DNA from: an uncultured Pseudomonadales bacterium | GTDB taxonomy: Bacteria; Patescibacteriota; Microgenomatia; UBA1400; PJMF01 | Direction: 5' to 3' | DNA: 64,000 bases | Assembly (NCBI GenBank): GCA_964437755.1 | Contig: CAYTIA010000005.1 | Location: 802-64,801, forward strand | Shown here: one piece after another, positions 1 through 64,000 of the stretch | How the letters are laid out: each line of letters opens with the position of its first letter | Numbering within the stretch: position 1 is the first letter of the stretch | Position numbers and translations under genes: made by a program | The notes under the pieces: generated by a model | Told to the model about the DNA's origin: nothing | Database searches by the model: none | What the model saw: the letters and a program-made list of their open reading frames with translations, nothing else

Positions 1-548
1 AATCCACTCTTTTTGCCAGACGTGGTTTGTAAGAATATTTCTGGTGACAACTTGAGGATGATGGATTAGCAAGCACTCGAAAATAAACTGCTGTTTTCTA
101 GGAAGAAAAATAGGTTTTTTATAAAAGAATAAATGGTGAGTATTAAGATCAAACTTAAAATGACCTTTTCCAGAAAAGTAGCTTTCCTTTAAACAATCTC
201 TCCGAATTAGTGCATTGATTCTTGCCATAAGCTCATTTTTATTGAATGGCATTTTTATAAACTCATCTCCTCCACAGTTTAGAATTTGGGAAACCCTGTG
301 GTTTGAGTTGTTCTTCCCAATAGTTAGAATTGGAGCTTGGATTCCTTGCAATCTTATTTTTCTAATCAATCTTAAGCTAGTAAAATTACTGCTGAGGAGA
401 GCAACAATTACAATTTGATAGTGATTATTTGTGACTAAATTAAGTCCCTCGTCATAACTTTTTACGTAATCAACAAGATAGTGAGAATCCAACGCGATCT
501 TGGTTTTTAAAAGTGAATTACTCGTGGTTCCTATCATCAACAATCGCA
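1..548 (-). CDS. OmpR/PhoB-family response regulator with a degenerate receiver (5' partial, runs off window start)
   Basis: Reverse-strand translation from ATG at 548: MRLLMIGTTSNS...IVIVALLSS...GGDEFIKMPFNKNELMARINALIRR, then a winged-helix region (HHPQVVTRNILTNHVWQKEW). Receiver acidic pocket and phospho-Asp positions are replaced (TT, A). Confidence 0.6.
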
Positions 549-759
549 TAGCTGGATTTCTATAAATAGCTAAAGTTGTTTAGAAGATGATTGTCTTTGT
601 CGGTTTATTTATCAACAAGAATTGTTTGTATCAAATTAATCATAAAAAAAACTTAAAAAAAATGCCAGTTTATGATCACAATGAGTATGATTTGATGTCA
701 GTGTTTATATGATCAGACACTTGAATGAAAATACTTGTTAGAGTAAAGTACTGATCAAC

Positions 760-1377
760 ATGATAAACCTTTTTTTAGCTCACCCCATACTTTTTTTAAT
801 AATTTTTCCTGGAATTTTGTTAACGATAGCTTTCCATGAATATGCTCATTGCTGGACGGCGGATAAGTTGGGCGATCCAACTCCAAGAGTGAAGGGGAGA
901 CTTACTCTAGATCCTCGAGCCCATCTTGATCCATTGGGGGTCTTAGCAATTTTATTGACTCGGTTTGGATGGGGAAAACCAGCACCATATGATCCTTTCA
1001 ATCTTAAAGATCCTGTTCGAGACACAGCTTTAATAGCAGCTTCTGGTGCACTAATTAATTTTTTAATAGCCTGGTTGTTGATAATTATTACTAAGGCTTT
1101 TCCAGTTTCAGGACTATGGTTAATGGCATTAGTACAATTAGCCGCCATAAACATATATTTAGCTCTTTTTAACCTTATTCCGGTTAAACCCCTCGATGGT
1201 TCAAAAGTATTATTTGCTTTGTTGCCAAAAGAGATGGCCATGGAGTATGAGCAAATAATGGATAAATTTGGGATGATGATTCTTTTGCTTTTAATTATCC
1301 CTTTTGCCGGTGGCCAGGCTCCTGTTGTGCAGTTAATCAGTCCTATTGCTGATTTTTTCTTGAACTTGATGTTTTAA
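760..1377 (+). CDS. M50 family (site-2 protease-like) membrane zinc metalloprotease
   Basis: HEYAH (HExxH) in a TM helix; downstream LIPVKPLDG motif; polytopic hydrophobic profile. Confidence 0.8.
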   Translation: MINLFLAHPILFLIIFPGILLTIAFHEYAHCWTADKLGDPTPRVKGRLTLDPRAHLDPLGVLAILLTRFGWGKPAPYDPFNLKDPVRDTALIAASGALINFLIAWLLIIITKAFPVSGLWLMALVQLAAINIYLALFNLIPVKPLDGSKVLFALLPKEMAMEYEQIMDKFGMMILLLLIIPFAGGQAPVVQLISPIADFFLNLMF

Positions 1378-1437
1378 AGCCCTTAAAGATTCTTTGGTTT
1401 CGATAAAAAATTTAGGTTTATTTAGTAGAATAAAATT

Positions 1438-2694
1438 ATGATTGAAACAGGATCGCAAAGATTTCTTAAGAGCTCATCGGCTGAAATTGAAACACTCACT
1501 CAGCCATTTTTCCCAATTGGTTGTCCTGGAAAAGACGACACAGCCTGGATTGAAGTACAAACAAAAACACTTGAAGTTTATGAAACCCTTTTGTCTGATC
1601 TCAAAGAGAAAGGCTTAGAAGTAGGAGATATTAAGGATGCTCTCCCAAAAAATTATAGAAAAGTTGATTATTTTGTAGCAGACTATCATGCTCATGTGTC
1701 TCAAGTGTTACAGGTGATTAATAAGGTGTTGCTGAGCGTTGGAACTGAAGAACAAATCAATACTATTGTTTTTCTTGATAAGAGTGGCAGAATTGTAGCC
1801 CACTTGTTCAAATCTATGTGGAATGATTTAGTGAATATGGGGTTAATTAATAGGTCTGACAAATGTCCAAAGATCCGATTTTTAAATGATGGTTATGATA
1901 ACTGGCAGAAAAGGAAAAGAATTAGTTCTATGCATGTTATTGATTATATAAAAAGAATTGCGGGTAGGAGTAGTGTGTTAATTGTAGATGAAGTAATATC
2001 GTCTGGTACAACGATTCGCTCTGCATTAGATAATTTTGAGATTGCTGGGGTCAATATCTTGGGGGGTATGTCAGCTTACCACTTTACTCCTCAATGGTAT
2101 GGGGAAAATGATGGAGTTAAGGGAGTAGATGATGTACCCATACAAGAAGAAACCTATGATGCTTTTGAAAAGTTATCTGAGCGAGAGTTCATTTTTTTTA
2201 AAGATATTATTAACAGATTGAGAGAATCAAATTTATTTGAAGAAATTATCCCTCCTTTGATCCAAGGTAAACTAGATGGGATATCGGAGATGTTAGGACG
2301 TGAGCCTTTGAGTTTTTCGACAGAAGAGATAGAGAGAGTAAAGGACATCATTAATAAAATTAAATTTGATCTAATGAACGCTGCTCCATCTAGAGAGGGG
2401 AAACTAGATTATGCGGTAAAGCAAATTTTCTTGTATTTCAAATACTATGCTGGATATTTAGCACAACCCTTTAGTACATCAAAAGAGAGAAGAACAGGTT
2501 ATTTATACAGAAGAGTCTTAAGAGAGATGATTAGAGAATCTACAAAACATTTTTATCTAACCAAAGAAAAAGATGAGCAAGAATTTTCAGACACCGAGTC
2601 GTTCTGCAAGGATGATGTGTTAGAAATGATGGTGCAAACAGACGGAAAGTTAGCAAGATTGTTAAATATGATTAAGAATTTATTTAGTAAATAG
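1438..2694 (+). CDS. Phosphoribosyltransferase-domain protein with long C-terminal extension
   Basis: PRPP-binding motif VLIVDEVISSGTTIRSA; about 200-aa C-terminal region without recognisable motifs. Confidence 0.5.
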   Translation: MIETGSQRFLKSSSAEIETLTQPFFPIGCPGKDDTAWIEVQTKTLEVYETLLSDLKEKGLEVGDIKDALPKNYRKVDYFVADYHAHVSQVLQVINKVLLSVGTEEQINTIVFLDKSGRIVAHLFKSMWNDLVNMGLINRSDKCPKIRFLNDGYDNWQKRKRISSMHVIDYIKRIAGRSSVLIVDEVISSGTTIRSALDNFEIAGVNILGGMSAYHFTPQWYGENDGVKGVDDVPIQEETYDAFEKLSEREFIFFKDIINRLRESNLFEEIIPPLIQGKLDGISEMLGREPLSFSTEEIERVKDIINKIKFDLMNAAPSREGKLDYAVKQIFLYFKYYAGYLAQPFSTSKERRTGYLYRRVLREMIRESTKHFYLTKEKDEQEFSDTESFCKDDVLEMMVQTDGKLARLLNMIKNLFSK

Positions 2695-2755
2695 CGGGTG
2701 TTTAATCTTTACTCCTATTTACATCTAAAAACTTGGATGATACAATCTCTCAGTT

Positions 2756-2989
2756 ATGAAAAGTTATGATCTCAAATATCCATCGGTGGCAAGCATTGGT
2801 CACAATGTTTCTCACGCTAAAAATAGAACCTCTCGTGCTTTTAAGAGAAATTTGCACACTGTAACCCTAATGGTTGACGGTATTCGTAAGCGCTATAAGG
2901 TTCCTACAAAAGTGTTACGAGTCATGAAAAAACAGGGAGTAACTACTCACTGGAAAAATCCTCTTGTAGATTCAAAAGCGACCGATTAA
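2756..2989 (+). CDS. rpmB: 50S ribosomal protein L28
   Basis: GHNVSHAKNRTSRAFKRNLHTVTL matches the L28 core; length 77 aa. Confidence 0.8.
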   Translation: MKSYDLKYPSVASIGHNVSHAKNRTSRAFKRNLHTVTLMVDGIRKRYKVPTKVLRVMKKQGVTTHWKNPLVDSKATD

Positions 2990-3975
2990 TACTGTTTTTC
3001 TTGATCTATTACCACGTTTTTTACCTGATTCCAGCTAGATATTTCTTGACCCTCAATTTTAACTCTTTCAAGAATAAGTTTACTGTTTAAGCCTTCTGCT
3101 AGAACATTACACTCAAAAATTTGCATTCTTTTCTCTCCCTTTGTTGTTGGAATGGTTGTCCAGAGTAATGGCCAAGGTTGGAAAGCTTGGCAAGCACGAG
3201 CTACAACTTCGGGCCAGAGTTCAGAAGAAGTTTGTTGAAGCACATCTTTAATAAGAGATTCTTCCAATGAACTACAGTCAGCGAATACTTGCTGATTATT
3301 GAATAAACTTGATAGAAACTTCCAACTAATAAAAGCATCGTTTTTCAAGATTTTTCTGGCATAAGGAGTGGGTGAAGCAATGGGCTGCGTCTTTTCTTGT
3401 TTTGGGTTTTGTTGATATTGGTCAATCCAATTAGCCATATGATTACAAACTAACTCAAAACTATGTTGATAATAATTTTCGGCGTTCCAGCTCTCTTCAA
3501 CAAGAAATTCAACTTGATTGATTATTGGCCCAGCATCAAGTTCTGAAGTAATTCTAATTAGTGTAACTGCTGATTTTTTGTCTCCATGAAGAATGACAAA
3601 CTGTCCTGGTGAACTACCTCGCCATTTGGGTAGAGCAGACGGATGGATGTTTATAGGGGTTAGTTTAGGAAATGATAAAAGCCAGTTGGGAATAAAGTAT
3701 CCAAAATCAACGACTAATAAAAAATCTGGTTGTGGGAAATCAGGATTAATCTGATCAATTTTTTTATCAATCAATTGAAAATTAATTTGATTTTTGATTG
3801 CCCACTGATGAAGTGGATTGCTGAATATCTCTTGTTTTCTACCTACTTTTTTGGGAGAAGGGGTTAAGATCCAGCAGATATTGAATCTTGAATCATTAGC
3901 AAGAGCTTGAGCTACCATTAAGCTGTGTTTGGTGCTACCAGCTATGGCTATCTGTATTGTTGGGGAGATGCTCAT
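2986..3975 (-). CDS. fmt: Methionyl-tRNA formyltransferase
   Basis: Formyltransferase N-domain with NIHPSALPKWRGSSP motif and an Fmt C-terminal domain; immediately downstream of def. Confidence 0.85.
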   Translation of the reverse strand: MSISPTIQIAIAGSTKHSLMVAQALANDSRFNICWILTPSPKKVGRKQEIFSNPLHQWAIKNQINFQLIDKKIDQINPDFPQPDFLLVVDFGYFIPNWLLSFPKLTPINIHPSALPKWRGSSPGQFVILHGDKKSAVTLIRITSELDAGPIINQVEFLVEESWNAENYYQHSFELVCNHMANWIDQYQQNPKQEKTQPIASPTPYARKILKNDAFISWKFLSSLFNNQQVFADCSSLEESLIKDVLQQTSSELWPEVVARACQAFQPWPLLWTTIPTTKGEKRMQIFECNVLAEGLNSKLILERVKIEGQEISSWNQVKNVVIDQEKQY

Positions 3976-3983
3976 GTTATTGA

Positions 3984-4568
3984 CTAAAAAGATTTTAGTA
4001 ACTGTCTGTCTTCAAAAGGGATGAGTTGATCATTTTCGACTAAATAAATCGGTAGTCTGTGTTTTAGGACGTGATCGGTAAACAAAATGCCATTGAGATG
4101 ATCAATTTCATGTTGAACAATTCTAGCTTTATAGTCTTTAAAAACTTGTTTCTTAGTAATGAGTTTGTCACCTTCGACAATTTGATATTCCATCTCAACC
4201 CAGCTCCAACGAGGAACTGCCCCAAATAGTCTTGGTACTGAAAGGCATCCCTCTAAATCTGGTTTTTTAGAATTTCTGCCCACAACCATTTCATTACTAT
4301 GTGAAATAATCTTAGGATTAAAAAAGACTTTAACTGAATCTAGGCCTTTTTTATTTTTGTCAGGTCTGTAGGCAAAACCGCTAATTGACTTGTTGATTTG
4401 GGGGAAAGCTAGACCTACTCCCTCAGGATCTTTTTCAAGAAATAAACTTTCAATCAACAACTTAATATTTTGTTGCAGTTTTTTATCTACGACGATGACA
4501 GTTTTAGCCACTTTTCTTAAAGTTGGATGTGGTGCGGTAATGACATTCATGCGCCTATTATAACTCAA
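3984..4568 (-). CDS. def: Peptide deformylase
   Basis: EGCLSVP and QHEIDHLNG motifs. The true start may be the internal MNVITAPHPTLRKVAK. Confidence 0.85.
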   Translation of the reverse strand: MSYNRRMNVITAPHPTLRKVAKTVIVVDKKLQQNIKLLIESLFLEKDPEGVGLAFPQINKSISGFAYRPDKNKKGLDSVKVFFNPKIISHSNEMVVGRNSKKPDLEGCLSVPRLFGAVPRWSWVEMEYQIVEGDKLITKKQVFKDYKARIVQHEIDHLNGILFTDHVLKHRLPIYLVENDQLIPFEDRQLLKSF

Positions 4569-5232
4569 CAGATATTTGATAATCAGAAAGTTCTAATACT
4601 TTTTCCTCAATTTGATGCTGAGAAAGAGATTTCAGATCAATCTTTGTGTGTTGATTTAGTTGATCCTCTAACTGAGTTGACCAGTTTAGCCATTTTTTAT
4701 AAAGAGAGTTATTATTCCAATCTGGATTCCGGTGACAGTATCTTTCTTTGAGATTTTTAATTCTTTGAGTGACAGACACAATTCCCCATGGAGCTACTCT
4801 TAAATCGGAATAAAAAACAATTTTCTCATTCCAGTTTTCTGAGTCTAGTAGTGTTGGTAAAAAATCAAATGAGTGATTATCAAGAAGCTGGATAATCTGT
4901 TTATCTACACGTAGTTTTTTGAGAATGAGAATGTTGGCAATATCCGCATTGTCTCCATAAAGATCAATCATCTGTTTTTGAACAATAACGAGTTTTTCTA
5001 GTTCTTGTTTCGAATATAATTTTTTGACTTGGCTAGAGCCAAGCTCAAACTTAATTACATTACCAATGTCGTGAAGAAGTAGGGCAGAAATGACCTGGTT
5101 TTGATCAATAGCTGATCCTGACCAGTTCTCAATAGCTAAGGCTCCAATTGAGGTTACCCACAACATATGCATGGCGAGATTTTTTGGGATATGAAATTTC
5201 AGGTAAATTTGGTTAATTGGAACTTTTTTCAT
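4558..5232 (-). CDS. HD-domain phosphohydrolase
   Basis: LLHDIGN motif (His-Asp doublet); about 220 aa. Confidence 0.55.
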   Translation of the reverse strand: MKKVPINQIYLKFHIPKNLAMHMLWVTSIGALAIENWSGSAIDQNQVISALLLHDIGNVIKFELGSSQVKKLYSKQELEKLVIVQKQMIDLYGDNADIANILILKKLRVDKQIIQLLDNHSFDFLPTLLDSENWNEKIVFYSDLRVAPWGIVSVTQRIKNLKERYCHRNPDWNNNSLYKKWLNWSTQLEDQLNQHTKIDLKSLSQHQIEEKVLELSDYQISVEL

Positions 5233-5247
5233 TGTCTAAAGATAATT

Positions 5248-7455
5248 TTAACACTCTAATAGATTAACTTTTTGTTTGAGGTTTTGATCGTTGGGAATAA
5301 TATTTTTCAAAATATATTTGTATTGTTCTTTTGCTTGTAGGCAGTCTCCACTCTCCTCGAATATTTGTCCAAGTTTATAACGGGCCTCGTGATAATTTGG
5401 CTTGAGTTCGATTGCTTTAATAATTGTATTTATAGAATCTTCTTGTTTACCCATAGATAACTCTATCTTTGCTTGATGAAAAACTAGTTTTGGATGTGTG
5501 GGTGCCATTTTTTGAGCTGTTAGCAGAGTTTTGTGGGCATCTTCTAGATAAGAAATATCAATTAGGGCTAGTTTTGAAAAAATACTGGCTCTTGTTTGAT
5601 AAAAGTTTAGATGAACAGAGTTTAGTTCAAGAGTTTTATCGCTTGTTTTGATTGCAAGATCGGCAAACTCTCTCGCAAGCTCGGGGTTTTCTAGTTGCAG
5701 AAACTCGACGGCTATTGAGGCATAGGTATTAGCCAACTCATCATAAAACAATGCTTCTTTTGGAGATAAAAGAATGGCTTTTTGTAGGTAATCTACTCCA
5801 GATTGATACTCTGATGCCTGGATTAATGTTTTACCTTTAGTAAAAAAATAATCTGCTTGCCAAATGCTGGCAACAGAAATCAATGAATGAACTGTAATTA
5901 ATGACAAGCAGATCAGGGTTAGTAATTGAAAGAGAGTTGGCTTTTGATCAAGTTGGGTCTTTTTTATTGTGCGGGGGCAAGAGAGAATTGCTAGATAAGC
6001 AAACAGTAAGTAGTTTAGTACACCAATCATAACAGTAGAAAACCCAAAAAAGTTGGTGATATTGATCGCCAAAATACTTAAGATTATGACAAAAAGCTCT
6101 GTTTGTCTTTGTTGATTGACACTAAATTTCTCTATCAATTTTATAGCAAGAACAATACTGACAATTTGTACAATTAAATATGAGATTAATCCCACCAAAC
6201 CAGTATTTGCTAAGGTATTGAGAAGTTCATTGTGTGCTTTGTTGTACAAAAAATCCCATTCTGACAGAGTGTTGTGCTCAAGAGGGCGGTCAAGGTAATA
6301 GCTATAAGCAAAAGTTTCTGGACCAGAACCAAAAACTGGATATCTTTGCCAGATTTTTATAGCTCCTTTCCAGACAACTAAACGAATATTTTCCGAAGGA
6401 GTAATTAAAACTCCTTGGTCCGTGCTGCTGTTGGCTAAAAATTGCTGAGAGAAAGAGTTTTCTTTGATTAATCCTACTATTTTAATATGGCTAAGTATTG
6501 GTAATGAGGGAAGAGGAAAGTTAACAAATACGAGCGTGGTCACTAGAAAAAATCCTAGCAGAATCAGCATTATTTTTTGTTTTTGTTCAAACAATTTTAG
6601 AAAAAAGCCAACAATCTTCTTTTTATACTTAAAGACAAAGAATAGAACTGTAGAAAATGTTACCGCCAGTATCCCAGAACGTGATTGAGTAAAAATAGTG
6701 GCAATGAAAATGAAGATTGACCCGCACAGCCAAAACATTTTTTGAGTTTTATGGCTAAAAAATTCAGCTGATTTTTCTTGGAGAAAATAATAGTACAAAG
6801 AAAAAGGAAAGAGTGTTGCCAGATATGCTGCTAACCAATTTGGTTGTCCGAAAGTAGCGAATACTCTTGATTGCACATCCTGAACCCAACAACTTACATC
6901 AAATTTTTGTCTTAATAGAATACAACTTGGGGAAACACCAAGTTTTTCAGGTATGGCATAGACACTTACAATTATTGAGGCAATTAATGCTGATTTAATC
7001 AATGTTTGAATCTGTTTTTGATTAAAGTTGTTAACAATTAAGAAAAAATGAAATGAGTAAACGATTGTTGACAACAGTCCTCCGTGAAATCTGGTGTAAT
7101 AACCAAAAAACGAGGTTCTGGGATGAATAGAAAAAATTGTGGAGATGACTTGACTTAACAAGAATATTAATATGGGTAAATTGAGTAGATTTTGTTTAAA
7201 CCTTATTTTTTTATTTAGTATTATTTGAGTAAGCCATAATAAAGCTAGTTGAGTTGTAAAGAAATAAACTACCTGCATCTTGTTAAACTCAAATAACTCT
7301 TCGTTTACACTTGTAAAAATAAATGGAGTTACTATTACAGATAAGTTTGTTAAAAAGAAAGTTAATCTTCTAATTATTAATGTATTTTTTTTCATTATTT
7401 TCATTGTCTTGATTTTAATTATACTCCGTGAGGTTCTTTTAGGAAAAAATATCAA
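5248..7455 (-). CDS. O-antigen ligase (Wzy_C)-like polytopic membrane protein with C-terminal TPR repeats
   Basis: More than 10 predicted TM helices with a large periplasmic loop, followed by TPR-like repeats (YxxLGxxYxxxG pattern) in the last 230 aa or so. Confidence 0.5.
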   Translation of the reverse strand: MIFFPKRTSRSIIKIKTMKIMKKNTLIIRRLTFFLTNLSVIVTPFIFTSVNEELFEFNKMQVVYFFTTQLALLWLTQIILNKKIRFKQNLLNLPILIFLLSQVISTIFSIHPRTSFFGYYTRFHGGLLSTIVYSFHFFLIVNNFNQKQIQTLIKSALIASIIVSVYAIPEKLGVSPSCILLRQKFDVSCWVQDVQSRVFATFGQPNWLAAYLATLFPFSLYYYFLQEKSAEFFSHKTQKMFWLCGSIFIFIATIFTQSRSGILAVTFSTVLFFVFKYKKKIVGFFLKLFEQKQKIMLILLGFFLVTTLVFVNFPLPSLPILSHIKIVGLIKENSFSQQFLANSSTDQGVLITPSENIRLVVWKGAIKIWQRYPVFGSGPETFAYSYYLDRPLEHNTLSEWDFLYNKAHNELLNTLANTGLVGLISYLIVQIVSIVLAIKLIEKFSVNQQRQTELFVIILSILAINITNFFGFSTVMIGVLNYLLFAYLAILSCPRTIKKTQLDQKPTLFQLLTLICLSLITVHSLISVASIWQADYFFTKGKTLIQASEYQSGVDYLQKAILLSPKEALFYDELANTYASIAVEFLQLENPELAREFADLAIKTSDKTLELNSVHLNFYQTRASIFSKLALIDISYLEDAHKTLLTAQKMAPTHPKLVFHQAKIELSMGKQEDSINTIIKAIELKPNYHEARYKLGQIFEESGDCLQAKEQYKYILKNIIPNDQNLKQKVNLLEC

Positions 7456-7568
7456 ACTAAAACTCCTAAGAAAATAATTCTTGATGTGCTGCTTCTTGTG
7501 CTTATGTATTTAAATGATTTATAGTAAAGATATAAGTATTCTTTTCTACTTTTATTAAGAAATTCCCA

Positions 7569-10163
7569 ATGCAAACAGATAATTTTTTACATCAACCTCC
7601 ACAAAATCTAAATCCCAATAGTAGTAGTCTTCAAACAACTCAATCAGTTTTTGGTCAACATTCTCAACCAGAACAGCAGGAAACAACAAAATTTAGAAGA
7701 AATCAAGGTGATTTTTCAAGAAATAAATCAAAACTTTTTTTAGGTGGATTAGTTCTTTCATTGTTTATGGTTGCTGGAGGTGTGGCCTACCATTTATCTC
7801 AACAAGCAGGAATTGGTGAGATCAGACAACAAGCTAGTGTTGGCTCAGAGGGTTGGATTGCCTTTTCTGCCAAAACAGCTACTGGCACAACTCAAATCTT
7901 CTCCATGAAAGAAGATAATGGAGATTTTAAGGTACTATCATCAGAAATAAATGGCGAATCTTCGAAACATGTTTCTTATTCTCCTGACGGAAGTAAGGCT
8001 GTTTATACTTCCAATAAATCTGGCTCATGGAATATTTACATGATGGATTCCGACGGAGGAAATGAAGAACAGTTAACTACTGACGGAGGAGCTTTCTATC
8101 CAAGTTTTTCTCCTGACGGAAGTAAAGTTGTGTATGTGTTTGAAACCTCTATTGGACCAGCAATAAGTTCGCAAATCAGAGTTAAAAATATTGGAGGATC
8201 AATAACTCCCTTAACAGATGCAGTTCAGGCTAAAATTCATAACCCTCTTTTGATTCAGGGCGGAAGCAAGTTAATTTTTTCTTCAACTCAGATGGGTGGA
8301 ATACCACAAATTTTTTCTTACAATTTAGGAGTTGAAAATTCACCAATTAATCAGCTGACGACATCTGGAGGAAAGCATCCTTCAATGCTTAACAATAATA
8401 CAATTATGTTTGTTGCTCCGATTGACGGAGTTGATCAAATATTTTCCATTGGAATTGACGGCGGGAATTTAACTCAATTGACTTTTGATACAACTTCCCA
8501 TTATGGATATCCTGTGATATCTCCTGATGGTACTCATATAGCTTATGTTGCTTGGAATATTGGGGAGATTCTTCCCACAGTTGCTCCAACAACACCTCCT
8601 ACGGTAGCTCCCACAGCTATTCCCACAGTTGCTCCAACTCCTACAGATGTACCTTGGTGTCTTGCAAGAGGAGAAGAATGTTACAATGGATATTCTGAGG
8701 GTACCTGTTGCTCTGGCTTGTTCTGTAGCTATGATACTGACAATTGTGAGTGTATAGATTCAAACAACTGTCCAGCTCTACCAACAACAACTCCTACGGT
8801 TGCTCCTACAGCTATTCCCACAACAGCGCCTACTCTTACTCCAGTTCCTCACTTGACAATAGCGCCGACAATCCCTGAAGGATCTTGTACAGGCCAGTGT
8901 TTAGGTTCTCCCGGATTTGAGTGTCCAGGAGGAAGTTTTGTCTGTAGCCCAGATGGTTTGGGTTCTTGTAGTTGGACTTGTGGCCAAGGTGATGTTATGG
9001 GAGTAAATACAGCTGACTATCAAATTGTAATTGAAAACTTGAATACTGGTGAGGCTTGGGAGTTTTCACAACCTCATTTGTGGCAAGATGAGTACGTCAA
9101 TAGTGATGAAACAATGTTGTCTCCCAATTCGTGGGTAATTAATTCTCAAACGCCAACAATTTCTCCAGGATTATCTCCAACTGGTCAGCCTGAAGAGCTT
9201 TCATGTGGTGAGTTTGGCTGCATTAGCAACAATGATTGTGAGGGGGATTTAACTTGTGCTGTTTTTGGAGATAATGAAAGAGGTTATTGTAGTGAACAAG
9301 TAAATTTAGATGCTTGTTTAGCTGAGCCAAGTTTAGAGACTTGTTGCGATGAGCCAGCAATATTGACTCCTGATCCAACAAGCGCTCTTACTCCAACTGT
9401 TGTTCCAGAAACATCTCCAACACCGGGCATCTCTGAGCCAGAGGGTAGTGTCGATCTAACTTTATCAATTTCTCTAGACGGGGTACCTTATTGCGAAAAT
9501 ATTGGCACAACATGTTTGGGTAATTCTGACTGTCAAGAAAACAATTTCTGCATTTTGGGAAACTGTTCAGCTTGTTATCACCCCATTTCTTCACACCCAG
9601 CTTTTAGTGGAGGTCAGAGAATAATAAATACCAACGTAACAATACTTCATGCAAAAGCAGGAATTTTTACTAAGAACAATGTGGAATTCGTTTATTCAGA
9701 ACAATCTAGAGCGTTCTCAAATTCAAGTCCAGTAACTTTTGATAATCTGCCAGAAGGCCCCTTCATGATTTATGTTAAGGGTCCAATGCATATGGCAACA
9801 CAATACTGTTATTCTGGGGCTGGAATTAATAACGTTTGTAATTATGAAAGTTTGTTGGCTGCTAATAATATATATCCAACCGTAACACCTCATTTTATTT
9901 ATTTAATACATGGGGCAAACAGTTTGGATTTATCGGCTCGATCTGTTCGAGTAGGAGACTTACCAATTTCTGGTGAGGCTCAGAATGTTCAGGATGGAAA
10001 AGTAAATGTTTTTGATTATTCATTCATGCTTTCTTGTTTGGGAAATAATAGTAAAACCGAGTTTTGTCTTTCTAGAGCTGACGTGGATTTTTCAGGTCAA
10101 GTGAATAATATTGACCTAGGGCTTCTTCGAAAAGCATTTATTGAAACAGTTGATCAAATATAG
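7569..10163 (+). CDS. Membrane-anchored surface protein: TolB-like beta-propeller repeats, Pro/Thr linkers, Cys-rich modules, C-terminal dockerin-like domain
   Basis: One TM segment around aa 55-75; repeated YSPDGSK/FSPDGSK (PD40-type) blades; PTVAPT linkers; CxxC-dense modules; C-terminus DGKVNVFDYSFML...DVDFSGQVNNIDLGLLRKAF resembles a duplicated dockerin calcium-binding segment. Confidence 0.6.
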   Translation: MQTDNFLHQPPQNLNPNSSSLQTTQSVFGQHSQPEQQETTKFRRNQGDFSRNKSKLFLGGLVLSLFMVAGGVAYHLSQQAGIGEIRQQASVGSEGWIAFSAKTATGTTQIFSMKEDNGDFKVLSSEINGESSKHVSYSPDGSKAVYTSNKSGSWNIYMMDSDGGNEEQLTTDGGAFYPSFSPDGSKVVYVFETSIGPAISSQIRVKNIGGSITPLTDAVQAKIHNPLLIQGGSKLIFSSTQMGGIPQIFSYNLGVENSPINQLTTSGGKHPSMLNNNTIMFVAPIDGVDQIFSIGIDGGNLTQLTFDTTSHYGYPVISPDGTHIAYVAWNIGEILPTVAPTTPPTVAPTAIPTVAPTPTDVPWCLARGEECYNGYSEGTCCSGLFCSYDTDNCECIDSNNCPALPTTTPTVAPTAIPTTAPTLTPVPHLTIAPTIPEGSCTGQCLGSPGFECPGGSFVCSPDGLGSCSWTCGQGDVMGVNTADYQIVIENLNTGEAWEFSQPHLWQDEYVNSDETMLSPNSWVINSQTPTISPGLSPTGQPEELSCGEFGCISNNDCEGDLTCAVFGDNERGYCSEQVNLDACLAEPSLETCCDEPAILTPDPTSALTPTVVPETSPTPGISEPEGSVDLTLSISLDGVPYCENIGTTCLGNSDCQENNFCILGNCSACYHPISSHPAFSGGQRIINTNVTILHAKAGIFTKNNVEFVYSEQSRAFSNSSPVTFDNLPEGPFMIYVKGPMHMATQYCYSGAGINNVCNYESLLAANNIYPTVTPHFIYLIHGANSLDLSARSVRVGDLPISGEAQNVQDGKVNVFDYSFMLSCLGNNSKTEFCLSRADVDFSGQVNNIDLGLLRKAFIETVDQI
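8586..8627 (+). repeat. 42-bp Pro/Thr-linker coding repeat, copy 1 (copy 2 at 8781..8822, about 88% identical)
   Basis: ccaacaacacctcctacggtagctcccacagctattcccaca versus ccaacaacaactcctacggttgctcctacagctattcccaca. Confidence 0.8.
8781..8822 (+). repeat. 42-bp Pro/Thr-linker coding repeat, copy 2
   Basis: See copy 1; direct repeat within the same CDS. Confidence 0.8.
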
Positions 10164-10335
10164 AGAATTCAGATATTCTGGCCAAGAACCTTACAGAAAG
10201 TAGAAATATTTTTTTTTACTTCTTCCCACAGTTCAGTGATTTCTGATATATTAATTATAGAACCAGGAACTGTTTGGTGTCTTTTAAATCACCATTCATC
10301 AACCTTGGGATCATTACTAATAAAGAAAACTGCCT

Positions 10336-11148
10336 ATGTTTACTCAAGACGACAACCAACAAGTAATTTTACCAACATCCGATGACTCTCAGGCTCAATC
10401 AGGAAGCACTCCATCAACTGAACCAAAAGTTGATGACAATATTGGTTCATATGAACCTCCTTTAGAAATTGATGAAGATGCCCAATCTAAAGGTCAACAA
10501 CCCTCTATCCAGGATTCAACAGTCGTTGAGGATAATCTAGCTGAACTAAAAAAAATGGTTGCTAGTTTTGGAGATGACGTAAAACAACCATCTGATAATG
10601 CTGACAGTCAAATTCTAGACGAGCCTTCTGTGGAAAAGACTTTTGAATCAACAGATGATTCTTTTGGTAATAATATATCGCAGAATGCTCAGGCCACTTC
10701 AACTGGAAATTCAGAAGCCTTAGCTGATCAAAACATTTTCTTTTTGCTAGGAGCTGAAAAAAGTAGCGCTCAAGAACAGGAGGAATTTTTAAATGAACTT
10801 CAAGCTACTATATGGGAAGATTTTGTACACAATGATATGGAGCTATTGATAACTTCTCAAGAAAAAGTTGGTGCTGATGAAATTACTAATAATGCAAGTT
10901 TAACTGAGTTGCAAAAGCAGGAACAGTTATTAGATTACCTTGATAATTTAATTCCTGATTTAGAGACAATAATGCTAGAAAAAGCTTTAGAACTCAAGCA
11001 AGATCTGGTAAAAGAAAGAATTACCTCTATAAAAGAGGCATCTCCTAACGATCAGCTCAAGCTTAACAGAATTCAAGAAGTTGAGTCTCTTCTAAGCCAA
11101 GGAAGATGGTATTCAGCTGGAGTTCTGTTAAATCAAATTGATCAATAG
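10336..11148 (+). CDS. Acidic low-complexity hypothetical protein
   Basis: D/E/Q/S-rich ORF with no motifs; good coding-length ORF in an otherwise compact region. Confidence 0.4.
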   Translation: MFTQDDNQQVILPTSDDSQAQSGSTPSTEPKVDDNIGSYEPPLEIDEDAQSKGQQPSIQDSTVVEDNLAELKKMVASFGDDVKQPSDNADSQILDEPSVEKTFESTDDSFGNNISQNAQATSTGNSEALADQNIFFLLGAEKSSAQEQEEFLNELQATIWEDFVHNDMELLITSQEKVGADEITNNASLTELQKQEQLLDYLDNLIPDLETIMLEKALELKQDLVKERITSIKEASPNDQLKLNRIQEVESLLSQGRWYSAGVLLNQIDQ

Positions 11149-11318
11149 TTTTTAAGTTTTTCAATATCATTAGTGTTGTTAATGCACTTGTCTTGGTATT
11201 CGTTGTAAAAGTCAGCATTTCTAAACTGTATTTGCTTATGAGTAGTTATGAGTCATGATACTATACTTGTAAGTGTGTTATAGTTTATTTTATTTTTTGA
11301 ACTCTCTTTGCATACCAA

Positions 11319-12452
11319 ATGAAACACCAAAACTTAAGTATCAATGGTAGCCATTTTTTTTCGCAATTATTCTCTTCAAACTCTTTAAATTTATATTTTG
11401 ATTTTGGAAGTTTTTACACAAGAGTTGCAACTTCAGAAAAATTATTGATCAATCAACCAACTTGTTATTTGAGTGAGAGAAACACGGGAGCTGTTTTAAC
11501 AATGGGCAAAGAAGCTTTTCGTTCATTTGGGAAGTCTAGTTCAAGTACTCAGGTAATTTTCCCGATAAAAAAAGGAAGTATTTATGATTCGAAAGAGTTT
11601 AATCAATATTTAGAATTATTGTTGATGCAGATAAAAAAAATAATAGATAGGAAATTTTTCACCAAAGTGGTGGCTGTATGCTATGTGCCAGAATCAGCCA
11701 CCTTCTTAGATAAACAACTTTTTATAAATGCTTTTTTAAATTTTGGAATTACTCAAGTACGCATAGAAAATAAAGCGAGCATAATTTTAAAAAATTGTGC
11801 TCAAACTCCAACTCAATCATCACATCTCAATCTAGATAAGTATAATAATGACGTTGTTTCTCATAATACTGTTGCTATTCTTGATATTGGCGATCAACTT
11901 ACTGAGTTAGCAATAGGTTCTGTTGAAAGCATCATGCTCGCTACAACACTTGACTTCGGTGGTCAACAAATTACTCAGGCAATCATTGATTACTTAAAAG
12001 AACACTGCGAACTTCAAATAAGCAAAACTCAAGCGATGAGTCTAAAACACCAGATGCAAAATGTTTTTGGAGGTGAGGTTAGAAAAATCTCAAACGATAA
12101 AGCTGTTCGAGTTGATAAAAAAAGCTCTTCGGTTTCCAAAACATTAATAAACAACTCAGTTATCAATGTTAGGGGAGTAGGGTTATCTGAGGGATTGGTT
12201 GTAACTCAAAAAATTCAAGTTGAGTCAATAAAAAATATTATTTTGAATCAACTAAGACAACTTTCAAAAAAAATAAAAAACAGCTTACTTAATTCAAATT
12301 CTCAAGAATTAGTATCAGCACTAGAAAATGGTTTAATAATAACTGGTGGAGGAAGCTTACTTGCTGGAATAGATGATTTTTTATCGGAAGAGGTTGGACT
12401 AGGTGTTTATAGATCATTAAATCCATATAGCTTTCTTGTAAAGGGGGGTTAG
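11319..12452 (+). CDS. mreB: Rod shape-determining protein MreB (divergent, N-terminal extension)
   Basis: Actin-fold motifs: LYFDFGSFYTRVA (phosphate 1), AILDIGDQLTELAIG, LIITGGGSLLAGIDDFLSEEVGLGV; followed by mreC and mreD. Confidence 0.7.
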   Translation: MKHQNLSINGSHFFSQLFSSNSLNLYFDFGSFYTRVATSEKLLINQPTCYLSERNTGAVLTMGKEAFRSFGKSSSSTQVIFPIKKGSIYDSKEFNQYLELLLMQIKKIIDRKFFTKVVAVCYVPESATFLDKQLFINAFLNFGITQVRIENKASIILKNCAQTPTQSSHLNLDKYNNDVVSHNTVAILDIGDQLTELAIGSVESIMLATTLDFGGQQITQAIIDYLKEHCELQISKTQAMSLKHQMQNVFGGEVRKISNDKAVRVDKKSSSVSKTLINNSVINVRGVGLSEGLVVTQKIQVESIKNIILNQLRQLSKKIKNSLLNSNSQELVSALENGLIITGGGSLLAGIDDFLSEEVGLGVYRSLNPYSFLVKGG

Positions 12453-12472
12453 AAATAGCGATTTTATTAATT

Positions 12473-13276
12473 ATGAACTTGATATCTCCAATAACTTTTA
12501 TTTCAAAAAAATCCAGAATCAAAACAATGGAAGCTGGATTAATTGCAGTATTTGTTTTTTTAGTTTTTATTTTTCAGTTAAGTGGTATATCTTCGACAGC
12601 CTTAAGTATTGGGAATGTGATTTGTATCCCTTTTATTCGATTAAATGTTGCCGTAGTTTCAAAAATTCATAATTTTCATGAAATTCTGCATCAGCAACAA
12701 CAACTGATTAGAAGAGTTCAAGATCTAGAAATCAGATTAAGTCAATCTCAGGCTCGTCTTGGCGAGATTGACCAACTTTCTAAGGAAAATGAAGAACTTA
12801 GGCAGTTACTAAATAGTTCTGACAGGTCTTTAAGAAAGGTGGTAATAACTAAACCAATTTTGTCATTTGCTCAACCAACAGTTGGTATTTCAGCAGAGGA
12901 AGAAATCCAAATAGGATTAGCGGTTTTAGTGAAAGATACCTTAATTGGACAGATTAAGGAAATTAAACAAGGTGCTGCCTCGATTGAGTTGTTGTGGCAA
13001 GGAGGGTCAAGTCCCGTGTTGGCAACAACTGAATCAGGTACTCAGGGAGTTGTTATTGGAGATGGGAAAAGAGTGATTTTTACAGAGGTGCCAATTACCG
13101 AAAAGCTAGAAATCGGGCAGAGAATCACCACTACAGGACAAAGAGGGATAGAGAGGGGTTTGTATATTGGGGAGATTCGCGCTCTTCAAACAGGTGCTTC
13201 TTCTGCTGTACAAACAGCTATTATTGAGCAACACGTATCCTTTTATGAAGCCCAACTTGTTGAAATAAGATTGTAG
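12473..13276 (+). CDS. mreC: Rod shape-determining protein MreC
   Basis: N-terminal TM segment, coiled-coil (RLSQSQARLGEIDQLSKENEELRQLL), C-terminal beta-domain; position between mreB and mreD. Confidence 0.65.
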   Translation: MNLISPITFISKKSRIKTMEAGLIAVFVFLVFIFQLSGISSTALSIGNVICIPFIRLNVAVVSKIHNFHEILHQQQQLIRRVQDLEIRLSQSQARLGEIDQLSKENEELRQLLNSSDRSLRKVVITKPILSFAQPTVGISAEEEIQIGLAVLVKDTLIGQIKEIKQGAASIELLWQGGSSPVLATTESGTQGVVIGDGKRVIFTEVPITEKLEIGQRITTTGQRGIERGLYIGEIRALQTGASSAVQTAIIEQHVSFYEAQLVEIRL

Positions 13277-13341
13277 CAATAATAGATCTATCATTAACTT
13301 TAAACTTGGATTTTTTATTTGGTGGGGTTAGCATATAACTT

Positions 13342-13779
13342 ATGTCCATAATCATAAAGAATACTTTCATTTTTTTAATCAAGTTGTTTGTATTATTGTT
13401 TGTATTGAGTTTTGAAAGGGTGGTTGGATTACCCTTTCTTTTTTCCTTGTTTGGTCTAATTATGCTTGATCAAACTAAGAAATCTTTCTTTATAAGACCT
13501 GTTTTGCTGCTAATTCTAAGTTTTTTAATGGCTGCAATGTTTCAAGCAGCCTGGTTAACAACAATGGTTGCATGGTGTTTGTCATTAATGTTTATGATTT
13601 TGGGTACTAAGTTGGTGAGAGTTAAAAAAAGGAGGTTCTTAATAATAGTGATTATTCAAAACTTATTGTGGCTGTGGTGGTTGAATATTCCAACAAATTG
13701 GTCTTTACTAATCCAATTAATTGTAAGTTACGTTCTCGTGATAATCTGGTTTAGAATTTTCTCAAAACCTAGAAAATAA
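13342..13779 (+). CDS. mreD: Rod shape-determining protein MreD (small polytopic membrane protein)
   Basis: 145 aa, 4-5 hydrophobic helices, located between mreC and PBP2. Confidence 0.45.
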   Translation: MSIIIKNTFIFLIKLFVLLFVLSFERVVGLPFLFSLFGLIMLDQTKKSFFIRPVLLLILSFLMAAMFQAAWLTTMVAWCLSLMFMILGTKLVRVKKRRFLIIVIIQNLLWLWWLNIPTNWSLLIQLIVSYVLVIIWFRIFSKPRK

Positions 13780-15659
13780 TGAAAAAAAATTATCGAATTA
13801 TCTCGTTTATAAAACTTGGTAAGCGTGATAAATTTTTTGTCGTTGTTTTTATTATGGTGGTGGCTTTTTCAGTATTGGTTCTGAGATTGATTCATGTTCA
13901 GTTGATAATGGGTAGTTACTATTATCGATTGGCTGATGCCAATCGACATTTTAAACAGCCAATTCCTGCCAGAAGAGGGGTTTTTTTAGATAGATATCAT
14001 CAACCACTAGTTAACAACACTAAACAATATTACGAACAAGAAGAGGATCTACTTTTTCCAAAAAAAAATCAAATAGACCATCAATCTGCTTTAGAGTTAA
14101 TGGTCAAAAATGATTGGCAAGTTTCGTTTGAGTATCGAAGACTGTATAAATATCCTTGGCAGCTCGCCCACACATTGGGTTACGTAGGGCCAATTACCTC
14201 TCAGGAACTGGCAGAGAATAATCAACTTAAAGTAAACGATCAAGTTGGAAAAATGGGCTTAGAAAAAGTTTATGATCAAGTATTGAGAGGCAGAGATGGT
14301 TATCAAATTTTTGAGATTAATACTTTAGGAGAAAAACAACAACTAGTCTCAAAAACAGACCCAGTTGCAGGCAATGATATTTTGACTAGTCTGGATCCAT
14401 TCTTATCAAAAATTGCGTATGATGCTTTGGGAGAGATGATGGGAGCTGTGATAGTTTTAGACGCAGAAACTGGGCAGGTTTTAGTTTTGGTTAACAAGCC
14501 ATCTTTTAATCCTAATGATTTTGGCAATAACTTTTTAGATCAAGTACATGAAGAACAAAGAAAGGCCAGTCTTCAAAGTTATTTTCAAGATGAAAGAAGA
14601 GTGTTTTTTAATCGGGCCATCAGCGGAACCTATCCGCCAGGATCTGTTTTTAAGTTAGTCACTTCTGTGGCAGGTTTAGAGTCAGGATCTTTCGACGAAC
14701 ACAAAACAGTTTTGGATGAAGGAATATTAAAGGTTGGAGATTATGAGTACAGAAATTGGCTTTATACTCAGCGAGGAGCAACTGATGGCGAGATTGCCCT
14801 AATTCGAGCTATTGCTAGAAGTAATGACATCTTTTTTTATAAAGCAGCTGAATGGACGGGGCCAACAACGATTGCTAATCAGGCATTGGCCTTTGGATTT
14901 GGTAAAATAACTGGAATTGAGCTATCTGGAGAAGTTAGAGGACTTGTTCCAGATCCTACTTGGAAGGAAGAGGTGATGGGAGAAAGATGGTTTTTAGGAA
15001 ATACTTACCATTTTGGAATTGGCCAAGGAGACATGGTTGCCACCCCCCTTCAGATTGCTCAGTTTATTCAATCTTTAGGAAACTATGGGAAGCTTTGTCA
15101 TCCTAGTTTAGTCATCAATGATGGAAAAAATGAGTGGAGTGCAGAAAAATGTGAAAACCTTGGTCTTCAGGATAATTCTTTAGAATTAACCTTAAGTGGA
15201 ATGATAGCTGCTTGTCAGCCTGGTGGCACTGGTTCACTCTTGTTTAAATATAACGAAGCTTTTGCGCCAATTAATGATGTAGAAAATGCTTACGATATGA
15301 TTGAGGCTGGGGCGGTTGGATGTAAAACAGGAACCAGCGAGTTCGGCGGACAAAACGAAAAAGGAAGAAGGAGAACTCATGGGTGGTTTGTTGCAATTAC
15401 AACAATAAATAGTGAAGATGTGGAGAATAATATTGAGGAAAGACTTGAATTATCGATAAATAGAGAAGAGGAAGAAAGTCAGTTAGAAATACTATCAACT
15501 AAAGAGTTACAGCAATGGTTAGATGGTATACAAAAACAGGGATTTCCAAAAAAAATAGCTCTTGTTGCATTAGTAGAAAGTGATGACGCTATTCCTTATA
15601 AGGAGGGTTCTAGAGAAGCAGCTCCGGTAATAGGTGCAATTTTAAGTTATTTGAAGTGA
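13779..15659 (+). CDS. mrdA: Penicillin-binding protein 2 (class B transpeptidase)
   Basis: N-terminal TM; SxxK (PGSVFKLV), SxN (ARSNDIFF), KTG (GCKTGTSE) motifs; start codon overlaps mreD stop. Confidence 0.85.
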   Translation: MKKNYRIISFIKLGKRDKFFVVVFIMVVAFSVLVLRLIHVQLIMGSYYYRLADANRHFKQPIPARRGVFLDRYHQPLVNNTKQYYEQEEDLLFPKKNQIDHQSALELMVKNDWQVSFEYRRLYKYPWQLAHTLGYVGPITSQELAENNQLKVNDQVGKMGLEKVYDQVLRGRDGYQIFEINTLGEKQQLVSKTDPVAGNDILTSLDPFLSKIAYDALGEMMGAVIVLDAETGQVLVLVNKPSFNPNDFGNNFLDQVHEEQRKASLQSYFQDERRVFFNRAISGTYPPGSVFKLVTSVAGLESGSFDEHKTVLDEGILKVGDYEYRNWLYTQRGATDGEIALIRAIARSNDIFFYKAAEWTGPTTIANQALAFGFGKITGIELSGEVRGLVPDPTWKEEVMGERWFLGNTYHFGIGQGDMVATPLQIAQFIQSLGNYGKLCHPSLVINDGKNEWSAEKCENLGLQDNSLELTLSGMIAACQPGGTGSLLFKYNEAFAPINDVENAYDMIEAGAVGCKTGTSEFGGQNEKGRRRTHGWFVAITTINSEDVENNIEERLELSINREEEESQLEILSTKELQQWLDGIQKQGFPKKIALVALVESDDAIPYKEGSREAAPVIGAILSYLK

Positions 15660-15689
15660 GCTGGTCAGCATCTTACTTACTAGCGATTT

Positions 15690-16247
15690 TCATTGAGAAA
15701 AAATTATTGTTTTTTTTAGTGTCTCATTTTGATTGATTAACTCTCTTAAGTGATCATCAGTTCTTAAAAGATTTCCGCTTGAGTGGCTGATATCGATAAG
15801 AATTTTTCCTGATGGTTTAAGCAAAGGTATTAATGACTCAAGAAACTTTATTTTACTATCTAATGGAGATAGTCCAGGATATATGACGTGTTGAAGAACG
15901 TTAACTAACAAAATTGTATCTGCCGTTGAATGATATCTTGAATCAAATTGGGGCGGTTTATCTCTGGCTAATAGAATAAAAGGAACATCACTATTTTTTA
16001 GATCTTGATCTCGATTGTCAAATAGATCAGCCTGAATAAGAGCTGAATCTGCCACATGAGCAATCTTGGCGCCAATTAATCCATTGCCACAGCCGATATC
16101 AAAAATAACACCGTTGGTTACACAATGTTCTTTGATAAAAATAGCCATGCTTGCATATTGATATCTTTCGGCTCCCATAAGTGCCGGAGGAGCTGAAATT
16201 TTTGAGGGAAGTTGTATTGATTGAGTGAGTGTATCTTGTTCTGCCAT
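15690..16247 (-). CDS. Class I SAM-dependent methyltransferase (small)
   Basis: Motif I IFDIGCGNGLIG; acidic residue after beta-2 (LIQADLF). Confidence 0.6.
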   Translation of the reverse strand: MAEQDTLTQSIQLPSKISAPPALMGAERYQYASMAIFIKEHCVTNGVIFDIGCGNGLIGAKIAHVADSALIQADLFDNRDQDLKNSDVPFILLARDKPPQFDSRYHSTADTILLVNVLQHVIYPGLSPLDSKIKFLESLIPLLKPSGKILIDISHSSGNLLRTDDHLRELINQNETLKKTIIFSQ

Positions 16248-16380
16248 ATTTTACTTAAAATCAACAGTCGTTGTTAATGAGTTATATTTGTAAGCTTGTT
16301 CTCATGATAATCTGAAAAGAGTATTTTTTCTAGCAAAAAAACTTAAGCTATTTTTCAGTTTTAAGGCTGATAATGAAATA

Positions 16381-17604
16381 ATGAGTTTACAAATAGATAA
16401 AAAAAAGAAGATTGATCATTTTGTACAAAATGATCAATTGGCAAGACTACTTAAAGAGCACTCACAGCTAACAAAAGATGACAGAAGAAATTGGACGGTT
16501 CTTTTTTCTGTTGAGGGTATAGGTCCACAAACTTTTTATTTAATTGTCAATTACCTGAATAAATACCAAATATCTTGGGAAGATTTTTGGGTTGGAAAAC
16601 AGGGCATATGGACAAAATTATCGTTAAACAAAAATATTATAGAATCAATAAAAAAGTTTATAAAAGAACACACAATTAACTCATATTGGAACAGTATAAT
16701 TGAGAAAAAAATTTCGGTAATATTTATCACAGATCAGAACTATCCCTTCTTATTAAAACAGATTGATGATCCTCCTCCATTGTTTTTTTTGAAAGGAAAA
16801 ATGATAGAAGATGAAAAGTTGCCAATAGCAGTGATTGGTTCCAGGAAAATGACTGGTTATGGATGTATGGTTACAGAAAAAATTGTTAATGAGCTAGTGA
16901 TTAATGATGTGGTTATAGTTTCAGGATTTATGTATGGAGTTGATGTAAAAGCTCAGAAAACAGCCATTAAACAAGGAGGCTATACTATTGGAGTTCTTGG
17001 TTATGGTTTTGATCATGTTTTCCCAAAATCTCAAACTCAACTAATGGAAACTATGCTTGAATCAGGCAATATAACCTTTATCTCAGAATATGCACCATCT
17101 GTTTGTCCCTCAAAAGGAACATTCCCCAGAAGAAATAGAATTATTGCTGGCTTAAGTTTTGGCGTGGTGGTTACTGAGGCAGGTCTGCGTAGCGGTACAC
17201 AGATTACTGTTTCTTATGCACTAAATTATGGAAGAGATGTATTTGCGGTATCAGGTCCAGTGACTAGTATTTACCACGAAGGAGTAAAATCGATGCTTAA
17301 TCAGGGTGCAACGTTGGTTGGTTCAGGAGTAGAAATTCTGAATAATTTATCGATAAAACAATGGATAGATATAAAGCAATATAAAACAGTTGAGAGTAAA
17401 CCACACCCTCAAACTACTAAGGCTAACAAGTTGAATCAGGATATTCTTGACGCGTTGAGCATTATGCCCCTAACAACGTCTGAACTATCAAAACAGATTG
17501 AAGCAAAAACAAGCAAGATAAATAAAGCCTTGGCTTTATTAGAAATTGATGGAGCCATTGTTTACAAAGAAGGGTGTTGGTGGAGAATAAAGAATAATTT
17601 CTGA
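16381..17604 (+). CDS. dprA: DNA processing protein DprA (Smf)
   Basis: Rossmann-like DprA core (IAVIGSRKMTGYG, RRNRIIAGLSFGVVVTEAGLRSGTQITVSYALNYGRDVFAV) with an N-terminal helical domain and a C-terminal wH-like tail. Confidence 0.85.
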   Translation: MSLQIDKKKKIDHFVQNDQLARLLKEHSQLTKDDRRNWTVLFSVEGIGPQTFYLIVNYLNKYQISWEDFWVGKQGIWTKLSLNKNIIESIKKFIKEHTINSYWNSIIEKKISVIFITDQNYPFLLKQIDDPPPLFFLKGKMIEDEKLPIAVIGSRKMTGYGCMVTEKIVNELVINDVVIVSGFMYGVDVKAQKTAIKQGGYTIGVLGYGFDHVFPKSQTQLMETMLESGNITFISEYAPSVCPSKGTFPRRNRIIAGLSFGVVVTEAGLRSGTQITVSYALNYGRDVFAVSGPVTSIYHEGVKSMLNQGATLVGSGVEILNNLSIKQWIDIKQYKTVESKPHPQTTKANKLNQDILDALSIMPLTTSELSKQIEAKTSKINKALALLEIDGAIVYKEGCWWRIKNNF

Positions 17605-17710
17605 TTGTACTTTGATAGCTTGCAAAGTAGAAGCAAAACTGTTGAGGGACTTGCTCCTCAGAAAGAGTTAATTTCTATTAATAATCATTAGCATTGTTAA
17701 CGAATTTATT

Positions 17711-17739
17711 TTGGTTAGTGTATATTAGTAGTTTATAAT
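17711..17739 (+). promoter_or_regulatory. Sigma70-like promoter upstream of topA (-35 TTGGTT, 17-bp spacer, -10 TATAAT)
   Basis: ttggtt-N17-tataat, 55 nt or so upstream of the topA ATG. Confidence 0.45.
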
Positions 17740-17799
17740 GACGCATTGGCACAAAGGCCATAAAAAATCTAAAGAAAAAAAATAATAAGAAAGAAATTC

Positions 17800-19947
17800 A
17801 TGAATTTAGTGATTGTCGAGTCACCAACCAAAGCAAAGAAACTTAGTACCTACCTAGGCAAAAGTTATAAGGTAAAGGCTTCAGTGGGGCATGTTCGAGA
17901 TTTACCAAAGAGCAAGCTGGGAGTTGACCTTGATAAAAACTTTGAGCCTACCTATCAAATACCAAGAGGTAAGGGAGTTGTGGTTAAAGAACTTCAAAAG
18001 CTAGCAAAATCGGCTGACAAAGTCTATTTGGCTATGGATCCTGATCGAGAAGGGGAAGCAATTGCCTGGCATGTTAAAGAACTTCTTCTAGAAAAAGATA
18101 AAAAAACAACTGATGATTATTTACGTTGTACTTTTAACGAAATTACAAAACAGGCCGTTATTCAAGCGATTGAAAATCCAGGAGAGCTTAATCTTAATCT
18201 TGTAGATGCCCAACAAGCTCGCCGAGTAGTGGATCGATTGGTTGGATATAAAATTTCCCCAGTTTTATGGAGAAAGATTCGACGCGGGTTGTCTGCAGGA
18301 AGAGTTCAGTCTGTGGCAGTTAGGTTAATCGTTGAACGTGAACGAGAGAGAGATGCTTTTAATCCAGAAGAATATTGGGAAATAGAGGTAGCTGTTGATA
18401 GTTCTGAGGATGTCGCAACACGAAAGCCAAATAAAATTTATGTAGATGGCAAAATCACTGAAAATTTACCTCAAGAAATTCTCAACCTTCAACTGTATCA
18501 AATAAATAAGAAAAAACTCGATGTTGATAGTCAAGACAAGGCAAAACCTGTTATTGAAGATCTATCTGGAGCAAACTATAAAGTTGTTGAAGTTGAACGC
18601 AAAGAAAGGAAACAACAAAGTAAACCACCTTTTACAACTTCTACTCTTCAACAAACTGCTGCTTATATGTTGGGTTTTTCTGCAAAACAGACAATGACTT
18701 TAGCTCAGCAACTTTATGAAGAGGGATTAATCACTTACCATCGTACTGATGCCATGACGTTAAGTACCAGTGCTCTAGAAATGGCACGAGATTATATTAA
18801 GAGAGAGTATGGGCAAAAATATCTTCCATCAAAAGTTAGAGTTTTTAAAAATAACTCAAAAAATGCTCAAGAGGCTCATGAAGCAATTCGTGTTACTGAT
18901 GTCAATTTAGTTGAGGAAAGAGTAGCGGAACAGGGAGCAAAATTGGGTCCAAGACATGCCAAACTGTATGATTTAATTTGGCGAAGATTTTTGGCTAGCC
19001 AGATGGAGTCAGCGGTATACGATCAAACGACAATTCATGTTGAGGCAATTAATCCGAATAACAAGGATAATATTTATAATTTAAGAACTACGGGTTCAAT
19101 CATGAAGTTTCCAGGTTGGAGAAGACTTTTTCCATCTGGCCAAGATATTCAACTCCCAGAAATTAAGAATAATCAGGAATTAAAATATTTAGATATTAAT
19201 CCTCAGCAAAAATTCACTCAACCACCACCAAGATATAATGATGCTTCTTTGGTCAAAGAGTTAGAAAAACGAGGTATTGGTAGACCAAGCACGTATGCCA
19301 GCATTATCTCTGTTATTCAAGACAGGGGTTATGTAGATCGCGAGAACAAAGCTTTTGCTCCAACCGCAATTGGATACACGGTTTGTGATTTTTTAATCCA
19401 GAACTTTGAAGGAATTATGGACTACGATTTCACGGCAGAAATGGAAGAAGACCTAGACAGAATTGCAAGAGGAGAAAAGGAATGGAGAAAGGTAATGGCT
19501 AATTTTTGGTCGCCTCTTGAGGGGAAAATCGAGAATGTATTAGAAAATGCACAGAGAGCCCAGATCCCAACCGAGAAAACTGGCGAAGTATGTCCTGAAT
19601 GTGGCAAAACTGATGGGGGAGAGATTGTGATCAGAACGGGTAGATATGGAAAGTTTCGTAGCTGTAGTCGCTATCCAGATTGTAAGTTCACTGAACCAAT
19701 TGTTGATGTTTTAGAAGGATATGATTGTCCATTGTGTGGCAAGGGTCAGATTATTATCAAACCCACCAGATATGGCAAGAGTTTCTTTGGATGTAGTCGC
19801 TATCCCGAATGTGATTGGGCCAGTTGGAAAAAGCCAGAAAAAGACTTAAAGATATCTGCTCAAGAATGGCAAGAGATTCAAAAAGCTAGGGAAGAGAGAA
19901 AAGCCAAGAGAAACTCAACAAAAAAAACTAAAAAAAAGAAAAAATAA
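17800..19947 (+). CDS. topA: DNA topoisomerase I
   Basis: Toprim N-terminus (VIVESPTKAKKL), catalytic domain, three C-terminal Cys4 zinc ribbons (CPECGK...CSRYPDC), basic tail. Confidence 0.9.
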   Translation: MNLVIVESPTKAKKLSTYLGKSYKVKASVGHVRDLPKSKLGVDLDKNFEPTYQIPRGKGVVVKELQKLAKSADKVYLAMDPDREGEAIAWHVKELLLEKDKKTTDDYLRCTFNEITKQAVIQAIENPGELNLNLVDAQQARRVVDRLVGYKISPVLWRKIRRGLSAGRVQSVAVRLIVERERERDAFNPEEYWEIEVAVDSSEDVATRKPNKIYVDGKITENLPQEILNLQLYQINKKKLDVDSQDKAKPVIEDLSGANYKVVEVERKERKQQSKPPFTTSTLQQTAAYMLGFSAKQTMTLAQQLYEEGLITYHRTDAMTLSTSALEMARDYIKREYGQKYLPSKVRVFKNNSKNAQEAHEAIRVTDVNLVEERVAEQGAKLGPRHAKLYDLIWRRFLASQMESAVYDQTTIHVEAINPNNKDNIYNLRTTGSIMKFPGWRRLFPSGQDIQLPEIKNNQELKYLDINPQQKFTQPPPRYNDASLVKELEKRGIGRPSTYASIISVIQDRGYVDRENKAFAPTAIGYTVCDFLIQNFEGIMDYDFTAEMEEDLDRIARGEKEWRKVMANFWSPLEGKIENVLENAQRAQIPTEKTGEVCPECGKTDGGEIVIRTGRYGKFRSCSRYPDCKFTEPIVDVLEGYDCPLCGKGQIIIKPTRYGKSFFGCSRYPECDWASWKKPEKDLKISAQEWQEIQKAREERKAKRNSTKKTKKKKK

Positions 19948-19955
19948 TCATCACA

Positions 19956-20537
19956 ATGAAAATTGCACTTTTTGGTGGAGCTTTTGATCCCCCCCATCTT
20001 GGTCATCTTCAGGTGATTGTCAACCTTTTTGAAAACAGGTTGGCAGATGAAGTCTGGTTGGTGCCTACGGGGACGCATGATTTTCATAAACTGATGCAAC
20101 CAGCTCCAATTAGACTAAAGATGTTAGAGATGCTCATTGATCAAATTCCTTTTAAGCATAGAGATAAAGTTAAGATTGAGCGGTGCGAATTGGAGAGAGA
20201 AGGAGTTAGCCATACAATTGACACTCTTAATCAGTTATCAAAACAATATCCCCATGACGATTTATATTTTGTAATTGGTTCTGATAACTTACAAAAGTTT
20301 CACCTGTGGGACAGATATCAAGAAATATTAGAAAAGTTTCCAGTTATTGTCTATCCGAGAGTTAATTATCCCATGAGTTCCACATATAAGAGCATGATTC
20401 CGTTAACAGGGGTTAAGCAGTTCTTAGCTTCTTCTACAGAGATAAAAAAAAGAATAATCGAACGAAAATCGGTTGATGACATGTTGCCTCAGGAAATACT
20501 AGACTTTATTCAGAAGGAACGACTATACTTGAGTTGA
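19956..20537 (+). CDS. nadD: Nicotinate-nucleotide adenylyltransferase
   Basis: MKIALFGGAFDPPHLGHL (HxGH nucleotidyltransferase). Confidence 0.85.
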   Translation: MKIALFGGAFDPPHLGHLQVIVNLFENRLADEVWLVPTGTHDFHKLMQPAPIRLKMLEMLIDQIPFKHRDKVKIERCELEREGVSHTIDTLNQLSKQYPHDDLYFVIGSDNLQKFHLWDRYQEILEKFPVIVYPRVNYPMSSTYKSMIPLTGVKQFLASSTEIKKRIIERKSVDDMLPQEILDFIQKERLYLS

Positions 20538-20564
20538 TAATTATATATTTCAGAAAAAAATAGT

Positions 20565-20864
20565 ATGGCAGAAGCAAAATACAAAAAGTTTTATAAATTA
20601 ATGCGCGAAAAAGAAGAAAAACTGTTTCAAGAGTTTGAGCATATTCATCAGTCGTATAAAGAAGATTCTAAGGCAAATCAGCCAGAATTTAATAGGATTG
20701 GTGAAAAGGTTGTCGAGGTGATTCGTGACTGGGATAGGAAGTTGTGTTCAAGTATGGGCAAAACAATGTATGGTCAATACTCTCAGCAGGTCTCTGAGAA
20801 GTTTTGGGATTTAGTGCGTCAAGATTTTGATCAAATTGATATGGTGGGAATAAAAATAGAGTAG
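20565..20864 (+). CDS. Hypothetical protein (99 aa) between nadD and nadE
   Basis: ORF only; no motif. Confidence 0.35.
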   Translation: MAEAKYKKFYKLMREKEEKLFQEFEHIHQSYKEDSKANQPEFNRIGEKVVEVIRDWDRKLCSSMGKTMYGQYSQQVSEKFWDLVRQDFDQIDMVGIKIE

Positions 20865-20872
20865 TTATCACA

Positions 20873-21637
20873 ATGAAAAACAATATTATTCAGTTTATTA
20901 AACAGGCTTTTACAAACTCTGGCTTGGATCAGGCAATTGTTGGAGTGTCAGGGGGGATTGATAGTGGAGTTGTGTTGAGTTTATTAACGAATGTTTTACC
21001 AATTGATAATATTCATCCAATTTTAATGCCTTACGAAAATCAGGATATGCAAGATGCTTATTTAGTTTGCAACGCACTTGGTTTTTCTAGTGAGATGATT
21101 TCTGTGATCAATATTGAACCAATTGTTCGAGCTGTTGGTGAAACATTAGGAGAAAATCTATCTTCTTTGCGAACTGGGAATATTATGGCTCGTTCCAGGA
21201 TGATGGTTTTATTTGATCAAGCTAAAAAACACGGGGCATTAGTAGTTGGCACTGAAAATAAAACTGAAAATGTGCTTGGATATTTTACTCGCTTTGGTGA
21301 CTCGGCAAGCGATCTTGAGCCGATTGCCAATTTGTACAAAACAGACGTGAGGCAACTGGCTAGAGATTTAAAACTTCCAGAAGAAATAGTAAATAAACCT
21401 CCTAGTGCTGGATTGTGGGCAGGTCAGACTGATGAAACTGAGTTTGGATTTAGTTATGATCAAGCCGATGAACTTTTAGGGCAACTAGAGAATCAAGCAA
21501 TAAATCGGGGGGTTAAAATAATCCAAATAGTTAAAGAAGAACTTTCTAAAGAAATAGATGATGCAGTGAGAAAAAAAATCTTAAAACGTGTAAATGACAA
21601 TTGGTTTAAACAAGAAGTTCCCTATAAAATTGAGTAA
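20873..21637 (+). CDS. nadE: NH3-dependent NAD+ synthetase
   Basis: PP-loop VGVSGGIDSGV; NAD synthetase length and layout. Confidence 0.85.
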   Translation: MKNNIIQFIKQAFTNSGLDQAIVGVSGGIDSGVVLSLLTNVLPIDNIHPILMPYENQDMQDAYLVCNALGFSSEMISVINIEPIVRAVGETLGENLSSLRTGNIMARSRMMVLFDQAKKHGALVVGTENKTENVLGYFTRFGDSASDLEPIANLYKTDVRQLARDLKLPEEIVNKPPSAGLWAGQTDETEFGFSYDQADELLGQLENQAINRGVKIIQIVKEELSKEIDDAVRKKILKRVNDNWFKQEVPYKIE

Positions 21638-21863
21638 ACGACTATTAATAATTAGTTAGTACCTTTATGCCAGAATATACAACAAAACCAGTTACTACAG
21701 CAGATGGCTATTACTCTGATGATGATTTAACACTTGATGATGAACTTGATTTGAGTTTTTTAGACGATGAAGAGGAGTAGCTTGTTTGTCTCTAACACTT
21801 TGTAGTAATTCAGATTATCCAAATCATTGCTGATAAGTTTTATCTGTTATAAATTTTTGAATT

Positions 21864-23069
21864 ATGAGAATTGCTCTGGTTGTTCCTCACATCTTTTTTA
21901 ATCAAGAAATATTACCAAATGTAATTTTTTCTCCGGGAGAGTTAGCTACTTCCTTGGCTAGAGGTTTGTCTGAGAGAGGGCATCAAGTTACTGTCTTTAG
22001 TCCTGGATCAGTTGTAAATCTATTATCAAAAGGTTCCTCAATAAAAAATATTAACACAGATCTTTCCTTATTTGAGAAAGAGCTTATTATGCGTGGTGAT
22101 TCTTATCTAGAGTTATTAAAAAAACATCCACTAACCTTTATAACTCTAGCAAGACAGGTACAAACAGAACTGATAGTGCAAGCCTACGCAATGGCAAACC
22201 AAGATGAATTTGATCTTGTTCATATTTGGTGTAACGAAGAAGAACAAGCTTTAGTGCTAGCACAGTTTTGTCAAAAACCGGTGATATTTAACCACCATGA
22301 GCCGTTTAATTTTTTAGCTCGTTACAGAGCAATTTTTCCTAAATATCCACATTTAAACTGGATCTCTTTCTCACAGGTTCAACGAAAAACATTTATTTCA
22401 ACAAATAAAATTAACTGGATAGGTAATGTCTATCATGGTTTAGAGCCTGATTTATATCAATTAAGCAATGAGAAACGAGAGTATCTTTTATATCTTGGAA
22501 GAATAATCCAGCCAAAAGGGGTTCATTATGCAATCTCGGTAGCTAAAAAGATGGGGCTAAAACTGAAAATTGCTGGAAAACACTATACCGGATATAGCAA
22601 GGATAAATATTGGCAAGAGTATATTCAGCCAGAAATAGATGGTAAGCAGATTGAGTATGTGGGTTTTGTTAAAGATCAACAAAAAAAGCAACAATTAATG
22701 AATAAAGCCATAGTACTTCTAATGCCATCAACTTGGCAGGAACCATTCGGATTGGTGATGATTGAGGCATTAGCCTGTGGGACACCGGTAATTGGATTTG
22801 ATCAGGGAGCGATACCTGAGGTTATTAATCATGGAGTGAGTGGCTTTGTTGTTCAGTATCAGGTTGAGCTAGGTGAAAAAAATATTCAGAGTTGGACTCA
22901 GCTCAAGAACGAGAAATGCTTTTTACAAAATGTTAGTCGTTTTGTTGATGCTGTTGGCAAGATTCCCTCAATTAAGCCAAAAGAATGCAGAAATGAATTT
23001 GAAAAAAAATTTACTGTTCAGATCATGGCAAAAAACTATGAAAAAATTTACAAAGATCAGGTTAAATGA
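21864..23069 (+). CDS. Glycosyltransferase family 4 (GT-B fold)
   Basis: C-terminal EPFGLVMIEALACGTPVIGFDQGAIPEVI (the E-x7-E GT4 signature region). Confidence 0.8.
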   Translation: MRIALVVPHIFFNQEILPNVIFSPGELATSLARGLSERGHQVTVFSPGSVVNLLSKGSSIKNINTDLSLFEKELIMRGDSYLELLKKHPLTFITLARQVQTELIVQAYAMANQDEFDLVHIWCNEEEQALVLAQFCQKPVIFNHHEPFNFLARYRAIFPKYPHLNWISFSQVQRKTFISTNKINWIGNVYHGLEPDLYQLSNEKREYLLYLGRIIQPKGVHYAISVAKKMGLKLKIAGKHYTGYSKDKYWQEYIQPEIDGKQIEYVGFVKDQQKKQQLMNKAIVLLMPSTWQEPFGLVMIEALACGTPVIGFDQGAIPEVINHGVSGFVVQYQVELGEKNIQSWTQLKNEKCFLQNVSRFVDAVGKIPSIKPKECRNEFEKKFTVQIMAKNYEKIYKDQVK

Positions 23070-23859
23070 TTACTAAATCTGCTTTAATATGTGGATGTGA
23101 GTTGTAGTTTTCAAGCTTAAAATCTTCAATGGTGAATTTATCGATGTCTTTTATTTCAGGATTAATTGCTATTTTTGGTAGGTGATAAGGCTTGCGTCTT
23201 AGTTGCTCTTTTGCAGGTTCAAGATGATTGGTATAGATATGAAGGTCACCAATGGTGTGAACAAACTCGCGAGCCTCTAGTCCTGTAACTTGAGCCACCA
23301 TCATCAATAATAGAGAATATTGAGTGATGTTAAATGGTAATCCTAAGAATGCATCAGCGCTTCGCTGATAAAGTTGCATTCTTAACTTTCCTTTGGTCAC
23401 GTTAAATTGATAAAAAGTGTGGCAAGGAGGAAGACGCATCTCTTCAAGCTGGGCGGGATTCCAGGCGGAAACAAGCATGGCTTTTGAATCTGGCTGAGTT
23501 TTTATCTCTTCAATTACATTTTTCAGCTGATCAATATGCCCACCTTTGTAGTCTGGCCATCTTCTCCATTGATAACCATAAACTGGCCCCAGGTCTCCAT
23601 TCTCATCAGCAAACCCATCCCAATAATGAATCTTTTTTTCTTGAAGTGATTTAATGTTTGTATCTCCGGAAATAAACCAAAGTAACTCGTTAGTCATGAG
23701 CTTAAATGGCATTTTTTTGGTAGTTAAAATTGGAAAACCCTTGCGTAGATCAAAGCGCATTTGATAGCCGAAAGTACTTTTGATAGGGTGAATTCCTCTG
23801 GTACCCTTAGATTTACCATTTTTTACAACGTGGGCTAGAGCTTTTAAGTATTGGATCAT
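23062..23859 (-). CDS. thyA: Thymidylate synthase (ThyA type)
   Basis: FGYQMRFDL, ELLWFISGDTN, LPPCHTFYQF (catalytic Cys), DLGPVYGYQWR. Confidence 0.9.
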   Translation of the reverse strand: MIQYLKALAHVVKNGKSKGTRGIHPIKSTFGYQMRFDLRKGFPILTTKKMPFKLMTNELLWFISGDTNIKSLQEKKIHYWDGFADENGDLGPVYGYQWRRWPDYKGGHIDQLKNVIEEIKTQPDSKAMLVSAWNPAQLEEMRLPPCHTFYQFNVTKGKLRMQLYQRSADAFLGLPFNITQYSLLLMMVAQVTGLEAREFVHTIGDLHIYTNHLEPAKEQLRRKPYHLPKIAINPEIKDIDKFTIEDFKLENYNSHPHIKADLVII

Positions 23860-23887
23860 GTGTTTAATCTATCATCTTCTTTAATAC

Positions 23888-23916
23888 TTGACAATCAGTT
23901 ATTTTGGGTATATATT
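23888..23916 (+). promoter_or_regulatory. Consensus sigma70-like promoter (-35 TTGACA, 17 bp, -10 TATATT) for the DUF5320-like gene
   Basis: ttgaca-N17-tatatt; strong SD AAGGAGG 6 nt before the ATG at 23981. Confidence 0.5.
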
Positions 23917-23980
23917 CATAACCATCAGAGATATATCTGTGAAATACTCTGAAAATATTATTTAATAACAAGGAGGTTTT

Positions 23981-24238
23981 ATGCCAAATTTTGATCAAAC
24001 AGGACCTACAGGAGCTGGTCCAAGAACTGGTAGAGGAAGAGGGGGTTGCATTTCTGGCTATGGAGTAGGATATGGATATGGATATGGATGTGGGTGTGGC
24101 TGTGGAAGAGGAATGGGAATGGGTCGATTTGTTTCGCCAAAGAATCAACTAATGGCTCTTAAGGAACAGGAAGAGATGCTAACTGAAGAGTTAGAAGTTT
24201 TGAGAGAAGAAATCTCTTCTCTTGAAAAATCAGCTTAG
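23981..24238 (+). CDS. Small Gly/Cys-rich protein with C-terminal coiled-coil (DUF5320-like)
   Basis: MPNFDQTGPTGAGPRTGRGRGGC...GYGYGYGCGCGCGRGMGMGR low-complexity core plus acidic helix LKEQEEMLTEELEVLREEISSLEK. Confidence 0.55.
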   Translation: MPNFDQTGPTGAGPRTGRGRGGCISGYGVGYGYGYGCGCGCGRGMGMGRFVSPKNQLMALKEQEEMLTEELEVLREEISSLEKSA

Positions 24239-24266
24239 AAGATAGGTTTTAATAAGACGAATTTTG

Positions 24267-24300
24267 CCAGCAACACAAAAAGTGTTGCTGGTTTTCTGTT
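24267..24300 (+). terminator. Rho-independent terminator after the DUF5320-like gene
   Basis: Perfect 10-bp stem ccagcaacac/gtgttgctgg with 5-nt loop, followed by TTTTCTGTT. Confidence 0.55.
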
Positions 24301-24325
24301 AGACTAGACCGTATAAAATATACAT

Positions 24326-24610
24326 ATGCCTCGTCCAAGATCACAAAAATCAATACGTTTTAAGCCAAGCGCTACCTTTTTTAAACCGCGTGGAGTGCCA
24401 ATGCGTGATCTTGAGGTGGTGAAGTTATCTCCTGAAGAAGTTGAGGTATTACGTTTAAAAAATATGGAAGATCTTTGCCAGCATGGGTGTGCTTGCCAAA
24501 TGAACACTTCTCAAAGCACTGTGCAGAGGTTGCTCTCTTCAGCGTACTCAAAAATTACTCAAGCCATTATTGAGGGAAAAGCATTAGAGATTGAGGAGAA
24601 GACTATATAA
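24326..24610 (+). CDS. UPF0251/DUF134-like predicted DNA-binding protein
   Basis: N-terminal MPRPRSQKSIRFKP...FFKPRGVPMRDLEVVKLSPEEVEVLRL, then an HTH-like STVQRLLSSAYSKI. Confidence 0.55.
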   Translation: MPRPRSQKSIRFKPSATFFKPRGVPMRDLEVVKLSPEEVEVLRLKNMEDLCQHGCACQMNTSQSTVQRLLSSAYSKITQAIIEGKALEIEEKTI

Positions 24611-24697
24611 ATAATATTTATTAGATATTTATATATCTCAATGTATCTATTGCAGGATAAGGCTGATATCTCAATATAATTTTTTTGCGTGAAAGAT

Positions 24698-24726
24698 TTG
24701 CTTCAAAGTAATAAAAAAGATATAAT
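24698..24726 (+). promoter_or_regulatory. Sigma70-like promoter (-35 TTGCTT, 17 bp, -10 TATAAT) for the giant PP2C gene
   Basis: ttgctt-N17-tataat, 27 nt upstream of the ATG at 24754. Confidence 0.45.
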
Positions 24727-24753
24727 TTTCAGAGTCTTAATTAATTTTTTTAT

Positions 24754-27700
24754 TTGAAAAAAAATATGTCCACAGAAAATTCTCCATCACCAGCATCACA
24801 AAGAGAAAAACTTGCTCATGAAACGCTGGGGCCAGACTTTAAGCCAGCTCCAATATCGGTAACTACTTGGACTGGTGGTCGTGAAGAAAACCAAGATGCA
24901 TTTTTTTCATTTGCAGTTATGCCAGAGTCTTACTATGATCGAGATCTAAATGAAAAAGAAAACTTGAAGGCTTTATCAGCTGCTGGGTATGAGTTGGTGA
25001 TGGTTGCTGACGGTATGGGAGGACATCAGGGTGGTGCAGAGGCTTCAAAAGTATTGACTCAGACAGTAATGAGGGTGTTTGCCGGTGAATTCGCTAGATA
25101 TTATGCTCAAACAACAAATAAGTCTTTAGCGACTGCCTCTCCAGAAGAAATCCAACAGTTTGTTAGAGATAAAATGCCGGTTTATAATTTGAAATCTTTG
25201 CTTAGGTATGCTATTGTTGAGGGCAACAAAAGCATTCAGGGTGTTGCTGGTTATGCAGAAGCTAGCAAAAAACCAGGATCGACTATTGTGGCTTCTTTTT
25301 TTGATCGCAACACAAACAAACATGTAATTGCTAACGTAGGGGATTCAAGAGCTCAGAAGATCACTCAAGGGGGTAAGCTAGAGCAGGTTACTGAAGATCA
25401 TTCAGTGGTTCAAAGATTATTAAAGGCGAAAGTAATTACAGAGGAAGAGGCACAAAGGCATCCAGCACGAAATGAAATATACCGCTCTTTAAATGGTCAA
25501 AAAATTGAAAAACCAGTTGAATATATTGACACTTTCGAAGTTCAGCTTAAACCAGGAGAAGTATTGATCTTGAACTCCGATGGATTAGAGGTCTTATCAA
25601 GAGATGAGATTGAAAAAGTAGTTAAAGAAGCCAAGAAGGATGGTACAACCATAGATCGGGCTTTAGTTGCTGCGGTTGACAGAAAACAACTTTTAGCGCT
25701 TGCCGAAAAAATTGAGTTTTCAGGTTTGCTTACAAGTGAAGAAATCAAAAAAATCTTTGAAGAGAATGCTCATCAAATGAAAAATAGTGAATTAGCGAAG
25801 CTTCTTTTTGAGAAAGTTGAGGAGGCTAGAAGAGAGGCAATTTATCAAGAATTAAGGGCTATTAATGTCCCTGGTTGGGTAAATAAACCTACTTTAGCCG
25901 AAAAGCTAAGAAAGGGAGAGGTTATTGCTGATGCAGTCATAGGTGAAGCACAGCAGTTAGCTAATGAAGGAACCATTGAGAAAAGCGATGTTAACCATTT
26001 ACTAAATGGTAAGAAATTTAGAAAAATCGAAGGCTACAATCATGACAATATTACTGTTATAATTATTGGCGAGGTAAAAAATACTTTTGGAACTGAATTA
26101 ATAAACAGGGCAAAATCTCTTTGGGATTCAGTTATCAATCTCTTCATAGGCAAAGATAAAAAAACTTCACCAGCAACTCCTACTGCTCAATCACCTGAGC
26201 AAGCTGATGCTAAACCAGAAAAAACTGGTTCATTGGCAAAGGTTTGGAAATGGTTAATAAGCTGGAAAGAGAGACGTGCCGCAAAACGATCAGCTGCAGA
26301 AATCAGAACTGCTTCTCAATCTCCAGAAGTGAGTACAGGTTTAACTGTTGAACAATCAATTCAAGCTTTATTGGCAATACTTAAAACACAAGATCGAAAT
26401 TTATTATTAAAGCTAGGGTTAATTAAAAATACACAAGAAGAGGATGATGATTCTGAGGCAGGGGGCTTGGCTGATTTTGTGAATGAGTTAAGTAGGGATC
26501 AAGCTGAGACCATTCAAAACAGAGAAAAAATTACTGATTTAGAAGCAAGAATTGAAGAGAATAGGCAAGCAGAGCGAGATATAGCAACTGAAGTTCATAA
26601 CTACTTAATATCTCTTTATGGTCATAATTATTTAAATCATCTTAGTCAAGATAATCGTGTTTATATAAACAGGTGTAATCAAGATATTCTTGGTATTAGA
26701 GCTATTCGCGCTGATCTCGAAAGAGAACTTGAACAAGCTAGGCAAGAGATGGGTGAAACAGATTCTTCCGTAAAAGAACTTACTATTGATGGTTTAGCAT
26801 TTAATCCAAAACGCAGAAGACAAGTAAAATTAGCTCTAGAAAGAGTGATTTCTAGCAATGAAGATGAAACTAAAGTAGCCAATATTAGAGACGCTTTGCA
26901 AAAGCATTTGCATGCTCTTGAGGCTAGTGCCTGGAAACCATTTGAAAAACTACAGCAGAAACCACTTTTCATGAAGATAAAAGGTATTTTCGAGAAGTTA
27001 AGTGGCTATACAAAAACTCAATGGGAAAATAGACCAAGGACGGTTGCAGAATGGAAAGACAGAGCGAGAGATAAGTCTATCGAGCGTTGGGAAAAACGAA
27101 AAGATAGCTATAACAAAAAGGAGCAAGTTTGGAGAACTAGTCTTAATTTGGAGTCAGTTACCCCAGAAGAATTAACAGCCTGGGAATTAGCACTAAGAAA
27201 AGGTCAGACTCTTGAAGCTAGGCAAGTGGTAGCTTTAGTTCTTGAACAGAGAGTTGGCTCAATTCCAGAGTTGAATAAACATAAAAAAGTTCTTAGAGAA
27301 GCGGGAATTGATTTGCAGCATGATTTAATGGATTGGCTCAGATTCCAGTGGGAGAAAAAGTTAACTGATGAGAGAATTGAGGCTGATGAAAATGTCAGAA
27401 AACTAAAAGAAGCAAAAGCTAACTCCCCTGAAGCAAGAAAAGAACTAAGAAAAGCAATTGTAGCACAGACAGAAGCTTATCTTAAATGGCTTAATTTGAA
27501 GGTTTATGATCATGTTAAAAAATCTGCTATTTTGGAAGCACAACTTGATCGATTTGGCAGACCAAATGCTACGGGCATAGCGAAAGAAGACATTGAAGGA
27601 ACTGGATGGCGGGGTTTGGTTAATAACCTTAAGAGATATATGTCTATGCCAAAGATGACAGCAGGACAAAGAGACGTGGCTTACTACGTCACCTATTTTC

Positions 27701-28833
27701 CATCTATGATTGGATTGCTAACTGCTCCAGGTTTAACTGCAGGAGCAAAAAACGTCATCATGGGAGTAACCTCTGGAGTGAGTGTTGGCGGTGAAGTAAT
27801 TAAACAAAGAATTGAGGCTCAATATGGAGGAGACAGTGAGGCATACTGGGAGAGTTTGCGTGCCAAAGAGGGTTTAAGTAGCAAAGTAATTTTTGCTCTT
27901 CAGAGGATAGCTGTTTCCAAAGCTGTCCAAAGTGTTAGAGATGGTATATCTGGAGGTGCAATGGCAGCTCAGGTCAGCAGTCTTCTTGGATTTGACACTT
28001 TTGCCTATCAGCTAAGAGAAAGTATTGATCGTGCTGCGCAGGGATTGAGTGGAGAACTTCCTGCTGATTTACAGGAGATTGTTGATCAACATCCAGAAAT
28101 TGTTTCTGAAATGGAAGATCTTCAGGCAGAACTCGATAGAGTCACTGAAGAAGCAGCACAACAAGCTGATTCACTTCGAGATGAATTAAGCGACGCTCAA
28201 CAAGCTGCAAAAGATTTGGAAGTGGAACTTGGTGACGCTCAACAAGCTGCAAAAGATTTGGAAGCTGAGCTTGAAAGGAAGGCTCAAGAGTTGCTCAAAG
28301 AGCAAGAAAAAGTAGCAGAGGCTGCCAAAGAAGCTGCTGAGCGTTCAGCTGCTGCTCAAGTAACTGAAGAAGCTGCTGTCGAAGCGGCCAAAGAAGTTAC
28401 TTCTAAGGCAGTTTCTCATTTGCCAGAAGCTCTTGCTGACTATGGTGATCAAGTAGTGCAGATGAAAGGAGGTGATTTTCTAGGAGATGTCTCTGCTTTA
28501 TGGACGGCTAACAGAAACCTTTCGGCTGAACTAGATCCAGCAAATAATGCTAACTCAATGGCGGGGTTTTTAACAAGAGCCTTTAGAGCACTAAACCCAG
28601 GAGTTGATCCAGCCAAACTTGATCCTGAAAAAACTTATAACTTCTTAACTGAAGAAGCAGTTAAAGCCTTGTTGCCAGAAATTAGAGCTGCTGAAAAGGC
28701 TGTTCTTGAAAGAGGTATCCAGAGTCTTGATTTACCTCAGCAATTAATGGCTGCGGGAATCGATGGATTTACTCATCCTACCTTTAATGATGAGCAATTA
28801 GCTTTAGTGTTAGAAACTGTTCTAAATAAATAA
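24754..28833 (+). CDS. Giant (1359 aa) protein: N-terminal PP2C/PPM Ser/Thr phosphatase domain fused to about 900 aa of coiled-coil/low-complexity sequence
   Basis: PPM motifs GGREENQDAF, VADGMGGHQGGAEAS, VIANVGDSRA, ILNSDGL. The remainder is helical and charged, with one hydrophobic stretch (YYVTYFPSMIGLLTAPGLTAGAKNVIMGVTSGVSVGG). Confidence 0.75.
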   Translation: MKKNMSTENSPSPASQREKLAHETLGPDFKPAPISVTTWTGGREENQDAFFSFAVMPESYYDRDLNEKENLKALSAAGYELVMVADGMGGHQGGAEASKVLTQTVMRVFAGEFARYYAQTTNKSLATASPEEIQQFVRDKMPVYNLKSLLRYAIVEGNKSIQGVAGYAEASKKPGSTIVASFFDRNTNKHVIANVGDSRAQKITQGGKLEQVTEDHSVVQRLLKAKVITEEEAQRHPARNEIYRSLNGQKIEKPVEYIDTFEVQLKPGEVLILNSDGLEVLSRDEIEKVVKEAKKDGTTIDRALVAAVDRKQLLALAEKIEFSGLLTSEEIKKIFEENAHQMKNSELAKLLFEKVEEARREAIYQELRAINVPGWVNKPTLAEKLRKGEVIADAVIGEAQQLANEGTIEKSDVNHLLNGKKFRKIEGYNHDNITVIIIGEVKNTFGTELINRAKSLWDSVINLFIGKDKKTSPATPTAQSPEQADAKPEKTGSLAKVWKWLISWKERRAAKRSAAEIRTASQSPEVSTGLTVEQSIQALLAILKTQDRNLLLKLGLIKNTQEEDDDSEAGGLADFVNELSRDQAETIQNREKITDLEARIEENRQAERDIATEVHNYLISLYGHNYLNHLSQDNRVYINRCNQDILGIRAIRADLERELEQARQEMGETDSSVKELTIDGLAFNPKRRRQVKLALERVISSNEDETKVANIRDALQKHLHALEASAWKPFEKLQQKPLFMKIKGIFEKLSGYTKTQWENRPRTVAEWKDRARDKSIERWEKRKDSYNKKEQVWRTSLNLESVTPEELTAWELALRKGQTLEARQVVALVLEQRVGSIPELNKHKKVLREAGIDLQHDLMDWLRFQWEKKLTDERIEADENVRKLKEAKANSPEARKELRKAIVAQTEAYLKWLNLKVYDHVKKSAILEAQLDRFGRPNATGIAKEDIEGTGWRGLVNNLKRYMSMPKMTAGQRDVAYYVTYFPSMIGLLTAPGLTAGAKNVIMGVTSGVSVGGEVIKQRIEAQYGGDSEAYWESLRAKEGLSSKVIFALQRIAVSKAVQSVRDGISGGAMAAQVSSLLGFDTFAYQLRESIDRAAQGLSGELPADLQEIVDQHPEIVSEMEDLQAELDRVTEEAAQQADSLRDELSDAQQAAKDLEVELGDAQQAAKDLEAELERKAQELLKEQEKVAEAAKEAAERSAAAQVTEEAAVEAAKEVTSKAVSHLPEALADYGDQVVQMKGGDFLGDVSALWTANRNLSAELDPANNANSMAGFLTRAFRALNPGVDPAKLDPEKTYNFLTEEAVKALLPEIRAAEKAVLERGIQSLDLPQQLMAAGIDGFTHPTFNDEQLALVLETVLNK
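28192..28275 (+). repeat. Two tandem 42-bp repeats inside the giant CDS (DAQQAAKDLE[V/A]EL[G/E])
   Basis: gacgctcaacaagctgcaaaagatttggaag occurs at 28192 and 28234. Confidence 0.8.
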
Positions 28834-28859
28834 ATACCAATAATTAAATAAAACTGCCT

Positions 28860-29159
28860 ATGTCAAAAATCTCAGATCTAATAAAAATGATGCGGGATGA
28901 TGGAGTTGAGGAGGAAGAAATAACACTTGCTTTGGAAGAAATGACAAAATCAACTGCAATGGAACTATTTACTCATTTATTATCCTTGATCAGCAAAGAT
29001 GAGGCAGAGCTGTTGGATGCAGTTGCAGATGATCAAGAAAGAGTTGATCAGTTAGTTGACGAGATGTATCAAAAGTATGAGGGGAAAACTACAGCACAAG
29101 CTGTTGATGAGATGAACGCTCGTTTTATTGAGGCTTTTTTAGATGGTTACGGCGCTTAA
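28860..29159 (+). CDS. Small acidic hypothetical protein (99 aa) immediately after the giant gene
   Basis: ORF 26 bp after the giant CDS stop; acidic and helical. Confidence 0.35.
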   Translation: MSKISDLIKMMRDDGVEEEEITLALEEMTKSTAMELFTHLLSLISKDEAELLDAVADDQERVDQLVDEMYQKYEGKTTAQAVDEMNARFIEAFLDGYGA

Positions 29160-30085
29160 GCCTTATATTGTCTAATGCTTTTACCAGCTTTTTCAAGGAT
29201 AGTTATTGCGTAGTTGTTTGAGTGTGAATCTTTATAAACTATTTCTTTTATTTCTGTTCGGGCTAACATTCTGCTACAAATGGGGCAAGGCATTAGGTTT
29301 ATATAGAGTGAACAACCTTCGAGTTTTATCTCTCTTTTAGCGGCTTCAAGAATAATTTCTACCTCAGCGTGATTGGTATCATAATAATTTAGATCTTGTG
29401 AGGGAGTTCGATACCTTTCTTTGCTGGCTCCGTGCAGAAGGGCATAGGTTTCAAAGGGCACAATTTTATTGTAAGTAGCTAATAAAAATTGATCGTTTTT
29501 GGTTAAGACAGCACCTGTCTGCCAAGTATTGTCAAAAGAGTAGCTTGCAACTTCATCGACTAATTGAAAAATCTTTTTTTTTGAGCAGTTTTCGCCAAAA
29601 TTTATAGAAAGAGCTGGTCTTGTTTTAAGAATTTTCGCTTCATACTGCAGAGCTTCGGCTTCATCTGCAAAGGCACTCACAAATTTTAATGGAATTTTAA
29701 GTTTCTTGATTGTTTGATATTCCTCTCGATAATGAAAAGCTCGATGCCAAGAGCCATTAATACCAATAACTGCTGACCAGTTATGATTGGCGATGATTGT
29801 CGATATATGAGTTTGAGGATATTCCAAAATATTAATCCTAGAGTTATCAAGTTGTTCTAGGCTTTCTTTAAGTTTTTTTATCGTAAGAGTTCTAAACTGT
29901 GGAGAGTTTTCCAATCCTTTAATAAATTCTTCTGTAAATACTCCCCAAACAATTTTTCTATCAGTATTTTTTAATAATTGACTGGAAAGTTGAATAATTC
30001 TTTCTGAAGAGATTTCTCGAGAACCCAATATTAGGATGGGAGAACTTTCAATCTCACTTAGACCTTGCCATGAAATAATTTTCAT
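29156..30085 (-). CDS. Two-domain protein: unknown N-terminal domain (about 170 aa) plus C-terminal dCMP/CMP deaminase zinc-binding domain
   Basis: HAEVEII ... PCPICSRML (H-A-E / PCxxC cytidine-dCMP deaminase signature). Confidence 0.65.
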   Translation of the reverse strand: MKIISWQGLSEIESSPILILGSREISSERIIQLSSQLLKNTDRKIVWGVFTEEFIKGLENSPQFRTLTIKKLKESLEQLDNSRINILEYPQTHISTIIANHNWSAVIGINGSWHRAFHYREEYQTIKKLKIPLKFVSAFADEAEALQYEAKILKTRPALSINFGENCSKKKIFQLVDEVASYSFDNTWQTGAVLTKNDQFLLATYNKIVPFETYALLHGASKERYRTPSQDLNYYDTNHAEVEIILEAAKREIKLEGCSLYINLMPCPICSRMLARTEIKEIVYKDSHSNNYAITILEKAGKSIRQYKA

Positions 30086-30621
30086 TATTTATTGTTTATT
30101 GAACCACCTTGATATTTTTCTTTGTATCTCTGGAGAGTTTTCTTGATTAATTCCGACTGTTTCTTGTAAAGAGCTATATTTTCGAGCGGAGTATGTTTAA
30201 GCTGTTGATAGTTCCAGCTACAAAGCTCCGGATGATTAAAAGGGATAAACTGTACATGAAGATGATCTGTAACGCTCATTTGGGCTTGTTCACCACCTTC
30301 ACGAATTAAGGTCCACATCCCTCTACAACCATGAATTTTTTTGATTAATTTTTTAGCTAGATAACTGTATTTTCTGATAGTTTCCCATTGAGCTGAAGAC
30401 AATTCTTTGGGCGAACTAATATGCTGACGGGGAATAGCCATTAGCTGTCCGTCGGTATATGGATAAAGATTCACCGTTAAAACGATCTCATTTTCCTCTA
30501 GCAAGATATACTTTTTTTTAAGATCACAAAATACACATTTACCAGTATTTTGCCAGATTTTCTCATACTCTCCAGTCGTCCTGGCATTCTTCTTATACTG
30601 CTGATCCTGTGTGTGATTCAT
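30085..30621 (-). CDS. HIT-superfamily nucleotidyltransferase/phosphorylase of the GalT/Ap4A-phosphorylase branch
   Basis: CxxC (CVFC) followed by HLHVQ (HxHxQ variant of the histidine triad). Confidence 0.6.
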   Translation of the reverse strand: MNHTQDQQYKKNARTTGEYEKIWQNTGKCVFCDLKKKYILLEENEIVLTVNLYPYTDGQLMAIPRQHISSPKELSSAQWETIRKYSYLAKKLIKKIHGCRGMWTLIREGGEQAQMSVTDHLHVQFIPFNHPELCSWNYQQLKHTPLENIALYKKQSELIKKTLQRYKEKYQGGSINNK

Positions 30622-30636
30622 AACAACATTTGTTTA

Positions 30637-31209
30637 TCAACTTGGCAACTTTCCAGAATCGCCTAACGGTCTTTTTGTTTCTCCCATGAAATCTTTTAAA
30701 ATATCATTGAGTTGTGCTGAAGCGCTTTTTTTAAGTATCTGAGTGGTAGAGATAAACGGAGACTGACGATCTACTAGTTCGACTCTGCCTCCATTGTTAA
30801 CAACAGTTTGGTATTCTGGAGAATCTTGATAACCACTGTTCCAGTCTTCTTTAACGGTTACATATACATCTGGTTGGAGTTGATCTAGAGTAGGTTGATT
30901 ACTAAGAGTGGGAACAATTGTAACCAGATCAACGAATCTGAGATAACTAATCATCTCGGCTCTGATCTTTTCATCTAATATGGGGCGATTAGGACCCTTG
31001 AGAGTGCTAACGGTTTGATTGCTACTTACTCCGACTATCAAAACATCAGCTTGCTTTTTTGCCTCAGCTAAATATCTAACTTGGCCGACATGCAACATAT
31101 CCCAGGCACCAGCTGTATAAACTATTGTTTTTTTCTTAGCATGAATAATTTTTCCTGTCTCTTCGATTTTATTTGGAAGAATCAGTCTTCTTTTCCAGTT
31201 AAATGCCAT
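30637..31209 (-). CDS. HxGH-type cytidylyl/adenylyltransferase (TagD/RfaE-domain-II-like)
   Basis: YTAGAWDMLHVGQVRYL (HxGH) plus a downstream ISTT motif region. Confidence 0.65.
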   Translation of the reverse strand: MAFNWKRRLILPNKIEETGKIIHAKKKTIVYTAGAWDMLHVGQVRYLAEAKKQADVLIVGVSSNQTVSTLKGPNRPILDEKIRAEMISYLRFVDLVTIVPTLSNQPTLDQLQPDVYVTVKEDWNSGYQDSPEYQTVVNNGGRVELVDRQSPFISTTQILKKSASAQLNDILKDFMGETKRPLGDSGKLPS

Positions 31210-31240
31210 GTTGTTGTATGTATCTTAATTATTGATAAAA

Positions 31241-31266
31241 AACCAAAAATAACCCGCCAGTGCGGG
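31241..31266 (-). terminator. Rho-independent terminator on the minus strand between the APH-like kinase gene and the cytidylyltransferase gene
   Basis: Minus strand reads CCCGCACUGGCGGG followed by UUAUUUUUGGUUUUUU. Confidence 0.5.
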
Positions 31267-31304
31267 CAGCCTGTTTTCTCTTATTCTAATCATTTATATC
31301 AGGA

Positions 31305-32381
31305 TTAGATGGGTAAAAGCAACCGCTGGTTTCCGTATTTAATAAGATAATCTCTGGTTCTTAAAAAATGTTGGTTTTGATATAGATATTCATAGGGATT
31401 GTGCTTGAAAAACTGGTAGAGGTCAATTAACAAATACATAAAAACCAGTTCTGTGATTAACAAGTGATTAGGTTGAGCAATATTAACTCTTTTTACATAT
31501 CCTGAATCAATAAAATACTTAACAATTTTCTGGGGATTTTTGTTCTTGCAGTCAACAAGTAAAAAAGCTAATGTTCTAGAGATATCAAGCTCTCTTGGAC
31601 CAAGAGCTGCCTTTTCAAAATCTAAAACTCCAGTTACAGCTAGACTTTTATTTGTAACGGTTTTTTGTTCAAGTTTAAGAACGAATTTATCGTCAAAATG
31701 ACAATTTGTAATATTCTTGAATAGAATATTGCCACGCACAAAGTCTAGATGAAGGAGTTGAGACTTTTTATGAGCATTAAGCCACTTTAGAAGCTTAGCG
31801 TACCTTGATAAATAGACTGGGTTTATTCTAAGTTTTAGTTTTTGTTCAATTGCTGTTTGAGTTTCAATATTTGTAAAATAGTTGTTCATTTTTGTCAATT
31901 TTTGTTGAAGATTAGAACATTCTTTGCTAGCTATTATATTTATGTTGTGACTAATTCTTTCTAAATCTTGATGCAGATAACCCAAAACTTGACCCAAAAG
32001 TTTAATGTGTTTTTTGCTATAGCTTTCCCACTCAATAGTGGATCCATCTAGGTAATTGTACAAACAACAAAAAATAGTTTTATCTCTAGTGTGGAGTTTC
32101 AAGATTTCTTGATTGTTGGTTGAGATAGTTTGACGAGTTGGCCAGCCATTATTGGCGAGTTGGTTTGAGATGAGATTGGTGAGCTTAATTTTTTCAAGAA
32201 TTTTTGGTTCTCTTTTGTAAAAAATTAGAGCTAGTTTTTCTGGTTTATCGCCATGAATCTCAATGGGTATTATTGAGTTTCGATAACCAGATTGAGTAGG
32301 TTTAATGGATATATCATTTTGATGATATTCAAACTGTGTTAAAACTCTTTTGATAACAGCTTGGCTTACTTTTGCTGGCAT
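31305..32381 (-). CDS. Protein-kinase-fold small-molecule kinase (APH/choline-kinase/HSK-II-like)
   Basis: Catalytic loop LLHLDFVRGNILF (HxDxxxxN) and VLDFEKAALG (DFx metal-binding). Confidence 0.6.
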   Translation of the reverse strand: MPAKVSQAVIKRVLTQFEYHQNDISIKPTQSGYRNSIIPIEIHGDKPEKLALIFYKREPKILEKIKLTNLISNQLANNGWPTRQTISTNNQEILKLHTRDKTIFCCLYNYLDGSTIEWESYSKKHIKLLGQVLGYLHQDLERISHNINIIASKECSNLQQKLTKMNNYFTNIETQTAIEQKLKLRINPVYLSRYAKLLKWLNAHKKSQLLHLDFVRGNILFKNITNCHFDDKFVLKLEQKTVTNKSLAVTGVLDFEKAALGPRELDISRTLAFLLVDCKNKNPQKIVKYFIDSGYVKRVNIAQPNHLLITELVFMYLLIDLYQFFKHNPYEYLYQNQHFLRTRDYLIKYGNQRLLLPI

Positions 32382-32437
32382 ATTTACTTGATTTTTCTTG
32401 GAGTATAATCTATTTAGTTAGAAATGATAAATAACCT

Positions 32438-33205
32438 ATGAAAATTACTGCAGTTAAAACTCCAGTTGTTAGGGCAGGTGATACTCTTTTTGAACATATT
32501 GCTAATTGTATTCCTTCACTAGAAGAAAAGTCGGTGTTGGTAGTGGTCTCAAAAATTATCAGTTATTCCCAGAATCGACTAATTCCAATCAATGATGGAA
32601 CTCACGAAGAGAAGTATGAGATTGTGAAGCAGGAGGCAGATTTGTATTTACCCAATAGCATTTCTAGATATGACTTGATGTTTACCATTAAAAATGGTCA
32701 TTTAACTGTTAATGCTGGAGTAGATGAGTCAAATGCCAATGACCATTATTTACTATGGCCAACCGATCTTCAGCAAGAGGTTAATAACATCTGGAAATTT
32801 TTACGCGAGCATTATCACCTAAAGAAGGTTGGAGTGATTGTTACTGATAGCAGAACATGGCCGTTACGCTGGGGAGTAGTTGGTACCTGTCTAGCTCACT
32901 GCGGCTTTAAGCAGTTATATGATTACAGGGGGCAACCAGACGTATTTGGCAGAGAGATTCATTTTGTTCAACAAAACATTGCAGAAGCAATGGCTAGTTT
33001 TTCGGTGTTGGAGATGGGTGAGGTGGCTGAACAAACGCCATTGGGAATAATTGAGAATATCAAAAAAATTGAGTTTCAAGATCACGAACCAACACAGCAA
33101 GAATTAGCAGATCTCTTAATCAATATAGATGATGATATGTATGGGCCTTTGCTAACAAGTGTCTCTTGGCAAAAGGGTGGTGGAGGAATTAAGCTTGAGA
33201 GATAA
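32438..33205 (+). CDS. CofE-like (F420-0:gamma-glutamyl ligase family) protein
   Basis: Collinear with archaeal CofE as I remember it: VLVVVSKIISYSQNR, TVNAGVDESNA, KKVGVIVTDSRTWPLRWGVVGTCLAHCGF. Confidence 0.7.
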   Translation: MKITAVKTPVVRAGDTLFEHIANCIPSLEEKSVLVVVSKIISYSQNRLIPINDGTHEEKYEIVKQEADLYLPNSISRYDLMFTIKNGHLTVNAGVDESNANDHYLLWPTDLQQEVNNIWKFLREHYHLKKVGVIVTDSRTWPLRWGVVGTCLAHCGFKQLYDYRGQPDVFGREIHFVQQNIAEAMASFSVLEMGEVAEQTPLGIIENIKKIEFQDHEPTQQELADLLINIDDDMYGPLLTSVSWQKGGGGIKLER

Positions 33206-33207
33206 TC

Positions 33208-33957
33208 ATGATAAAAAAATCGGCTCTCTTATCCTCTCAACTTCTATTTGATGAAGCCAAGAAAATTGGTTTAGATCCTAAATGGGAAACAGATTATGGA
33301 TTATTCTCAGTGAGTCTTAATAACTCTCCGAAGAGGGAGTTCTTTTTTCATTCTAATCTTAATCTTAATGGGGAGTTATCTAGAATTCTAGTTAAGAATA
33401 AACATTTTACACGCCTGATCTTGGAAAAAAATAATTTTGTGAATATTCCGTATATTTTGCCTCGTTCTTCAGAAAAATTACAAGACTTTTTTGAGCAATA
33501 TCAGCCGATTATCTGTAAGCCTCTCTTGGGTCAGAAATCAAAAAGAGTGTATTTAATTAAAACAGTAGAACGTTTACAGAAATGTTCTCTTAAAATGAAT
33601 TTTTTTGAAAAGTATATCGATGGGGAAGAGTGTCGTTATTTAATTTTGCAGAATCAAGTGATTGCTGTGCAAAGAAAAAAACTATCTCCGACAAAAAAGT
33701 ATCCGTGGAATTTACACTACATAGGGGTTGAGAAGTTGCATTGGAATAACGATCTTGTAGAAGAATCTTTACGAATTGCTAACATATTTAATTTACGATG
33801 GGCAGCCGTCGATTTTATTATTGATGCAGCAGGAAAAGCCTGGGTACTTGAAGTAAACTCTTCTCCTGGAATAGTGAAAATCCACAATCCAGATGAGGGA
33901 GTAAGAGTAAATGCGGCGGAGTTGATCTGGAAAGCAATAACTGCTAAATACAATTAA
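33208..33957 (+). CDS. ATP-grasp ligase (RimK/CofF/MptN-like)
   Basis: ICKPLLGQKSKRVYL, EKYIDGEECRYLIL, AAVDFIIDAAGKAWVLEVNSSPG. Confidence 0.7.
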   Translation: MIKKSALLSSQLLFDEAKKIGLDPKWETDYGLFSVSLNNSPKREFFFHSNLNLNGELSRILVKNKHFTRLILEKNNFVNIPYILPRSSEKLQDFFEQYQPIICKPLLGQKSKRVYLIKTVERLQKCSLKMNFFEKYIDGEECRYLILQNQVIAVQRKKLSPTKKYPWNLHYIGVEKLHWNNDLVEESLRIANIFNLRWAAVDFIIDAAGKAWVLEVNSSPGIVKIHNPDEGVRVNAAELIWKAITAKYN

Positions 33958-35243
33958 ATTAGTTTTTCAACCGCTCCTACCAGTTCATCATCATTAAAAT
34001 ATTTAAGTAGTTCTTTTTGCCAATTGGGTACAGAGATATCAACATCAGGATTAACTCCGTTGCTCTCTATAGCAATACCATCAGAGCGAAGTGTTAAATG
34101 ATGAACTAAAAATATTGAGTACTCTTGCGTTTGATTAACCTGATTTTTGATTGGAAAAATGCGCTCTACTGTTCCCCAACCTTTGGTGGTGGTGCCGATC
34201 AGTACTCCTACATTATATTTTTGTAGTACATCAGCCATTACCTCGGCGCTAGATTGCACTTCTTCATCAATCAGTACTACGACTTTTTTATAACGAGCCA
34301 AAGTTGGTAACCAACCGACCTTGGTTTTAAAATCAGTGGTTTTTCCTTGTTGAAGCATTTGGTAAGCGTATTGATTATTGCCGATGAATGGTCCTAAAAA
34401 ATAGGGGAGACCATCAATTGCTCCTCCAATATTACCTCTTAAATCTAGAATTAAGCTAGATAATCGCTCATCCTCTCCATCAACCTTTTGAGTGATTTCT
34501 AGCAGTTCCTCAACGGTTGTAGGTGAAAACTGTTTAATTTTTAAGTAAAAAATTTGAGGAGAAATTAGCCTCCATTCCATAGTAGGATTAACACCAGATT
34601 TATCATAACGCTCACGATTTTCTTGACTTAGTAAAGTTTGCTGAGCTAATTCGAGTTGAGCTAGTTGCTGTTTTGATTCTGGGGTGTCTTCTGTCTGGAG
34701 GAGCTCCTTTTGTTTGTGGTAGGCTTGCTCAACCTCTTCATTGGTGGCTTCAGGATTGACTCCTAGTGATTGATAGTGATCAAGATCGGGATTAATGTTA
34801 CTCACTTTTTCTACAAGTTCTTTTTCAAGCTGTTGTGAGTAAAGTCGGCTACGACCAAATGGTTCTAGGTTAGCTAGAACCAGATCGGCTAATTGGGTTG
34901 TAAACTCTTCCTTGGTAGAATCGTCAGTGTAGTTCTCGAGAATAGCTATAATTTCGTCATCAAGATCTTGATAAGTTTTTATTCTGTCTCCTAGAGGTTG
35001 AGCGACAATCTGTTCTATAGCTTTGACATGCAATCGCACTAAAGCGTCTTCAGAAAAAGAATCCCAGTAGTTTTCTTGAATGATAACCCTAACTTCCTGT
35101 AAAAAGGCTAGGTATTTATTTTCGGGCTCATTGGTTTTTGTAAACCACTCAGATTTATATCTTGAAATAAACAGTCCGCCAGAAATTCCAAAAAGAAAAA
35201 TGACAATAATAAACAGCAGTGATTTGATTTTGCTATTGCGCAT
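33954..35243 (-). CDS. S41 family C-terminal processing peptidase (no PDZ) with an inserted degenerate J-domain-like segment
   Basis: S41 catalytic region LILDLRGNIGG ... VVVLIDEEVQSSAEVMADVL. The segment DHYQSLGVNPEATNEEVEQAYHKQKELLQTEDT...RERYDKSG resembles a DnaJ J-domain but lacks HPD. Confidence 0.7.
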   Translation of the reverse strand: MRNSKIKSLLFIIVIFLFGISGGLFISRYKSEWFTKTNEPENKYLAFLQEVRVIIQENYWDSFSEDALVRLHVKAIEQIVAQPLGDRIKTYQDLDDEIIAILENYTDDSTKEEFTTQLADLVLANLEPFGRSRLYSQQLEKELVEKVSNINPDLDHYQSLGVNPEATNEEVEQAYHKQKELLQTEDTPESKQQLAQLELAQQTLLSQENRERYDKSGVNPTMEWRLISPQIFYLKIKQFSPTTVEELLEITQKVDGEDERLSSLILDLRGNIGGAIDGLPYFLGPFIGNNQYAYQMLQQGKTTDFKTKVGWLPTLARYKKVVVLIDEEVQSSAEVMADVLQKYNVGVLIGTTTKGWGTVERIFPIKNQVNQTQEYSIFLVHHLTLRSDGIAIESNGVNPDVDISVPNWQKELLKYFNDDELVGAVEKLI

Positions 35244-35272
35244 ATAAGATATCTCTACTGTATACTACAGTT

Positions 35273-35854
35273 ATGGAAAATATCCCGCAAGTTTTTATTA
35301 TTGTAGCAACCAGTCTTGATGGATTTATTGCTCAAACAAGAGAGCAGTCATCAGTTAGTTGGGCAAGCAAAGAAGACAATCAGTTTTTCCATCAAAAAAC
35401 AAAAGAGGCAGGGGTGATAGTGATGGGTAGTTCGACATTTAAAACCATTGATCCAAAATATCTGCCTCTTTCTGATCGTCTGAACATTGTTTATACAAAT
35501 TTTTCCAGCGATACTTTAGTAAAAGAACTTGGACTAAACCAAAGAAAGGTTAATCAAAGAAACTTGATGATAACCACTCAACCTCCAAAAGATTTAGTAA
35601 AAGAATTGGGAAAGATGGGCTATAAGCAGGTTGCGATTTGTGGTGGGAGTTCCATTTATACTCAGTTTCTGCAATCAGGGTTAGTAAGCAAAATTTTTGT
35701 TACTGTTGAGCCAGTTATTTTTGGTGATGGCATTAAACTTTTTAATCAGGTAGAAACAAAGAAAATGAAGCTATTGTCTATAAAGCAGCTCAATGATCGA
35801 GGCACATTACAACTTGAATATGAGTTAATCAATGAAAGTCAGAATGAAGGTTAA
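35273..35854 (+). CDS. Dihydrofolate reductase family (RibD C-terminal-like) protein
   Basis: VFIIVATSLDGFIA...GVIVMGSSTFKTI pattern of DHFR/RibD-C proteins. Confidence 0.55.
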   Translation: MENIPQVFIIVATSLDGFIAQTREQSSVSWASKEDNQFFHQKTKEAGVIVMGSSTFKTIDPKYLPLSDRLNIVYTNFSSDTLVKELGLNQRKVNQRNLMITTQPPKDLVKELGKMGYKQVAICGGSSIYTQFLQSGLVSKIFVTVEPVIFGDGIKLFNQVETKKMKLLSIKQLNDRGTLQLEYELINESQNEG

Positions 35855-36275
35855 GATTAAATTGATCAATGACTCTTTACCGGTTCCAGGATATCAGACT
35901 TCTGATTCAGCTGCTTTTGATCTCTATTCTAGACTTGATGTAGAAATTTTGCCTAAGGCTGTTTTTTTGGTGCCTTTAAATGTGATTTTACAGATTCCAA
36001 AAAATCATTGGGTTTTGATGGCAGCTCGAAGCAGTCTGCATAAAAAAGGTTTAATGTTGATTAATGGTATCGGGGTTGGAGATTATGATTATCAGGGAGA
36101 AAATGATGAATACCATGCGGCCTTATTTAACTTTTCTGATCAAACAGTCAAACTCAAAAAAGGCGACAGACTGGTTCAGGCAATTGTGTTGCCAAGAGAA
36201 AAAGTTGAGTTTTCAAAAATAGATGTTATTGCCGAGAATGATAAAAGCAGAGGAGGATTTGGTTCCACAGGTTAA
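35832..36275 (+). CDS. dut: dUTP diphosphatase
   Basis: Trimeric dUTPase motifs: SAAFDLYS, ARSSL, GVGDYDYQGE, C-terminal RGGFGSTG. Confidence 0.85.
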   Translation: MKVRMKVKIKLINDSLPVPGYQTSDSAAFDLYSRLDVEILPKAVFLVPLNVILQIPKNHWVLMAARSSLHKKGLMLINGIGVGDYDYQGENDEYHAALFNFSDQTVKLKKGDRLVQAIVLPREKVEFSKIDVIAENDKSRGGFGSTG

Positions 36276-36405
36276 AAAGCTGGATAAACTTTTTTGTTAT
36301 TCATATGTAAGTATTTTTTGCTCTTGAATAATAAATATGGATTGTTTATATTGGTTTTCAGTCTGCCCATCACTCGTTATTTCTTAATTAAATGAGAGGT
36401 CTTCT

Positions 36406-38079
36406 TTGAAAAAAACAGAGGTGGGATCGTATTTACCTCCTGACATTATTAAAGAGGGAGATTGCCAAGTTTTAATTGACGTTGGTTCTTCATCCACGAA
36501 ATTATACTTGGAGTGTGAAGGTAAAATATTAGGGGATAAAGATGACTGGGTTTATGTTAATAAAGAGGTTATTGATGTTGGGGGTCAGCAGGCAAGGGTA
36601 ATTCGTCCCGATGATCTTCAGCAGTACATTGAAACAATATCTCAGTTTAGTGCTTCAAGATATATTCTAACAAGCCTATTACACAGTTTGGTGGTGGTTG
36701 CCAATACTCAGCAAGGAGAGGTGGCAGTAGCTTTTATGTGTGATCCCAATTTTGAGCCTGACTGGCGAGAAGATAGAGTTTCGCAATTATTGGCTAGTAG
36801 AACCGAGTTTGCAGAGTCGGTGCAAAATATGTCAAGATCCTGGCTTCATAAATTAGTTGCCTTGCTTCAAAACTATTCAGCTATTGCCCAGGAACTAGAA
36901 TTGCCAGAAGATCCTGCTGACATTTCATTAGTTACGACTATTCCAGGTTATATTATCTTAAAATTAAGGGGGGATGATGAGGGGTTTATACCAGGAAATG
37001 AGCCAAAAATTCCTGATTTATCAATCGAGTTTATTCAAGATCTATTGGTTGAATTTGGCTTCCCGATAAACTCCATCATGCAGTTGTTAGATACACTAGT
37101 CATTGAGGGAAATGGAGATAAGCCAGAAGTAGCAACTTATAGTGACACTACAGCTGAAATGTTGGCAATTCAAAAAATTGTTCAACATTTTCAAGCCCAA
37201 GCGGTTGTAATTTCAACAGATTCAGTTTACAAAGCTATTGTTATTTCTGATAAACCAATTGAGGGTTTAAAAAACAGTGTTGATGGAGTTTATTATAGTA
37301 GTGCCAGAACTGGTTTTGGTAATCTTTGTGGAGTAGTTTTACTACCCCTACTTGAAAATAAAGAAGATTTTTTAGGTCTTCGCATTAAACTGAATATTTA
37401 TGAACTAGTTGATGAGTTTATTCAAAAATCATTTGATGAGGGGTTGCTAGATAACTTTAATCCTGATTATCATTTTTTTGCTTGTGAGTCTGGAGATTAT
37501 TTGTGCGTAGATCATGAGGGTAATCAGATCGATTATAAACGGGAGGCTCAAAGGCTAGTTGATCAAAATAATGTTGACCAATATCGAAACCTAGTTTTAT
37601 CTGTAATTTTAGGTTCTGCGTTCTCATTAAGACAAAAATCAGATTACGTTTATCATCAAACTTACAGAAATGATGAGTGGCAGGGTCAGTCAGCTGATAC
37701 AGTTGTTTACTATGGTGGCTTTTTACAGCACTCAGTCAGGGGTGATGGTAAGATTGGCGGGGGAATAACGAGATTGTTTATTGGGACTCATGATAAACAT
37801 ACCAGTGTTATGATGACTCCACTTTATACTGCAGCTGAAGCAGCCTCAATAGTTGGGGCAAATGACACAGAGGCTGAAGAAACAATGCTTGAGCGTTATC
37901 AACCAACTATGATAGATAGAAAAACAGGAATTTTTTCAACTCAATACCAAGAGTGGCACAGACAAGTAAAAAGAAATATAGATCAAGGTGTTCTATTAGC
38001 TACATCTTTAGGAGGAGTGGAGCTAAATAAATTCGTTGACAACACTATGGCGGGGTATGATCAGAAGCACAATAATTAG
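36406..38079 (+). CDS. Hypothetical 557-aa protein, possible ASKHA (actin/Ppx-GppA-like) ATPase fold
   Basis: TTG start; N-terminal VLIDVGSSSTKLYL resembles the phosphate-1 loop of sugar-kinase/Ppx-GppA proteins; the rest is uncharacterised. Confidence 0.35.
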   Translation: MKKTEVGSYLPPDIIKEGDCQVLIDVGSSSTKLYLECEGKILGDKDDWVYVNKEVIDVGGQQARVIRPDDLQQYIETISQFSASRYILTSLLHSLVVVANTQQGEVAVAFMCDPNFEPDWREDRVSQLLASRTEFAESVQNMSRSWLHKLVALLQNYSAIAQELELPEDPADISLVTTIPGYIILKLRGDDEGFIPGNEPKIPDLSIEFIQDLLVEFGFPINSIMQLLDTLVIEGNGDKPEVATYSDTTAEMLAIQKIVQHFQAQAVVISTDSVYKAIVISDKPIEGLKNSVDGVYYSSARTGFGNLCGVVLLPLLENKEDFLGLRIKLNIYELVDEFIQKSFDEGLLDNFNPDYHFFACESGDYLCVDHEGNQIDYKREAQRLVDQNNVDQYRNLVLSVILGSAFSLRQKSDYVYHQTYRNDEWQGQSADTVVYYGGFLQHSVRGDGKIGGGITRLFIGTHDKHTSVMMTPLYTAAEAASIVGANDTEAEETMLERYQPTMIDRKTGIFSTQYQEWHRQVKRNIDQGVLLATSLGGVELNKFVDNTMAGYDQKHNN

Positions 38080-38127
38080 ATAAATTTTCCGTTATACTTC
38101 ATTTATTAAAAGTAACAGTTAATTTTT

Positions 38128-38772
38128 ATGACAGATAACAAACAATCAGGTTTTTTAATAACTCTTGAGGGAGGTGAGGGAGGAGGAAAGTCTACTCAAT
38201 CAGTGAGATTGAGGCAGAAGCTTTCTGAAGAAGGAAGGGATGTAGTTGTTTTGCGAGAGCCCGGTGGTACAGCCATCAGCGAACAGATTCGCCAAGTTGT
38301 TTTATCTCCAACCAATACCAGCATGGCTTTTACCACTGAGGTTTTACTGTTTCAGGCTGCCCGTGCACAAATTTATCGAGAAATAGTTATTCCATCATTA
38401 AAAGCTGGCAAGGTGGTAATCATGGATCGCTCGCGTGACAGCAGCGTTGTCTATCAGGGTATGGTGAGAGGGTTTGGCAAGGAGTTAATTAATAATCTTA
38501 ATGATTTATCTACCGATAAAACTCTTCCCAATCTAACTATTTTACTAGATCTTCCAGTTGCTATGGGTTTACAACGAAGAGAGGAATCAGGAAAAATTGA
38601 TAGACTCGATATGGAGGCACAAGACTTTCATCAAAAAGTCAGAGATGCTTATTTAGAGTTGGCAAGGGAGGATAAAACGAACAGGTGGGTGATTGTTGAT
38701 GCTCAGAAAACTGTTGATGAGGTAGAATTAGAAATTTGGCAGGAAATTAATAAAAGGGTTTTTGGTAACTGA
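38128..38772 (+). CDS. tmk: Thymidylate kinase
   Basis: FLITLEGGEGGGKST P-loop; LID region with RSRD. Confidence 0.85.
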   Translation: MTDNKQSGFLITLEGGEGGGKSTQSVRLRQKLSEEGRDVVVLREPGGTAISEQIRQVVLSPTNTSMAFTTEVLLFQAARAQIYREIVIPSLKAGKVVIMDRSRDSSVVYQGMVRGFGKELINNLNDLSTDKTLPNLTILLDLPVAMGLQRREESGKIDRLDMEAQDFHQKVRDAYLELAREDKTNRWVIVDAQKTVDEVELEIWQEINKRVFGN

Positions 38773-39394
38773 AAATAAATGTTTTATGGCAAGGCTTCCC
38801 AAATCAGTAATAAAATTAATTGAGCAGTTTGAAAGACTCCCTGGAATAGGTCCGAAATCTGCTCAAAGATTGGTTTTTTATCTTCTACACAATCCCGAAG
38901 AACAGATTAATGAGTTTGCAACTCGTTTACAGGCTATTAAAACTGAAACTACTCTTTGCTCGATTTGCCATCAGGTAACTGAACATGATCCTTGTGAGAT
39001 CTGTTCTGATCAAGCCCGTGACGAAACTCTTCTTTGTGTTGTAGAACAACCTTTGGATTTAATTGCCATCGATAACTCAAATAAATTTCGTGGGAAATAT
39101 CATGTTCTTCACGGATCAATTGATCCTCTAAACAATATTGGTCCAGAACAGATTTTTTTAAGAGATCTATTAGAGCGACTGAATGGTGTAAATGAGCTAA
39201 TTTTAGCAACTAATCCGACTATGGAAGGTGAGGCAACTGCTTTATTTATAAAAGAGTTAATTGAAAAGTCAGATAAGCATGAAGATTTAAAGATTACTCG
39301 TATTGGGCATGGATTGCCAATTGGTGCAGATATCGAATACGCCGATGGCATTACTTTAGCCAGAGCACTTGAGGGTAGGCGAGAGCTTGATTAA
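38762..39394 (+). CDS. recR: Recombination protein RecR
   Basis: HhH LPGIGPKSAQRL; C4 zinc finger CSICHQVTEHDPCEIC; Toprim domain. Confidence 0.9.
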   Translation: MVTENKCFMARLPKSVIKLIEQFERLPGIGPKSAQRLVFYLLHNPEEQINEFATRLQAIKTETTLCSICHQVTEHDPCEICSDQARDETLLCVVEQPLDLIAIDNSNKFRGKYHVLHGSIDPLNNIGPEQIFLRDLLERLNGVNELILATNPTMEGEATALFIKELIEKSDKHEDLKITRIGHGLPIGADIEYADGITLARALEGRRELD

Positions 39395-39490
39395 TAAATG
39401 ATATTGGCAGAAACAATCTTTTTCTTATTGTTTTTTGTTTCTTTTTTGATAAATTAATAGTAATGATACTTTTGTATCTAAGATATTATT

Positions 39491-39531
39491 ACCGACGAAA
39501 ACTTCATAACTAAGTAACGTCGGTTTTTTTA
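39491..39531 (+). terminator. Possible terminator after recR (7-bp stem, large loop, T7)
   Basis: accgacg ... cgtcggt followed by ttttttt; the loop is about 20 nt, so weak. Confidence 0.3.
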
Positions 39532-39578
39532 TAGGTTGAGAGTGATTATAAAAATTATTAAATAGACAAAGGAGCCTA

Positions 39579-39899
39579 ATGAAGATATCAGTCCAAGCAA
39601 AAGAGATGAGAGTAACCAAGGCAATCCATGAGTTTGTTAATGATAAAGTAGTAAGGACAATGGGCAAGTTTGGGAAAAGAGTTTTGGGAGTAAGAGTATA
39701 TCTCGAGAATATAACTCGAAAAAAAAGCGATCCTGACGCAGCTCAAGCAAAAGTTGAGATTGATTTACCAGGAAATAACATTGTTGTTCAGGAAAAATCA
39801 TTCGATCCTTATCAAGCAATAACCAAGGCAATTAAAACCGGAGCAAGAAAGCTAAGAAAAGAAAAAGAGAAAGGAAACAAGAAGAAGAGAAATAACTGA
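39579..39899 (+). CDS. hpf: Ribosome hibernation promoting factor (RaiA/HPF family)
   Basis: MKISVQAKEMRVTKAIHEFVNDKV...VYLENI...AKVEIDLPGNNIVVQEKSFDPYQAI. Preceded by SD AAAGGAG. Confidence 0.75.
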   Translation: MKISVQAKEMRVTKAIHEFVNDKVVRTMGKFGKRVLGVRVYLENITRKKSDPDAAQAKVEIDLPGNNIVVQEKSFDPYQAITKAIKTGARKLRKEKEKGNKKKRNN

Positions 39900-40016
39900 A
39901 TAAACTTCTGAATTAGAAATGGTTTTTTTCTATTTATGTTGCTAAGTTGCAAGTTCGGGAATCCATGACCTAATTTCTGTTATGATTAATTAATTGGTAT
40001 TTTTAATGAACTTTTT

Positions 40017-40454
40017 ATGACTCAAGATCCTACAGGTGACTTACAAAATATACCCCCAGCTCAACAGAATCCAAGCAACGGAGCTTCTGGAGCAAATCCG
40101 CTTGATCAACTGGAGGAGTTGATTAAGAGTGCTCAAAGTAGGGCAGGTCAGTCTTCAGACGGAGGAGAACAGCTATCACAAGGCGTTAATCCAGAAGAAG
40201 AGGCTCAACAATTAGCCGAAGAAGAAAAACAAAAGCTAGAGCAGATTGAACAGATGAAGTTACAAAAGGCCGAAGAAGAAAAAAAGTTAGTTCTTCAACA
40301 GCAACAGTTAATTCAGCAGAATGCAACAGAATCAGTGCAAGCAAAAAATCGGGCTATTGCTAAAGATGAGGAAGCGAAAGAAAGAGAGCCGATTGCAGAT
40401 AGTTTTTTAATTCGGCAGTTAGATCATATAAAAATAAAAAAACCAGTAGATTAA
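40017..40454 (+). CDS. Q/E-rich low-complexity hypothetical protein
   Basis: ORF only; coiled-coil-like EEKQKLEQIEQMKLQKAEEEKK. Confidence 0.3.
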   Translation: MTQDPTGDLQNIPPAQQNPSNGASGANPLDQLEELIKSAQSRAGQSSDGGEQLSQGVNPEEEAQQLAEEEKQKLEQIEQMKLQKAEEEKKLVLQQQQLIQQNATESVQAKNRAIAKDEEAKEREPIADSFLIRQLDHIKIKKPVD

Positions 40455-40472
40455 CGAATTATATTTTTCAAT

Positions 40473-41087
40473 ATGAAAGGACAGGGCGGAGTTACGAGAC
40501 AATCAGGAGGCATGAGATCAGCGATGGGATCGTTTGGGATGGATAGCGAAAGGATGGAGCAGCAGGCAATGCAAGGGGCGACTCAGCAGAAAGCTATTCA
40601 GCAACAGGCTGGTAATACGGGTACAAAACCCAATCCTCAACAAAATCAATCGCAAACTCAACCTGCTCCTCCTCGCGAAGTGGGTTCTTTTACAGATGAA
40701 CTAATTAAGCGACCTGTAAAAGATGTTGCAAAAGAAATTAGCAAATTTTTCGATTTAAATGATCTTCTTGGGATTAAGCGTGATGATACTCCAGAAGAAA
40801 AAGCTAGAAAAAACAAGACTCACCAGCGTTATCAACAACTAACAAAAGAAGAGCAACGAGTTGCTCAAGAAAAATATCAGAAATCTCTTCAGAAAAAACA
40901 ACAAGAAGAAAAAATCAAACAACAAAAGCAACAAGAAGAACAACAAGCTCAAGCTAGAACTCTTCCATCCGTGGGTAAGACAAGCAAGAGAGGTACTGCC
41001 TTAATGGGTGGTAGTCAGAAAAAACAAGCCGCGGCGAGACTTGAGGACAGCAGAAAGACGATTGGTAAATTAGCCAAGACAGGTTAA
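40473..41087 (+). CDS. Q-rich low-complexity hypothetical protein
   Basis: ORF only; QQ-rich and basic. Confidence 0.3.
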   Translation: MKGQGGVTRQSGGMRSAMGSFGMDSERMEQQAMQGATQQKAIQQQAGNTGTKPNPQQNQSQTQPAPPREVGSFTDELIKRPVKDVAKEISKFFDLNDLLGIKRDDTPEEKARKNKTHQRYQQLTKEEQRVAQEKYQKSLQKKQQEEKIKQQKQQEEQQAQARTLPSVGKTSKRGTALMGGSQKKQAAARLEDSRKTIGKLAKTG

Positions 41088-41117
41088 AATTACTCTCCAA
41101 ATAATCCAAAATAAACA

Positions 41118-42548
41118 ATGAAAATTTATAACACCCTTTCTCACCAAGTTGAGGAGTTTAAACCAATCAATCCTGCTGAAGTTAAGTTTTATGCTTGCGG
41201 TCCTACAGTATATGACTATGCCCATATCGGGCACTTACGCAAATACACCATGGATGATATTTTGCTAAAAGTTCTTGAAAAAGAAGGCTACAAAGTTAAG
41301 TTTGTACAGAATGTAACTGATGTTGGTCATTTAGCTTCAGACGCTGATACTGGTGAAGACAAACTTGAAAAGGGAGCAAAAAAATATAAGCAAGATGTTT
41401 GGGCAATTGCCCAAATGTTTGAGGATTACTTTTATTGCTCGATGGAGTTAATGGGTAATCGTAAACCAGATATTTCATGTAAAGCTACTGATCACATCGA
41501 TCAGATGCGAAAAATGGTCGAGACACTTGAAAAAAAAGGTTACACCTATATTATCGAGGATGATGGTGTTTACTATGATAGTAGTAAGTTTCCCGATTAT
41601 CCAAAGTTGGCAAATCTTAATCTTGAGGAGATGATGGAGGGGGCGAGAGTGGAAAAAGTTGAGGGAAAAAGAAATCCAACAGATTTTGCTCTTTGGAAAT
41701 TCGAGCGTCCTGGTGAAAACCGAGCTATGGTTTGGCCAAGCAAGTGGCATCCCCGCAGTTTTCCAGGCTGGCACATTGAGTGTTCAGCGATGAGCATGGA
41801 GTATTTGGGAGATCAGCTCGATATTCATACTGGTGGCATTGATCATATTCCGGTTCATCACACCAACGAGATAGCTCAGTCAGAAGCTAGTTCTGGCAAA
41901 AAACCATTTTCAAGATATTGGGTTCATCATAACTTCTTGGTAGTTGATGGTGAGAAGATGAGCAAATCAAAGGAAAACTTTTATACCATCGATGATGTTT
42001 TAAAAAAGGGTTTTGAGCCAATGGCTTTGCGATTGCTATTTTTGGGAGCTCATTACAAAAGTGAATTAAATTTTACTTGGCAAAGCTTGCAAGCGGCTCA
42101 AACTAGTTGGGAGAAGCTAAGGAGAATAGTTGGAGAACTGAAGTCAGATAAGGTAATTAAAAATGGAGATTTTTCAGAAAAAGCTCATCAATATCGAAAG
42201 CAATTTTTTGAGTTGGTTAACAACGATCTTAACACTCCAGAAGCTTTGGCTATATTTTGGCAAGTTACAAAAGATGAGGATCTTTCCTCAGAGCAAAAAT
42301 ATCAATTACTCCTCGACTTTGATCAAGTTTTTGGACTTGGATTATCTGAAATTAAAGCTCAAGAGGATAGAAAAACTTTGCAAAAAGAAAATTTACCAGT
42401 TGAGGTACAGCGGTTGCTGGATCAAAGAACAGAAGCCAGAAAAAATCATGATTACGATTTAGCAGATGAGCTTAGAGATCAACTCATAGCTCGCGGTTAT
42501 ACACTTATTGACAAAGAAAATGAGCAGTTAATTTTTTTAACGGAATAA
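41118..42548 (+). CDS. cysS: Cysteinyl-tRNA synthetase
   Basis: YACGPTVYDYAHIGHLR (HIGH), KMSKS, zinc-binding Cys; anticodon-binding C-terminal domain. Confidence 0.9.
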   Translation: MKIYNTLSHQVEEFKPINPAEVKFYACGPTVYDYAHIGHLRKYTMDDILLKVLEKEGYKVKFVQNVTDVGHLASDADTGEDKLEKGAKKYKQDVWAIAQMFEDYFYCSMELMGNRKPDISCKATDHIDQMRKMVETLEKKGYTYIIEDDGVYYDSSKFPDYPKLANLNLEEMMEGARVEKVEGKRNPTDFALWKFERPGENRAMVWPSKWHPRSFPGWHIECSAMSMEYLGDQLDIHTGGIDHIPVHHTNEIAQSEASSGKKPFSRYWVHHNFLVVDGEKMSKSKENFYTIDDVLKKGFEPMALRLLFLGAHYKSELNFTWQSLQAAQTSWEKLRRIVGELKSDKVIKNGDFSEKAHQYRKQFFELVNNDLNTPEALAIFWQVTKDEDLSSEQKYQLLLDFDQVFGLGLSEIKAQEDRKTLQKENLPVEVQRLLDQRTEARKNHDYDLADELRDQLIARGYTLIDKENEQLIFLTE

Positions 42549-42576
42549 CATATTTAATTACTTTTAATGTCAATTT

Positions 42577-43617
42577 ATGATAAATAATCATGCATCGCTA
42601 GAAGATAATAATTTTGAAGGGAAATCTTCATCAGACGACCAAAAGCTATTACAAGCAAAAATGAAACGTTCCTTGTTGATATTGACGGTTGTTATATTGG
42701 TGTTGATCCTGACTTCAATAATTGCATATTTCCTTGTGCAAAATCAACTATCACGCATGATTGACCAGAATAACTCCCTTTTCCCATCAACAGATCAATC
42801 AGTAGATTCTACATCCCAGGATCGGCAAGTTATTGACTTTTCTCAAGTGGAGATTGAACTGGACGGTTTTGAAGAAAAGTTAGGTATTTTTGCTCCAGAA
42901 AAATCTTTTGATCAATTCACCTGGCAAAATTTTACTGGTGAAGTTTCCAAAGACGGAAAACTTATTTATGAGCCAGTTATTCTTTCGGGGATAAGATACA
43001 CAATGCAGACAGCTAAAAATGCGGGCATTAATTCACAGAGTGATGTGATAGCGTTCTTGGAAGATCGTTATTTTTATCCAAGTGATGCGAATTGGGATGG
43101 AATAAATGTATTGGGTTTTCAAAAAGATAAAATTGTATGTTTATTTATCTCAGATGAGTATCAAGCCGAATCTTCGAGTTCAGGAAATATTACTGAGACT
43201 TTGTCTTGCGGACAACTTTTAGAGTTCAATCGAGTTGAGTTTAATACTGCTTCAGAATTAATTGATCACTTAAAACTTGTTTTTGGAAAGGTTGGTGGAG
43301 AGTTTAAGGATTTATCAGGCTTTTCTTATTATTCTCTTGCTGATGATCAAGAAAAAACTATTTCTGGAGACGGAATCACTATTGAAGGACAAAATGGGGT
43401 TGAGTTTGCCAACTATCTTCGAACGCAAGGGTATTTAAATCAATCTTGGGGTGCATTTGATGGTCCATTTAGTAGTGGGGTAGGGTGTAGTAATGGGAAA
43501 ATATCCTGTCAGGTGACTCAAATTTTTTCCACAAGCGGTGATCACGCTGGAGAAGTTCAGAGTTCAGGGGAAGTTGACCAAACATCCATTGTTTGTACTA
43601 ATGAGGTTGTGCGGTAA
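42577..43617 (+). CDS. Membrane-anchored hypothetical protein
   Basis: Single N-terminal TM (LLILTVVILVLILTSIIAYFLV); no motifs. Confidence 0.35.
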   Translation: MINNHASLEDNNFEGKSSSDDQKLLQAKMKRSLLILTVVILVLILTSIIAYFLVQNQLSRMIDQNNSLFPSTDQSVDSTSQDRQVIDFSQVEIELDGFEEKLGIFAPEKSFDQFTWQNFTGEVSKDGKLIYEPVILSGIRYTMQTAKNAGINSQSDVIAFLEDRYFYPSDANWDGINVLGFQKDKIVCLFISDEYQAESSSSGNITETLSCGQLLEFNRVEFNTASELIDHLKLVFGKVGGEFKDLSGFSYYSLADDQEKTISGDGITIEGQNGVEFANYLRTQGYLNQSWGAFDGPFSSGVGCSNGKISCQVTQIFSTSGDHAGEVQSSGEVDQTSIVCTNEVVR

Positions 43618-43670
43618 TTAAGAACATATATGAGATGGGAAAGTTTTTTAATCAGTTTTTTCTTTAGAAA

Positions 43671-44282
43671 ATGAATATTCACCTCAATTTTTCTAGATCC
43701 CAAGTCTCTAATAACACAAATGAAAATCTTAGACATTTATCTTCAGAAGATGGTGTGAATGGTGAATCTCTTTCAGCTTTTGATAAAGCACTTCAAGAAA
43801 AAAAATTATCTTCATATGAAAGAACTGTTTTGATTGTATTTGGATTGTCATTTTTGATTGCTGGGATTTTTCTATTTAGAGTAGCATATGTTGCTCAAAG
43901 TGAAAATCAAATGATCAACCACACTGTGTCGATATATGAGAGTTCTCAGATAAGCTTAGAACATGATGATGATTCATTGGTAGAAAAAAGAGTTGTCCAG
44001 GTTAAACCAGTGATTCAATATGGTTGGTCGGTTGTTTTTACTTATACTGGAGTTTATCTTCTCTCCGTGCTTTTAATGAAGCCATTCATTATTGCTTTTA
44101 TGTCAGGTTTGTGGGGAGTTTTACTAACTTCAGTTTTTATTTTTGGATATTGGGATCATCAGATGCCGGTTCAAATAAAAGTGATTTTAATAATATTTTT
44201 TTTAATCTCTCTTGGAATATGTGCTCTATCATTTTCTTTGGTGAAAAATATCAAACACGAAATTATTATTAATAAAAAATGA
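43671..44282 (+). CDS. Polytopic membrane hypothetical protein
   Basis: 4-5 hydrophobic helices. Confidence 0.35.
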   Translation: MNIHLNFSRSQVSNNTNENLRHLSSEDGVNGESLSAFDKALQEKKLSSYERTVLIVFGLSFLIAGIFLFRVAYVAQSENQMINHTVSIYESSQISLEHDDDSLVEKRVVQVKPVIQYGWSVVFTYTGVYLLSVLLMKPFIIAFMSGLWGVLLTSVFIFGYWDHQMPVQIKVILIIFFLISLGICALSFSLVKNIKHEIIINKK

Positions 44283-45211
44283 TAGATCACTTTCAGACAC
44301 AATTAGTTGAATTTCCAACTCCAGACAATCTTTTACTCCCAGGTTTGTTGTTTACTCCCTCCAAACAAACTAAAAAAGCGGCCATCTTTTTGCATGGTAA
44401 CGGTAGCTCATCGGTTTTTTATTCAGTGAAAAGAGCCAATGCATTAGCTAAATCTTTTTGTTCACAAGGCATGGCTTTGTTGCTTTTTAATAATCGAGGT
44501 GCTCACTACATTAAAAAGTTGACTAAAATTGATGAGGTAGGAGAGGAGATAGAGGATGTCTTGCTGGGTACAGCTCTTGAGATAATTAAGGATGTGGTGC
44601 ATGATATTGACGGGGCGGTGAATTACTTGCAAAAACATGGTTATCAACAGTTTTATTTGATTGGTCATTCGACTGGTGCAAACAAGATCTGTGTTTATAA
44701 TCACTATCAACCAGACAATGTTTTTGAAAAATATATCCTTTTGGGAGGAGGTGATGATACGGGCTTATTTTTTCATGAATGTAGTAATGTGAGTCAATTC
44801 AGGCAACTGCTTGAAAAAGCAAAAGATATGATTGATCAGCACAGGGGGCAAGAGCTGGTACCTCAAAACTTTTCAAACTCAATGATCTCTTACCAGTCAT
44901 TTTTTGACATTGCTAATCCTGATGGTGATTACAACTGTTTTCCTTTTAAAGAGTATCTAGAACAACTGCAGTTATCCTCAAAGTCGTTATTTAGATACTT
45001 TAGGGCTATTAAAAAGCCTTCGTTGGTTGTTTATGGAGAGAATGACCAGTATGCAGCAGAAAAATCAGGGCAAAAAGCCAATGAGGTTCTTTCGAGCTTA
45101 ACTAAAGATAAAAAAAATTTTGAATTTGAAATAATAACCCAAGCTGATCATAGCTTTCATGGATTTGAAAAAGAGTTGGGAGAGTTAATTGCTGATTGGT
45201 TAAAAGATTAG
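44279..45211 (+). CDS. Alpha/beta-hydrolase fold protein
   Basis: Nucleophile elbow LIGHSTGAN (GxSxG); HG oxyanion-like FLHGNGSS. Confidence 0.6.
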   Translation: MIDHFQTQLVEFPTPDNLLLPGLLFTPSKQTKKAAIFLHGNGSSSVFYSVKRANALAKSFCSQGMALLLFNNRGAHYIKKLTKIDEVGEEIEDVLLGTALEIIKDVVHDIDGAVNYLQKHGYQQFYLIGHSTGANKICVYNHYQPDNVFEKYILLGGGDDTGLFFHECSNVSQFRQLLEKAKDMIDQHRGQELVPQNFSNSMISYQSFFDIANPDGDYNCFPFKEYLEQLQLSSKSLFRYFRAIKKPSLVVYGENDQYAAEKSGQKANEVLSSLTKDKKNFEFEIITQADHSFHGFEKELGELIADWLKD

Positions 45212-45888
45212 AGATGTCCGCTCTGTTTTAATGAAAGATAGTTTTTACTCGAGACAATGACGTGATCTATCAGTTCAATTCCCATTAAGTTAGCCCCTTT
45301 TGCAATCTGTTTAGTGACCTCAATATCTTGTTGACTTGGCTGGCAGTTACCAGAGGGATGATTATGAACCAAGAAAAATCCTGAAGCTGGTATGGTAATT
45401 GCTGGCTCCAGTATTTGTCTAAATTCAAGAAAATTTTGATTTAATGATCCAATAGCTAATGTTTTTTTGTGAAGCAGCTGCTTGCTCCCATTAACATATA
45501 AAGCCAGGCATATCTCTTGTTTACAATCTTTAATGTCAAAAGTTTGGTAAAAAATTTTACTTGGATTATCAAGAGACACAAGTTCAGAATCATCTTTATA
45601 ACGTCTGGCTAACTCAAAAGCTGCCAGCAGAGTTGAGGCTTTTGAGATACCAATTCCTGTGTGCTGACAGACCTCTTTTTCGGTTAACTGAAGTAGTTGA
45701 GATAAGCTTGGTTTGTTAATTTTTTTTGCTAACTCCATTACCGAATGTTTTTTGCTGCCAGTATTTAAGAGAATTGCTAATAATTCAGTGATCGTAAGAT
45801 TCTTTGCACCAAACTCTCTCATCTTTTCTCTTGGCTTGTAGGTGTTTGCTAAATCCTTAAAACACTTTTTTGAGATATTTGTCATCAA
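45208..45888 (-). CDS. radC: RadC-like JAMM-domain protein (UPF0758)
   Basis: N-terminal HhH; JAMM motif LVHNHPSGNCQPSQQD. Confidence 0.8.
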   Translation of the reverse strand: MMTNISKKCFKDLANTYKPREKMREFGAKNLTITELLAILLNTGSKKHSVMELAKKINKPSLSQLLQLTEKEVCQHTGIGISKASTLLAAFELARRYKDDSELVSLDNPSKIFYQTFDIKDCKQEICLALYVNGSKQLLHKKTLAIGSLNQNFLEFRQILEPAITIPASGFFLVHNHPSGNCQPSQQDIEVTKQIAKGANLMGIELIDHVIVSSKNYLSLKQSGHL

Positions 45889-45928
45889 AAAAAATATAGA
45901 GGAGCTGGCTGAAAATGAGCTGAGTAAA

Positions 45929-47029
45929 CTAAGCTAGTTTTTGGAGAATTTCCATTAGTTTTGAGTAAAATCTCAAGTTGTGGATGGTGGCTAGTCTATA
46001 AGCAGTGCCGTCTTTAATCTTAAAAAGATGATGAAGATAAGCTCGTGAGTAGTTTTGGCAGGTAAAACAATCACAGTGATGACTAATAGGTTCAAGATCA
46101 TTCTTGTGAGCACCCCTATCAAGATAAACATACTGATACCAGCTTTTATCAGTATGAGGATCAATCTCATCAGGATTAGTAGCAAAGGCGTACAGTCTTT
46201 TATGACGAGCATCTCTGGTTGGTAGAACGCAATCAAAAAAATGATAGCCCATTTTTGTTAACCTGACGATATTCTCAGGTGAACCAACGCCGAGAGCAAA
46301 CTTTAAACTCTCGGTTGGCAAAACATCATTATTTTGCTCACACATCTCGTAATCAAATTGACCATCTTTTAAAAATGGCCAACCACCCAAACCATAAATA
46401 TCAAAATTAATATTAACCAGTTGTTGAGCACATTCTCTTCTCAAATCATAATAATTATGACCTTGTATAGGAGCAATTAATAATGGTCTTTTTACATCAG
46501 AAAAGCCATTTATCTTAACTTGTTTCTCGAATTCCACCTTACTTCGCTCGGCCCAAGCAATGGTTCTGATGACGCTTTGCTTGGCTCTGTTTGTATCAGC
46601 TTCGGGTGGAGTAAAGTCATCTAGGCAAACCATGATATCACTGCCAATAACGAACTGAATACGAATCGATTCCTCGGGTGTAAAAAGATATTTTTTTTGT
46701 TGATTTTTTCCCGAATAGAGAATTACTCCTTCATCAATAATTCTTCCTAACTCTGGATTCTTATTGATCAGGGAAAACAGCTGGAAACCACCTGAGTCTG
46801 AGGTGATCAACCCGTTCCAGTTCATTAATTTTTTAATTCCTCCAATTTTTTTTAGGAGTTCTAATCCCGGTTTTTCACGAAGGTGATAGGTATTAACCAC
46901 AAGTCCTTTTATGCCGGTCTCAACAACATCTTGTGAGGAAAGTGACCTAACAACCCCTAGTGTAGCATCGGGAGAGTAGAGAGGTAGCTTATAGTTTTTC
47001 AGTAAATTTTTTACTGCAGGAGAGATCAT
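45929..47029 (-). CDS. tgt: Queuine tRNA-ribosyltransferase
   Basis: TIM-barrel TGT with ITSDSGGFQ, catalytic Asp region, zinc site CDCFTCQNYSRAYLHH. Confidence 0.85.
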   Translation of the reverse strand: MISPAVKNLLKNYKLPLYSPDATLGVVRSLSSQDVVETGIKGLVVNTYHLREKPGLELLKKIGGIKKLMNWNGLITSDSGGFQLFSLINKNPELGRIIDEGVILYSGKNQQKKYLFTPEESIRIQFVIGSDIMVCLDDFTPPEADTNRAKQSVIRTIAWAERSKVEFEKQVKINGFSDVKRPLLIAPIQGHNYYDLRRECAQQLVNINFDIYGLGGWPFLKDGQFDYEMCEQNNDVLPTESLKFALGVGSPENIVRLTKMGYHFFDCVLPTRDARHKRLYAFATNPDEIDPHTDKSWYQYVYLDRGAHKNDLEPISHHCDCFTCQNYSRAYLHHLFKIKDGTAYRLATIHNLRFYSKLMEILQKLA

Positions 47030-47034
47030 GATGA

Positions 47035-47604
47035 TTAACCCTCAAGAAGCACAGAAAAAATTTGAGAAAACTCATTTATCTTAGCAACTATAGCTACTAT
47101 CAGCAGAATCACAGCGATAGTAATCATTAGTGTTGCTAGCCAACTATTCCATGAACTTTCTTTTTTAATTAGATAAGTACCAGATAGCATGTCATGCCAA
47201 GTTTGTTTATTTTTATCTTTAATCATCCATAAAAAACCTAGACAAAATGTGAAGTGGCTGACTTGTTTGGCCACAAATTCTCTGAAAAATGCCATCCAAA
47301 ATGATAAATGAGCTTCTTCTTCATCAACTACTTCAATTCCCCAAATTTGTTTACCAAGAGTAGCTCCAATATTTGATATAAACCAAGAATGGTAAAAGAA
47401 AGAAAATACTAAAGAAGGAATTGAGATTAAAAAGAAGTAGATGACAATTCTATAAACTAAGTCGGTTGGATCAACTGAGTTTAATAAATAATAGATTCCC
47501 AGTAAGGGCATTATGCCGAGGATCATTTGGTCACATACGACCGCTAACCATCTTTGCCAAAAAGTTGCATAATTTCTATCTAGTTGAGTGGGTTGGATTG
47601 ACAT
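47035..47604 (-). CDS. RDD-family-like membrane protein
   Basis: WQRWLAVVCDQMI pattern plus 3 TM helices. Confidence 0.4.
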   Translation of the reverse strand: MSIQPTQLDRNYATFWQRWLAVVCDQMILGIMPLLGIYYLLNSVDPTDLVYRIVIYFFLISIPSLVFSFFYHSWFISNIGATLGKQIWGIEVVDEEEAHLSFWMAFFREFVAKQVSHFTFCLGFLWMIKDKNKQTWHDMLSGTYLIKKESSWNSWLATLMITIAVILLIVAIVAKINEFSQIFSVLLEG

Positions 47605-47621
47605 AATAGTTTTATTTATCG

Positions 47622-48926
47622 CTAATTATCTATATTTTTAGATTTATTGTTTTCAACAAGGTATTGATATGCCCAATACCAATTTGCGTGCTTGATTGGA
47701 GTAGAAACTAGTTGTAAGGCCAAGAGAAGAATGCTGGTGAGTATGGTTGTAATGATGACTCCGAAAATTGCCACAGGTGTTAAACTCTCTAGAATAATTT
47801 GAATAATTTGTCCTGGATCAGAAGTGTTGCTCACAGTTTGCCAAATGTTCTTGATAAAAGAGTAGAGAAACGAACCAACTGGAACCAATGCGATTAAAGG
47901 TAATAGTAGCCCAAAAATTATAAAGTGAACAAAACCAAGACCAAACAGTTTTCCCGCCGTACCTTTGTTGCCAGCTAGTTCAAAGGCCTGATTATAACTT
48001 TCTTTGGCTGGTTGAAGATCTCTCAAAGCAATGGTCCAGTATCCAAGAATTTGGGCGACTGTGGTTCTAATCACTTTCTTCAATGAGAAGATAAACAGAG
48101 CTATTCCAAGACCAATAAACAATAGCCCATATATTTTTTTATCAAAAGTCAGGGCAATTCCAGAAATAAAAATACCAACACCTCCAAAAAATGCCATCAT
48201 CCACAGAAAGATTTTGAGGGTTGGAATAATTAACATCCACACCATTGGCTTGATTCTTTTTGAAGACTCTTTGGTAACGGTAGATAGTTTCCAGTTATTA
48301 TTGTCGATAGTTGCAGCCTGATGAGTGCCATACATCATGGCGACTCTGGCCCAGATTCCGACTAAATATGAAAACAAGATTAAAGCAATGCCAAGCAAAA
48401 CAATTTCTATCGGAAAAGATATCTTCATCCATGGAGAAAGACGCTTAACGCCGTTGGTAAATGCTTTGCCGATGTTGTTGAGGACAATCGATGATTTTGA
48501 ATAAAGGTTATTGATTACTTCTGGATCACTTTCAATTCCCATTTCTCTAAAAAGTTCAGTTGAGCTATTAAATTCATTAGTAAAATCTGTGTTTACAGTT
48601 GATATTAGTTCATCTTCAGTTAATGTCTCAAACTCTTCCTCTTGATCATCCAAGATGACTTCATTAATTTCTGAATCATTATCTTTGTCTGAAGAACTAG
48701 AAGAACCACCGCTATTAAAATTTGAACTTGAACTACTCGAGCCGGCCAAAACTAAAAAAACTACGCTTAAAAGTAACAGTTTTGGATTTCTTTTTAACAG
48801 CTGAATTGATTGTTTAAAAAAGTCGGTTATATTCCAGGATAATTTTTGGGAATTTGGAGTTTGGTTTTCTGTTGACATAAACGATAATAAATATCTACGA
48901 CTATATATATTATGAGTATAAAACAA
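47622..48926 (-). CDS. Polytopic membrane hypothetical protein with Ser-rich N-terminal region
   Basis: SSSSSSNFNSGGSSSSS tract; multiple TM helices. Confidence 0.35.
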   Translation of the reverse strand: MFYTHNIYSRRYLLSFMSTENQTPNSQKLSWNITDFFKQSIQLLKRNPKLLLLSVVFLVLAGSSSSSSNFNSGGSSSSSDKDNDSEINEVILDDQEEEFETLTEDELISTVNTDFTNEFNSSTELFREMGIESDPEVINNLYSKSSIVLNNIGKAFTNGVKRLSPWMKISFPIEIVLLGIALILFSYLVGIWARVAMMYGTHQAATIDNNNWKLSTVTKESSKRIKPMVWMLIIPTLKIFLWMMAFFGGVGIFISGIALTFDKKIYGLLFIGLGIALFIFSLKKVIRTTVAQILGYWTIALRDLQPAKESYNQAFELAGNKGTAGKLFGLGFVHFIIFGLLLPLIALVPVGSFLYSFIKNIWQTVSNTSDPGQIIQIILESLTPVAIFGVIITTILTSILLLALQLVSTPIKHANWYWAYQYLVENNKSKNIDN

Positions 48927-49069
48927 TTATTAATTAATATTTTCTAACCTGGAGTAATTATATCGAATATTGTTTGAGTAAACAATAAATTGTTTTTGAT
49001 TTAAATAAACTTTGATTTCTAATTAAGAATGTAGTAGAGTATGCACCGTTATCAAAGTTCAAAAAAAAC

Positions 49070-49603
49070 ATGTCACAAAAAAAACAACTCTATGCACTCA
49101 TAATTGGTGGGGTAGCACTGTTACTAATAGCAACTATTGCTTATGGAAATCGTAACAATAAGGCTATGGTTGGTGGTGGAGATAATACAAATCAAGAAGA
49201 GGAAGTTTTAGACATTGCTCAAGATATATTTATAGAGGAAGAAGTTACTCCAGAGGCAACTGGCGCCGGAGTTTTGGGCGCTGAAGTTTCAAAAGAAACT
49301 GAGGTCAAAGTTGTTGCGCCAAATCAAGAGAAACAACAATACGTTTTATTTTATGGAGAAACATGTCCACATTGCCATGTTGTAATGGATTGGATGGATG
49401 AAACAGGTGTCGATTCCCGTTTGGATATTACTCGAAAAGAAGTTTACAACAATCAACAGTTTTCGGAGCAGATGAAGTTAGCAGCACAAAACTGTGGCAT
49501 TGACAGAATTGGCGTCCCATTTTTATATGACGCTAGCCAAAAAGAATGTGTAGTTGGCTCAACCCCAATTATTGATCATTTAACTGCAAAACTTGGTTTA
49601 TAA
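49070..49603 (+). CDS. Membrane-anchored thioredoxin-fold protein (CPHC active site)
   Basis: N-terminal TM; VLFYGETCPHCHVV thioredoxin/glutaredoxin-like motif. Confidence 0.6.
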   Translation: MSQKKQLYALIIGGVALLLIATIAYGNRNNKAMVGGGDNTNQEEEVLDIAQDIFIEEEVTPEATGAGVLGAEVSKETEVKVVAPNQEKQQYVLFYGETCPHCHVVMDWMDETGVDSRLDITRKEVYNNQQFSEQMKLAAQNCGIDRIGVPFLYDASQKECVVGSTPIIDHLTAKLGL

Positions 49604-49650
49604 ATCAAGAGCAGTGGTTTTTAAATTAGCGCAATCTTATTATTTTTGCG

Positions 49651-50211
49651 ATGAGAGAATCTCAGTCAAATTCGATACGGAAGTTTGTTTTATTGTCCAA
49701 CGATCCCCTTAAGCTCAGAGAAAAGTTTTTAAATCGCTTATCTCTAGGAAATCTGACTCGCGATGAAGACTCAGCTTCTCACTTTTGTGTTTTCTTTGCA
49801 CCATTTGATCCTGTTTCTAAACAGGTTTTTCTTGGACATCATGTCAAAGGTGATAGGTGGTTATTTAATGGAGGACACCTAGATTTGGGAGAATCTCCTC
49901 AAGAAACTCTTAGGCGAGAGATGGCTGAAGAGTGGGGAGCAAACATAGGGTTAGTAAAAATCTGCGATCAACATTTAATAACTGTAACCAATATTACCAA
50001 TACCGTTAGGTCTTGCAAAACTCATTTTGATCTTTGGTTTTTTCTTGAAGTTAATCAGCAAAACTTTTTTCCTGATGAAAAAAAGATGGCTAAAGAGTTT
50101 CATCAGTGGGGATGGAAAACCAAAAAAGAGGCTCTAGCTTTATGTCATGAAAATGGAGCCGATATTTCACAAGCAATAAAAATTATTTTTGAAAATTTAA
50201 TCAGATCATGA
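49651..50211 (+). CDS. NUDIX hydrolase
   Basis: Nudix box GGHLDLGESPQETLRREMAEEWG. Confidence 0.7.
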   Translation: MRESQSNSIRKFVLLSNDPLKLREKFLNRLSLGNLTRDEDSASHFCVFFAPFDPVSKQVFLGHHVKGDRWLFNGGHLDLGESPQETLRREMAEEWGANIGLVKICDQHLITVTNITNTVRSCKTHFDLWFFLEVNQQNFFPDEKKMAKEFHQWGWKTKKEALALCHENGADISQAIKIIFENLIRS

Positions 50212-50678
50212 ACAATCAACCAAGACAAATTTTTAGAACCATTGCGGTTGGATTGCTTATTTCTGCCGATGATAAGGTGCTACTTGGTAAAAAGAGAGAT
50301 GGAGGAGTATATCCAGACTGTTGGCATTTACCTGGGGGCGGAGTAAAGAAAGATGAAACAATCGAGCAGGCTTTAGCTAGAGAAATAAAGGAAGAAACAG
50401 GATTTAATCTTAGGTCTGAAGGTGTGGCAGTTAGATTAATTGATGATAGGGGTAGGGGAGAGCATTTCAAAAAAACTACCAGTGGAGAAAAGGTGTTGGC
50501 GAAAATGCAGTTTGTGGTTTATGAGGTGAGGTTGAGCGCGAACTCGGCAGATATTAACTTAAAACCAGGTGATGATTTGGGTGAGTTGAAGTGGATAAGA
50601 CTTGATCAACTGGACAAATATCAGCATACTCCACCTTCGATTGAGTTATTCAGGCGACTTGGCCTGATGAAAAATTAA
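50208..50678 (+). CDS. NUDIX hydrolase
   Basis: Nudix box GGGVKKDETIEQALAREIKEETG; 4-bp overlap with the upstream NUDIX gene. Confidence 0.75.
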   Translation: MNNQPRQIFRTIAVGLLISADDKVLLGKKRDGGVYPDCWHLPGGGVKKDETIEQALAREIKEETGFNLRSEGVAVRLIDDRGRGEHFKKTTSGEKVLAKMQFVVYEVRLSANSADINLKPGDDLGELKWIRLDQLDKYQHTPPSIELFRRLGLMKN

Positions 50679-50745
50679 GTGACCTTTTTGAACTTTGCTT
50701 GTCTTAAAACGATTTCTATTAAGAAGTAAAAAGAGTTAGTACTAT

Positions 50746-51927
50746 CTAAGCAATAGTGTTTTTCGTAATAGCTTTTTTTGACACAAAGTACTGCATTGCC
50801 AAAAATATTATTAGTATTGAACCGAGTAAAACTGCAGTGTATTTGGCTGAAACGCTATCTGCTATAAAACCAATAAAATACGCGCAAAGCATATAGGGGA
50901 TATTCTTGAACATTCTAAAGGTTGAAAGAGTAGTGGCTCGATATTTTGATTGAGTGTGGTGATTGATCAAAATGCTTGAGTAGTTGTGATATAGGGTGAT
51001 GGTAGCATTTCTAATGATAAGTAAAGTTCCTCCTAAAATAAGACCAACCACCGGTGAGATGATGAGTGAAAAAGAGACTATCAATCCGAAAACAAAAACT
51101 GCCCTATTTTCTGTTAGGAGCTTATTTATTTTTGGAGTAAGTTGAGAAACACCAGCACTAACCAAAAGAATTACTGCCCATAACACTCCCATCTGTGCTT
51201 CGTTAAACCCAAACTCTATGCCTAACATACTGTCAATAACCTCATTTACAATGACCGCAATTACTCCAATTGAGGTTAGCAATATCGTTTGTTTGATGAT
51301 GATTGAGTTTTTTGTAAGCTCCCTCCAACCAGTTTTAGTCTGTTGAATAAATTGAGAAAAGGAATACTTATCGGTATCAATGCTTGGTTCGGATAAAAAT
51401 AAAGAGGTGATTAGTCCAAAAAAGAAAAAAAGTGCTACTGCAAAGTATGGTGAGCTTGGATTGATGGAGTATATGTATCCACCGATTGCTCCAGCAATTG
51501 CCGGTGAGATTAAACGAATTGAACTAATGTTGGCAATGATCTTGTTATAAAGTTTTTCTTGCTTTTCTTCTTTAAGAGAATCATATATGAGAGCTTCAAA
51601 TGTTCCAGAAAATAAAGTTGCTCCTGTTGTTAGTATAGTGACCGCGATTGCTAAAAAAGTAAAATTGGGAGCAAGGCCTATCATTAGTGAACCGATAACT
51701 TGAAGGAAAAACGAGATGATAGTAGTATTTTTCTTTCCAAGAATATCAGCAATGACTCCCGCTGGAATTGCCATTAATGTACTTGTTGCTATGTAAATTG
51801 TTTCCATCAAACCAACCCCGGCATAGTTGGTAAATCTAAGGTAGTAAAAAATCCAGATTCCATACCAAAACCAGCTACTGGAAAAAGAGGCAATTAAGTA
51901 AGATAACTTGATGTTTTTATGAAGCAT
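50746..51927 (-). CDS. MFS transporter
   Basis: 12 predicted TM helices; 6+6 topology with a loop-2/3 motif region. Confidence 0.7.
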   Translation of the reverse strand: MLHKNIKLSYLIASFSSSWFWYGIWIFYYLRFTNYAGVGLMETIYIATSTLMAIPAGVIADILGKKNTTIISFFLQVIGSLMIGLAPNFTFLAIAVTILTTGATLFSGTFEALIYDSLKEEKQEKLYNKIIANISSIRLISPAIAGAIGGYIYSINPSSPYFAVALFFFFGLITSLFLSEPSIDTDKYSFSQFIQQTKTGWRELTKNSIIIKQTILLTSIGVIAVIVNEVIDSMLGIEFGFNEAQMGVLWAVILLVSAGVSQLTPKINKLLTENRAVFVFGLIVSFSLIISPVVGLILGGTLLIIRNATITLYHNYSSILINHHTQSKYRATTLSTFRMFKNIPYMLCAYFIGFIADSVSAKYTAVLLGSILIIFLAMQYFVSKKAITKNTIA

Positions 51928-52022
51928 CTGAGAATCATACTGGAAAAGAACTGTTTTTTGAAGAATTAGTTGAGTGTTTTGTCAAAGATGGGTATCGAGA
52001 AATATGCTAAAATCCAGTCACT

Positions 52023-53135
52023 ATGTCATTATCTATCGGCATCGTTGGCCTACCCAACGTTGGCAAATCCACTCTCTTTAACGCTCTGTTAAAAAAACAG
52101 ATTGCTTTATCTGCAAATTACCCGTTTGCCACGATCGAGCCCAACGTGGGAGTAGTGGAGGTGCCAGATAATCGTTTGCCGATTCTTGCCAAGCTGGTTA
52201 ACACCACTGTTATTAAACCAGCTCTAGTTGAGTTTACCGATATTGCTGGCCTGATCAAAGGTGCTTCTCAAGGAGAGGGGCTGGGTAATAAGTTTTTATC
52301 TCACATTCGTGAAACTGATGCCATTTGTCATGTGTTGCGAGCTTTTTCGGATGACAGCATTATTCGCGAAGGTTCGGTTGATCCGGTGGCTGATCTTGAA
52401 ACGGTTCGCACAGAACTACAACTTGCCGATTTGGAAACGATTGACAAACAAAAACAACCTAAGGGCATCAAGGAAAAAGAACAACAGACTAGGTGGGAGA
52501 TTATTCAGCAGTTCAAGCAAAGGTTGGAACTAGGGGAGTGCATATCGGTAAATTTATTGGCATCAACATTAACTCAGGAATTGGAACAAAGAATTGCCAA
52601 AGAACTTAATCTTCTAACTGCTAAATCAGAGATTTTTGTCTTGAACGTGGATGAGGCAGATCTCTCAAAATCTTCTGAAATTAAAGAAAAGTATGCTAAC
52701 TTGCTCTCAACCGCAAAACAGCCGGTTAACCCAAAACAGATTGTGGTTATTAGCGCTCTAATAGAAAGTGAGTTGGCTTCATTGGGACAAGAAGATCAGC
52801 AACAGTATTTGGCTGATTTGGGTATAGAGCAATCTGGTTTAGAGAGATTGGCACAAGTTGCTTATCAAACATTAAAGTTACAAAGTTTTCTCACGGCGGG
52901 TGAGCTAGAGGTCAAAGCTTGGACCATTAAGCAAGGAGCAACTGCGGTAGAGGCAGCTGGTGTGATTCACACAGACTTTATGAAAAAGTTTATTAAGGCT
53001 AAGGTGATTAGCTATGAACAGTTTATACAATATGAAGGTTGGACAAGAGCCAAGGAAGCAGGAAAGGTTCGTCTTGAGGGTAGGGATTATCAAATGCAAC
53101 CAGATGATATAGTAGAGTTTATGATTGGAAGTTAG
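52023..53135 (+). CDS. ychF: Ribosome-binding ATPase YchF (Ola1 family)
   Basis: IGIVGLPNVGKSTLFNAL, NYPFATIEPNVGVV; C-terminal TGS domain. Confidence 0.9.
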   Translation: MSLSIGIVGLPNVGKSTLFNALLKKQIALSANYPFATIEPNVGVVEVPDNRLPILAKLVNTTVIKPALVEFTDIAGLIKGASQGEGLGNKFLSHIRETDAICHVLRAFSDDSIIREGSVDPVADLETVRTELQLADLETIDKQKQPKGIKEKEQQTRWEIIQQFKQRLELGECISVNLLASTLTQELEQRIAKELNLLTAKSEIFVLNVDEADLSKSSEIKEKYANLLSTAKQPVNPKQIVVISALIESELASLGQEDQQQYLADLGIEQSGLERLAQVAYQTLKLQSFLTAGELEVKAWTIKQGATAVEAAGVIHTDFMKKFIKAKVISYEQFIQYEGWTRAKEAGKVRLEGRDYQMQPDDIVEFMIGS

Positions 53136-53146
53136 CAAAAAATTTT

Positions 53147-53617
53147 ATGTCTCAATCAAAATCACTTTTCGAAAAACTAGCTAACAACGAGATTCCAAGC
53201 TGGAAGGTTTGGGAAGATGACAAGCACATGGCTTTTTTAACGCCATTTCCCAACACTCCTGGAGTAACAGTGGTGGCGCCAAAAAAGAATATTGGCGATG
53301 ATGCTTTTGAGATTGGCGATGATGACTATCAGGAGTTGTTAGCAGTTGCAAAAAAAATGGTGAAGGTATTAAAAAAAGCTTTGAGAGTATCAAGAGTGGC
53401 GCTAGTGATTGAGGGTTTGGGTGTACCTCATGTTCATATTAAACTTTTTCCTTTGCATGGAGATTTGGAAGATGCAAATAGCTGGCAGAAAAATAATCAG
53501 TTTTATGAGGAGTACATTGGATATTTAACAACTAATAACGGTCCTCAAATGAATGATGAGGAGCTTAATAAGCTTCAAGCGAATATTAAACAAGTTATTA
53601 ATCAAATTAAGGAGTGA
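53147..53617 (+). CDS. HIT family (HINT-like) protein
   Basis: EIPSWKVWEDDKHMAF ... VPHVHIKLFP histidine triad. Confidence 0.75.
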   Translation: MSQSKSLFEKLANNEIPSWKVWEDDKHMAFLTPFPNTPGVTVVAPKKNIGDDAFEIGDDDYQELLAVAKKMVKVLKKALRVSRVALVIEGLGVPHVHIKLFPLHGDLEDANSWQKNNQFYEEYIGYLTTNNGPQMNDEELNKLQANIKQVINQIKE

Positions 53618-53623
53618 AGCACC

Positions 53624-54406
53624 ATGCTAACTCAAGCACAATCTCAGAAAATACTTTCCAGTAAAATCAAGAATTTTCCCAAACAGCTTTTAATTTTAGG
53701 ATCTGGCTGGAATCAAGTTCTGCGCGGTTCTCCAGTGGAAACAGAAATCTCATACAAAGATCTTTTTGATGTAGAGGCAACGGTTCCTGGACACGAAGGC
53801 AAGTTGGTGATTACTAAAATTGAGGGCGTGAGGGTAGCAGTAATGGTGGGTCGTTTTCATATGTATGAGGGATATACGGCTCAACAAGCAACTCTGCCAA
53901 TTAGGGTTTTTGCCAAAGCAGGGGCAAAACAACTTCTTGTGACAGCTGCTTCTGGGGCTCTTCATCAAAAATATAAAGTTGGAGATTTTGTTATTCTTAA
54001 TGATTTGTTGACACTTTTTCTTTCACTAGATAATCCCTTAGTAGGTCCAAAGTTTCTAGATTGTTCGCAGTTATTTGATCCAGAATTAAGGCAAATATTG
54101 CTTGATGTGGCCCAACAAAATAAAATTCCTTTCCAGCAGGGTTGCTATGCATATTATCATGGCCCTAACTTTGAAACTCCTGCTGATAAAATGGCGCTTA
54201 AGTTTTTAGGTGCAGATGTGGTCGGTATGAGTACGGCCCCCGAAGTATTAGTGGCTAGATGGTTAAAGATGAAGGTTGCTGGTATAGCCCTAGTTACAAA
54301 CTTGGCTTTTGTGAAACATGATCATAAAGAGGTTTTAGCTCAAGCTAATAAAGCGAGTCAACAAATGGTAAAATTGATTAAGAGCTACGTTCAGTTGAGT
54401 GAGTAG
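53624..54406 (+). CDS. Purine nucleoside phosphorylase (PNP-I / trimeric family)
   Basis: GSGW ... GHEGKL ... RFHMYEGY ... GMSTAPEV motifs. Confidence 0.75.
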   Translation: MLTQAQSQKILSSKIKNFPKQLLILGSGWNQVLRGSPVETEISYKDLFDVEATVPGHEGKLVITKIEGVRVAVMVGRFHMYEGYTAQQATLPIRVFAKAGAKQLLVTAASGALHQKYKVGDFVILNDLLTLFLSLDNPLVGPKFLDCSQLFDPELRQILLDVAQQNKIPFQQGCYAYYHGPNFETPADKMALKFLGADVVGMSTAPEVLVARWLKMKVAGIALVTNLAFVKHDHKEVLAQANKASQQMVKLIKSYVQLSE

Positions 54407-54513
54407 AGATTAATCCAATAATTCTACAAACTCACATCTAGAATTTTTTGCTACTTTAGGTATAATAGCCACTTCAAGTATTGAAAGTTAATATAATTAA
54501 ACTGAAAAAAAAT

Positions 54514-54834
54514 ATGAAGATACCAGAAGAAAAGAGAATCCGTATTTATGAGTTAACTTGTTTAGTCTCAGTCGAACATACCAAAGAGGAATTGGACAGT
54601 ATTAAAGAAGTAGTTAGTAACGTTATTACTAATTCAAGTGGTAAGATAAAAGAAATTGAAGAATGGGGAAAAAAAGATCTTGCTTATACTATTAAGACTG
54701 GCGGAAAAAGCTTTGATCAAGCCTTGTATTTCCATTTTGTATTTGAAGCTGAGGCAGATAATGCTACTGCAATCAAGGACAATATTAATATTACGGAAAA
54801 CATTATCCGTTATTTGTTGGTTGTTAGAGAGTAG
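54514..54834 (+). CDS. rpsF: 30S ribosomal protein S6
   Basis: KRIRIYELTCLVS...WGKKDLAYTI aligns with the S6 N-terminus. The ORF track's longer start at 54481 adds 11 non-conserved residues, so 54514 is preferred. Confidence 0.7.
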   Translation: MKIPEEKRIRIYELTCLVSVEHTKEELDSIKEVVSNVITNSSGKIKEIEEWGKKDLAYTIKTGGKSFDQALYFHFVFEAEADNATAIKDNINITENIIRYLLVVRE

Positions 54835-54943
54835 AGCTTGGTTAACTAGATTGGAGCAGTTTTAAAAATCCTACGCTTTTTCTCAGAATGCCGTATAATA
54901 GTAATGGGAATATATAAGTTAGTCTGATAGAGGAGGAAAAAAA

Positions 54944-55444
54944 ATGGCTGTCAGATCATTAAATAAAGTAATGCTAATCGGGAATCTCACTCGAAACCCA
55001 AATTTGAGATACACACCAAATAATACTGCTGTTTGTTCATTTGGACTTGCAACTAACCGTTCTTGGGCCAATGAAGATGGAAGTACTGAAGAAAGAACAG
55101 ATTTCCATAATATTGTTGCTTGGGCTAAGTTGGCAGAAATTTGTGATCAGATTTTGCAAATGGGAGATAAAGTTTATCTTGAAGGTAGAATTCAAACTAG
55201 AGACTGGAAAACTGAAGAGGGTGACGAAAGAAGAATTACCGAGATTGTTCTTGATAGTATGATTAAGCTTTCTTCCCCAAGAGGAAGCTACGATGATGGT
55301 AATTCTGCAAATCAATCATCTTCAGGTGTCAGCGATGATTCAAAAAAATCTCAGCCTAAGTCCAAGTCTGATGATAAGAACTCAAAGAAGAAAAAAGAGG
55401 ATGAGGTAGATGTTGAAGAGGTTGCTGATGATATCCCTTTTTAG
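54944..55444 (+). CDS. ssb: Single-stranded DNA-binding protein
   Basis: OB-fold LNKVMLIGNLTRNP...TDFHNIVAW; acidic tip DDIPF. Confidence 0.9.
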   Translation: MAVRSLNKVMLIGNLTRNPNLRYTPNNTAVCSFGLATNRSWANEDGSTEERTDFHNIVAWAKLAEICDQILQMGDKVYLEGRIQTRDWKTEEGDERRITEIVLDSMIKLSSPRGSYDDGNSANQSSSGVSDDSKKSQPKSKSDDKNSKKKKEDEVDVEEVADDIPF

Positions 55445-55478
55445 TCTATAGAAATTAGTAAAATAGTGAATAAATAAA

Positions 55479-55655
55479 ATGACTACAGTATTTACATATA
55501 AAGATCCAGATAAATTGCGTGAGTATGTTACCTCACAAGGAAGAATTATTCCTCGCTCAAAGACTGGATTAAAAAAGAAGGATCAAAACAGACTAGCTAA
55601 AGAAATTGAAAGAGCTCGTCATTTGGCCTTAATAAACTACACTCAAACTCTTTAA
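55479..55655 (+). CDS. rpsR: 30S ribosomal protein S18 (short form, 58 aa; not in the supplied ORF track)
   Basis: MTTVFTYKDPDKLREYVTSQGRIIPRSKTGLKKKDQNRLAKEIERARHLALINYT matches the conserved S18 core; rpsF-ssb-rpsR synteny. Confidence 0.7.
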   Translation: MTTVFTYKDPDKLREYVTSQGRIIPRSKTGLKKKDQNRLAKEIERARHLALINYTQTL

Positions 55656-55749
55656 TAAAAATTTGAGCTCTGGTTTTAGAGCCAAGAATAAATTTGTTTT
55701 GCTTTGTTTTTTTTGGTGGAATTTAGTATCAATTTATAATCAGTATTAA

Positions 55750-57060
55750 TTGTTTTACGTTATTAATTGCTTCTGTTTAGATCCCAATATGCCCAAATCT
55801 AGAAAAATCGTTAGTTTTTATACTTTAAGAAACATTGTTTTTGGTATATTGCTTTTTGTTTTTGGGATGGTAATAGGTCAGCGCTATAAAGGGAGAATTT
55901 CTTTAGTTTCTTCACAAATAGCATCTCCAAACTCCTCATCAACTTTAGGTCGACTAGTTGGTAAGTTTTCTCCACCAGAAAATAAAGAGGTTAATTTTAA
56001 TGTTTTTTGGGAAGTCTGGGGATTGCTTGAAAATGAATACCTTGATGCTGATAAGCTTGATTCTCAGGAATTAGTTAATGGTGCTGTTCGTGGATTAGTT
56101 CAAGCTGCTGGAGATCCTTATACTGTATATCTTCCTCCAGAGGATAACAAAAGATCAGGAGAAGACCTTCAAGGCACTTTTTTTGGGATAGGTATCGAAC
56201 TTGGTTATATTGATGGTATCTTGGCAGTAATAGCTCCACTTAGTGGCACTCCAGCTGAACAAGCGGGTATTCAAGCAGGAGATTTAATCTTGAACGTGAA
56301 AGATGAGGGTAAGGGGATAGATGAAGATAGTTCCAGATGGAGTCTAACAGAGGCAGTCGAAAAAATTAGAGGTCCAAAAAACTCAACGTTAACGCTCACT
56401 TTGTTTAGAGAAGGTCAAGATGACACATTTGAGGTTGCTGTTCGTCGTGATGAGATCATTGTCAACACCGTTGATCTAGAAATCATAGATCATGAAAGTA
56501 AAAAAATAGCTCATCTTAACGTATCTCGTTTTGGTGGCAGAACAGAAGAAGAATGGAATGAGGCAGTTAAGAATATAACGAGCTCATCTCCCAAGATAGA
56601 TGGCATTGTTTTGGACATGAGAAACAATCCCGGTGGTTATTTTGATGGATCAATTACTTTGGCTAGTGATTTTATTCAAAATGATGTAGTTGTGTCGCAA
56701 AAAGGCAAGTATTTTGAAAAAGATTACCGCACAAAAGGAACGGCAAGATTAAGAAATTATCCTCTAGTTGTCTTGGTTAATCGAGGCAGTGCTTCTGCAT
56801 CAGAGATTGTTGCTGGTGCTCTTAGAGATGATCTTGGAGTAAAGCTGGTTGGTGAAAAAACTTTTGGAAAGGGTACAGTTCAAGAAAGAAAAGAAGTGTC
56901 AAATGGTGGTGGCCTACATATAACCATTGGCAGATGGATGTTACCAAAGGGGGACTGGATCCATGACGAGGGCATTCCAGTAGATGTTGAGGTTGAGCAA
57001 AATCGTGACACTCTAGAAGACGAGGTTTTAATGAAGGGAATAGAGGTGTTGTTCCAATAG
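55750..57060 (+). CDS. ctpA: S41 C-terminal processing protease with PDZ domain
   Basis: PDZ GIGIELGYIDGILAVIAPLSGTPAEQAGIQAGDLIL; catalytic LVVLVNRGSASASEIVAGALRD. Confidence 0.8.
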   Translation: MFYVINCFCLDPNMPKSRKIVSFYTLRNIVFGILLFVFGMVIGQRYKGRISLVSSQIASPNSSSTLGRLVGKFSPPENKEVNFNVFWEVWGLLENEYLDADKLDSQELVNGAVRGLVQAAGDPYTVYLPPEDNKRSGEDLQGTFFGIGIELGYIDGILAVIAPLSGTPAEQAGIQAGDLILNVKDEGKGIDEDSSRWSLTEAVEKIRGPKNSTLTLTLFREGQDDTFEVAVRRDEIIVNTVDLEIIDHESKKIAHLNVSRFGGRTEEEWNEAVKNITSSSPKIDGIVLDMRNNPGGYFDGSITLASDFIQNDVVVSQKGKYFEKDYRTKGTARLRNYPLVVLVNRGSASASEIVAGALRDDLGVKLVGEKTFGKGTVQERKEVSNGGGLHITIGRWMLPKGDWIHDEGIPVDVEVEQNRDTLEDEVLMKGIEVLFQ

Positions 57061-57118
57061 TTTAATGAAGATTTGATATTTTGTTTGAGAAATCGTAAAA
57101 TATTGTCGCTTTAGGATT

Positions 57119-58324
57119 ATGAAAAATAAACAAACGAACTCATTTTTAATTGGTTTGTCGTTATCCTTGATCATTCTTTTTAGCTTTTTTCTTGGTGGGT
57201 TGGCAGATAGGATTTTTGTAATTAAGCCTCTAGATTATTTTTCCTCAAACTCAAACAGAATTTCCTTACCAAAATCTGAAAGTAGCCAGTCAGATTTTTC
57301 AGGCACAAGTTTGGGACAAATGATGCAAAGAGGCGAATATAGTGTTGCTGATGTTGCCCAGAAAGCATCTGAATCAGTTGTAACAATCTCAATTAAAACT
57401 CAGCAAAGAGTTATAGATCCAAATAGTATTTTTGAGAGTTTTGGTTTTTTTGGACTTGGCAAAGAAGAGGTTCGTTTCGAGGAGATTCAAAGAGATGTTG
57501 GTACAGGTTTTGTGGTTGAAGGAGACTTGATTGTTACCAATAGGCATGTGGTTAGCGACTTAACTGCTGAATACAAAGTTATTGATTTTCAAGATAATGA
57601 ATATTTTGTTACTCAAATATATCGTGATCCAACTTTAGATTTAGCGATTTTACACGTAGATAATTTTGATGCTCCAGCTTTAAAACTAGGCAATAGTGAT
57701 GAAGTGAGAGTAGGTGAGTCAGTAATAGCAATTGGCACAGCTCTTGGCCAATTTAGGCACACAGTTACTACGGGGGTCGTTTCGGGAGTGGGTAGATCAA
57801 TTACAGCGGCTGGAGCAGATAGTATCGAAGATCTGCAAAATATGCTACAAACTGATGCAGCAATTAATCCAGGAAATTCAGGAGGTCCATTAATTAATTC
57901 TTCGGGGGAAGTTATAGGAGTGAATGTAGCTACTGCAACAGCAGATAACATTAGTTTTGCAATCCCAATAAATATCGTTAATGTGGCAATTAGCACTTTT
58001 AATGAAACTGGCCAGTTTGATAGACCAATGCTTGGGGTAAATTATACTTTAATTAGTGAGCAGTCGGCATTATTGAATGAAGTTCCTCAAGGAGCTTATA
58101 TCACTGAGGTGGCGGAAGGAAGTGTGGCCTATGATTCAGGAATACAAATTCAAGATATAATAGTAGAGTTTGATGGACAAAAAATAACCGAAACTCAAGA
58201 TCTAGCTCAACTTATTAACAAAAAGAAAGTTGACAGTAAAGTAAAGATAAAATTATGGAGAGCTGGCGAGTTCCGAGAACTTGAAGTGATCTTAAAAAGT
58301 ACAAATATTAACAACAAACCATAA
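57119..58324 (+). CDS. htrA: HtrA/DegP-family serine protease with one PDZ
   Basis: GTGFVVEGDLIVTNRHVV (His), D, GNSGGPLIN (Ser); C-terminal PDZ. Confidence 0.85.
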   Translation: MKNKQTNSFLIGLSLSLIILFSFFLGGLADRIFVIKPLDYFSSNSNRISLPKSESSQSDFSGTSLGQMMQRGEYSVADVAQKASESVVTISIKTQQRVIDPNSIFESFGFFGLGKEEVRFEEIQRDVGTGFVVEGDLIVTNRHVVSDLTAEYKVIDFQDNEYFVTQIYRDPTLDLAILHVDNFDAPALKLGNSDEVRVGESVIAIGTALGQFRHTVTTGVVSGVGRSITAAGADSIEDLQNMLQTDAAINPGNSGGPLINSSGEVIGVNVATATADNISFAIPINIVNVAISTFNETGQFDRPMLGVNYTLISEQSALLNEVPQGAYITEVAEGSVAYDSGIQIQDIIVEFDGQKITETQDLAQLINKKKVDSKVKIKLWRAGEFRELEVILKSTNINNKP

Positions 58325-58340
58325 ATTGTAAGGAAAAAAT

Positions 58341-58895
58341 ATGACAGACCATGAGCCAAAAGTGGGAGACAAAATTGTTCGCTTTGGAAGAGTATATGAA
58401 ATATTTAAGATAGCGGAGGAGGAGAACTTTGATTCTGGAGAAATGGAAAAGCTAATGTATTTTCGGCCTGTTTATGAATCTCAGGCAAACAGAACACTAA
58501 TATGTGCAATTCCAATCAGCAATCTTGACTTAACAAATATAAGGTTGCCAATGTCAGAAGAGGAGTGTGACAAGTTGCTAGAACTTCTTGATTCTCAATA
58601 CGAAATGAAGGGTAGATTTAACACAAGATTGGCCAAAGATGTACTTAAATCAAATGAGCCAGAAAAAATTGCAATGATGCTAAAAAAGTTGGCAATTGTA
58701 AAAAGAGATCCCGATGTTAATTTTACCTATACTAAAAAAACTGTTTTTAGGCAGGGACTAAAAAGGTTGCAAGAGGAAGTTGCCTTAGTTAAGGGAATTC
58801 CTTTAGAAGAAGCCAGAAAAAAGCTGATTAAGCTACTCAAGAGTCAGGCAGTACAGAATTTACCGCTTGATGAAGACGATGATTTGGAAGACTAA
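58341..58895 (+). CDS. CarD/CdnL-family RNA polymerase-binding transcription factor
   Basis: N-terminal PKVGDKIVRFGRVYEIFKI Tudor-like RNAP-interaction region and a helical C-domain collinear with CdnL. Confidence 0.65.
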   Translation: MTDHEPKVGDKIVRFGRVYEIFKIAEEENFDSGEMEKLMYFRPVYESQANRTLICAIPISNLDLTNIRLPMSEEECDKLLELLDSQYEMKGRFNTRLAKDVLKSNEPEKIAMMLKKLAIVKRDPDVNFTYTKKTVFRQGLKRLQEEVALVKGIPLEEARKKLIKLLKSQAVQNLPLDEDDDLED

Positions 58896-58929
58896 ACTGC
58901 AGTAATAGCGGATCGCAAAAAGCAATAGA

Positions 58930-59928
58930 TTACGAGTTTTCTTTAAGTAATTCACCTTTAACGGCTTTTATTACTGGTGCTAAATCACCTTCAATGATTG
59001 AGTCTAATTGATGCCAACTTTGATTAATTCTGTGGTCAGTAACTCGATTTTGTGGATAGTTGTAAGTTCTAATTTTTTCGGCACGCATGTTTCTCCCAAT
59101 TGCCGATCTAGCAGAATCAATTTTTGCTGCTCTTTTTTCTTCATGATCTTCCCATAATTGTGCTCTTAGCAATTCAAGGGCGATTTCTCGGTTCTGAAGT
59201 TGCTTTCTCTCTCGACTGACTCTGACAACTATTCCCGATGGTTTATGAGTTAACCTAACTGCACTACTAGTTTTGTTAACAGATTGACCACCAGCACCTC
59301 CAGAACGCATAAATTCCCAGGTTAAATCTTCATCTCTGATGACAATAGCAGAAGATGCTTTTAGTTCAGGTAAAACGGCAACTGATGCTGTTGAAGTGTG
59401 GACTCTTCCTTGAGCTTCTGTTGCAGGAACTCTTTGTACTCGGTGCACTCCGGCCTCGTGTTTAAAAAGTTGATAAGGATAGAAACTTTGCTCAATGACT
59501 CTTTGTTCTCCTGACTCAGAATCAAGATGCTCAATCTCAAGACTAATTCTGCCAGAAATCTTTATAGAAAAATCATCAATATATTCTGCTCTAAGATTGT
59601 TATTTTCTGAAAATCTCAAGTACATTCTTATTAAATCTTCAGCCCAGATTTTAGCTTCATCTCCACCAGCTCCAGCTCGCAATTCTAAGATGGCATTTGA
59701 TTTAATAGTAGGATTTTGCTCAGCACTTTCTTGTTCTTCTAGAGATTGTTGATAAGTGGCAGAAGCCCTGAGTAATTCATCTTTTTCTTGAGTTAAATTT
59801 GAAATCTCTTCCAAAGCTAACTGCTTAAGATCTGGATCATTGAGAAGTTCTTGATTACTCTCAATTTTTTGATCAATAAGGTCAATTTGCTGTTGATAGG
59901 GGTGAGATTGATTTGACATGTTAGCCAC
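58930..59928 (-). CDS. prfA: Peptide chain release factor 1
   Basis: GGQ motif (SGGAGGQSVNKTSSAVRLTH) and PAT (PxT) tripeptide motif (RVQRVPATEAQGRVHTS); no SPF. Confidence 0.8.
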   Translation of the reverse strand: MANMSNQSHPYQQQIDLIDQKIESNQELLNDPDLKQLALEEISNLTQEKDELLRASATYQQSLEEQESAEQNPTIKSNAILELRAGAGGDEAKIWAEDLIRMYLRFSENNNLRAEYIDDFSIKISGRISLEIEHLDSESGEQRVIEQSFYPYQLFKHEAGVHRVQRVPATEAQGRVHTSTASVAVLPELKASSAIVIRDEDLTWEFMRSGGAGGQSVNKTSSAVRLTHKPSGIVVRVSRERKQLQNREIALELLRAQLWEDHEEKRAAKIDSARSAIGRNMRAEKIRTYNYPQNRVTDHRINQSWHQLDSIIEGDLAPVIKAVKGELLKENS

Positions 59929-59987
59929 TATAATAACACTAAGCTGAATTTTTCAGAGTAGAAAAAAGCTTAAATGAAAAAAAATCG

Positions 59988-60371
59988 CTATTTGGAATCT
60001 GTTTTGCTGGTTCCAGCCACTTTTGCTTCTTGTTTTGAATCAGATTGGCGAAGTTGAGTTTGTTTTTCTCTAAGAATGTCTTGGTAAGATTTTTCTTCAG
60101 TTGCTTGAGCATCTGACTGCTGAGATAGTTTTTCCTCTAACTCTTTTTGTTTTTTCTCATGAAGAATCTTAGCTTGTTCCATCTTTTGTTTAAACTTCTC
60201 GACTCGACCTTGTCTATCAACGAACTTCATTTCGCCGGTAAAATAAGGGTGGCATTGTGAACAAATATCAACTTCAATAACTGGCTCGGTTGAACCGGTG
60301 GTAAAAGTATTGCCACAAGAGCAAGTCACTTTTGCATTTTTATACCATTTAGGATGAATGTTAGCTTTCAT
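59988..60371 (-). CDS. rpmE: 50S ribosomal protein L31 with about 55-aa K/E/Q-rich C-terminal extension
   Basis: MKANIHPKW...[12 protein letters not shown]...[10 protein letters not shown]. The track's upstream ATG at 60404 adds 11 residues; the start chosen here is at the conserved MKANIHPK. Confidence 0.75.
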
Positions 60372-60437
60372 AGTTTTTCTAGTCTTCAAATTTGCAAGAG
60401 GCAATTATAGCATAATTATTTTGTAGTGCGAGTGCGA

Positions 60438-62369
60438 CTAGCGTTTCTGGATGATTTCTATTGCTTCTTGGGTTTTTAACTGTTTTTGTTCTCCAGATAC
60501 CATATTTTTTAAAGAGACGGTGTTTGAACTGAGCTCATCCTCTCCAATAATAACTACCCAGGGAATTTTTTGCTGATTTGCGTACCCAAACTGTTTTCCA
60601 AGAGCATCAAATTCAGGGTAGATACTTGCTTCAATCTTTTCTTGACGAAGTTTGGTTACGACTTTTAGTGTTTCTGGTAGCAACTCTTCAGAAAAAATTG
60701 ATACGAGTACTTGTGCTGAGGAGTTTGAACTTGGAACAAGTCCTAGTTTAACTGCAGCTTCAACGGTGCGATCAAAGCCAAATGCTACTCCAACTGCGGG
60801 AATGGACTTTGAGCTAAGCTGTTCTATTAGATTATCATATCTGCCTCCTCCTCCACATGATCCACCTGAATATTCAGGCAAGATAACTTCAAAAATCAAG
60901 CCCGTATAATAATCTAGTCCTCGTGCTAGAGTGGGGGAGAAGACTAAAGTTTCTTTTGGAACTCCTAAGGATATTGTTTGCTCAATAATCTGTTTTAGAT
61001 TATCACTAGATTTTACATCTTTGAGAGAACCGAGAAGTTTAATTGATTGGTTTTTCATTAAGCCTTTTTTTTCGAGCTCATCAATCACCTCAGACTCGGT
61101 TTTTTTATCAAGTTTGTCTATGGTTTGGATAATACTAAAAATATCAACTTCCTTATTTGCATAAGGTTTAATAGTTGAGATCAGGGTTTGACGATCATTA
61201 ACGATTAACTTAATTTTTTTAAAACCAATATTCTCATATGATCGATAAGTGCAGGCTAAGATTTCTGCATCTGCTAGAGTTGATTTGGTTCCATAAATAT
61301 CTACATCACAATGACAGAATTCTCGATATCTTCCGGCTTGTGGTTTATCGGCTCTGAACACATTTTGTATTTGATATCTTTTAAAGAATTTTGGAAGATT
61401 GTTTTGATACTGAGCAAGAATACGAGCTGTTGGTACTGTTTGATCATATCTCAAGCCAATCTTTCTTTTACCTCTATCTTCAAAAGTGTAAACTAATTTA
61501 TCTGCCTCATCGCCATATTTTCCAAGTAATAACTCTGCGTACTCAACGGTAGGTGTTTCCAAGGGTTCGAACCCAAAAAGGGTAAAGACTTCAACTATCT
61601 TGTTTTGGACATATTCTCTTTGTCTTTTTTCTTCAGGAAGAAAATCTCTAAATCCCTTAAGTGTTTGTAATGTTTGTTTATTCATAATCTGTTGATTTTG
61701 ATAATTAATTTCTTGGACTTTTGCTGAAATGGTAACCAACTGTTTTGTCTTGTCAATTATAACCGAGATTTTTTCACCACTTGGCTGAATAATTTCTGAT
61801 AAATCAGAGTAGGTGCTAAACGCTATACTGCCAGATCCACAGGCCGTTTCTTTAACTAGTGAATTTGTATCTTTAACATAAACAGTTGGATATATTTTAT
61901 TTTCTTGGTATTCCACCAAGCCAAAAGCGGGTAGATTAAACTGCTTACAATAGAATCTTGCTTTTTCTTCAAACTGTTTGATGGAAGCTGATTTTTTTTG
62001 GATTAAGTAGCCAATTCCGTCTAATAAAACAATATTTTTCTCAACGATTTTAGGATTAATTGGTAACTTTATCGTAGTTTTGTTTTTTTGATTAGAATAA
62101 AGTACCTTGGACTTTCCAACTCCACTAGTGAGTAGTTCTCCCTTATCTCCTAAGCTATACGCAAAGGCGATGGCTCCATTAACAGATAGCTCATTTCCCA
62201 TCATTTTCAGCTTTGGGATATTTTTATCATACGAAACATAGCCAACCTGTTCAACCTCTAGGAGCAAATCTTTGGTGAATATATTAAAGTCTTGATTAAG
62301 TTGTTTATTTACCAGCGCAGTTAGATTGCCTCCTGCGATAAGGTATCTTTTTTGAGTTTGAATTTTCAT
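60438..62369 (-). CDS. hisS: Histidyl-tRNA synthetase with an in-frame N-terminal DapF/PhzF-fold domain of about 220 aa
   Basis: Class II HisRS from MNKQTLQTLKGFRDFLPEE onward (motifs 1-3, HisA/HisB, anticodon-binding domain). The N-terminal region carries a DapF-like C-terminal-lobe motif ETACGSGSIAF and SVNGAIAFA where the first-lobe Cys would be. Confidence 0.8.
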   Translation of the reverse strand: MKIQTQKRYLIAGGNLTALVNKQLNQDFNIFTKDLLLEVEQVGYVSYDKNIPKLKMMGNELSVNGAIAFAYSLGDKGELLTSGVGKSKVLYSNQKNKTTIKLPINPKIVEKNIVLLDGIGYLIQKKSASIKQFEEKARFYCKQFNLPAFGLVEYQENKIYPTVYVKDTNSLVKETACGSGSIAFSTYSDLSEIIQPSGEKISVIIDKTKQLVTISAKVQEINYQNQQIMNKQTLQTLKGFRDFLPEEKRQREYVQNKIVEVFTLFGFEPLETPTVEYAELLLGKYGDEADKLVYTFEDRGKRKIGLRYDQTVPTARILAQYQNNLPKFFKRYQIQNVFRADKPQAGRYREFCHCDVDIYGTKSTLADAEILACTYRSYENIGFKKIKLIVNDRQTLISTIKPYANKEVDIFSIIQTIDKLDKKTESEVIDELEKKGLMKNQSIKLLGSLKDVKSSDNLKQIIEQTISLGVPKETLVFSPTLARGLDYYTGLIFEVILPEYSGGSCGGGGRYDNLIEQLSSKSIPAVGVAFGFDRTVEAAVKLGLVPSSNSSAQVLVSIFSEELLPETLKVVTKLRQEKIEASIYPEFDALGKQFGYANQQKIPWVVIIGEDELSSNTVSLKNMVSGEQKQLKTQEAIEIIQKR

Positions 62370-62380
62370 AATATTTTTCC

Positions 62381-62487
62381 ATAAAAAACAGTCACCTGGG
62401 TTTTTGCAGAAACAAAAAACCCGCTTAGCTAGCGGGGGTGGTGACTGTTTGAAAAATTTTATTAAATAAACACGTTAAATCACCCCG
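62381..62487 (-). promoter_or_regulatory. Putative transcription attenuator in the hisS leader (terminator/antiterminator hairpins with U-tracts)
   Basis: Minus strand: CUAGCGGGGUG (segment 1) ... CAGUCACCACCCCCGCUAGCUAAGCGGGUUUUUUGUUUCUGCAAAAACCCAGGUGACUGUUUUUUAU. There is a 6-bp GC terminator stem followed by U6; an alternative 8-bp GGGUUUUU/AAAAACCC stem; an outer 8-bp CAGUCACC/GGUGACUG stem followed by U6. Segment 1 can pair with 9 of the terminator 5'-arm nucleotides. Confidence 0.5.
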
Positions 62488-62541
62488 CTAGATAGCGTGG
62501 TGATGATGGCGAAGCTGATTTTGCACATCTTTGATTAACAT
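62488..62541 (-). CDS. Putative hisS leader peptide MLIKDVQNQLRHHHHAI (17 aa) with four consecutive His codons
   Basis: ATG ... CAU CAU CAC CAC GCU AUC UAG; the stop codon lies inside attenuator segment 1. The ATG is 7 nt downstream of the -10 element, so the mRNA is near-leaderless. Confidence 0.5.
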   Translation of the reverse strand: MLIKDVQNQLRHHHHAI

Positions 62542-62548
62542 AAAGACA

Positions 62549-62577
62549 ATTATAACAGCTACAATCTTCCAGAGCAA
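62549..62577 (-). promoter_or_regulatory. Sigma70-like promoter for the hisS leader (-35 TTGCTC, 17 bp, -10 TATAAT)
   Basis: Minus strand ttgctc-N17-tataat immediately upstream of the leader-peptide ATG. Confidence 0.4.
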
Positions 62578-62622
62578 TAAATTAGTGTAGCGGTGTGATA
62601 AAATCTGATTGACGGCGAAAAT

Positions 62623-62695
62623 GGGCTTGTAGCTCAGGTGGTAGAGCACTGCTATCGCACAGCAGGGGTCAGGGGTTCGACTCCCCTCAAGTCCA
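62623..62695 (+). tRNA. tRNA-Ala (anticodon CGC)
   Basis: Cloverleaf GGGCUUG/CAAGUCC acceptor with G3:U70 Ala identity pair; D-arm GCUC-AGGUGGUA-GAGC; anticodon loop AUCGCAC; T-arm AGGGG-UUCGACU-CCCCU; discriminator A; CCA not encoded. Confidence 0.8.
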
Positions 62696-62719
62696 CAGTG
62701 AAGTAAGGCGTGTGTTCGG

Positions 62720-63454
62720 TCAATCTAAGCTGACTAAGGCTTTTACGATTTGTGCGATTTTCTTTTCTTCATCTCCAGAATTATCAATATATCCTGCTAT
62801 TACAACCTGCACATCTTCAAACAGATCCGAAATCGAAATTTCATTGTTCTCAGCATCAATTATTTGAGCATTCTTATTTAGCGAGAAGGTGCTTGTTGAT
62901 GAAGAAATTCTAGATTCAATACTAAGGCTTGAACTTGAGATCTCCTTCACAGCACCAATAGTAACAACTTGAGGTCTTGGCATTATTTGGTCATCATCTA
63001 CGATTACTTTTATAGGGGTAAATGTTTCACCAGTTTGTAATCCAAGAGCAATGACGGAGTTTTCAATTTCAATATCAGCAATTAATAGCTGTTTATCATC
63101 TTTAATTAGTTCTACGGCTGGAGTAATGGGAATGATCACTGATCCAGATATGTTGCTGATGGTAATGGCTGATTCTGATACTCTTTCAACAACTCCCACA
63201 ATAGCTCTAGTTTTATAATCAATCTGTCCTGCAACTGAACCGTTTTTGTTTTCCTTTTCTTCGACAACTTTCTCAATTCTTTCCTTTAAAGAAGCAGTTG
63301 TGGCTGAAGTTGCTTCTTGATCAGTCTTTTCCTCAGCTCTAGTTTCTTGAGCAGCTACCAACATATTATGGTCATAGCTAAATACTCCTGTTATTAAAGT
63401 TATGAGAAAGGTAATTAAGAGTATTTTTGTGAAGCTATTTAAGGTTTTTAGCAT
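62720..63454 (-). CDS. Secreted/membrane-anchored hypothetical protein
   Basis: N-terminal hydrophobic anchor; no motifs. Confidence 0.35.
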   Translation of the reverse strand: MLKTLNSFTKILLITFLITLITGVFSYDHNMLVAAQETRAEEKTDQEATSATTASLKERIEKVVEEKENKNGSVAGQIDYKTRAIVGVVERVSESAITISNISGSVIIPITPAVELIKDDKQLLIADIEIENSVIALGLQTGETFTPIKVIVDDDQIMPRPQVVTIGAVKEISSSSLSIESRISSSTSTFSLNKNAQIIDAENNEISISDLFEDVQVVIAGYIDNSGDEEKKIAQIVKALVSLD

Positions 63455-63463
63455 AATATTTTG

Positions 63464-63934
63464 TTATGATTCTGATTCTTCTTCCTCGATTTGAGGCTGA
63501 TCTTCAAGAGTAAGTTCTTGGTTGTATACCACTACGGTTCGAGTAACTGAAACTACTTCACCAGTTGAGTCTATGCTGTGCACGTTGATAATATTTGCCA
63601 AAGGTTTGAGTTCAAATTCTTTTGAAAAGTTTCCGGTTTCATCTGATTGAGTGATAAACGGAGTATCATTGATATAAATAATAACATTTGAATTTTGACT
63701 GGTGTTGCCAGTTATTTTAACTATTTTATCTGCTTGAATAGATTCATTTTCTGGACTAAAAAGAGTTAGTTTACCTGTATTCTGGTCAGTTGAAGATGAA
63801 TCAGAAGGTTTACCATTTTCAATATTAGTAATTTGGTTAACCTCTGTAGTCTGTTGCGAGTGATAGTATCCATAGGTAATAAACAACCCCATCACCAGAC
63901 CAATAATAATAGCAATTAATATTTCTTTTCTCAT
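63464..63934 (-). CDS. Membrane-anchored protein with a bacterial Ig-like domain
   Basis: N-terminal TM; IVKITGNTSQNSNVIIYINDTPFITQSDETGNFSKEF resembles Big/Ig-like beta-sandwich repeats. Confidence 0.4.
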   Translation of the reverse strand: MRKEILIAIIIGLVMGLFITYGYYHSQQTTEVNQITNIENGKPSDSSSTDQNTGKLTLFSPENESIQADKIVKITGNTSQNSNVIIYINDTPFITQSDETGNFSKEFELKPLANIINVHSIDSTGEVVSVTRTVVVYNQELTLEDQPQIEEEESES

Positions 63935-64000
63935 TTTTCAGTATTATAACCTAATTTAGAAGAATGGAAAAAATCTGAAGAGTTTTTGTCTCTCAAAAAT

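Follow-up and report, generated by a model that had tools for sequence, protein, structure and literature searches.

A histidine-racemase-like domain fused in frame to HisRS, and its operon linkage with hisS in CPR bacteria and DPANN archaea

Introduction

Aminoacyl-tRNA synthetases acquire appended domains for editing, tRNA binding or signalling. The locus described here raises the question of whether HisRS has been joined to a domain of another kind, one related to enzymes that act on the free amino acid, and what such a domain could do there. The locus lies in a stretch of 64,000 nucleotides (the window) of contig CAYTIA010000005.1, assembly GCA_964437755.1, assigned by GTDB to the Patescibacteriota. 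A first-pass annotation made from the sequence alone had described a continuous 643-codon ORF in which HisRS follows a DapF/PhzF-fold domain lacking one catalytic cysteine, and had considered this architecture to be undescribed. Our literature search agrees on the latter point, as it found no paper describing a racemase-like/HisRS fusion architecture. Nor did it find an assay of histidine racemisation on a member of the compact CPR/DPANN branch discussed below.

Results

The ORF and its synthetase part

The ORF list gives the same single uninterrupted frame of 643 codons, which is divided as follows.

60438..62369 (-), racemase-like and HisRS fusion ORF, 643 codons plus stop
61707..62369 (-), N-terminal domain (N-domain), residues 1-221, predicted DapF-type fold, compact and two-lobed, CntK/HisR branch
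61686..61706 (-), linker NYQNQQI, 7 residues (222-228), about where standalone homologues end
61683..61685 (-), in-frame Met229 ATG, the apparent ancestral hisS start, from which standalone HisRS align
60771..61655 (-), HisRS class II catalytic core, residues 239-533, Pfam tRNA-synt_His (PF13393), 6.5e-40
60441..60713 (-), HGTP anticodon-binding domain, residues 553-643, Pfam HGTP_anticodon (PF03129), 7.9e-18

By profile and motif matches, residues 229-643 are a bona fide, canonical HisRS. The TIGR00442 hisS model scored 381.8 bits over residues 235-632, passing its equivalog threshold of 286.75. The histidine pocket of HisRS is defined by RYREF (motif 2) and GGGRYD, and the translation contains GRYREF (in GRYREFCHCD) and GGGGRYD (in GGGGRYDNL). 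Both a class II core and a C-terminal HGTP domain are found, which marks this part as HisRS-type and not HisZ-type, and HisZ models score the fused protein far under their cut-offs. The canonical start, MNKQTLQTLKGFRDF, falls at Met229; standalone HisRS alignments begin at query residue 229 and not near residue 221, where the first-pass annotation had placed it. Its argument that the long stop-free stretch upstream is not noise holds, as the chance of 228 stop-free codons 5' of the HisRS start is about 7e-8 at 36% GC.

Reality and conservation of the fusion

The gene fusion is genuine and not an assembly artefact. The exact 643-aa protein is also encoded on two independent ENA metagenome contigs, a 642-aa fused protein with 93% identity (L085) is found on a Logan contig, and two further orthologues (L005 and L089) are fused in frame at approximately 75% identity. 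The extension is therefore carried by related HisRS genes, where it had been proposed to look for it. Among the fused relatives, the dN/dS of the N-domain is about 0.125-0.15, with dS reaching approximately 1.4, which indicates purifying selection. It had also been reasoned that relatives with a separate gene at this place would mark the fusion as an artefact. Most relatives do have separate genes, but the independent assemblies and the selection on the domain mean that the fusion is not thereby an artefact. What the relatives show is a racemase-like/hisS operon that is widely conserved and in which the two genes are now and then fused. A search with the junction itself (residues 121-340) gave nothing but short pieces of HisRS and missed even the protein's own sequence, and so is uninformative on how frequent the fusion is.

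Identity and fold of the N-terminal domain

Profile searches and a predicted structure both place the N-domain nearest to HisR and CntK, the two cofactor-independent histidine racemases that have been characterised, and not to DapF or PhzF. The NCBIfam matches were HisR (1.3e-11) and CntK (2.6e-8). These are significant, but their scores fall far under the equivalog cut-offs (44.7 bits vs 400 for HisR NF052224; 33.7 vs 300 for CntK NF033599), so the domain would be a distant subfamily and not an equivalog. Pfam CntK_N (PF26317) has a precomputed match to the exact gene product and to all homologues, and the best phmmer match of the N-domain in the PDB was 9cr1 (3e-6). No DapF (DAP_epimerase) match to the fused protein was found in Pfam or NCBIfam at E <= 1. 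The AF2 model of the N-domain is of high confidence (pLDDT 94.1, pTM 0.91) and adopts a DapF-type two-lobe fold. In Foldseek, ranks 1-9 were all HisR or CntK chains, with HisR first (E 3e-15 to 6e-12, TM approximately 0.7; top matches 9cr1 and 6jis, with best E-values of 3e-15 for HisR and 3e-13 for CntK). DapF structures, at E of about 1e-8, ranked below HisR, CntK, PhzF and DcsC, leaving HisR and CntK ahead of DapF by 5-7 orders of magnitude.

Of the original DapF/PhzF-fold assignment, the DapF-type fold thus stands, whereas the nearest kin are HisR and CntK. Since the domain falls in a histidine-racemase branch, it would share the synthetase's own substrate. This gives a concrete functional link in place of the generic amino-acid-sensing role suggested at first; an editing-like role, also suggested, finds no direct support.

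Active-site residues and the Cys-to-Ser change

The active-site positions, predicted by alignment, are listed here.

62184..62186 (-), Ser62, codon TCT, at the first catalytic Cys position (HisR Cys67, CntK Cys72), from alignment to 9cr1/9cr6
61839..61841 (-), Cys177, the second catalytic Cys (HisR Cys209), inside ETACGSGS, present in 116/116 family members
61833..62327 (-), predicted histidine-contact residues Asn15, Glu60, Asn64, Glu174 and Ser179, from alignment to HisR

Both motif readings of the first-pass annotation were confirmed, as the second-lobe Cys is in place and the first-lobe Cys is replaced (MMGNELSVNG). Cofactor-independent histidine racemases work with a thiol/thiolate pair made up of two catalytic cysteines, one in each lobe. 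The window protein has Ser62 and Cys177, while 93 of the 116 family members have both cysteines and the other 23 (approximately 20%) have Ser in the first column. The five predicted contact residues correspond to HisR Asn18, Glu65, Asn69, Glu206 and Ser211, and each is conserved in 115-116 of the 116 members. In HisR, these residues were proposed to bind histidine on the basis of a model, not a ligand complex (PMC11602996).

The Ser-type members show little other change. The Cys177 equivalent is kept in all 23 of them, 37 of 41 conserved columns stay conserved, and we found no relocated catalytic Cys, as no column separates the Ser and Cys groups by a new Cys. Both TCN and AGY codons encode the Ser, and Ser-type members are interspersed among Cys-type members, with up to 74% identity between types. 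The change is therefore recurrent and tolerated; by this codon and alignment evidence, it has at least two origins and came without relaxed constraint on the remaining conserved sites. The same first-Cys-to-Ser substitution served to obtain inactive HisR and CntK for crystallographic work, and the turnover of engineered HisR C67S is greatly reduced.

Family, gene neighbourhood and other fusions

Most members of the family are standalone proteins of approximately 215 aa from CPR bacteria and DPANN archaea. The gene lies directly beside hisS at about half of the informative loci or more, and the usual arrangement in CPR/DPANN has it directly 5' of hisS, where the two genes often overlap or lie a few bases apart. 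In the genome set (69 informative species-representative loci), hisS was fused at 3, immediately downstream at 23, immediately upstream at 5 and within approximately 3 kb at 9. In the metagenome set (51 informative loci), it was fused at 3, adjacent at 31 and near at 6. At about one quarter to two fifths of the informative loci, hisS is absent from the surroundings. At the loci without adjacent hisS, no second conserved neighbour family emerged from 146 neighbour proteins (Trp_repressor-like, 5; peptidase M20, 3), and neither cntL, cntM nor other D-His-consuming genes were found among the neighbours. Ser-type members tend to be linked to hisS (16/21 vs 45/95 for the others, Fisher p ~0.03, a statistic that ignores phylogeny). 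The enrichment is seen in the genome set (p = 0.01) and not in the metagenome set (p = 0.7), so the association is a weak trend only.

Other fusions occur in the family. One more distant protein (L105; 46% identity) carries the domain N-terminal to HisRS and has both cysteines, and two Clostridia proteins (L069 and L071) have the reverse order, HisRS followed by the racemase-like domain. Judging from these alignments, the HisRS fusion arose independently at least twice, in both domain orders. Further partners are a PRA-PH (HisE-type) domain (P0061), a VanX-like D,D-dipeptidase, an ATP-grasp ligase, HAD and LMW phosphatase. These partners, together with the loci lacking a nearby hisS, indicate that the family is not exclusively a HisRS accessory. 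Among the sequences collected, P0001 is an apparent chimera of two strains, and P0267 is a HisRS with a tRNA_edit domain.

In close relatives of the window protein, the two parts can be separate. In L160, the racemase-like and hisS genes overlap by ATGA, and in L001 a 169-nt mobile-element insertion ends the first ORF and leaves both ORFs intact. The fusion is thus probably dispensable.

Junction, start sites and surrounding signals

L085, L005 and L089 all keep the linker. At the same position, L160 reads INYLKKL followed by a stop that overlaps the hisS ATG, and the linker probably derives from an ancestral stop codon and intergenic spacer. The Met229 ATG is kept in all fused relatives, which makes it a possible internal initiation site. 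Core Shine-Dalgarno motifs precede 5 of 58 genes in the window, under the background rate; because the genome hardly uses these motifs, their absence before Met229 is uninformative. Two candidate signals lie at the 5' end of the ORF.

62420..62436 (-), hairpin CCCGCTAGCTAAGCGGG and then a run of T, terminator-like, immediately 5' of the ORF, from a consensus scan only
62395..62368 (-), weak promoter-like site, consensus match only

The position of the hairpin suggests that the fused gene opens its own transcription unit. Another promoter-like site, at 61756..61729, is the best consensus match of the region (10/12) and lies approximately 44 nt 5' of Met229. We make no claim that it is functional, as promoter-like matches in this region are no more frequent than chance would give, and its hexamers are not kept in L005 or L089. 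Rfam and tRNA scans found no T-box or other leader 5' of the ORF; their sole match upstream is a tRNA-Ala at 62623-62696 (+).

Discussion

The pairing of the racemase-like protein with HisRS is probably functional, since in these microbes with tiny genomes their genes usually sit side by side in an operon. The covalent fusion itself is probably not essential, given the close relatives with separate genes. Building on the architecture, the predicted fold, the retained histidine pocket, the purifying selection and the operon linkage, we propose, with about an even chance of being right, that the N-domain is a module that binds histidine and probably racemises it slowly, so as to furnish HisRS with L-histidine or keep it at hand. 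In the window lineage, separate frames would have been joined at the old stop and spacer, placing a compact domain of approximately 215 aa ahead of HisRS. The N-domain would bind free histidine, and the Cys/Cys majority of the family would interconvert D- and L-histidine. HisRS consumes L-His irreversibly, and in organisms that scavenge amino acids it could draw in this way on D-His, as a putative supply, or on a locally held histidine pool. By analogy with HisR C67S, the turnover of the Ser62 protein should be much lower, and the window N-domain may be nearly inactive as a racemase. Because Cys177 and every other conserved site are retained, we think a slow racemase with a single thiol more likely than a domain that is simply inert; in such an enzyme, the role of second proton donor/acceptor would fall to Ser or water, and aminoacylation would pull the reaction toward L-His. 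A wider proposal, which we put forward tentatively and consider somewhat doubtful, is that in CPR and DPANN the compact HisR-like proteins serve HisRS as its dedicated partner, a stereochemical module that would work on the free amino acid ahead of activation and let the synthetase use D-His or shut it out. They are repeatedly fused to HisRS in both orders, and on this proposal their first Cys could be swapped for Ser with function kept.

Several known systems help to place this architecture. HisR (Fusobacterium nucleatum, PDB 9CR1/9CR6) and CntK (Staphylococcus aureus, 6JIS/6JIW) are the best matches in both sequence and structure, and they have in common with the N-domain the two-lobe fold, the second catalytic Cys motif and the Asn/Glu/Asn/Glu/Ser set. 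However, the N-domain is only 18-25% identical to them and, with lobe 1 loops cut back, approximately 50 residues shorter; it has Ser for the first Cys and is fused to an aminoacyl-tRNA synthetase. Gene context differs as well, with hisS beside the N-domain family and cntLM or pabABC-like genes beside CntK/HisR. The likeness to DapF and PhzF lies in the superfamily fold and in the active-site motifs at the N-termini of two central helices. Glu60 stands 2 residues before the first catalytic position, as in HisR/CntK, a spacing unlike that of the DapF motif CGNGARCFA by motif reading alone.

On the synthetase side, HisZ is a HisRS paralogue that regulates ATP-phosphoribosyltransferase (HisG) and is catalytically disabled but kept as a histidine-binding partner. 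The hisRS2 gene sits in histidine decarboxylase (hdc) clusters of lactic acid bacteria (PMC6909576). In both cases a HisRS-type gene had already become tied to an enzyme of histidine metabolism; here, in contrast, the synthetase is canonical, and the possibly disabled partner is the racemase homologue, covalently joined. A further comparison is with the appended or trans-acting accessory domains of synthetases, such as WHEP on eukaryotic HisRS and the YbaK/ProX/INS editing domains: the N-domain is likewise a modular addition, to a class II core, and the HisRS N-terminus tolerates an extra domain. The appended domains known so far work on tRNA or aminoacyl-tRNA or take part in signalling, whereas the N-domain, by homology, would act on the free amino acid before activation. 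We know of no editing domain with a DapF fold. A functional analogy only may be drawn with the adenylation and epimerisation didomains of NRPS, in which amino-acid activation is physically coupled to stereo-inversion. Their folds are unrelated, and what an NRPS epimerises is the already activated thioester on its carrier rather than the free amino acid.

Other explanations can be weighed against this one. The N-domain could be a pseudoenzyme that does not racemise and instead captures scarce histidine or tunes HisRS allosterically, in the manner of HisZ. The behaviour of HisR C67S, the retention of all predicted binding residues and the weak linkage of Ser-type members to hisS would fit such a module. 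If binding were all that mattered, however, Cys177 could drift; instead, every Ser-type member and the family as a whole keep it. The closeness and intermingling of Ser and Cys types, with no other systematic change in the active site, suggest the same function for both, and the Ser enrichment is absent from the metagenome set alone. We consider a pure pseudoenzyme unlikely, though worth keeping in view. Another reading, with the enzyme working in the L-to-D direction, would have the family make D-His for an opine metallophore or a D-amino-acid component of walls or peptides, with proximity to hisS reflecting co-regulation by histidine supply. CntK does make D-His for staphylopine, and the fusions to a VanX-like D,D-dipeptidase or an ATP-grasp ligase point to D-amino-acid peptide chemistry. 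But genes consuming D-His are missing from the neighbourhoods, where only hisS is conserved, and co-regulation alone hardly explains a HisRS fusion in either order, which makes this reading very unlikely.

The fusion itself might also mean little. If it were a small-indel accident in a packed operon, the domains could work independently, or HisRS could be made mostly from Met229, with neither channelling nor regulation. The separate genes of L160 and L001 fit this neutral account, and the persistence of Met229 in a genome essentially free of SD motifs is compatible with internal initiation; the promoter-like site upstream of Met229 would also serve it, but, as noted above, that site is not kept in L005/L089 and its region matches at chance level. 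Against it, the fused frame has lasted across a dS of approximately 1.4 in four divergent sequences, fusions arose independently in both orders, and the operon linkage argues for a functional relationship. We regard it as improbable. Much further down still, to the point of being barely credible, is an assembly or frameshift artefact, or a DapF mis-joined to hisS. Most homologues are separate genes and P0001 is chimera-like, but identical ORFs in independent assemblies and fused orthologues under purifying selection speak against an artefact, and the missing DapF profile match and the Foldseek ranking against a mis-joined DapF.

A domain homologous to racemases of the very amino acid that the synthetase charges would add a new class to the synthetase accessories, one concerned with substrate supply or chirality before activation. 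With the natural, recurrent Cys-to-Ser change at a catalytic base and the remaining site frozen, nature has already set up an experiment on how cofactor-independent racemases use their two bases, and a Ser swap without loss of function, if true, would mean that a racemase of this superfamily can work with one thiol, a mechanism not described for it. The conserved CPR/DPANN racemase-like/hisS operon, with at least two independent fusions in both orders, outweighs the single ORF in importance. Together, operon and fusions give a testable hypothesis of how ultra-small auxotrophic symbionts secure histidine, perhaps with a bearing on their use of D-amino acids from necromass or hosts.

The fusion ORF and its synthetase part

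The first-pass annotation described a continuous ORF in which HisRS carries an N-terminal domain of the DapF/PhzF fold with one catalytic cysteine replaced. The continuity was borne out:

window 60438..62369, minus strand: racemase-like/HisRS fusion ORF, 643 codons, uninterrupted

Its argument that such a long stop-free stretch is unlikely to be noise also held, with a chance probability of approximately 7e-8 for the 228 codons before the HisRS start at the window's GC content of 36%. Profile matching shows the C-terminal part to be a full and ordinary member of HisRS, the class II histidyl-tRNA synthetase (TIGR00442, 381.8 bits versus a cut-off of 286.75); residues 239-533 match Pfam tRNA-synt_His and residues 553-643 the HGTP anticodon-binding domain. 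The HisRS start had been placed at residue ~221; however, alignments to standalone HisRS proteins from a representative set of 1.8 billion proteins begin at query residue 229, which makes Met229 (MNKQTLQTLKGFRDF) the ancestral start. Both quoted motifs were found, namely MMGNELSVNG, with Ser62 at the position of the first catalytic Cys, and ETACGSGS, which contains the second, Cys177. The neighboring ORF was as follows:

window 59988-60404, minus strand: ribosomal protein L31 ORF, listed as 138 aa with a TTG start

This gene is 127 aa in the collection's gene call; the Pfam L31 domain spans residues 12-74 of the ORF, and the remaining ~60 residues form a Lys/Glu/Gln-rich C-terminal tail.

Identity and fold of the N-domain

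The N-domain (residues 1-221) matched no DapF model in a search of Pfam and NCBIfam profiles. Its only significant NCBIfam matches were two cofactor-independent histidine racemases, Fusobacterium HisR (1.3e-11) and staphylococcal CntK (2.6e-8), with scores far under the equivalog cut-offs. HisR (9CR1, 3e-6) and CntK were also the top matches in a PDB sequence search. An AlphaFold2 model based on an alignment of 116 homologues was confident (mean pLDDT 94.1, pTM 0.91).

Foldseek matches of the N-domain model in the PDB
Ranks 1-9: HisR/CntK chains only; E 3e-15 to 6e-12; TM ~0.7
Rank 10 onwards: PhzF, O-ureidoserine racemase, DapF; E ~1e-8; TM 0.55-0.67

Given this model and ranking, the fold prediction stands, but by both sequence and Foldseek the nearest relatives are HisR and CntK. 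These enzymes racemize histidine, the substrate of the fused synthetase itself.

In HisR, Asn18, Glu65, Asn69, Glu206, and Ser211 were proposed to hold histidine, with Cys67 and Cys209 as two bases (JBC 2024, PMC11602996). Alignment gives Asn15, Glu60, Asn64, Glu174, and Ser179 as the window equivalents of the first five, each kept in 115-116 of 116 family members, and Ser62 and Cys177 as those of the two cysteines. Cys177 is invariant (116/116), and the first catalytic position is Cys in 93 members and Ser in 23. As it misses the equivalog cut-offs and lacks the thiol pair of histidine racemases, the N-domain is classed as a new compact subfamily of the HisR/CntK branch and not as a histidine racemase proper. 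HisR and CntK are its distant relatives, and the N-domain is predicted to act in a similar way.

Almost every homologue is a separate protein of 210-220 aa. The sources are CPR bacteria (Woesebacteria, Levyibacteriota, Daviesbacteria, Magasanikbacteria, Saccharibacteria, Peregrinibacteria, and Gracilibacteria) and DPANN archaea, as well as some Clostridia, in which the protein is longer; some are already auto-annotated as "histidine racemase". Judged by the nearest HisRS and racemase-like homologues whose sources are named, the window probably comes from a CPR bacterium of the Microgenomates group. The sequence similarity network of the HisR paper was filtered to lengths of 250-308 residues (PMC11602996), so proteins of ~215 aa fall outside it.

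Fused and split states in relatives

Two independent ENA assemblies (L086, L087) encode exactly the same protein of 643 aa, and a 74-kb Logan contig (L085) encodes a 93%-identical protein of 642 aa among gene neighbors matching those of the window (L31, RF-1, HtrA-like protease). Fused orthologues are also present in L005 (GTDB species representative, 645 codons) and L089 (JGI metagenome, 649 codons), with ~72% identity to the window in the N-domain and 78% in HisRS. Both parts are under purifying selection.

dN/dS of the two parts
Window versus L085: N-domain 0.15; HisRS 0.07
Window versus L005: N-domain 0.125 (dS ~1.4); HisRS not computable, synonymous sites saturated

Together with the fused orthologues, these values indicate that the frame was kept across extensive synonymous divergence. 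With independent assemblies, fused orthologues, and a frame kept under purifying selection, an assembly or frameshift artefact is ruled out for practical purposes.

Relatives with a separate gene, which the first-pass annotation had regarded as a mark of such an artefact, do occur. In the first homology search the nearest match was P0002 (72% identical), whose annotation shows two proteins, one of 264 aa and then a HisRS of 415 aa, yet the pair appears separate because a 169-nt insertion splits the fusion:

L001:6670-6838: hairpin insertion, also in L002, L003, L004, and L088

The insertion is G+C-rich, consists of five or six short hairpins, and lies exactly at the racemase/HisRS junction, in L001 between copies of a 10-nt direct repeat (AAAAATTAAT). 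There it supplies an in-frame stop, lengthens the first ORF by ~45 junk codons, and puts a perfect TATAAT ~33 nt before the ATG of hisS. Removing the element and one repeat copy in silico from L001 gives an in-frame fusion (...AKVKKIN/YQDQPIMNKQ...). Beyond these five loci, no copy was found in the window or the other fetched loci. The insertion resembles Rickettsia palindromic elements, which insert into coding genes. A 1808-nt ENA contig (P0001) is window-like up to ...EKISVII (95% identity over the 221-aa query) and then identical to the P0002 tail, translated hairpin element included; the contig comes from a recombinant strain or else is a metagenomic chimera.

In L160, from the same clade (72%/70% identical), the genes are separate; the first ORF ends INYLKKL-stop, and its TGA overlaps the hisS ATG. 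With the split in L001, this indicates that fused and split states interconvert within the window clade. We infer that the covalent link is dispensable and that pairing with HisRS is essential.

Linkage to hisS and other fusions

Linkage was surveyed in 80 genome loci (one genome per species) and 80 metagenome loci, with HisRS found by tblastn; some contigs are common to both sets.

Position of hisS relative to the racemase-like gene (genome set; metagenome set)
Fused in frame: 3; 3
Immediately downstream: 23; 31
Immediately upstream: 5; 0
Near (within ~3 kb, non-adjacent): 9; 6
Absent despite adequate flanks: 29; 11
Uninformative (flanks too short): 11; 29

Adjacency to hisS, in several arrangements and in about half or more of informative loci, is far beyond chance, since it concerns one particular gene in a genome of ~1,000. 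No second conserved neighbor family was found among 146 other neighboring proteins. Placement of hisS immediately upstream was seen in Peregrinibacteria and in Clostridia other than those with the reverse-order fusion described below (L053, L063, L065, L066, L079).

N-terminal fusions with both cysteines and a different linker are present in L105 and L104 (46% identity to the window). Two Clostridia MAGs from rabbit gut carry the reverse order, HisRS and then the racemase-like domain (L069:2666-4747 and L071:2651-4738; 693-695 residues). On TIGR00442 their HisRS part reaches 351 bits, and their full-length C-terminal Cys/Cys domain matches CntK (2e-26) and HisR (5e-22). A further member, P0061, combines the racemase-like domain with a PRA-PH (HisE-type) domain. 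Such independent fusions provide "Rosetta-stone" evidence linking the function of the family to histidine and HisRS. The racemase-like domain was seen in further fusions (L068:3911-5329, L073:3881-5947, L016:3428-4636, and P0110); with P0061, the partners in this set are a VanX/DdpX-type D-Ala-D-Ala dipeptidase-like domain, a cyanophycin-synthetase-like ATP-grasp domain, a HAD hydrolase, the PRA-PH domain, and a low-molecular-weight phosphatase.

Serine at the first catalytic position

Engineered HisR C67S has greatly reduced turnover (PMC11602996), and the naive reading would be that a Ser62 domain is inactive. Three observations complicate this pseudoenzyme reading, one of the two main rivals. 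The serine codons are TCN in the window clade, L038, L046, and L058 and AGY in ten further loci; both codon families can be reached from TGY in a single step, so Cys-to-Ser arose at least twice. Ser-type and Cys-type members are also interspersed; for example, the Ser-type P0075 shares 74% identity with the Cys-type P0039, and the Ser-type P0098 shares 70% with the Cys-type P0115. Judged from the alignment, constraint in Ser-type members is unrelaxed: 37 of the 41 columns conserved in the Cys group remain conserved, the other four show conservative changes only, mean column entropy equals that of Cys-type members, and Cys177 is never lost. A domain that only bound histidine would not need Cys177, and we therefore lean towards single-thiol catalysis being retained, probably at a slower rate. 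The other main rival is a functionally neutral fusion; the interconverting fused and split states speak for it, the independent fusions and hisS adjacency against it.

Under retained catalysis, Cys177 is presumably the base for the D-isomer, by analogy with DapF, and Ser62 or water would serve as proton donor or acceptor on the opposite face. A truly one-way racemase is forbidden by microscopic reversibility; coupling to irreversible aminoacylation would pull D-His towards L-His.

Candidate expression signals

Sites around the ORF were as follows:

window 62436..62420: terminator-like hairpin upstream of the ORF
window 61729-61756, minus strand: best sigma-70-like match of the region (TTGACA, 16 nt, TACCAT), inside the N-domain coding sequence
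window 62623-62696, plus strand: tRNA-Ala (CGC), divergent, between the fusion gene and the upstream 244-aa ORF

A weak promoter-like site also precedes the ORF, and no riboswitch or T-box was detected ahead of it in an Rfam scan of the window. The tRNA-Ala was the only match of the tRNA and Rfam scans of the 64 kb. The sigma-70-like match lies ~44 nt upstream of Met229, in a region where promoter-like matches are at chance level; the 93% relative retains it (TACTAT), but L005 and L089 have lost it. A Shine-Dalgarno core (GGAG, GAGG, or AGGA within 22 nt upstream of the start) was present in 5 of 58 crude gene calls in the window, under the 14% background. Translation initiation in the source genome appears to proceed largely without Shine-Dalgarno pairing, and internal initiation at the retained Met229 may be possible.

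Relation to known systems

In line with the remark that the architecture is not a described one, full-text literature searches returned no paper on a HisRS-racemase fusion or on the racemase-like/hisS operon of CPR and DPANN. There are conceptual relatives, including HisZ, a HisRS paralogue that is catalytically dead and acts as the histidine sensor for HisG. Others are hisRS2 within histidine decarboxylase clusters (PMC6909576), the WHEP N-terminal appendage of eukaryotic HisRS, and the editing domains of synthetases. The representative search also returned three HisRS proteins of unusual architecture. P0267 has a YbaK-type tRNA_edit domain and P0216 an SLOG/LDcluster4 domain at the N-terminus, and P0203 has at its C-terminus a domain weakly like nucleotidyl cyclases (21.5 bits, just under the 21.9-bit Pfam cut-off).

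A histidine-racemase homologue has been recruited as a partner of HisRS and occasionally fused to it. We hold the architecture and the hisS linkage with high confidence. The proposed role, in which the domain would bind histidine and slowly racemize it to feed HisRS, is overall an even call. The fusion is real and more interesting in the context of its family than as a single ORF.

Follow-up and report, generated by a model that had tools for sequence, protein, structure and literature searches.

The expression of a gene that joins a histidine-racemase-like domain to histidyl-tRNA synthetase (HisRS) in an uncultured member of the Patescibacteria is very probably tied to the supply of charged tRNA-His by a leader-peptide transcription attenuator. 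The element lies on the minus strand of the window, by which is meant the whole 64-kb stretch of DNA (64,000 nucleotides) that was analysed. A sequence-only reading had proposed a trp/his-type, ribosome-mediated attenuation of hisS at this place, and comparative and folding evidence supports that proposal; the promoter, the 17-codon ORF, the stop within segment 1 and the three hairpins that it described on the minus strand are correct to the base. It missed the 1:2 hairpin, the probable second terminator T2, the likely leaderless nature of the leader and the fusion character of the gene. The leader and the gene that it precedes comprise:

62572..62577, minus strand: -35 hexamer TTGCTC, read directly in the sequence
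62549..62554, minus strand: -10 hexamer TATAAT, after a 17-nt spacer and 7 nt ahead of the leader ATG
62488..62541, minus strand: leader ORF MLIKDVQNQLRHHHHAI, 17 codons plus the UAG stop, with its ATG at 62541
62497..62508, minus strand: four successive His codons, CAU CAU CAC CAC (codons 12-15), the proposed sensing site
60438..62369, minus strand: 643-aa fusion gene, with a histidine-racemase-like N-terminal domain (residues ~1-230) followed by histidyl-tRNA synthetase (~235-643)

The target had been named as hisS, which holds in that HisRS is present (Pfam tRNA-synt_His and HGTP_anticodon) but falls short in that the gene is a fusion. Its N-terminal domain carries the precomputed assignment PF26317 CntK_N and matches PDB 9cr1, 'Histidine racemase', with E = 3e-6; it has Ser at the position of the first catalytic Cys. 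The gene is apparently the housekeeping hisS; no contig shows more than one hisS. Further upstream on the minus strand lies a gene of 244 aa (62720-63454), and a divergent tRNA-Ala gene with its promoter is found between it and the hairpins.

The run of four CAY codons in the leader, placed just behind a promoter and upstream of HisRS, is the only one on either strand of the 64-kb window, and other runs of three CAY codons in the window were set aside as located inside or antisense to genes. The UAG stop of the leader ORF falls within CUAGCGGGGUG. The promoter is missing from a consensus promoter scan because its -35 hexamer matches TTGACA at only 3/6 positions. The candidate that the scan did return for hisS, GTGACT-16-TATTAT, was rejected since its -10 overlaps the start codon of the gene. 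Across six family members the -35 TTGCTC is unchanged and 4 of the 17 spacer positions vary; the -10 TATAAT is likewise unchanged, and the 7 nt between it and the leader ATG keep their length with a variable sequence.

Eight leaders were examined for the distance from the -10-like hexamer to the leader AUG: it is 9 nt in L099 and 5-7 nt in the other seven. Given such short distances, the leader ORF is probably translated without a 5' UTR, from a leaderless or near-leaderless mRNA. It has no Shine-Dalgarno sequence, and thus its translation would hang on leaderless initiation, which is not known from this phylum. A genome-wide enrichment test found -10-like hexamers 4-9 nt before 19 of 58 start codons, not clearly above the expectation for AT-rich DNA; the leaderless argument therefore uses only the scarcity of Shine-Dalgarno motifs.

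Downstream of the His codons, the RNA is made up of segments that can pair in alternative ways, all on the minus strand:

62494..62504, minus strand: region 1 (AUCACCACGCU), 5' arm of the 1:2 hairpin, overlapping His codons 13-15 and Ala16
62479..62491, minus strand: region 2 (CUAGCGGGGUGAU), holding the UAG stop, with region 1 or region 3 as alternative partners
62429..62447, minus strand: region 3 (CAGUCACCACCCCCGCUAG), containing the 5' arm of the outer stem and the 5' arm of T1
62414..62436, minus strand: terminator T1, or hairpin (a), CCCGCU-AGCUA-AGCGGG plus U6, -10.3 kcal/mol, also returned by an independent terminator scan
62398..62422, minus strand: hairpin 2, or (b), GGGUUUUU(UGUUUCUGC)AAAAACCC, -10.2 kcal/mol
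62447-62440 with 62396-62389, minus strand: outer stem (c), CAGUCACC/GGUGACUG, then a second U6 at 62388-62383
62383..62396, minus strand: probable terminator T2, the 3' arm of the outer stem plus U6, when paired with 62447-62440; composite -23.4 kcal/mol

The symmetry of this arrangement is evident in the sequence itself, in which region 1 (AUCACCA-CGCU) looks like region 3 (GUCACCACCCCCGCU) and region 2 (AGCGGGGUGAU) looks like region 4 (AGCGGG...GGUGAC). In the 1:2 hairpin, AUCACC-CGCU of the His codons pairs with AGCG-GGUGAU at -13.3 kcal/mol. Segment 1 of the sequence-only reading had been described as complementary to the region of the terminator's 5' arm, and this is borne out by a 2:3 duplex of -19.6 kcal/mol that none of 2000 shuffles equalled. 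The 1:2 duplex between the His codons and region 2, at -16.1 kcal/mol, was equalled by 2 of 2000. Nor is the leader region thermodynamically marginal: over 183 nt it folds at -54.5 kcal/mol (z = -5.5), and none of 200 shuffles was as good. Hairpin 2, when full, takes up the 3' arm and the U-tract of T1 and is the read-through conformer. The pairings 1:2, 2:3 and 3:4 are mutually exclusive in the computed folds, as in ribosome-mediated attenuators. Between the leader ORF and the gene stand T1 and the outer stem; the latter and the U-tract behind it probably make up another regulated terminator, T2. Of the perfect GC-rich stems with T6 in the whole window, hairpin (a) alone was seen in a scan to sit just upstream of a gene and not after one, and no other leader-type attenuators or premature terminators were found in those 64 kb.

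From these elements we infer a transcription start at or beside the leader AUG, so that the 17-codon leader would be read as a leaderless mRNA. When His-tRNA(His) is plentiful, the ribosome would pass the four His codons and arrive at the UAG. A ribosome shields about 15 nt on the 3' side of its P site, and one positioned at the stop codon would cover region 2. Region 3 would then be free to form T1 and afterwards the outer stem with its U6 (T2), and transcription would stop before the gene. With no ribosome on the leader, region 1 would pair with region 2 and the terminators would form too. When charged tRNA-His is scarce, the ribosome is expected to stall on codons 12-15 and hold region 1, leaving region 2 to pair with region 3 as it emerges; the 5' arms of T1 and/or T2 would be blocked, the 3' arm and U-tract of T1 would enter hairpin 2, and the polymerase would read into the gene. 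The outcome would be a homeostatic feedback on tRNA-His charging, equivalent in function to a T-box.

The design is conserved upstream of orthologous genes. Relatives were collected through protein matches and exact-sequence look-ups; a scan of a genome collection with the whole protein returned only a Clostridium hisS of 36% identity and no close relatives. Five syntenic relatives (L004, L005, L006, L008 and L009), whose HisRS are 93-76% identical to that of the window, have the same element, with promoter, ORF, stems and U-tracts, ahead of the orthologous gene. Where these six near-identical copies differ, the changes fall almost entirely in the hairpin loops, the discriminator and the two spacers, that of the promoter and the AU-rich one. 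The T1 stem is invariant with a variable loop, the arms and U-tract of T2 are kept in all six, and hairpin 2 is shortened in L008. A consensus fold of the six sequences contains the 1:2 hairpin and also a 5' AUGUUAA/UUAACAU stem.

Moreover, the search for a His-codon leader with a stem and U-tract upstream of relatives' hisS, suggested by the sequence-only reading, led to at least six further loci at which the leader is of unrelated or strongly diverged sequence. These leaders have two or three adjacent His codons, a complement to region 2 and a GC hairpin with a U-tract; across the other families the number of His codons is two to four. All of the following stand upstream of hisS and are followed by a GC hairpin and U-tract:

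L014: complete leader, MNKIVQLLTKIAHHHRV to its stop
L097: complete leader, MNKTVLLLTKVAHHTHS to its stop
L099: complete leader, MNKLVQLITKVVHHPHA to its stop
L100: complete leader, MNTNIKAQLVAHHNFHI to its stop
L018: leader containing ...SAHHHSL...
L031: leader containing ...LIHHHTP...
L034: leader containing ...NIHHHTI...
L038: leader containing ...NHHHIP..., cut by the contig end
L024: leader containing ...VSHHSP...

The element is sporadic, and the syntenic relatives L011-L013 have neither leader nor hairpins. Such leaders occur at none of about 50 hisS loci with at most 42% identity, and in many relatives hisS is packed directly behind another gene. Short ORFs containing HH upstream of hisS in L054, L061 and L064 were discarded as the C-termini of real TrpR-like proteins. 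Covariation, which had been named as the decisive evidence, turned out to be nearly absent in the close family: only one pair among the 47 predicted has a double change, and the RNAalifold covariation term is small (-0.04) because the stems are invariant there. The four L014-type leaders were also aligned with MAFFT, with a result too rough to count pairs on. Independent recurrence and the shuffle controls were used in place of covariation.

This distribution also bears on whether the hairpins might be nothing but an ordinary or bidirectional terminator of the upstream 244-aa gene, accompanied by a short ORF that arose by chance. That gene has the same orientation, and no further terminator is seen between it and the hairpins. 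The hairpins, however, are about 280 nt past it, beyond the divergent tRNA-Ala gene and promoter; the relatives that lack the leader lack the hairpins as well; the combination of leader and terminator recurs behind different genes, such as an M24 peptidase gene in L014 and L097; and shuffling excludes a chance origin of the 2:3 complementarity. We hold this explanation to be extremely improbable.

The attenuator as proposed makes predictions for the RNA with ribosomes at different positions, and constrained folding of the simpler relatives L014, L097, L099, L100, L031 and L034 agrees with them. With a ribosome at the stop codon, the terminator formed in 6/6, as the sequence-only reading had expected. 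Once the A site held the second His codon, the antiterminator supplanted the terminator, again in 6/6, and among 500 trials with shuffled spacers this disruption was seen in only 3-31. When it was the last His codon that occupied the A site, L099 and L100 kept their terminator. In the free RNA, the terminator was present in L014, L097, L099 and L100, and the equilibrium structure of L031 and L034 was the 2:3 pairing. In these models, the simpler relatives fold like textbook attenuators.

The window itself is more intricate. The claim that a stalled ribosome favours hairpin (b) and read-through stood in that region 2 is freed, but at equilibrium, with the ribosome on the His codons, region 2 sequesters the 5' arm of the outer stem and T1 persists. 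The T1-containing fold has -19.8 kcal/mol against -17.8 and -17.1 for the T1-blocking registers A and B, so that the latter are only 2-3 kcal/mol weaker. On a longer transcript, the antiterminated conformers, in which hairpin 2 is fully formed, reach -27.8 and -27.1 kcal/mol against -31.4 for the terminated one. One of the 2:3 registers could still leave room for the outer stem, which would then be a pseudoknot. Given that T1 persists in the equilibrium fold under a stalled ribosome, the control must be kinetic, as in trp; a terminator that is somewhat more stable, with the outcome set kinetically, is the usual situation for attenuators. On these modelled folds, T1 and T2 are probably both controlled.

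Since the UUUUUUAU tract (62388-62381) ends 11 nt ahead of the ATG at 62369, it could be asked if the chief effect of ribosome stalling is on translation of the gene that follows, with T1 and T2 incidental or secondary. Structure that ends so close to the AUG would impede initiation if it is not remodelled, a clear Shine-Dalgarno sequence is missing before the gene, and attenuators with leaderless short ORFs that control translation are documented (10.1101/834739). Yet a U6 follows both hairpins and is kept in six relatives, no pairing with the start region of the gene is predicted, and in the other families 40-300 nt separate the terminator from the hisS start, a distance at which it cannot mask that site. 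Control that acts mainly on translation is very improbable.

A further feature goes beyond what a simple attenuator would need, namely that the whole leader ORF is invariant at the nucleotide level. It is identical in the window, L004, L005, L006 and L009, and L008 differs by one synonymous change. In the hisS genes of these relatives, conserved residues use the same codon only ~52% of the time, and synonymous sites are near saturation. This identity in five genomes would suit a transcript of 125-165 nt that is primarily a small or dual-function RNA, the His ORF being secondary; the element has its own promoter and terminators, and trans-acting small RNAs derived from attenuators are known, such as rnTrpL of Sinorhizobium (PMC7968998). 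Against this, hisS is the one gene ahead of which the element was met, in a survey that covered hisS loci, and the families of unrelated sequence have in common only the His codons, the complement to region 2 and the terminator, which argues that the conserved function is a His-specific regulation in cis. A role in trans would be additional to attenuation and not an alternative to it. A primary small-RNA function is thus, in our judgement, very improbable.

Such an additional role enters a broader reading, in which a leaderless double-terminator His sensor is combined with a second function of the RNA or peptide and with co-regulation of the racemase-like domain. We regard this combination as tentative and, taken as a whole, unlikely. 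That the RNA is constrained at every nucleotide suggests a second function, such as that of a leader RNA or peptide acting in trans. If the broader reading is true, it would mean that a new step of histidine salvage or handling (D-/L-His, His capture) is wired directly to tRNA-His charging in Patescibacteria, and it would be direct genomic evidence of tight transcription-translation coupling in uncultured bacteria with reduced genomes.

It was also considered whether the RNA senses its ligand directly, through T-box-like binding of tRNA-His or as a histidine riboswitch, with the ORF a coincidence. In Firmicutes, hisS is usually under T-box control (PMC2965389), and the His codons could serve as specifier codons. 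No Rfam family, however, accounts for the region of the window at the gathering score. The T-box and His_leader identities were both rejected: the T-box (RF00230) is absent from the window at the gathering score and at E up to 10, and from 20 related hisS loci at the gathering score, and His_leader (RF00514) gives no match in the window region even at E up to 10. There is no conserved UGGN bulge and there are no Stem I features. Every family has its His codons in frame in an AUG-to-stop ORF that begins 5-9 nt after a -10 box, and the stop codon is always where a terminating ribosome would cover region 2. Hence we attach hardly any probability to a direct sensor. The best sub-threshold cis-regulatory match in Rfam is a full-length one to Trp_leader (RF00513), with 23.1 bits against a gathering score of 41. 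The attenuator works like His_leader and Trp_leader, but belongs to neither sequence family.

Knowledge of gene regulation in Patescibacteria, the candidate phyla radiation, is very limited, and no report of ribosome-mediated attenuators in them was found in the literature searched. If the proposed mechanism is true, these bacteria use intrinsic termination, and their transcription and translation are coupled tightly enough to permit ribosome-mediated attenuation. They would also monitor tRNA-His charging directly, which is sensible for cells that must import histidine; the group usually lacks histidine biosynthesis. Further, that the histidine-racemase-like domain is fused to HisRS and placed under the same His signal is a hint at the function of this domain. 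As the mechanism is classical, the value of the finding lies in where it is found and what is regulated, and not in a new principle.

The classical leader-peptide attenuators are hisL-hisG of E. coli and Salmonella, with seven His codons, and trpL. The present element shares with them the promoter-proximal short ORF, the tandem cognate codons, the 1:2/2:3/3:4 pairing, the GC hairpin with a U-tract and a stop codon set such that a terminating ribosome masks region 2. It differs in that the target is a tRNA synthetase gene and not a biosynthetic operon, in the absence of any sequence relationship, in a leader that is apparently leaderless and without Shine-Dalgarno sequence, and in a nested pair of terminators with an added hairpin by which the first U-tract is sequestered. 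The logic is shared with the classical attenuators of pheST in gamma-proteobacteria and those predicted for trpS and leuS in Streptomyces (PMC1262725), in which, as proposed here, a ribosome on a leader ORF reads the charging of one tRNA and transcription of its synthetase gene is set accordingly; the amino acid, the phylum and the sequence are all different.

The sequence-only reading knew of no such regulation in this lineage, a claim to be toned down where hisS-family genes at large are concerned: in bacilli, a paralogue of hisS (hisS*) and hisZ were both predicted to have a His leader peptide ahead of them (Naville & Gautheret 2010, PMC2965389). There too a short His-codon ORF and a premature terminator precede the gene, but the bacilli genes are paralogues tied to histidine biosynthesis and the main hisS keeps a T-box, whereas here the apparent housekeeping hisS is the target; the two leaders are not expected to be alike in sequence. 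The T-box of Firmicutes hisS has the same input and output, tRNA-His charging and terminator read-through before hisS, but needs no ribosome, and no T-box structure is found here. The leaderless poly-Cys short ORFs of mycobacteria (Canestrari et al., bioRxiv 10.1101/834739) also place a sensory ORF at the 5' end of the transcript, a position that is inferred in the present case, and a stalled ribosome remodels the RNA; they unmask a ribosome-binding site and so act on translation, whereas here the U-tracts point to transcription termination. Attenuators of hisS are known to swap sensing systems between lineages (PMC2965389), and the element described here would extend this theme to a new phylum and add a likely leaderless version. 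Overall, leader attenuation of synthetase genes and His leaders before hisS paralogues have already been described, and what appears to be new is the group and the target.

The element upstream of hisS is a predicted His-codon leader-peptide attenuator that recurs in one group of Patescibacteria. This supports, with amendments, the ribosome-mediated attenuation claimed by the sequence-only reading, the functional steps of which we infer. When the minus strand was re-read, the promoter, ATG, ORF, His-codon run and the stop within region 2 were as that reading had described them, and all of its hairpins were found in place:

62577-62572, minus: -35 hexamer TTGCTC (direct sequence reading)
between TTGCTC and TATAAT, minus: 17-nt promoter spacer (direct sequence reading)
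62554-62549, minus: -10 hexamer TATAAT, 7 nt to the ATG at 62541
62541-62488, minus: leader ORF opening at ATG 62541, MLIKDVQNQLRHHHHAI, stop
62508-62497, minus: His-codon run CAU CAU CAC CAC within the leader ORF
62491-62479, minus: region 2, CUAGCGGGGUGAU, with the UAG stop of the leader ORF inside
between regions 2 and 3, minus: AU-rich spacer of 31 nt
62447-62429, minus: region 3, CAGUCACCACCCCCGCUAG
62436-62414, minus: T1, the first terminator hairpin, CCCGCU-AGCUA-AGCGGG plus U6, recovered by an independent terminator scan
62422-62398, minus: hairpin 2, the read-through hairpin, GGGUUUUU...AAAAACCC
62396-62389, minus: 3' arm of the outer stem, GGUGACUG
62388-62383, minus: second U6, which with the outer stem makes T2
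62388-62381, minus: UUUUUUAU tract, ending 11 nt before the gene ATG at 62369

The 183-nt leader region folds at -54.5 kcal/mol (z = -5.5), its run of four CAY codons is the sole one on either strand of the window, and a scan of the window finds no perfect GC stem with a T6 run directly upstream of a gene other than T1.

The upstream regions of related hisS genes, which the sequence-only reading had proposed to search, contain the same element between the tRNA-Ala gene and the hisS gene in all five close syntenic relatives (HisRS identity to the window 93% for L004, 76% for L005 and L006, and, counting the HisRS part alone, about 81/74% for L008 and L009). Across the six-member alignment, the -35 and -10 hexamers, the whole leader ORF, region 2, the arms of T1 and of the outer stem and the U-tracts are invariant, with exceptions only in L008 (a synonymous AAU>AAC change and, in region 2, a G>A). 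Sequence varies in the 17-nt promoter spacer, the 7-nt discriminator (whose length is fixed), the AU-rich spacer, the hairpin-2 loop and the T1 loop (AGCUA, AGCAC, AGAAC or AGCCA), and L006 has 120 nt inserted upstream of the -35. RNAalifold finds one structure common to the six sequences, comprising a 5' stem AUGUUAA/UUAACAU, a small hairpin, a hairpin of regions 1 (the His-codon arm) and 2, and a three-way arrangement of T1, hairpin 2 and the outer stem; however, the covariation that was expected to be decisive gives no real signal (1 of 47 pairs), because the stems hardly vary. The syntenic but unfused loci L011-L013 (66% HisRS) have neither leader nor hairpins, and in L007 (52%, fused) hisS begins 5 nt after another gene.

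The strongest evidence for the attenuator reading comes from leaders that recur independently at other hisS loci.

Leaders upstream of other hisS loci, each followed by a stop, with the -10-like hexamer and its distance to the leader ATG
L014: ATG...MNKIVQLLTKIAHHHRV; TATAAT, 6 nt
L097/L098: MNKTVLLLTKVAHHTHS; TATAAT, 6 nt (L097)
L099: MNKLVQLITKVVHHPHA; TACAAT, 9 nt
L100: MNTNIKAQLVAHHNFHI; TATAAT, 7 nt
L018: MEFNVCSKTSAHHHSLHTVGVFSRR; TACCAC, 6 nt, weak
L031: MKMNLLKCFATLKLIHHHTPLLGGVSSDC; TAAAAT, 5 nt
L034: MTIETKNLINIHHHTILLLPKGLGLF; TAAGAT, 6 nt
L038: ...NHHHIPLKLAKGSS, incomplete at the contig end
L024: MTNMNLNVSHHSPDPDGGCCCML

L014 (64% HisRS, with another gene upstream) continues into AACGGGGUG and a terminator, ACCCCCGUUUGGGGGU-U6. 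Its relatives (80-70% HisRS identity) have diverged leaders, all of 17 codons like that of L014, and their terminators differ, for example GCUCCC/GGGAGU in L100 versus CCCCC/GGGGG in the others. A search of the 80 metagenomic hisS loci listed yielded at least five further leaders (L018, L031, L034, L038 and L024), not alignable in sequence and each followed by a GC hairpin and a U-tract, against a background of 0.053 runs of three CAY codons per kb in the surveyed loci. All five lie within the 28 listed loci at >=43% identity to the window HisRS, about half of which have no room for a leader since hisS starts <60 nt behind another gene; among the roughly 50 at <=42% identity, none has one.

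Three HH matches in this last set (L054, L061 and L064) were rejected as leaders, being C-termini of TrpR-like proteins. These small genes (YerC/YecD-like, PF01371) lie immediately upstream of hisS (L054 ~1250-1394, L061 1291-1425, L064 1259-1390), and L007 has one (689-1003) separated from the downstream hisS by two genes and about 2 kb; such a gene could encode a protein regulator or reflect mere conserved synteny. The L024 leader (1350-1465) holds two His and three Cys codons, with the His codons at the region-1 position and CCCGCCACGGCGGG-U7 as terminator. In L018 (1205-1500) some 300 nt separate leader and terminator from hisS downstream; an apparent small ORF (MNKGSKELFL...) intervenes, so that the attenuator there may govern a unit of two genes.

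Transcripts of six relatives (L014, L097, L099, L100, L031 and L034), taken as far as the U-tract, were folded as free RNA, with the footprint of a ribosome stalled at the His codons masked, or with a stop-codon ribosome masked. In these computed folds the alternative structures switch with ribosome position, in the way an attenuator calls for. With the ribosome at the stop codon the terminator forms in 6/6, and with the second His codon occupying the A site, a 2:3 antiterminator displaces it in 6/6; with the last His codon there, the terminator remains in L099 and L100. Free RNA adopts the 1:2 hairpin plus terminator in L014, L097, L099 and L100, and the 2:3 pairing instead at equilibrium in L031 and L034. 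Shuffling the segment between stalled ribosome and terminator gave disruption in just 3-31 of 500 trials per locus.

The window element is more elaborate than these leaders. It has a 1:2 hairpin overlooked by the sequence-only reading (AUCACC-CGCU, His13-15 and Ala16, with AGCG-GGUGAU; -13.3 kcal/mol) and a region 2:region 3 duplex of -19.6 kcal/mol that none of 2000 shuffles equalled. With a ribosome at the His codons, GGGGUGAUU pairs with AGUCACC.CC at equilibrium, taking the 5' arm of the outer stem and leaving T1 (-19.8 kcal/mol); the T1-blocking register first proposed, CUAGCGGGG:CCCCGCUAG, reaches -17.8 kcal/mol, and a bulged register blocking both T1 and the outer arm -17.1 kcal/mol. 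In a longer transcript, antiterminated conformers lie at -27.8 and -27.1 kcal/mol and the terminated three-way fold at -31.4 kcal/mol. In these antiterminated conformers hairpin 2 is complete, as first proposed. In trp, too, the 2:3 pairing is less stable than the 3:4 terminator. Because the terminated fold is likewise the more stable here, the choice in the window would, by this modelling and analogy, have to be kinetic: free region 2 would meet region 3 before the 3' arms are transcribed. Further, the likeness of region 1 to region 3, and of region 2 to a split region 4 (AGCGGG ... GGUGAC), leads us to read T1 and T2 as putative nested terminators under one antiterminator.

Synonymous sites in hisS are nearly saturated among the genomes with an invariant leader ORF; between the window and L005/L006, conserved residues share their codon in only 52-53% of cases and identity at third positions is 50-53%. 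In five genomes (window, L004, L005, L006 and L009), by contrast, the leader has the same codon at all 16 non-Met positions, for which the chance is ~3e-5 in a single pairwise comparison at about 0.52 per codon. Selection therefore appears to act on the nucleotides of the whole leader ORF, its N-terminal part included, implying an RNA-level or codon-level constraint that would exceed the needs of simple attenuation. Overlapping structural demands (pairing of UUAACAU with the AUG region in the 5' stem, the 1:2 and 2:3 duplexes and the small hairpin) may suffice as an explanation in the modelled folds, and it is conceivable that the leader RNA or its peptide has another function besides.

In the window family the AUG always lies 7 nt past TATAAT, despite sequence differences in those 7 nt, and a Shine-Dalgarno sequence is absent from all leaders examined. 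Given this short spacing and the missing Shine-Dalgarno sequence, the leader is probably translated from a 5'-terminal AUG. Leaderless sensory sORFs, acting on translation, are documented in mycobacteria (10.1101/834739). Shine-Dalgarno-like motifs are scarce in the window (about 8 of 58 long ORFs), and good -10 boxes stand 6-9 nt before the starts of several genes, among them 63464-63934 (minus; TATAAT, 8 nt) and 35273-35854 (plus; TATACT, 6 nt). Both observations hint that leaderless or Shine-Dalgarno-independent initiation could be common in this organism.

The downstream gene (60438-62369, minus; 643 aa) was taken for hisS; residues ~235-643 do make up a complete class-II HisRS, anticodon-binding domain included, but as part of a fusion. 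Residues ~1-230 (61680-62369) are distantly related to histidine racemase (PF26317 CntK_N, precomputed; PDB 9cr1 "Histidine racemase", E = 3e-6), scoring far under the cut-offs of the NCBIfam HisR/CntK models. The second racemase Cys (ETxCGSGS) is retained and MMGNELSxN is invariant; canonical two-Cys racemase activity is doubtful, since the first catalytic Cys (GEF-C-GN) is Ser in 5/5 homologues. The fusion is evolutionarily labile. In L009 (1645-3748) it is two separate genes, with a GC-rich palindrome, CCCCGGGGCAAGCCCCGGGG, and a TATAAT in their 61-nt spacer; the L008 product (2501-3934) has only 477 aa versus about 645 aa in fusion homologues, and most relatives at <=74% HisRS identity (e.g. 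L011, 2501-3766) are missing the racemase-like domain. The L009 leader precedes the racemase-like gene, the first of the two, and is therefore predicted to control both it and hisS.

Two ENA metagenome contigs encode the exact 643-aa protein. Taxonomic placement relies on the source labels of the nearest named HisRS homologues, namely Patescibacteria, Pacebacteria or Woesebacteria; the G+C content of the window is 36%. Upstream of the leader lies a divergent tRNA-Ala(CGC) gene (62623-62696, plus), with a conserved extended -10 box, TGTGATAAAAT, about 20 nt before it (~62593-62603, plus), which accounts for the conservation of the block TCAGATTTTATCACA in the intergenic region shared with the leader.

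The novelty claimed for the element holds in part. We found no paper in the open-access literature on attenuators in Patescibacteria, or on histidine racemase together with HisRS, and the leader falls outside the Rfam families His_leader, Trp_leader and T-box; however, a His leader peptide had already been predicted upstream of a hisS paralogue and hisZ in bacilli by authors who describe hisS regulators as switching between sensing systems (PMC2965389). Among synthetase genes, pheST of gamma-proteobacteria has a described attenuator, and predictions exist for trpS and leuS of Streptomyces (PMC1262725). Three features of the window leader merit attention, namely its seemingly leaderless translation, a putative pair of nested terminators and the predicted control of a racemase-like/HisRS fusion, while the mechanism proposed for it follows trpL, hisL and pheM in their classical form.
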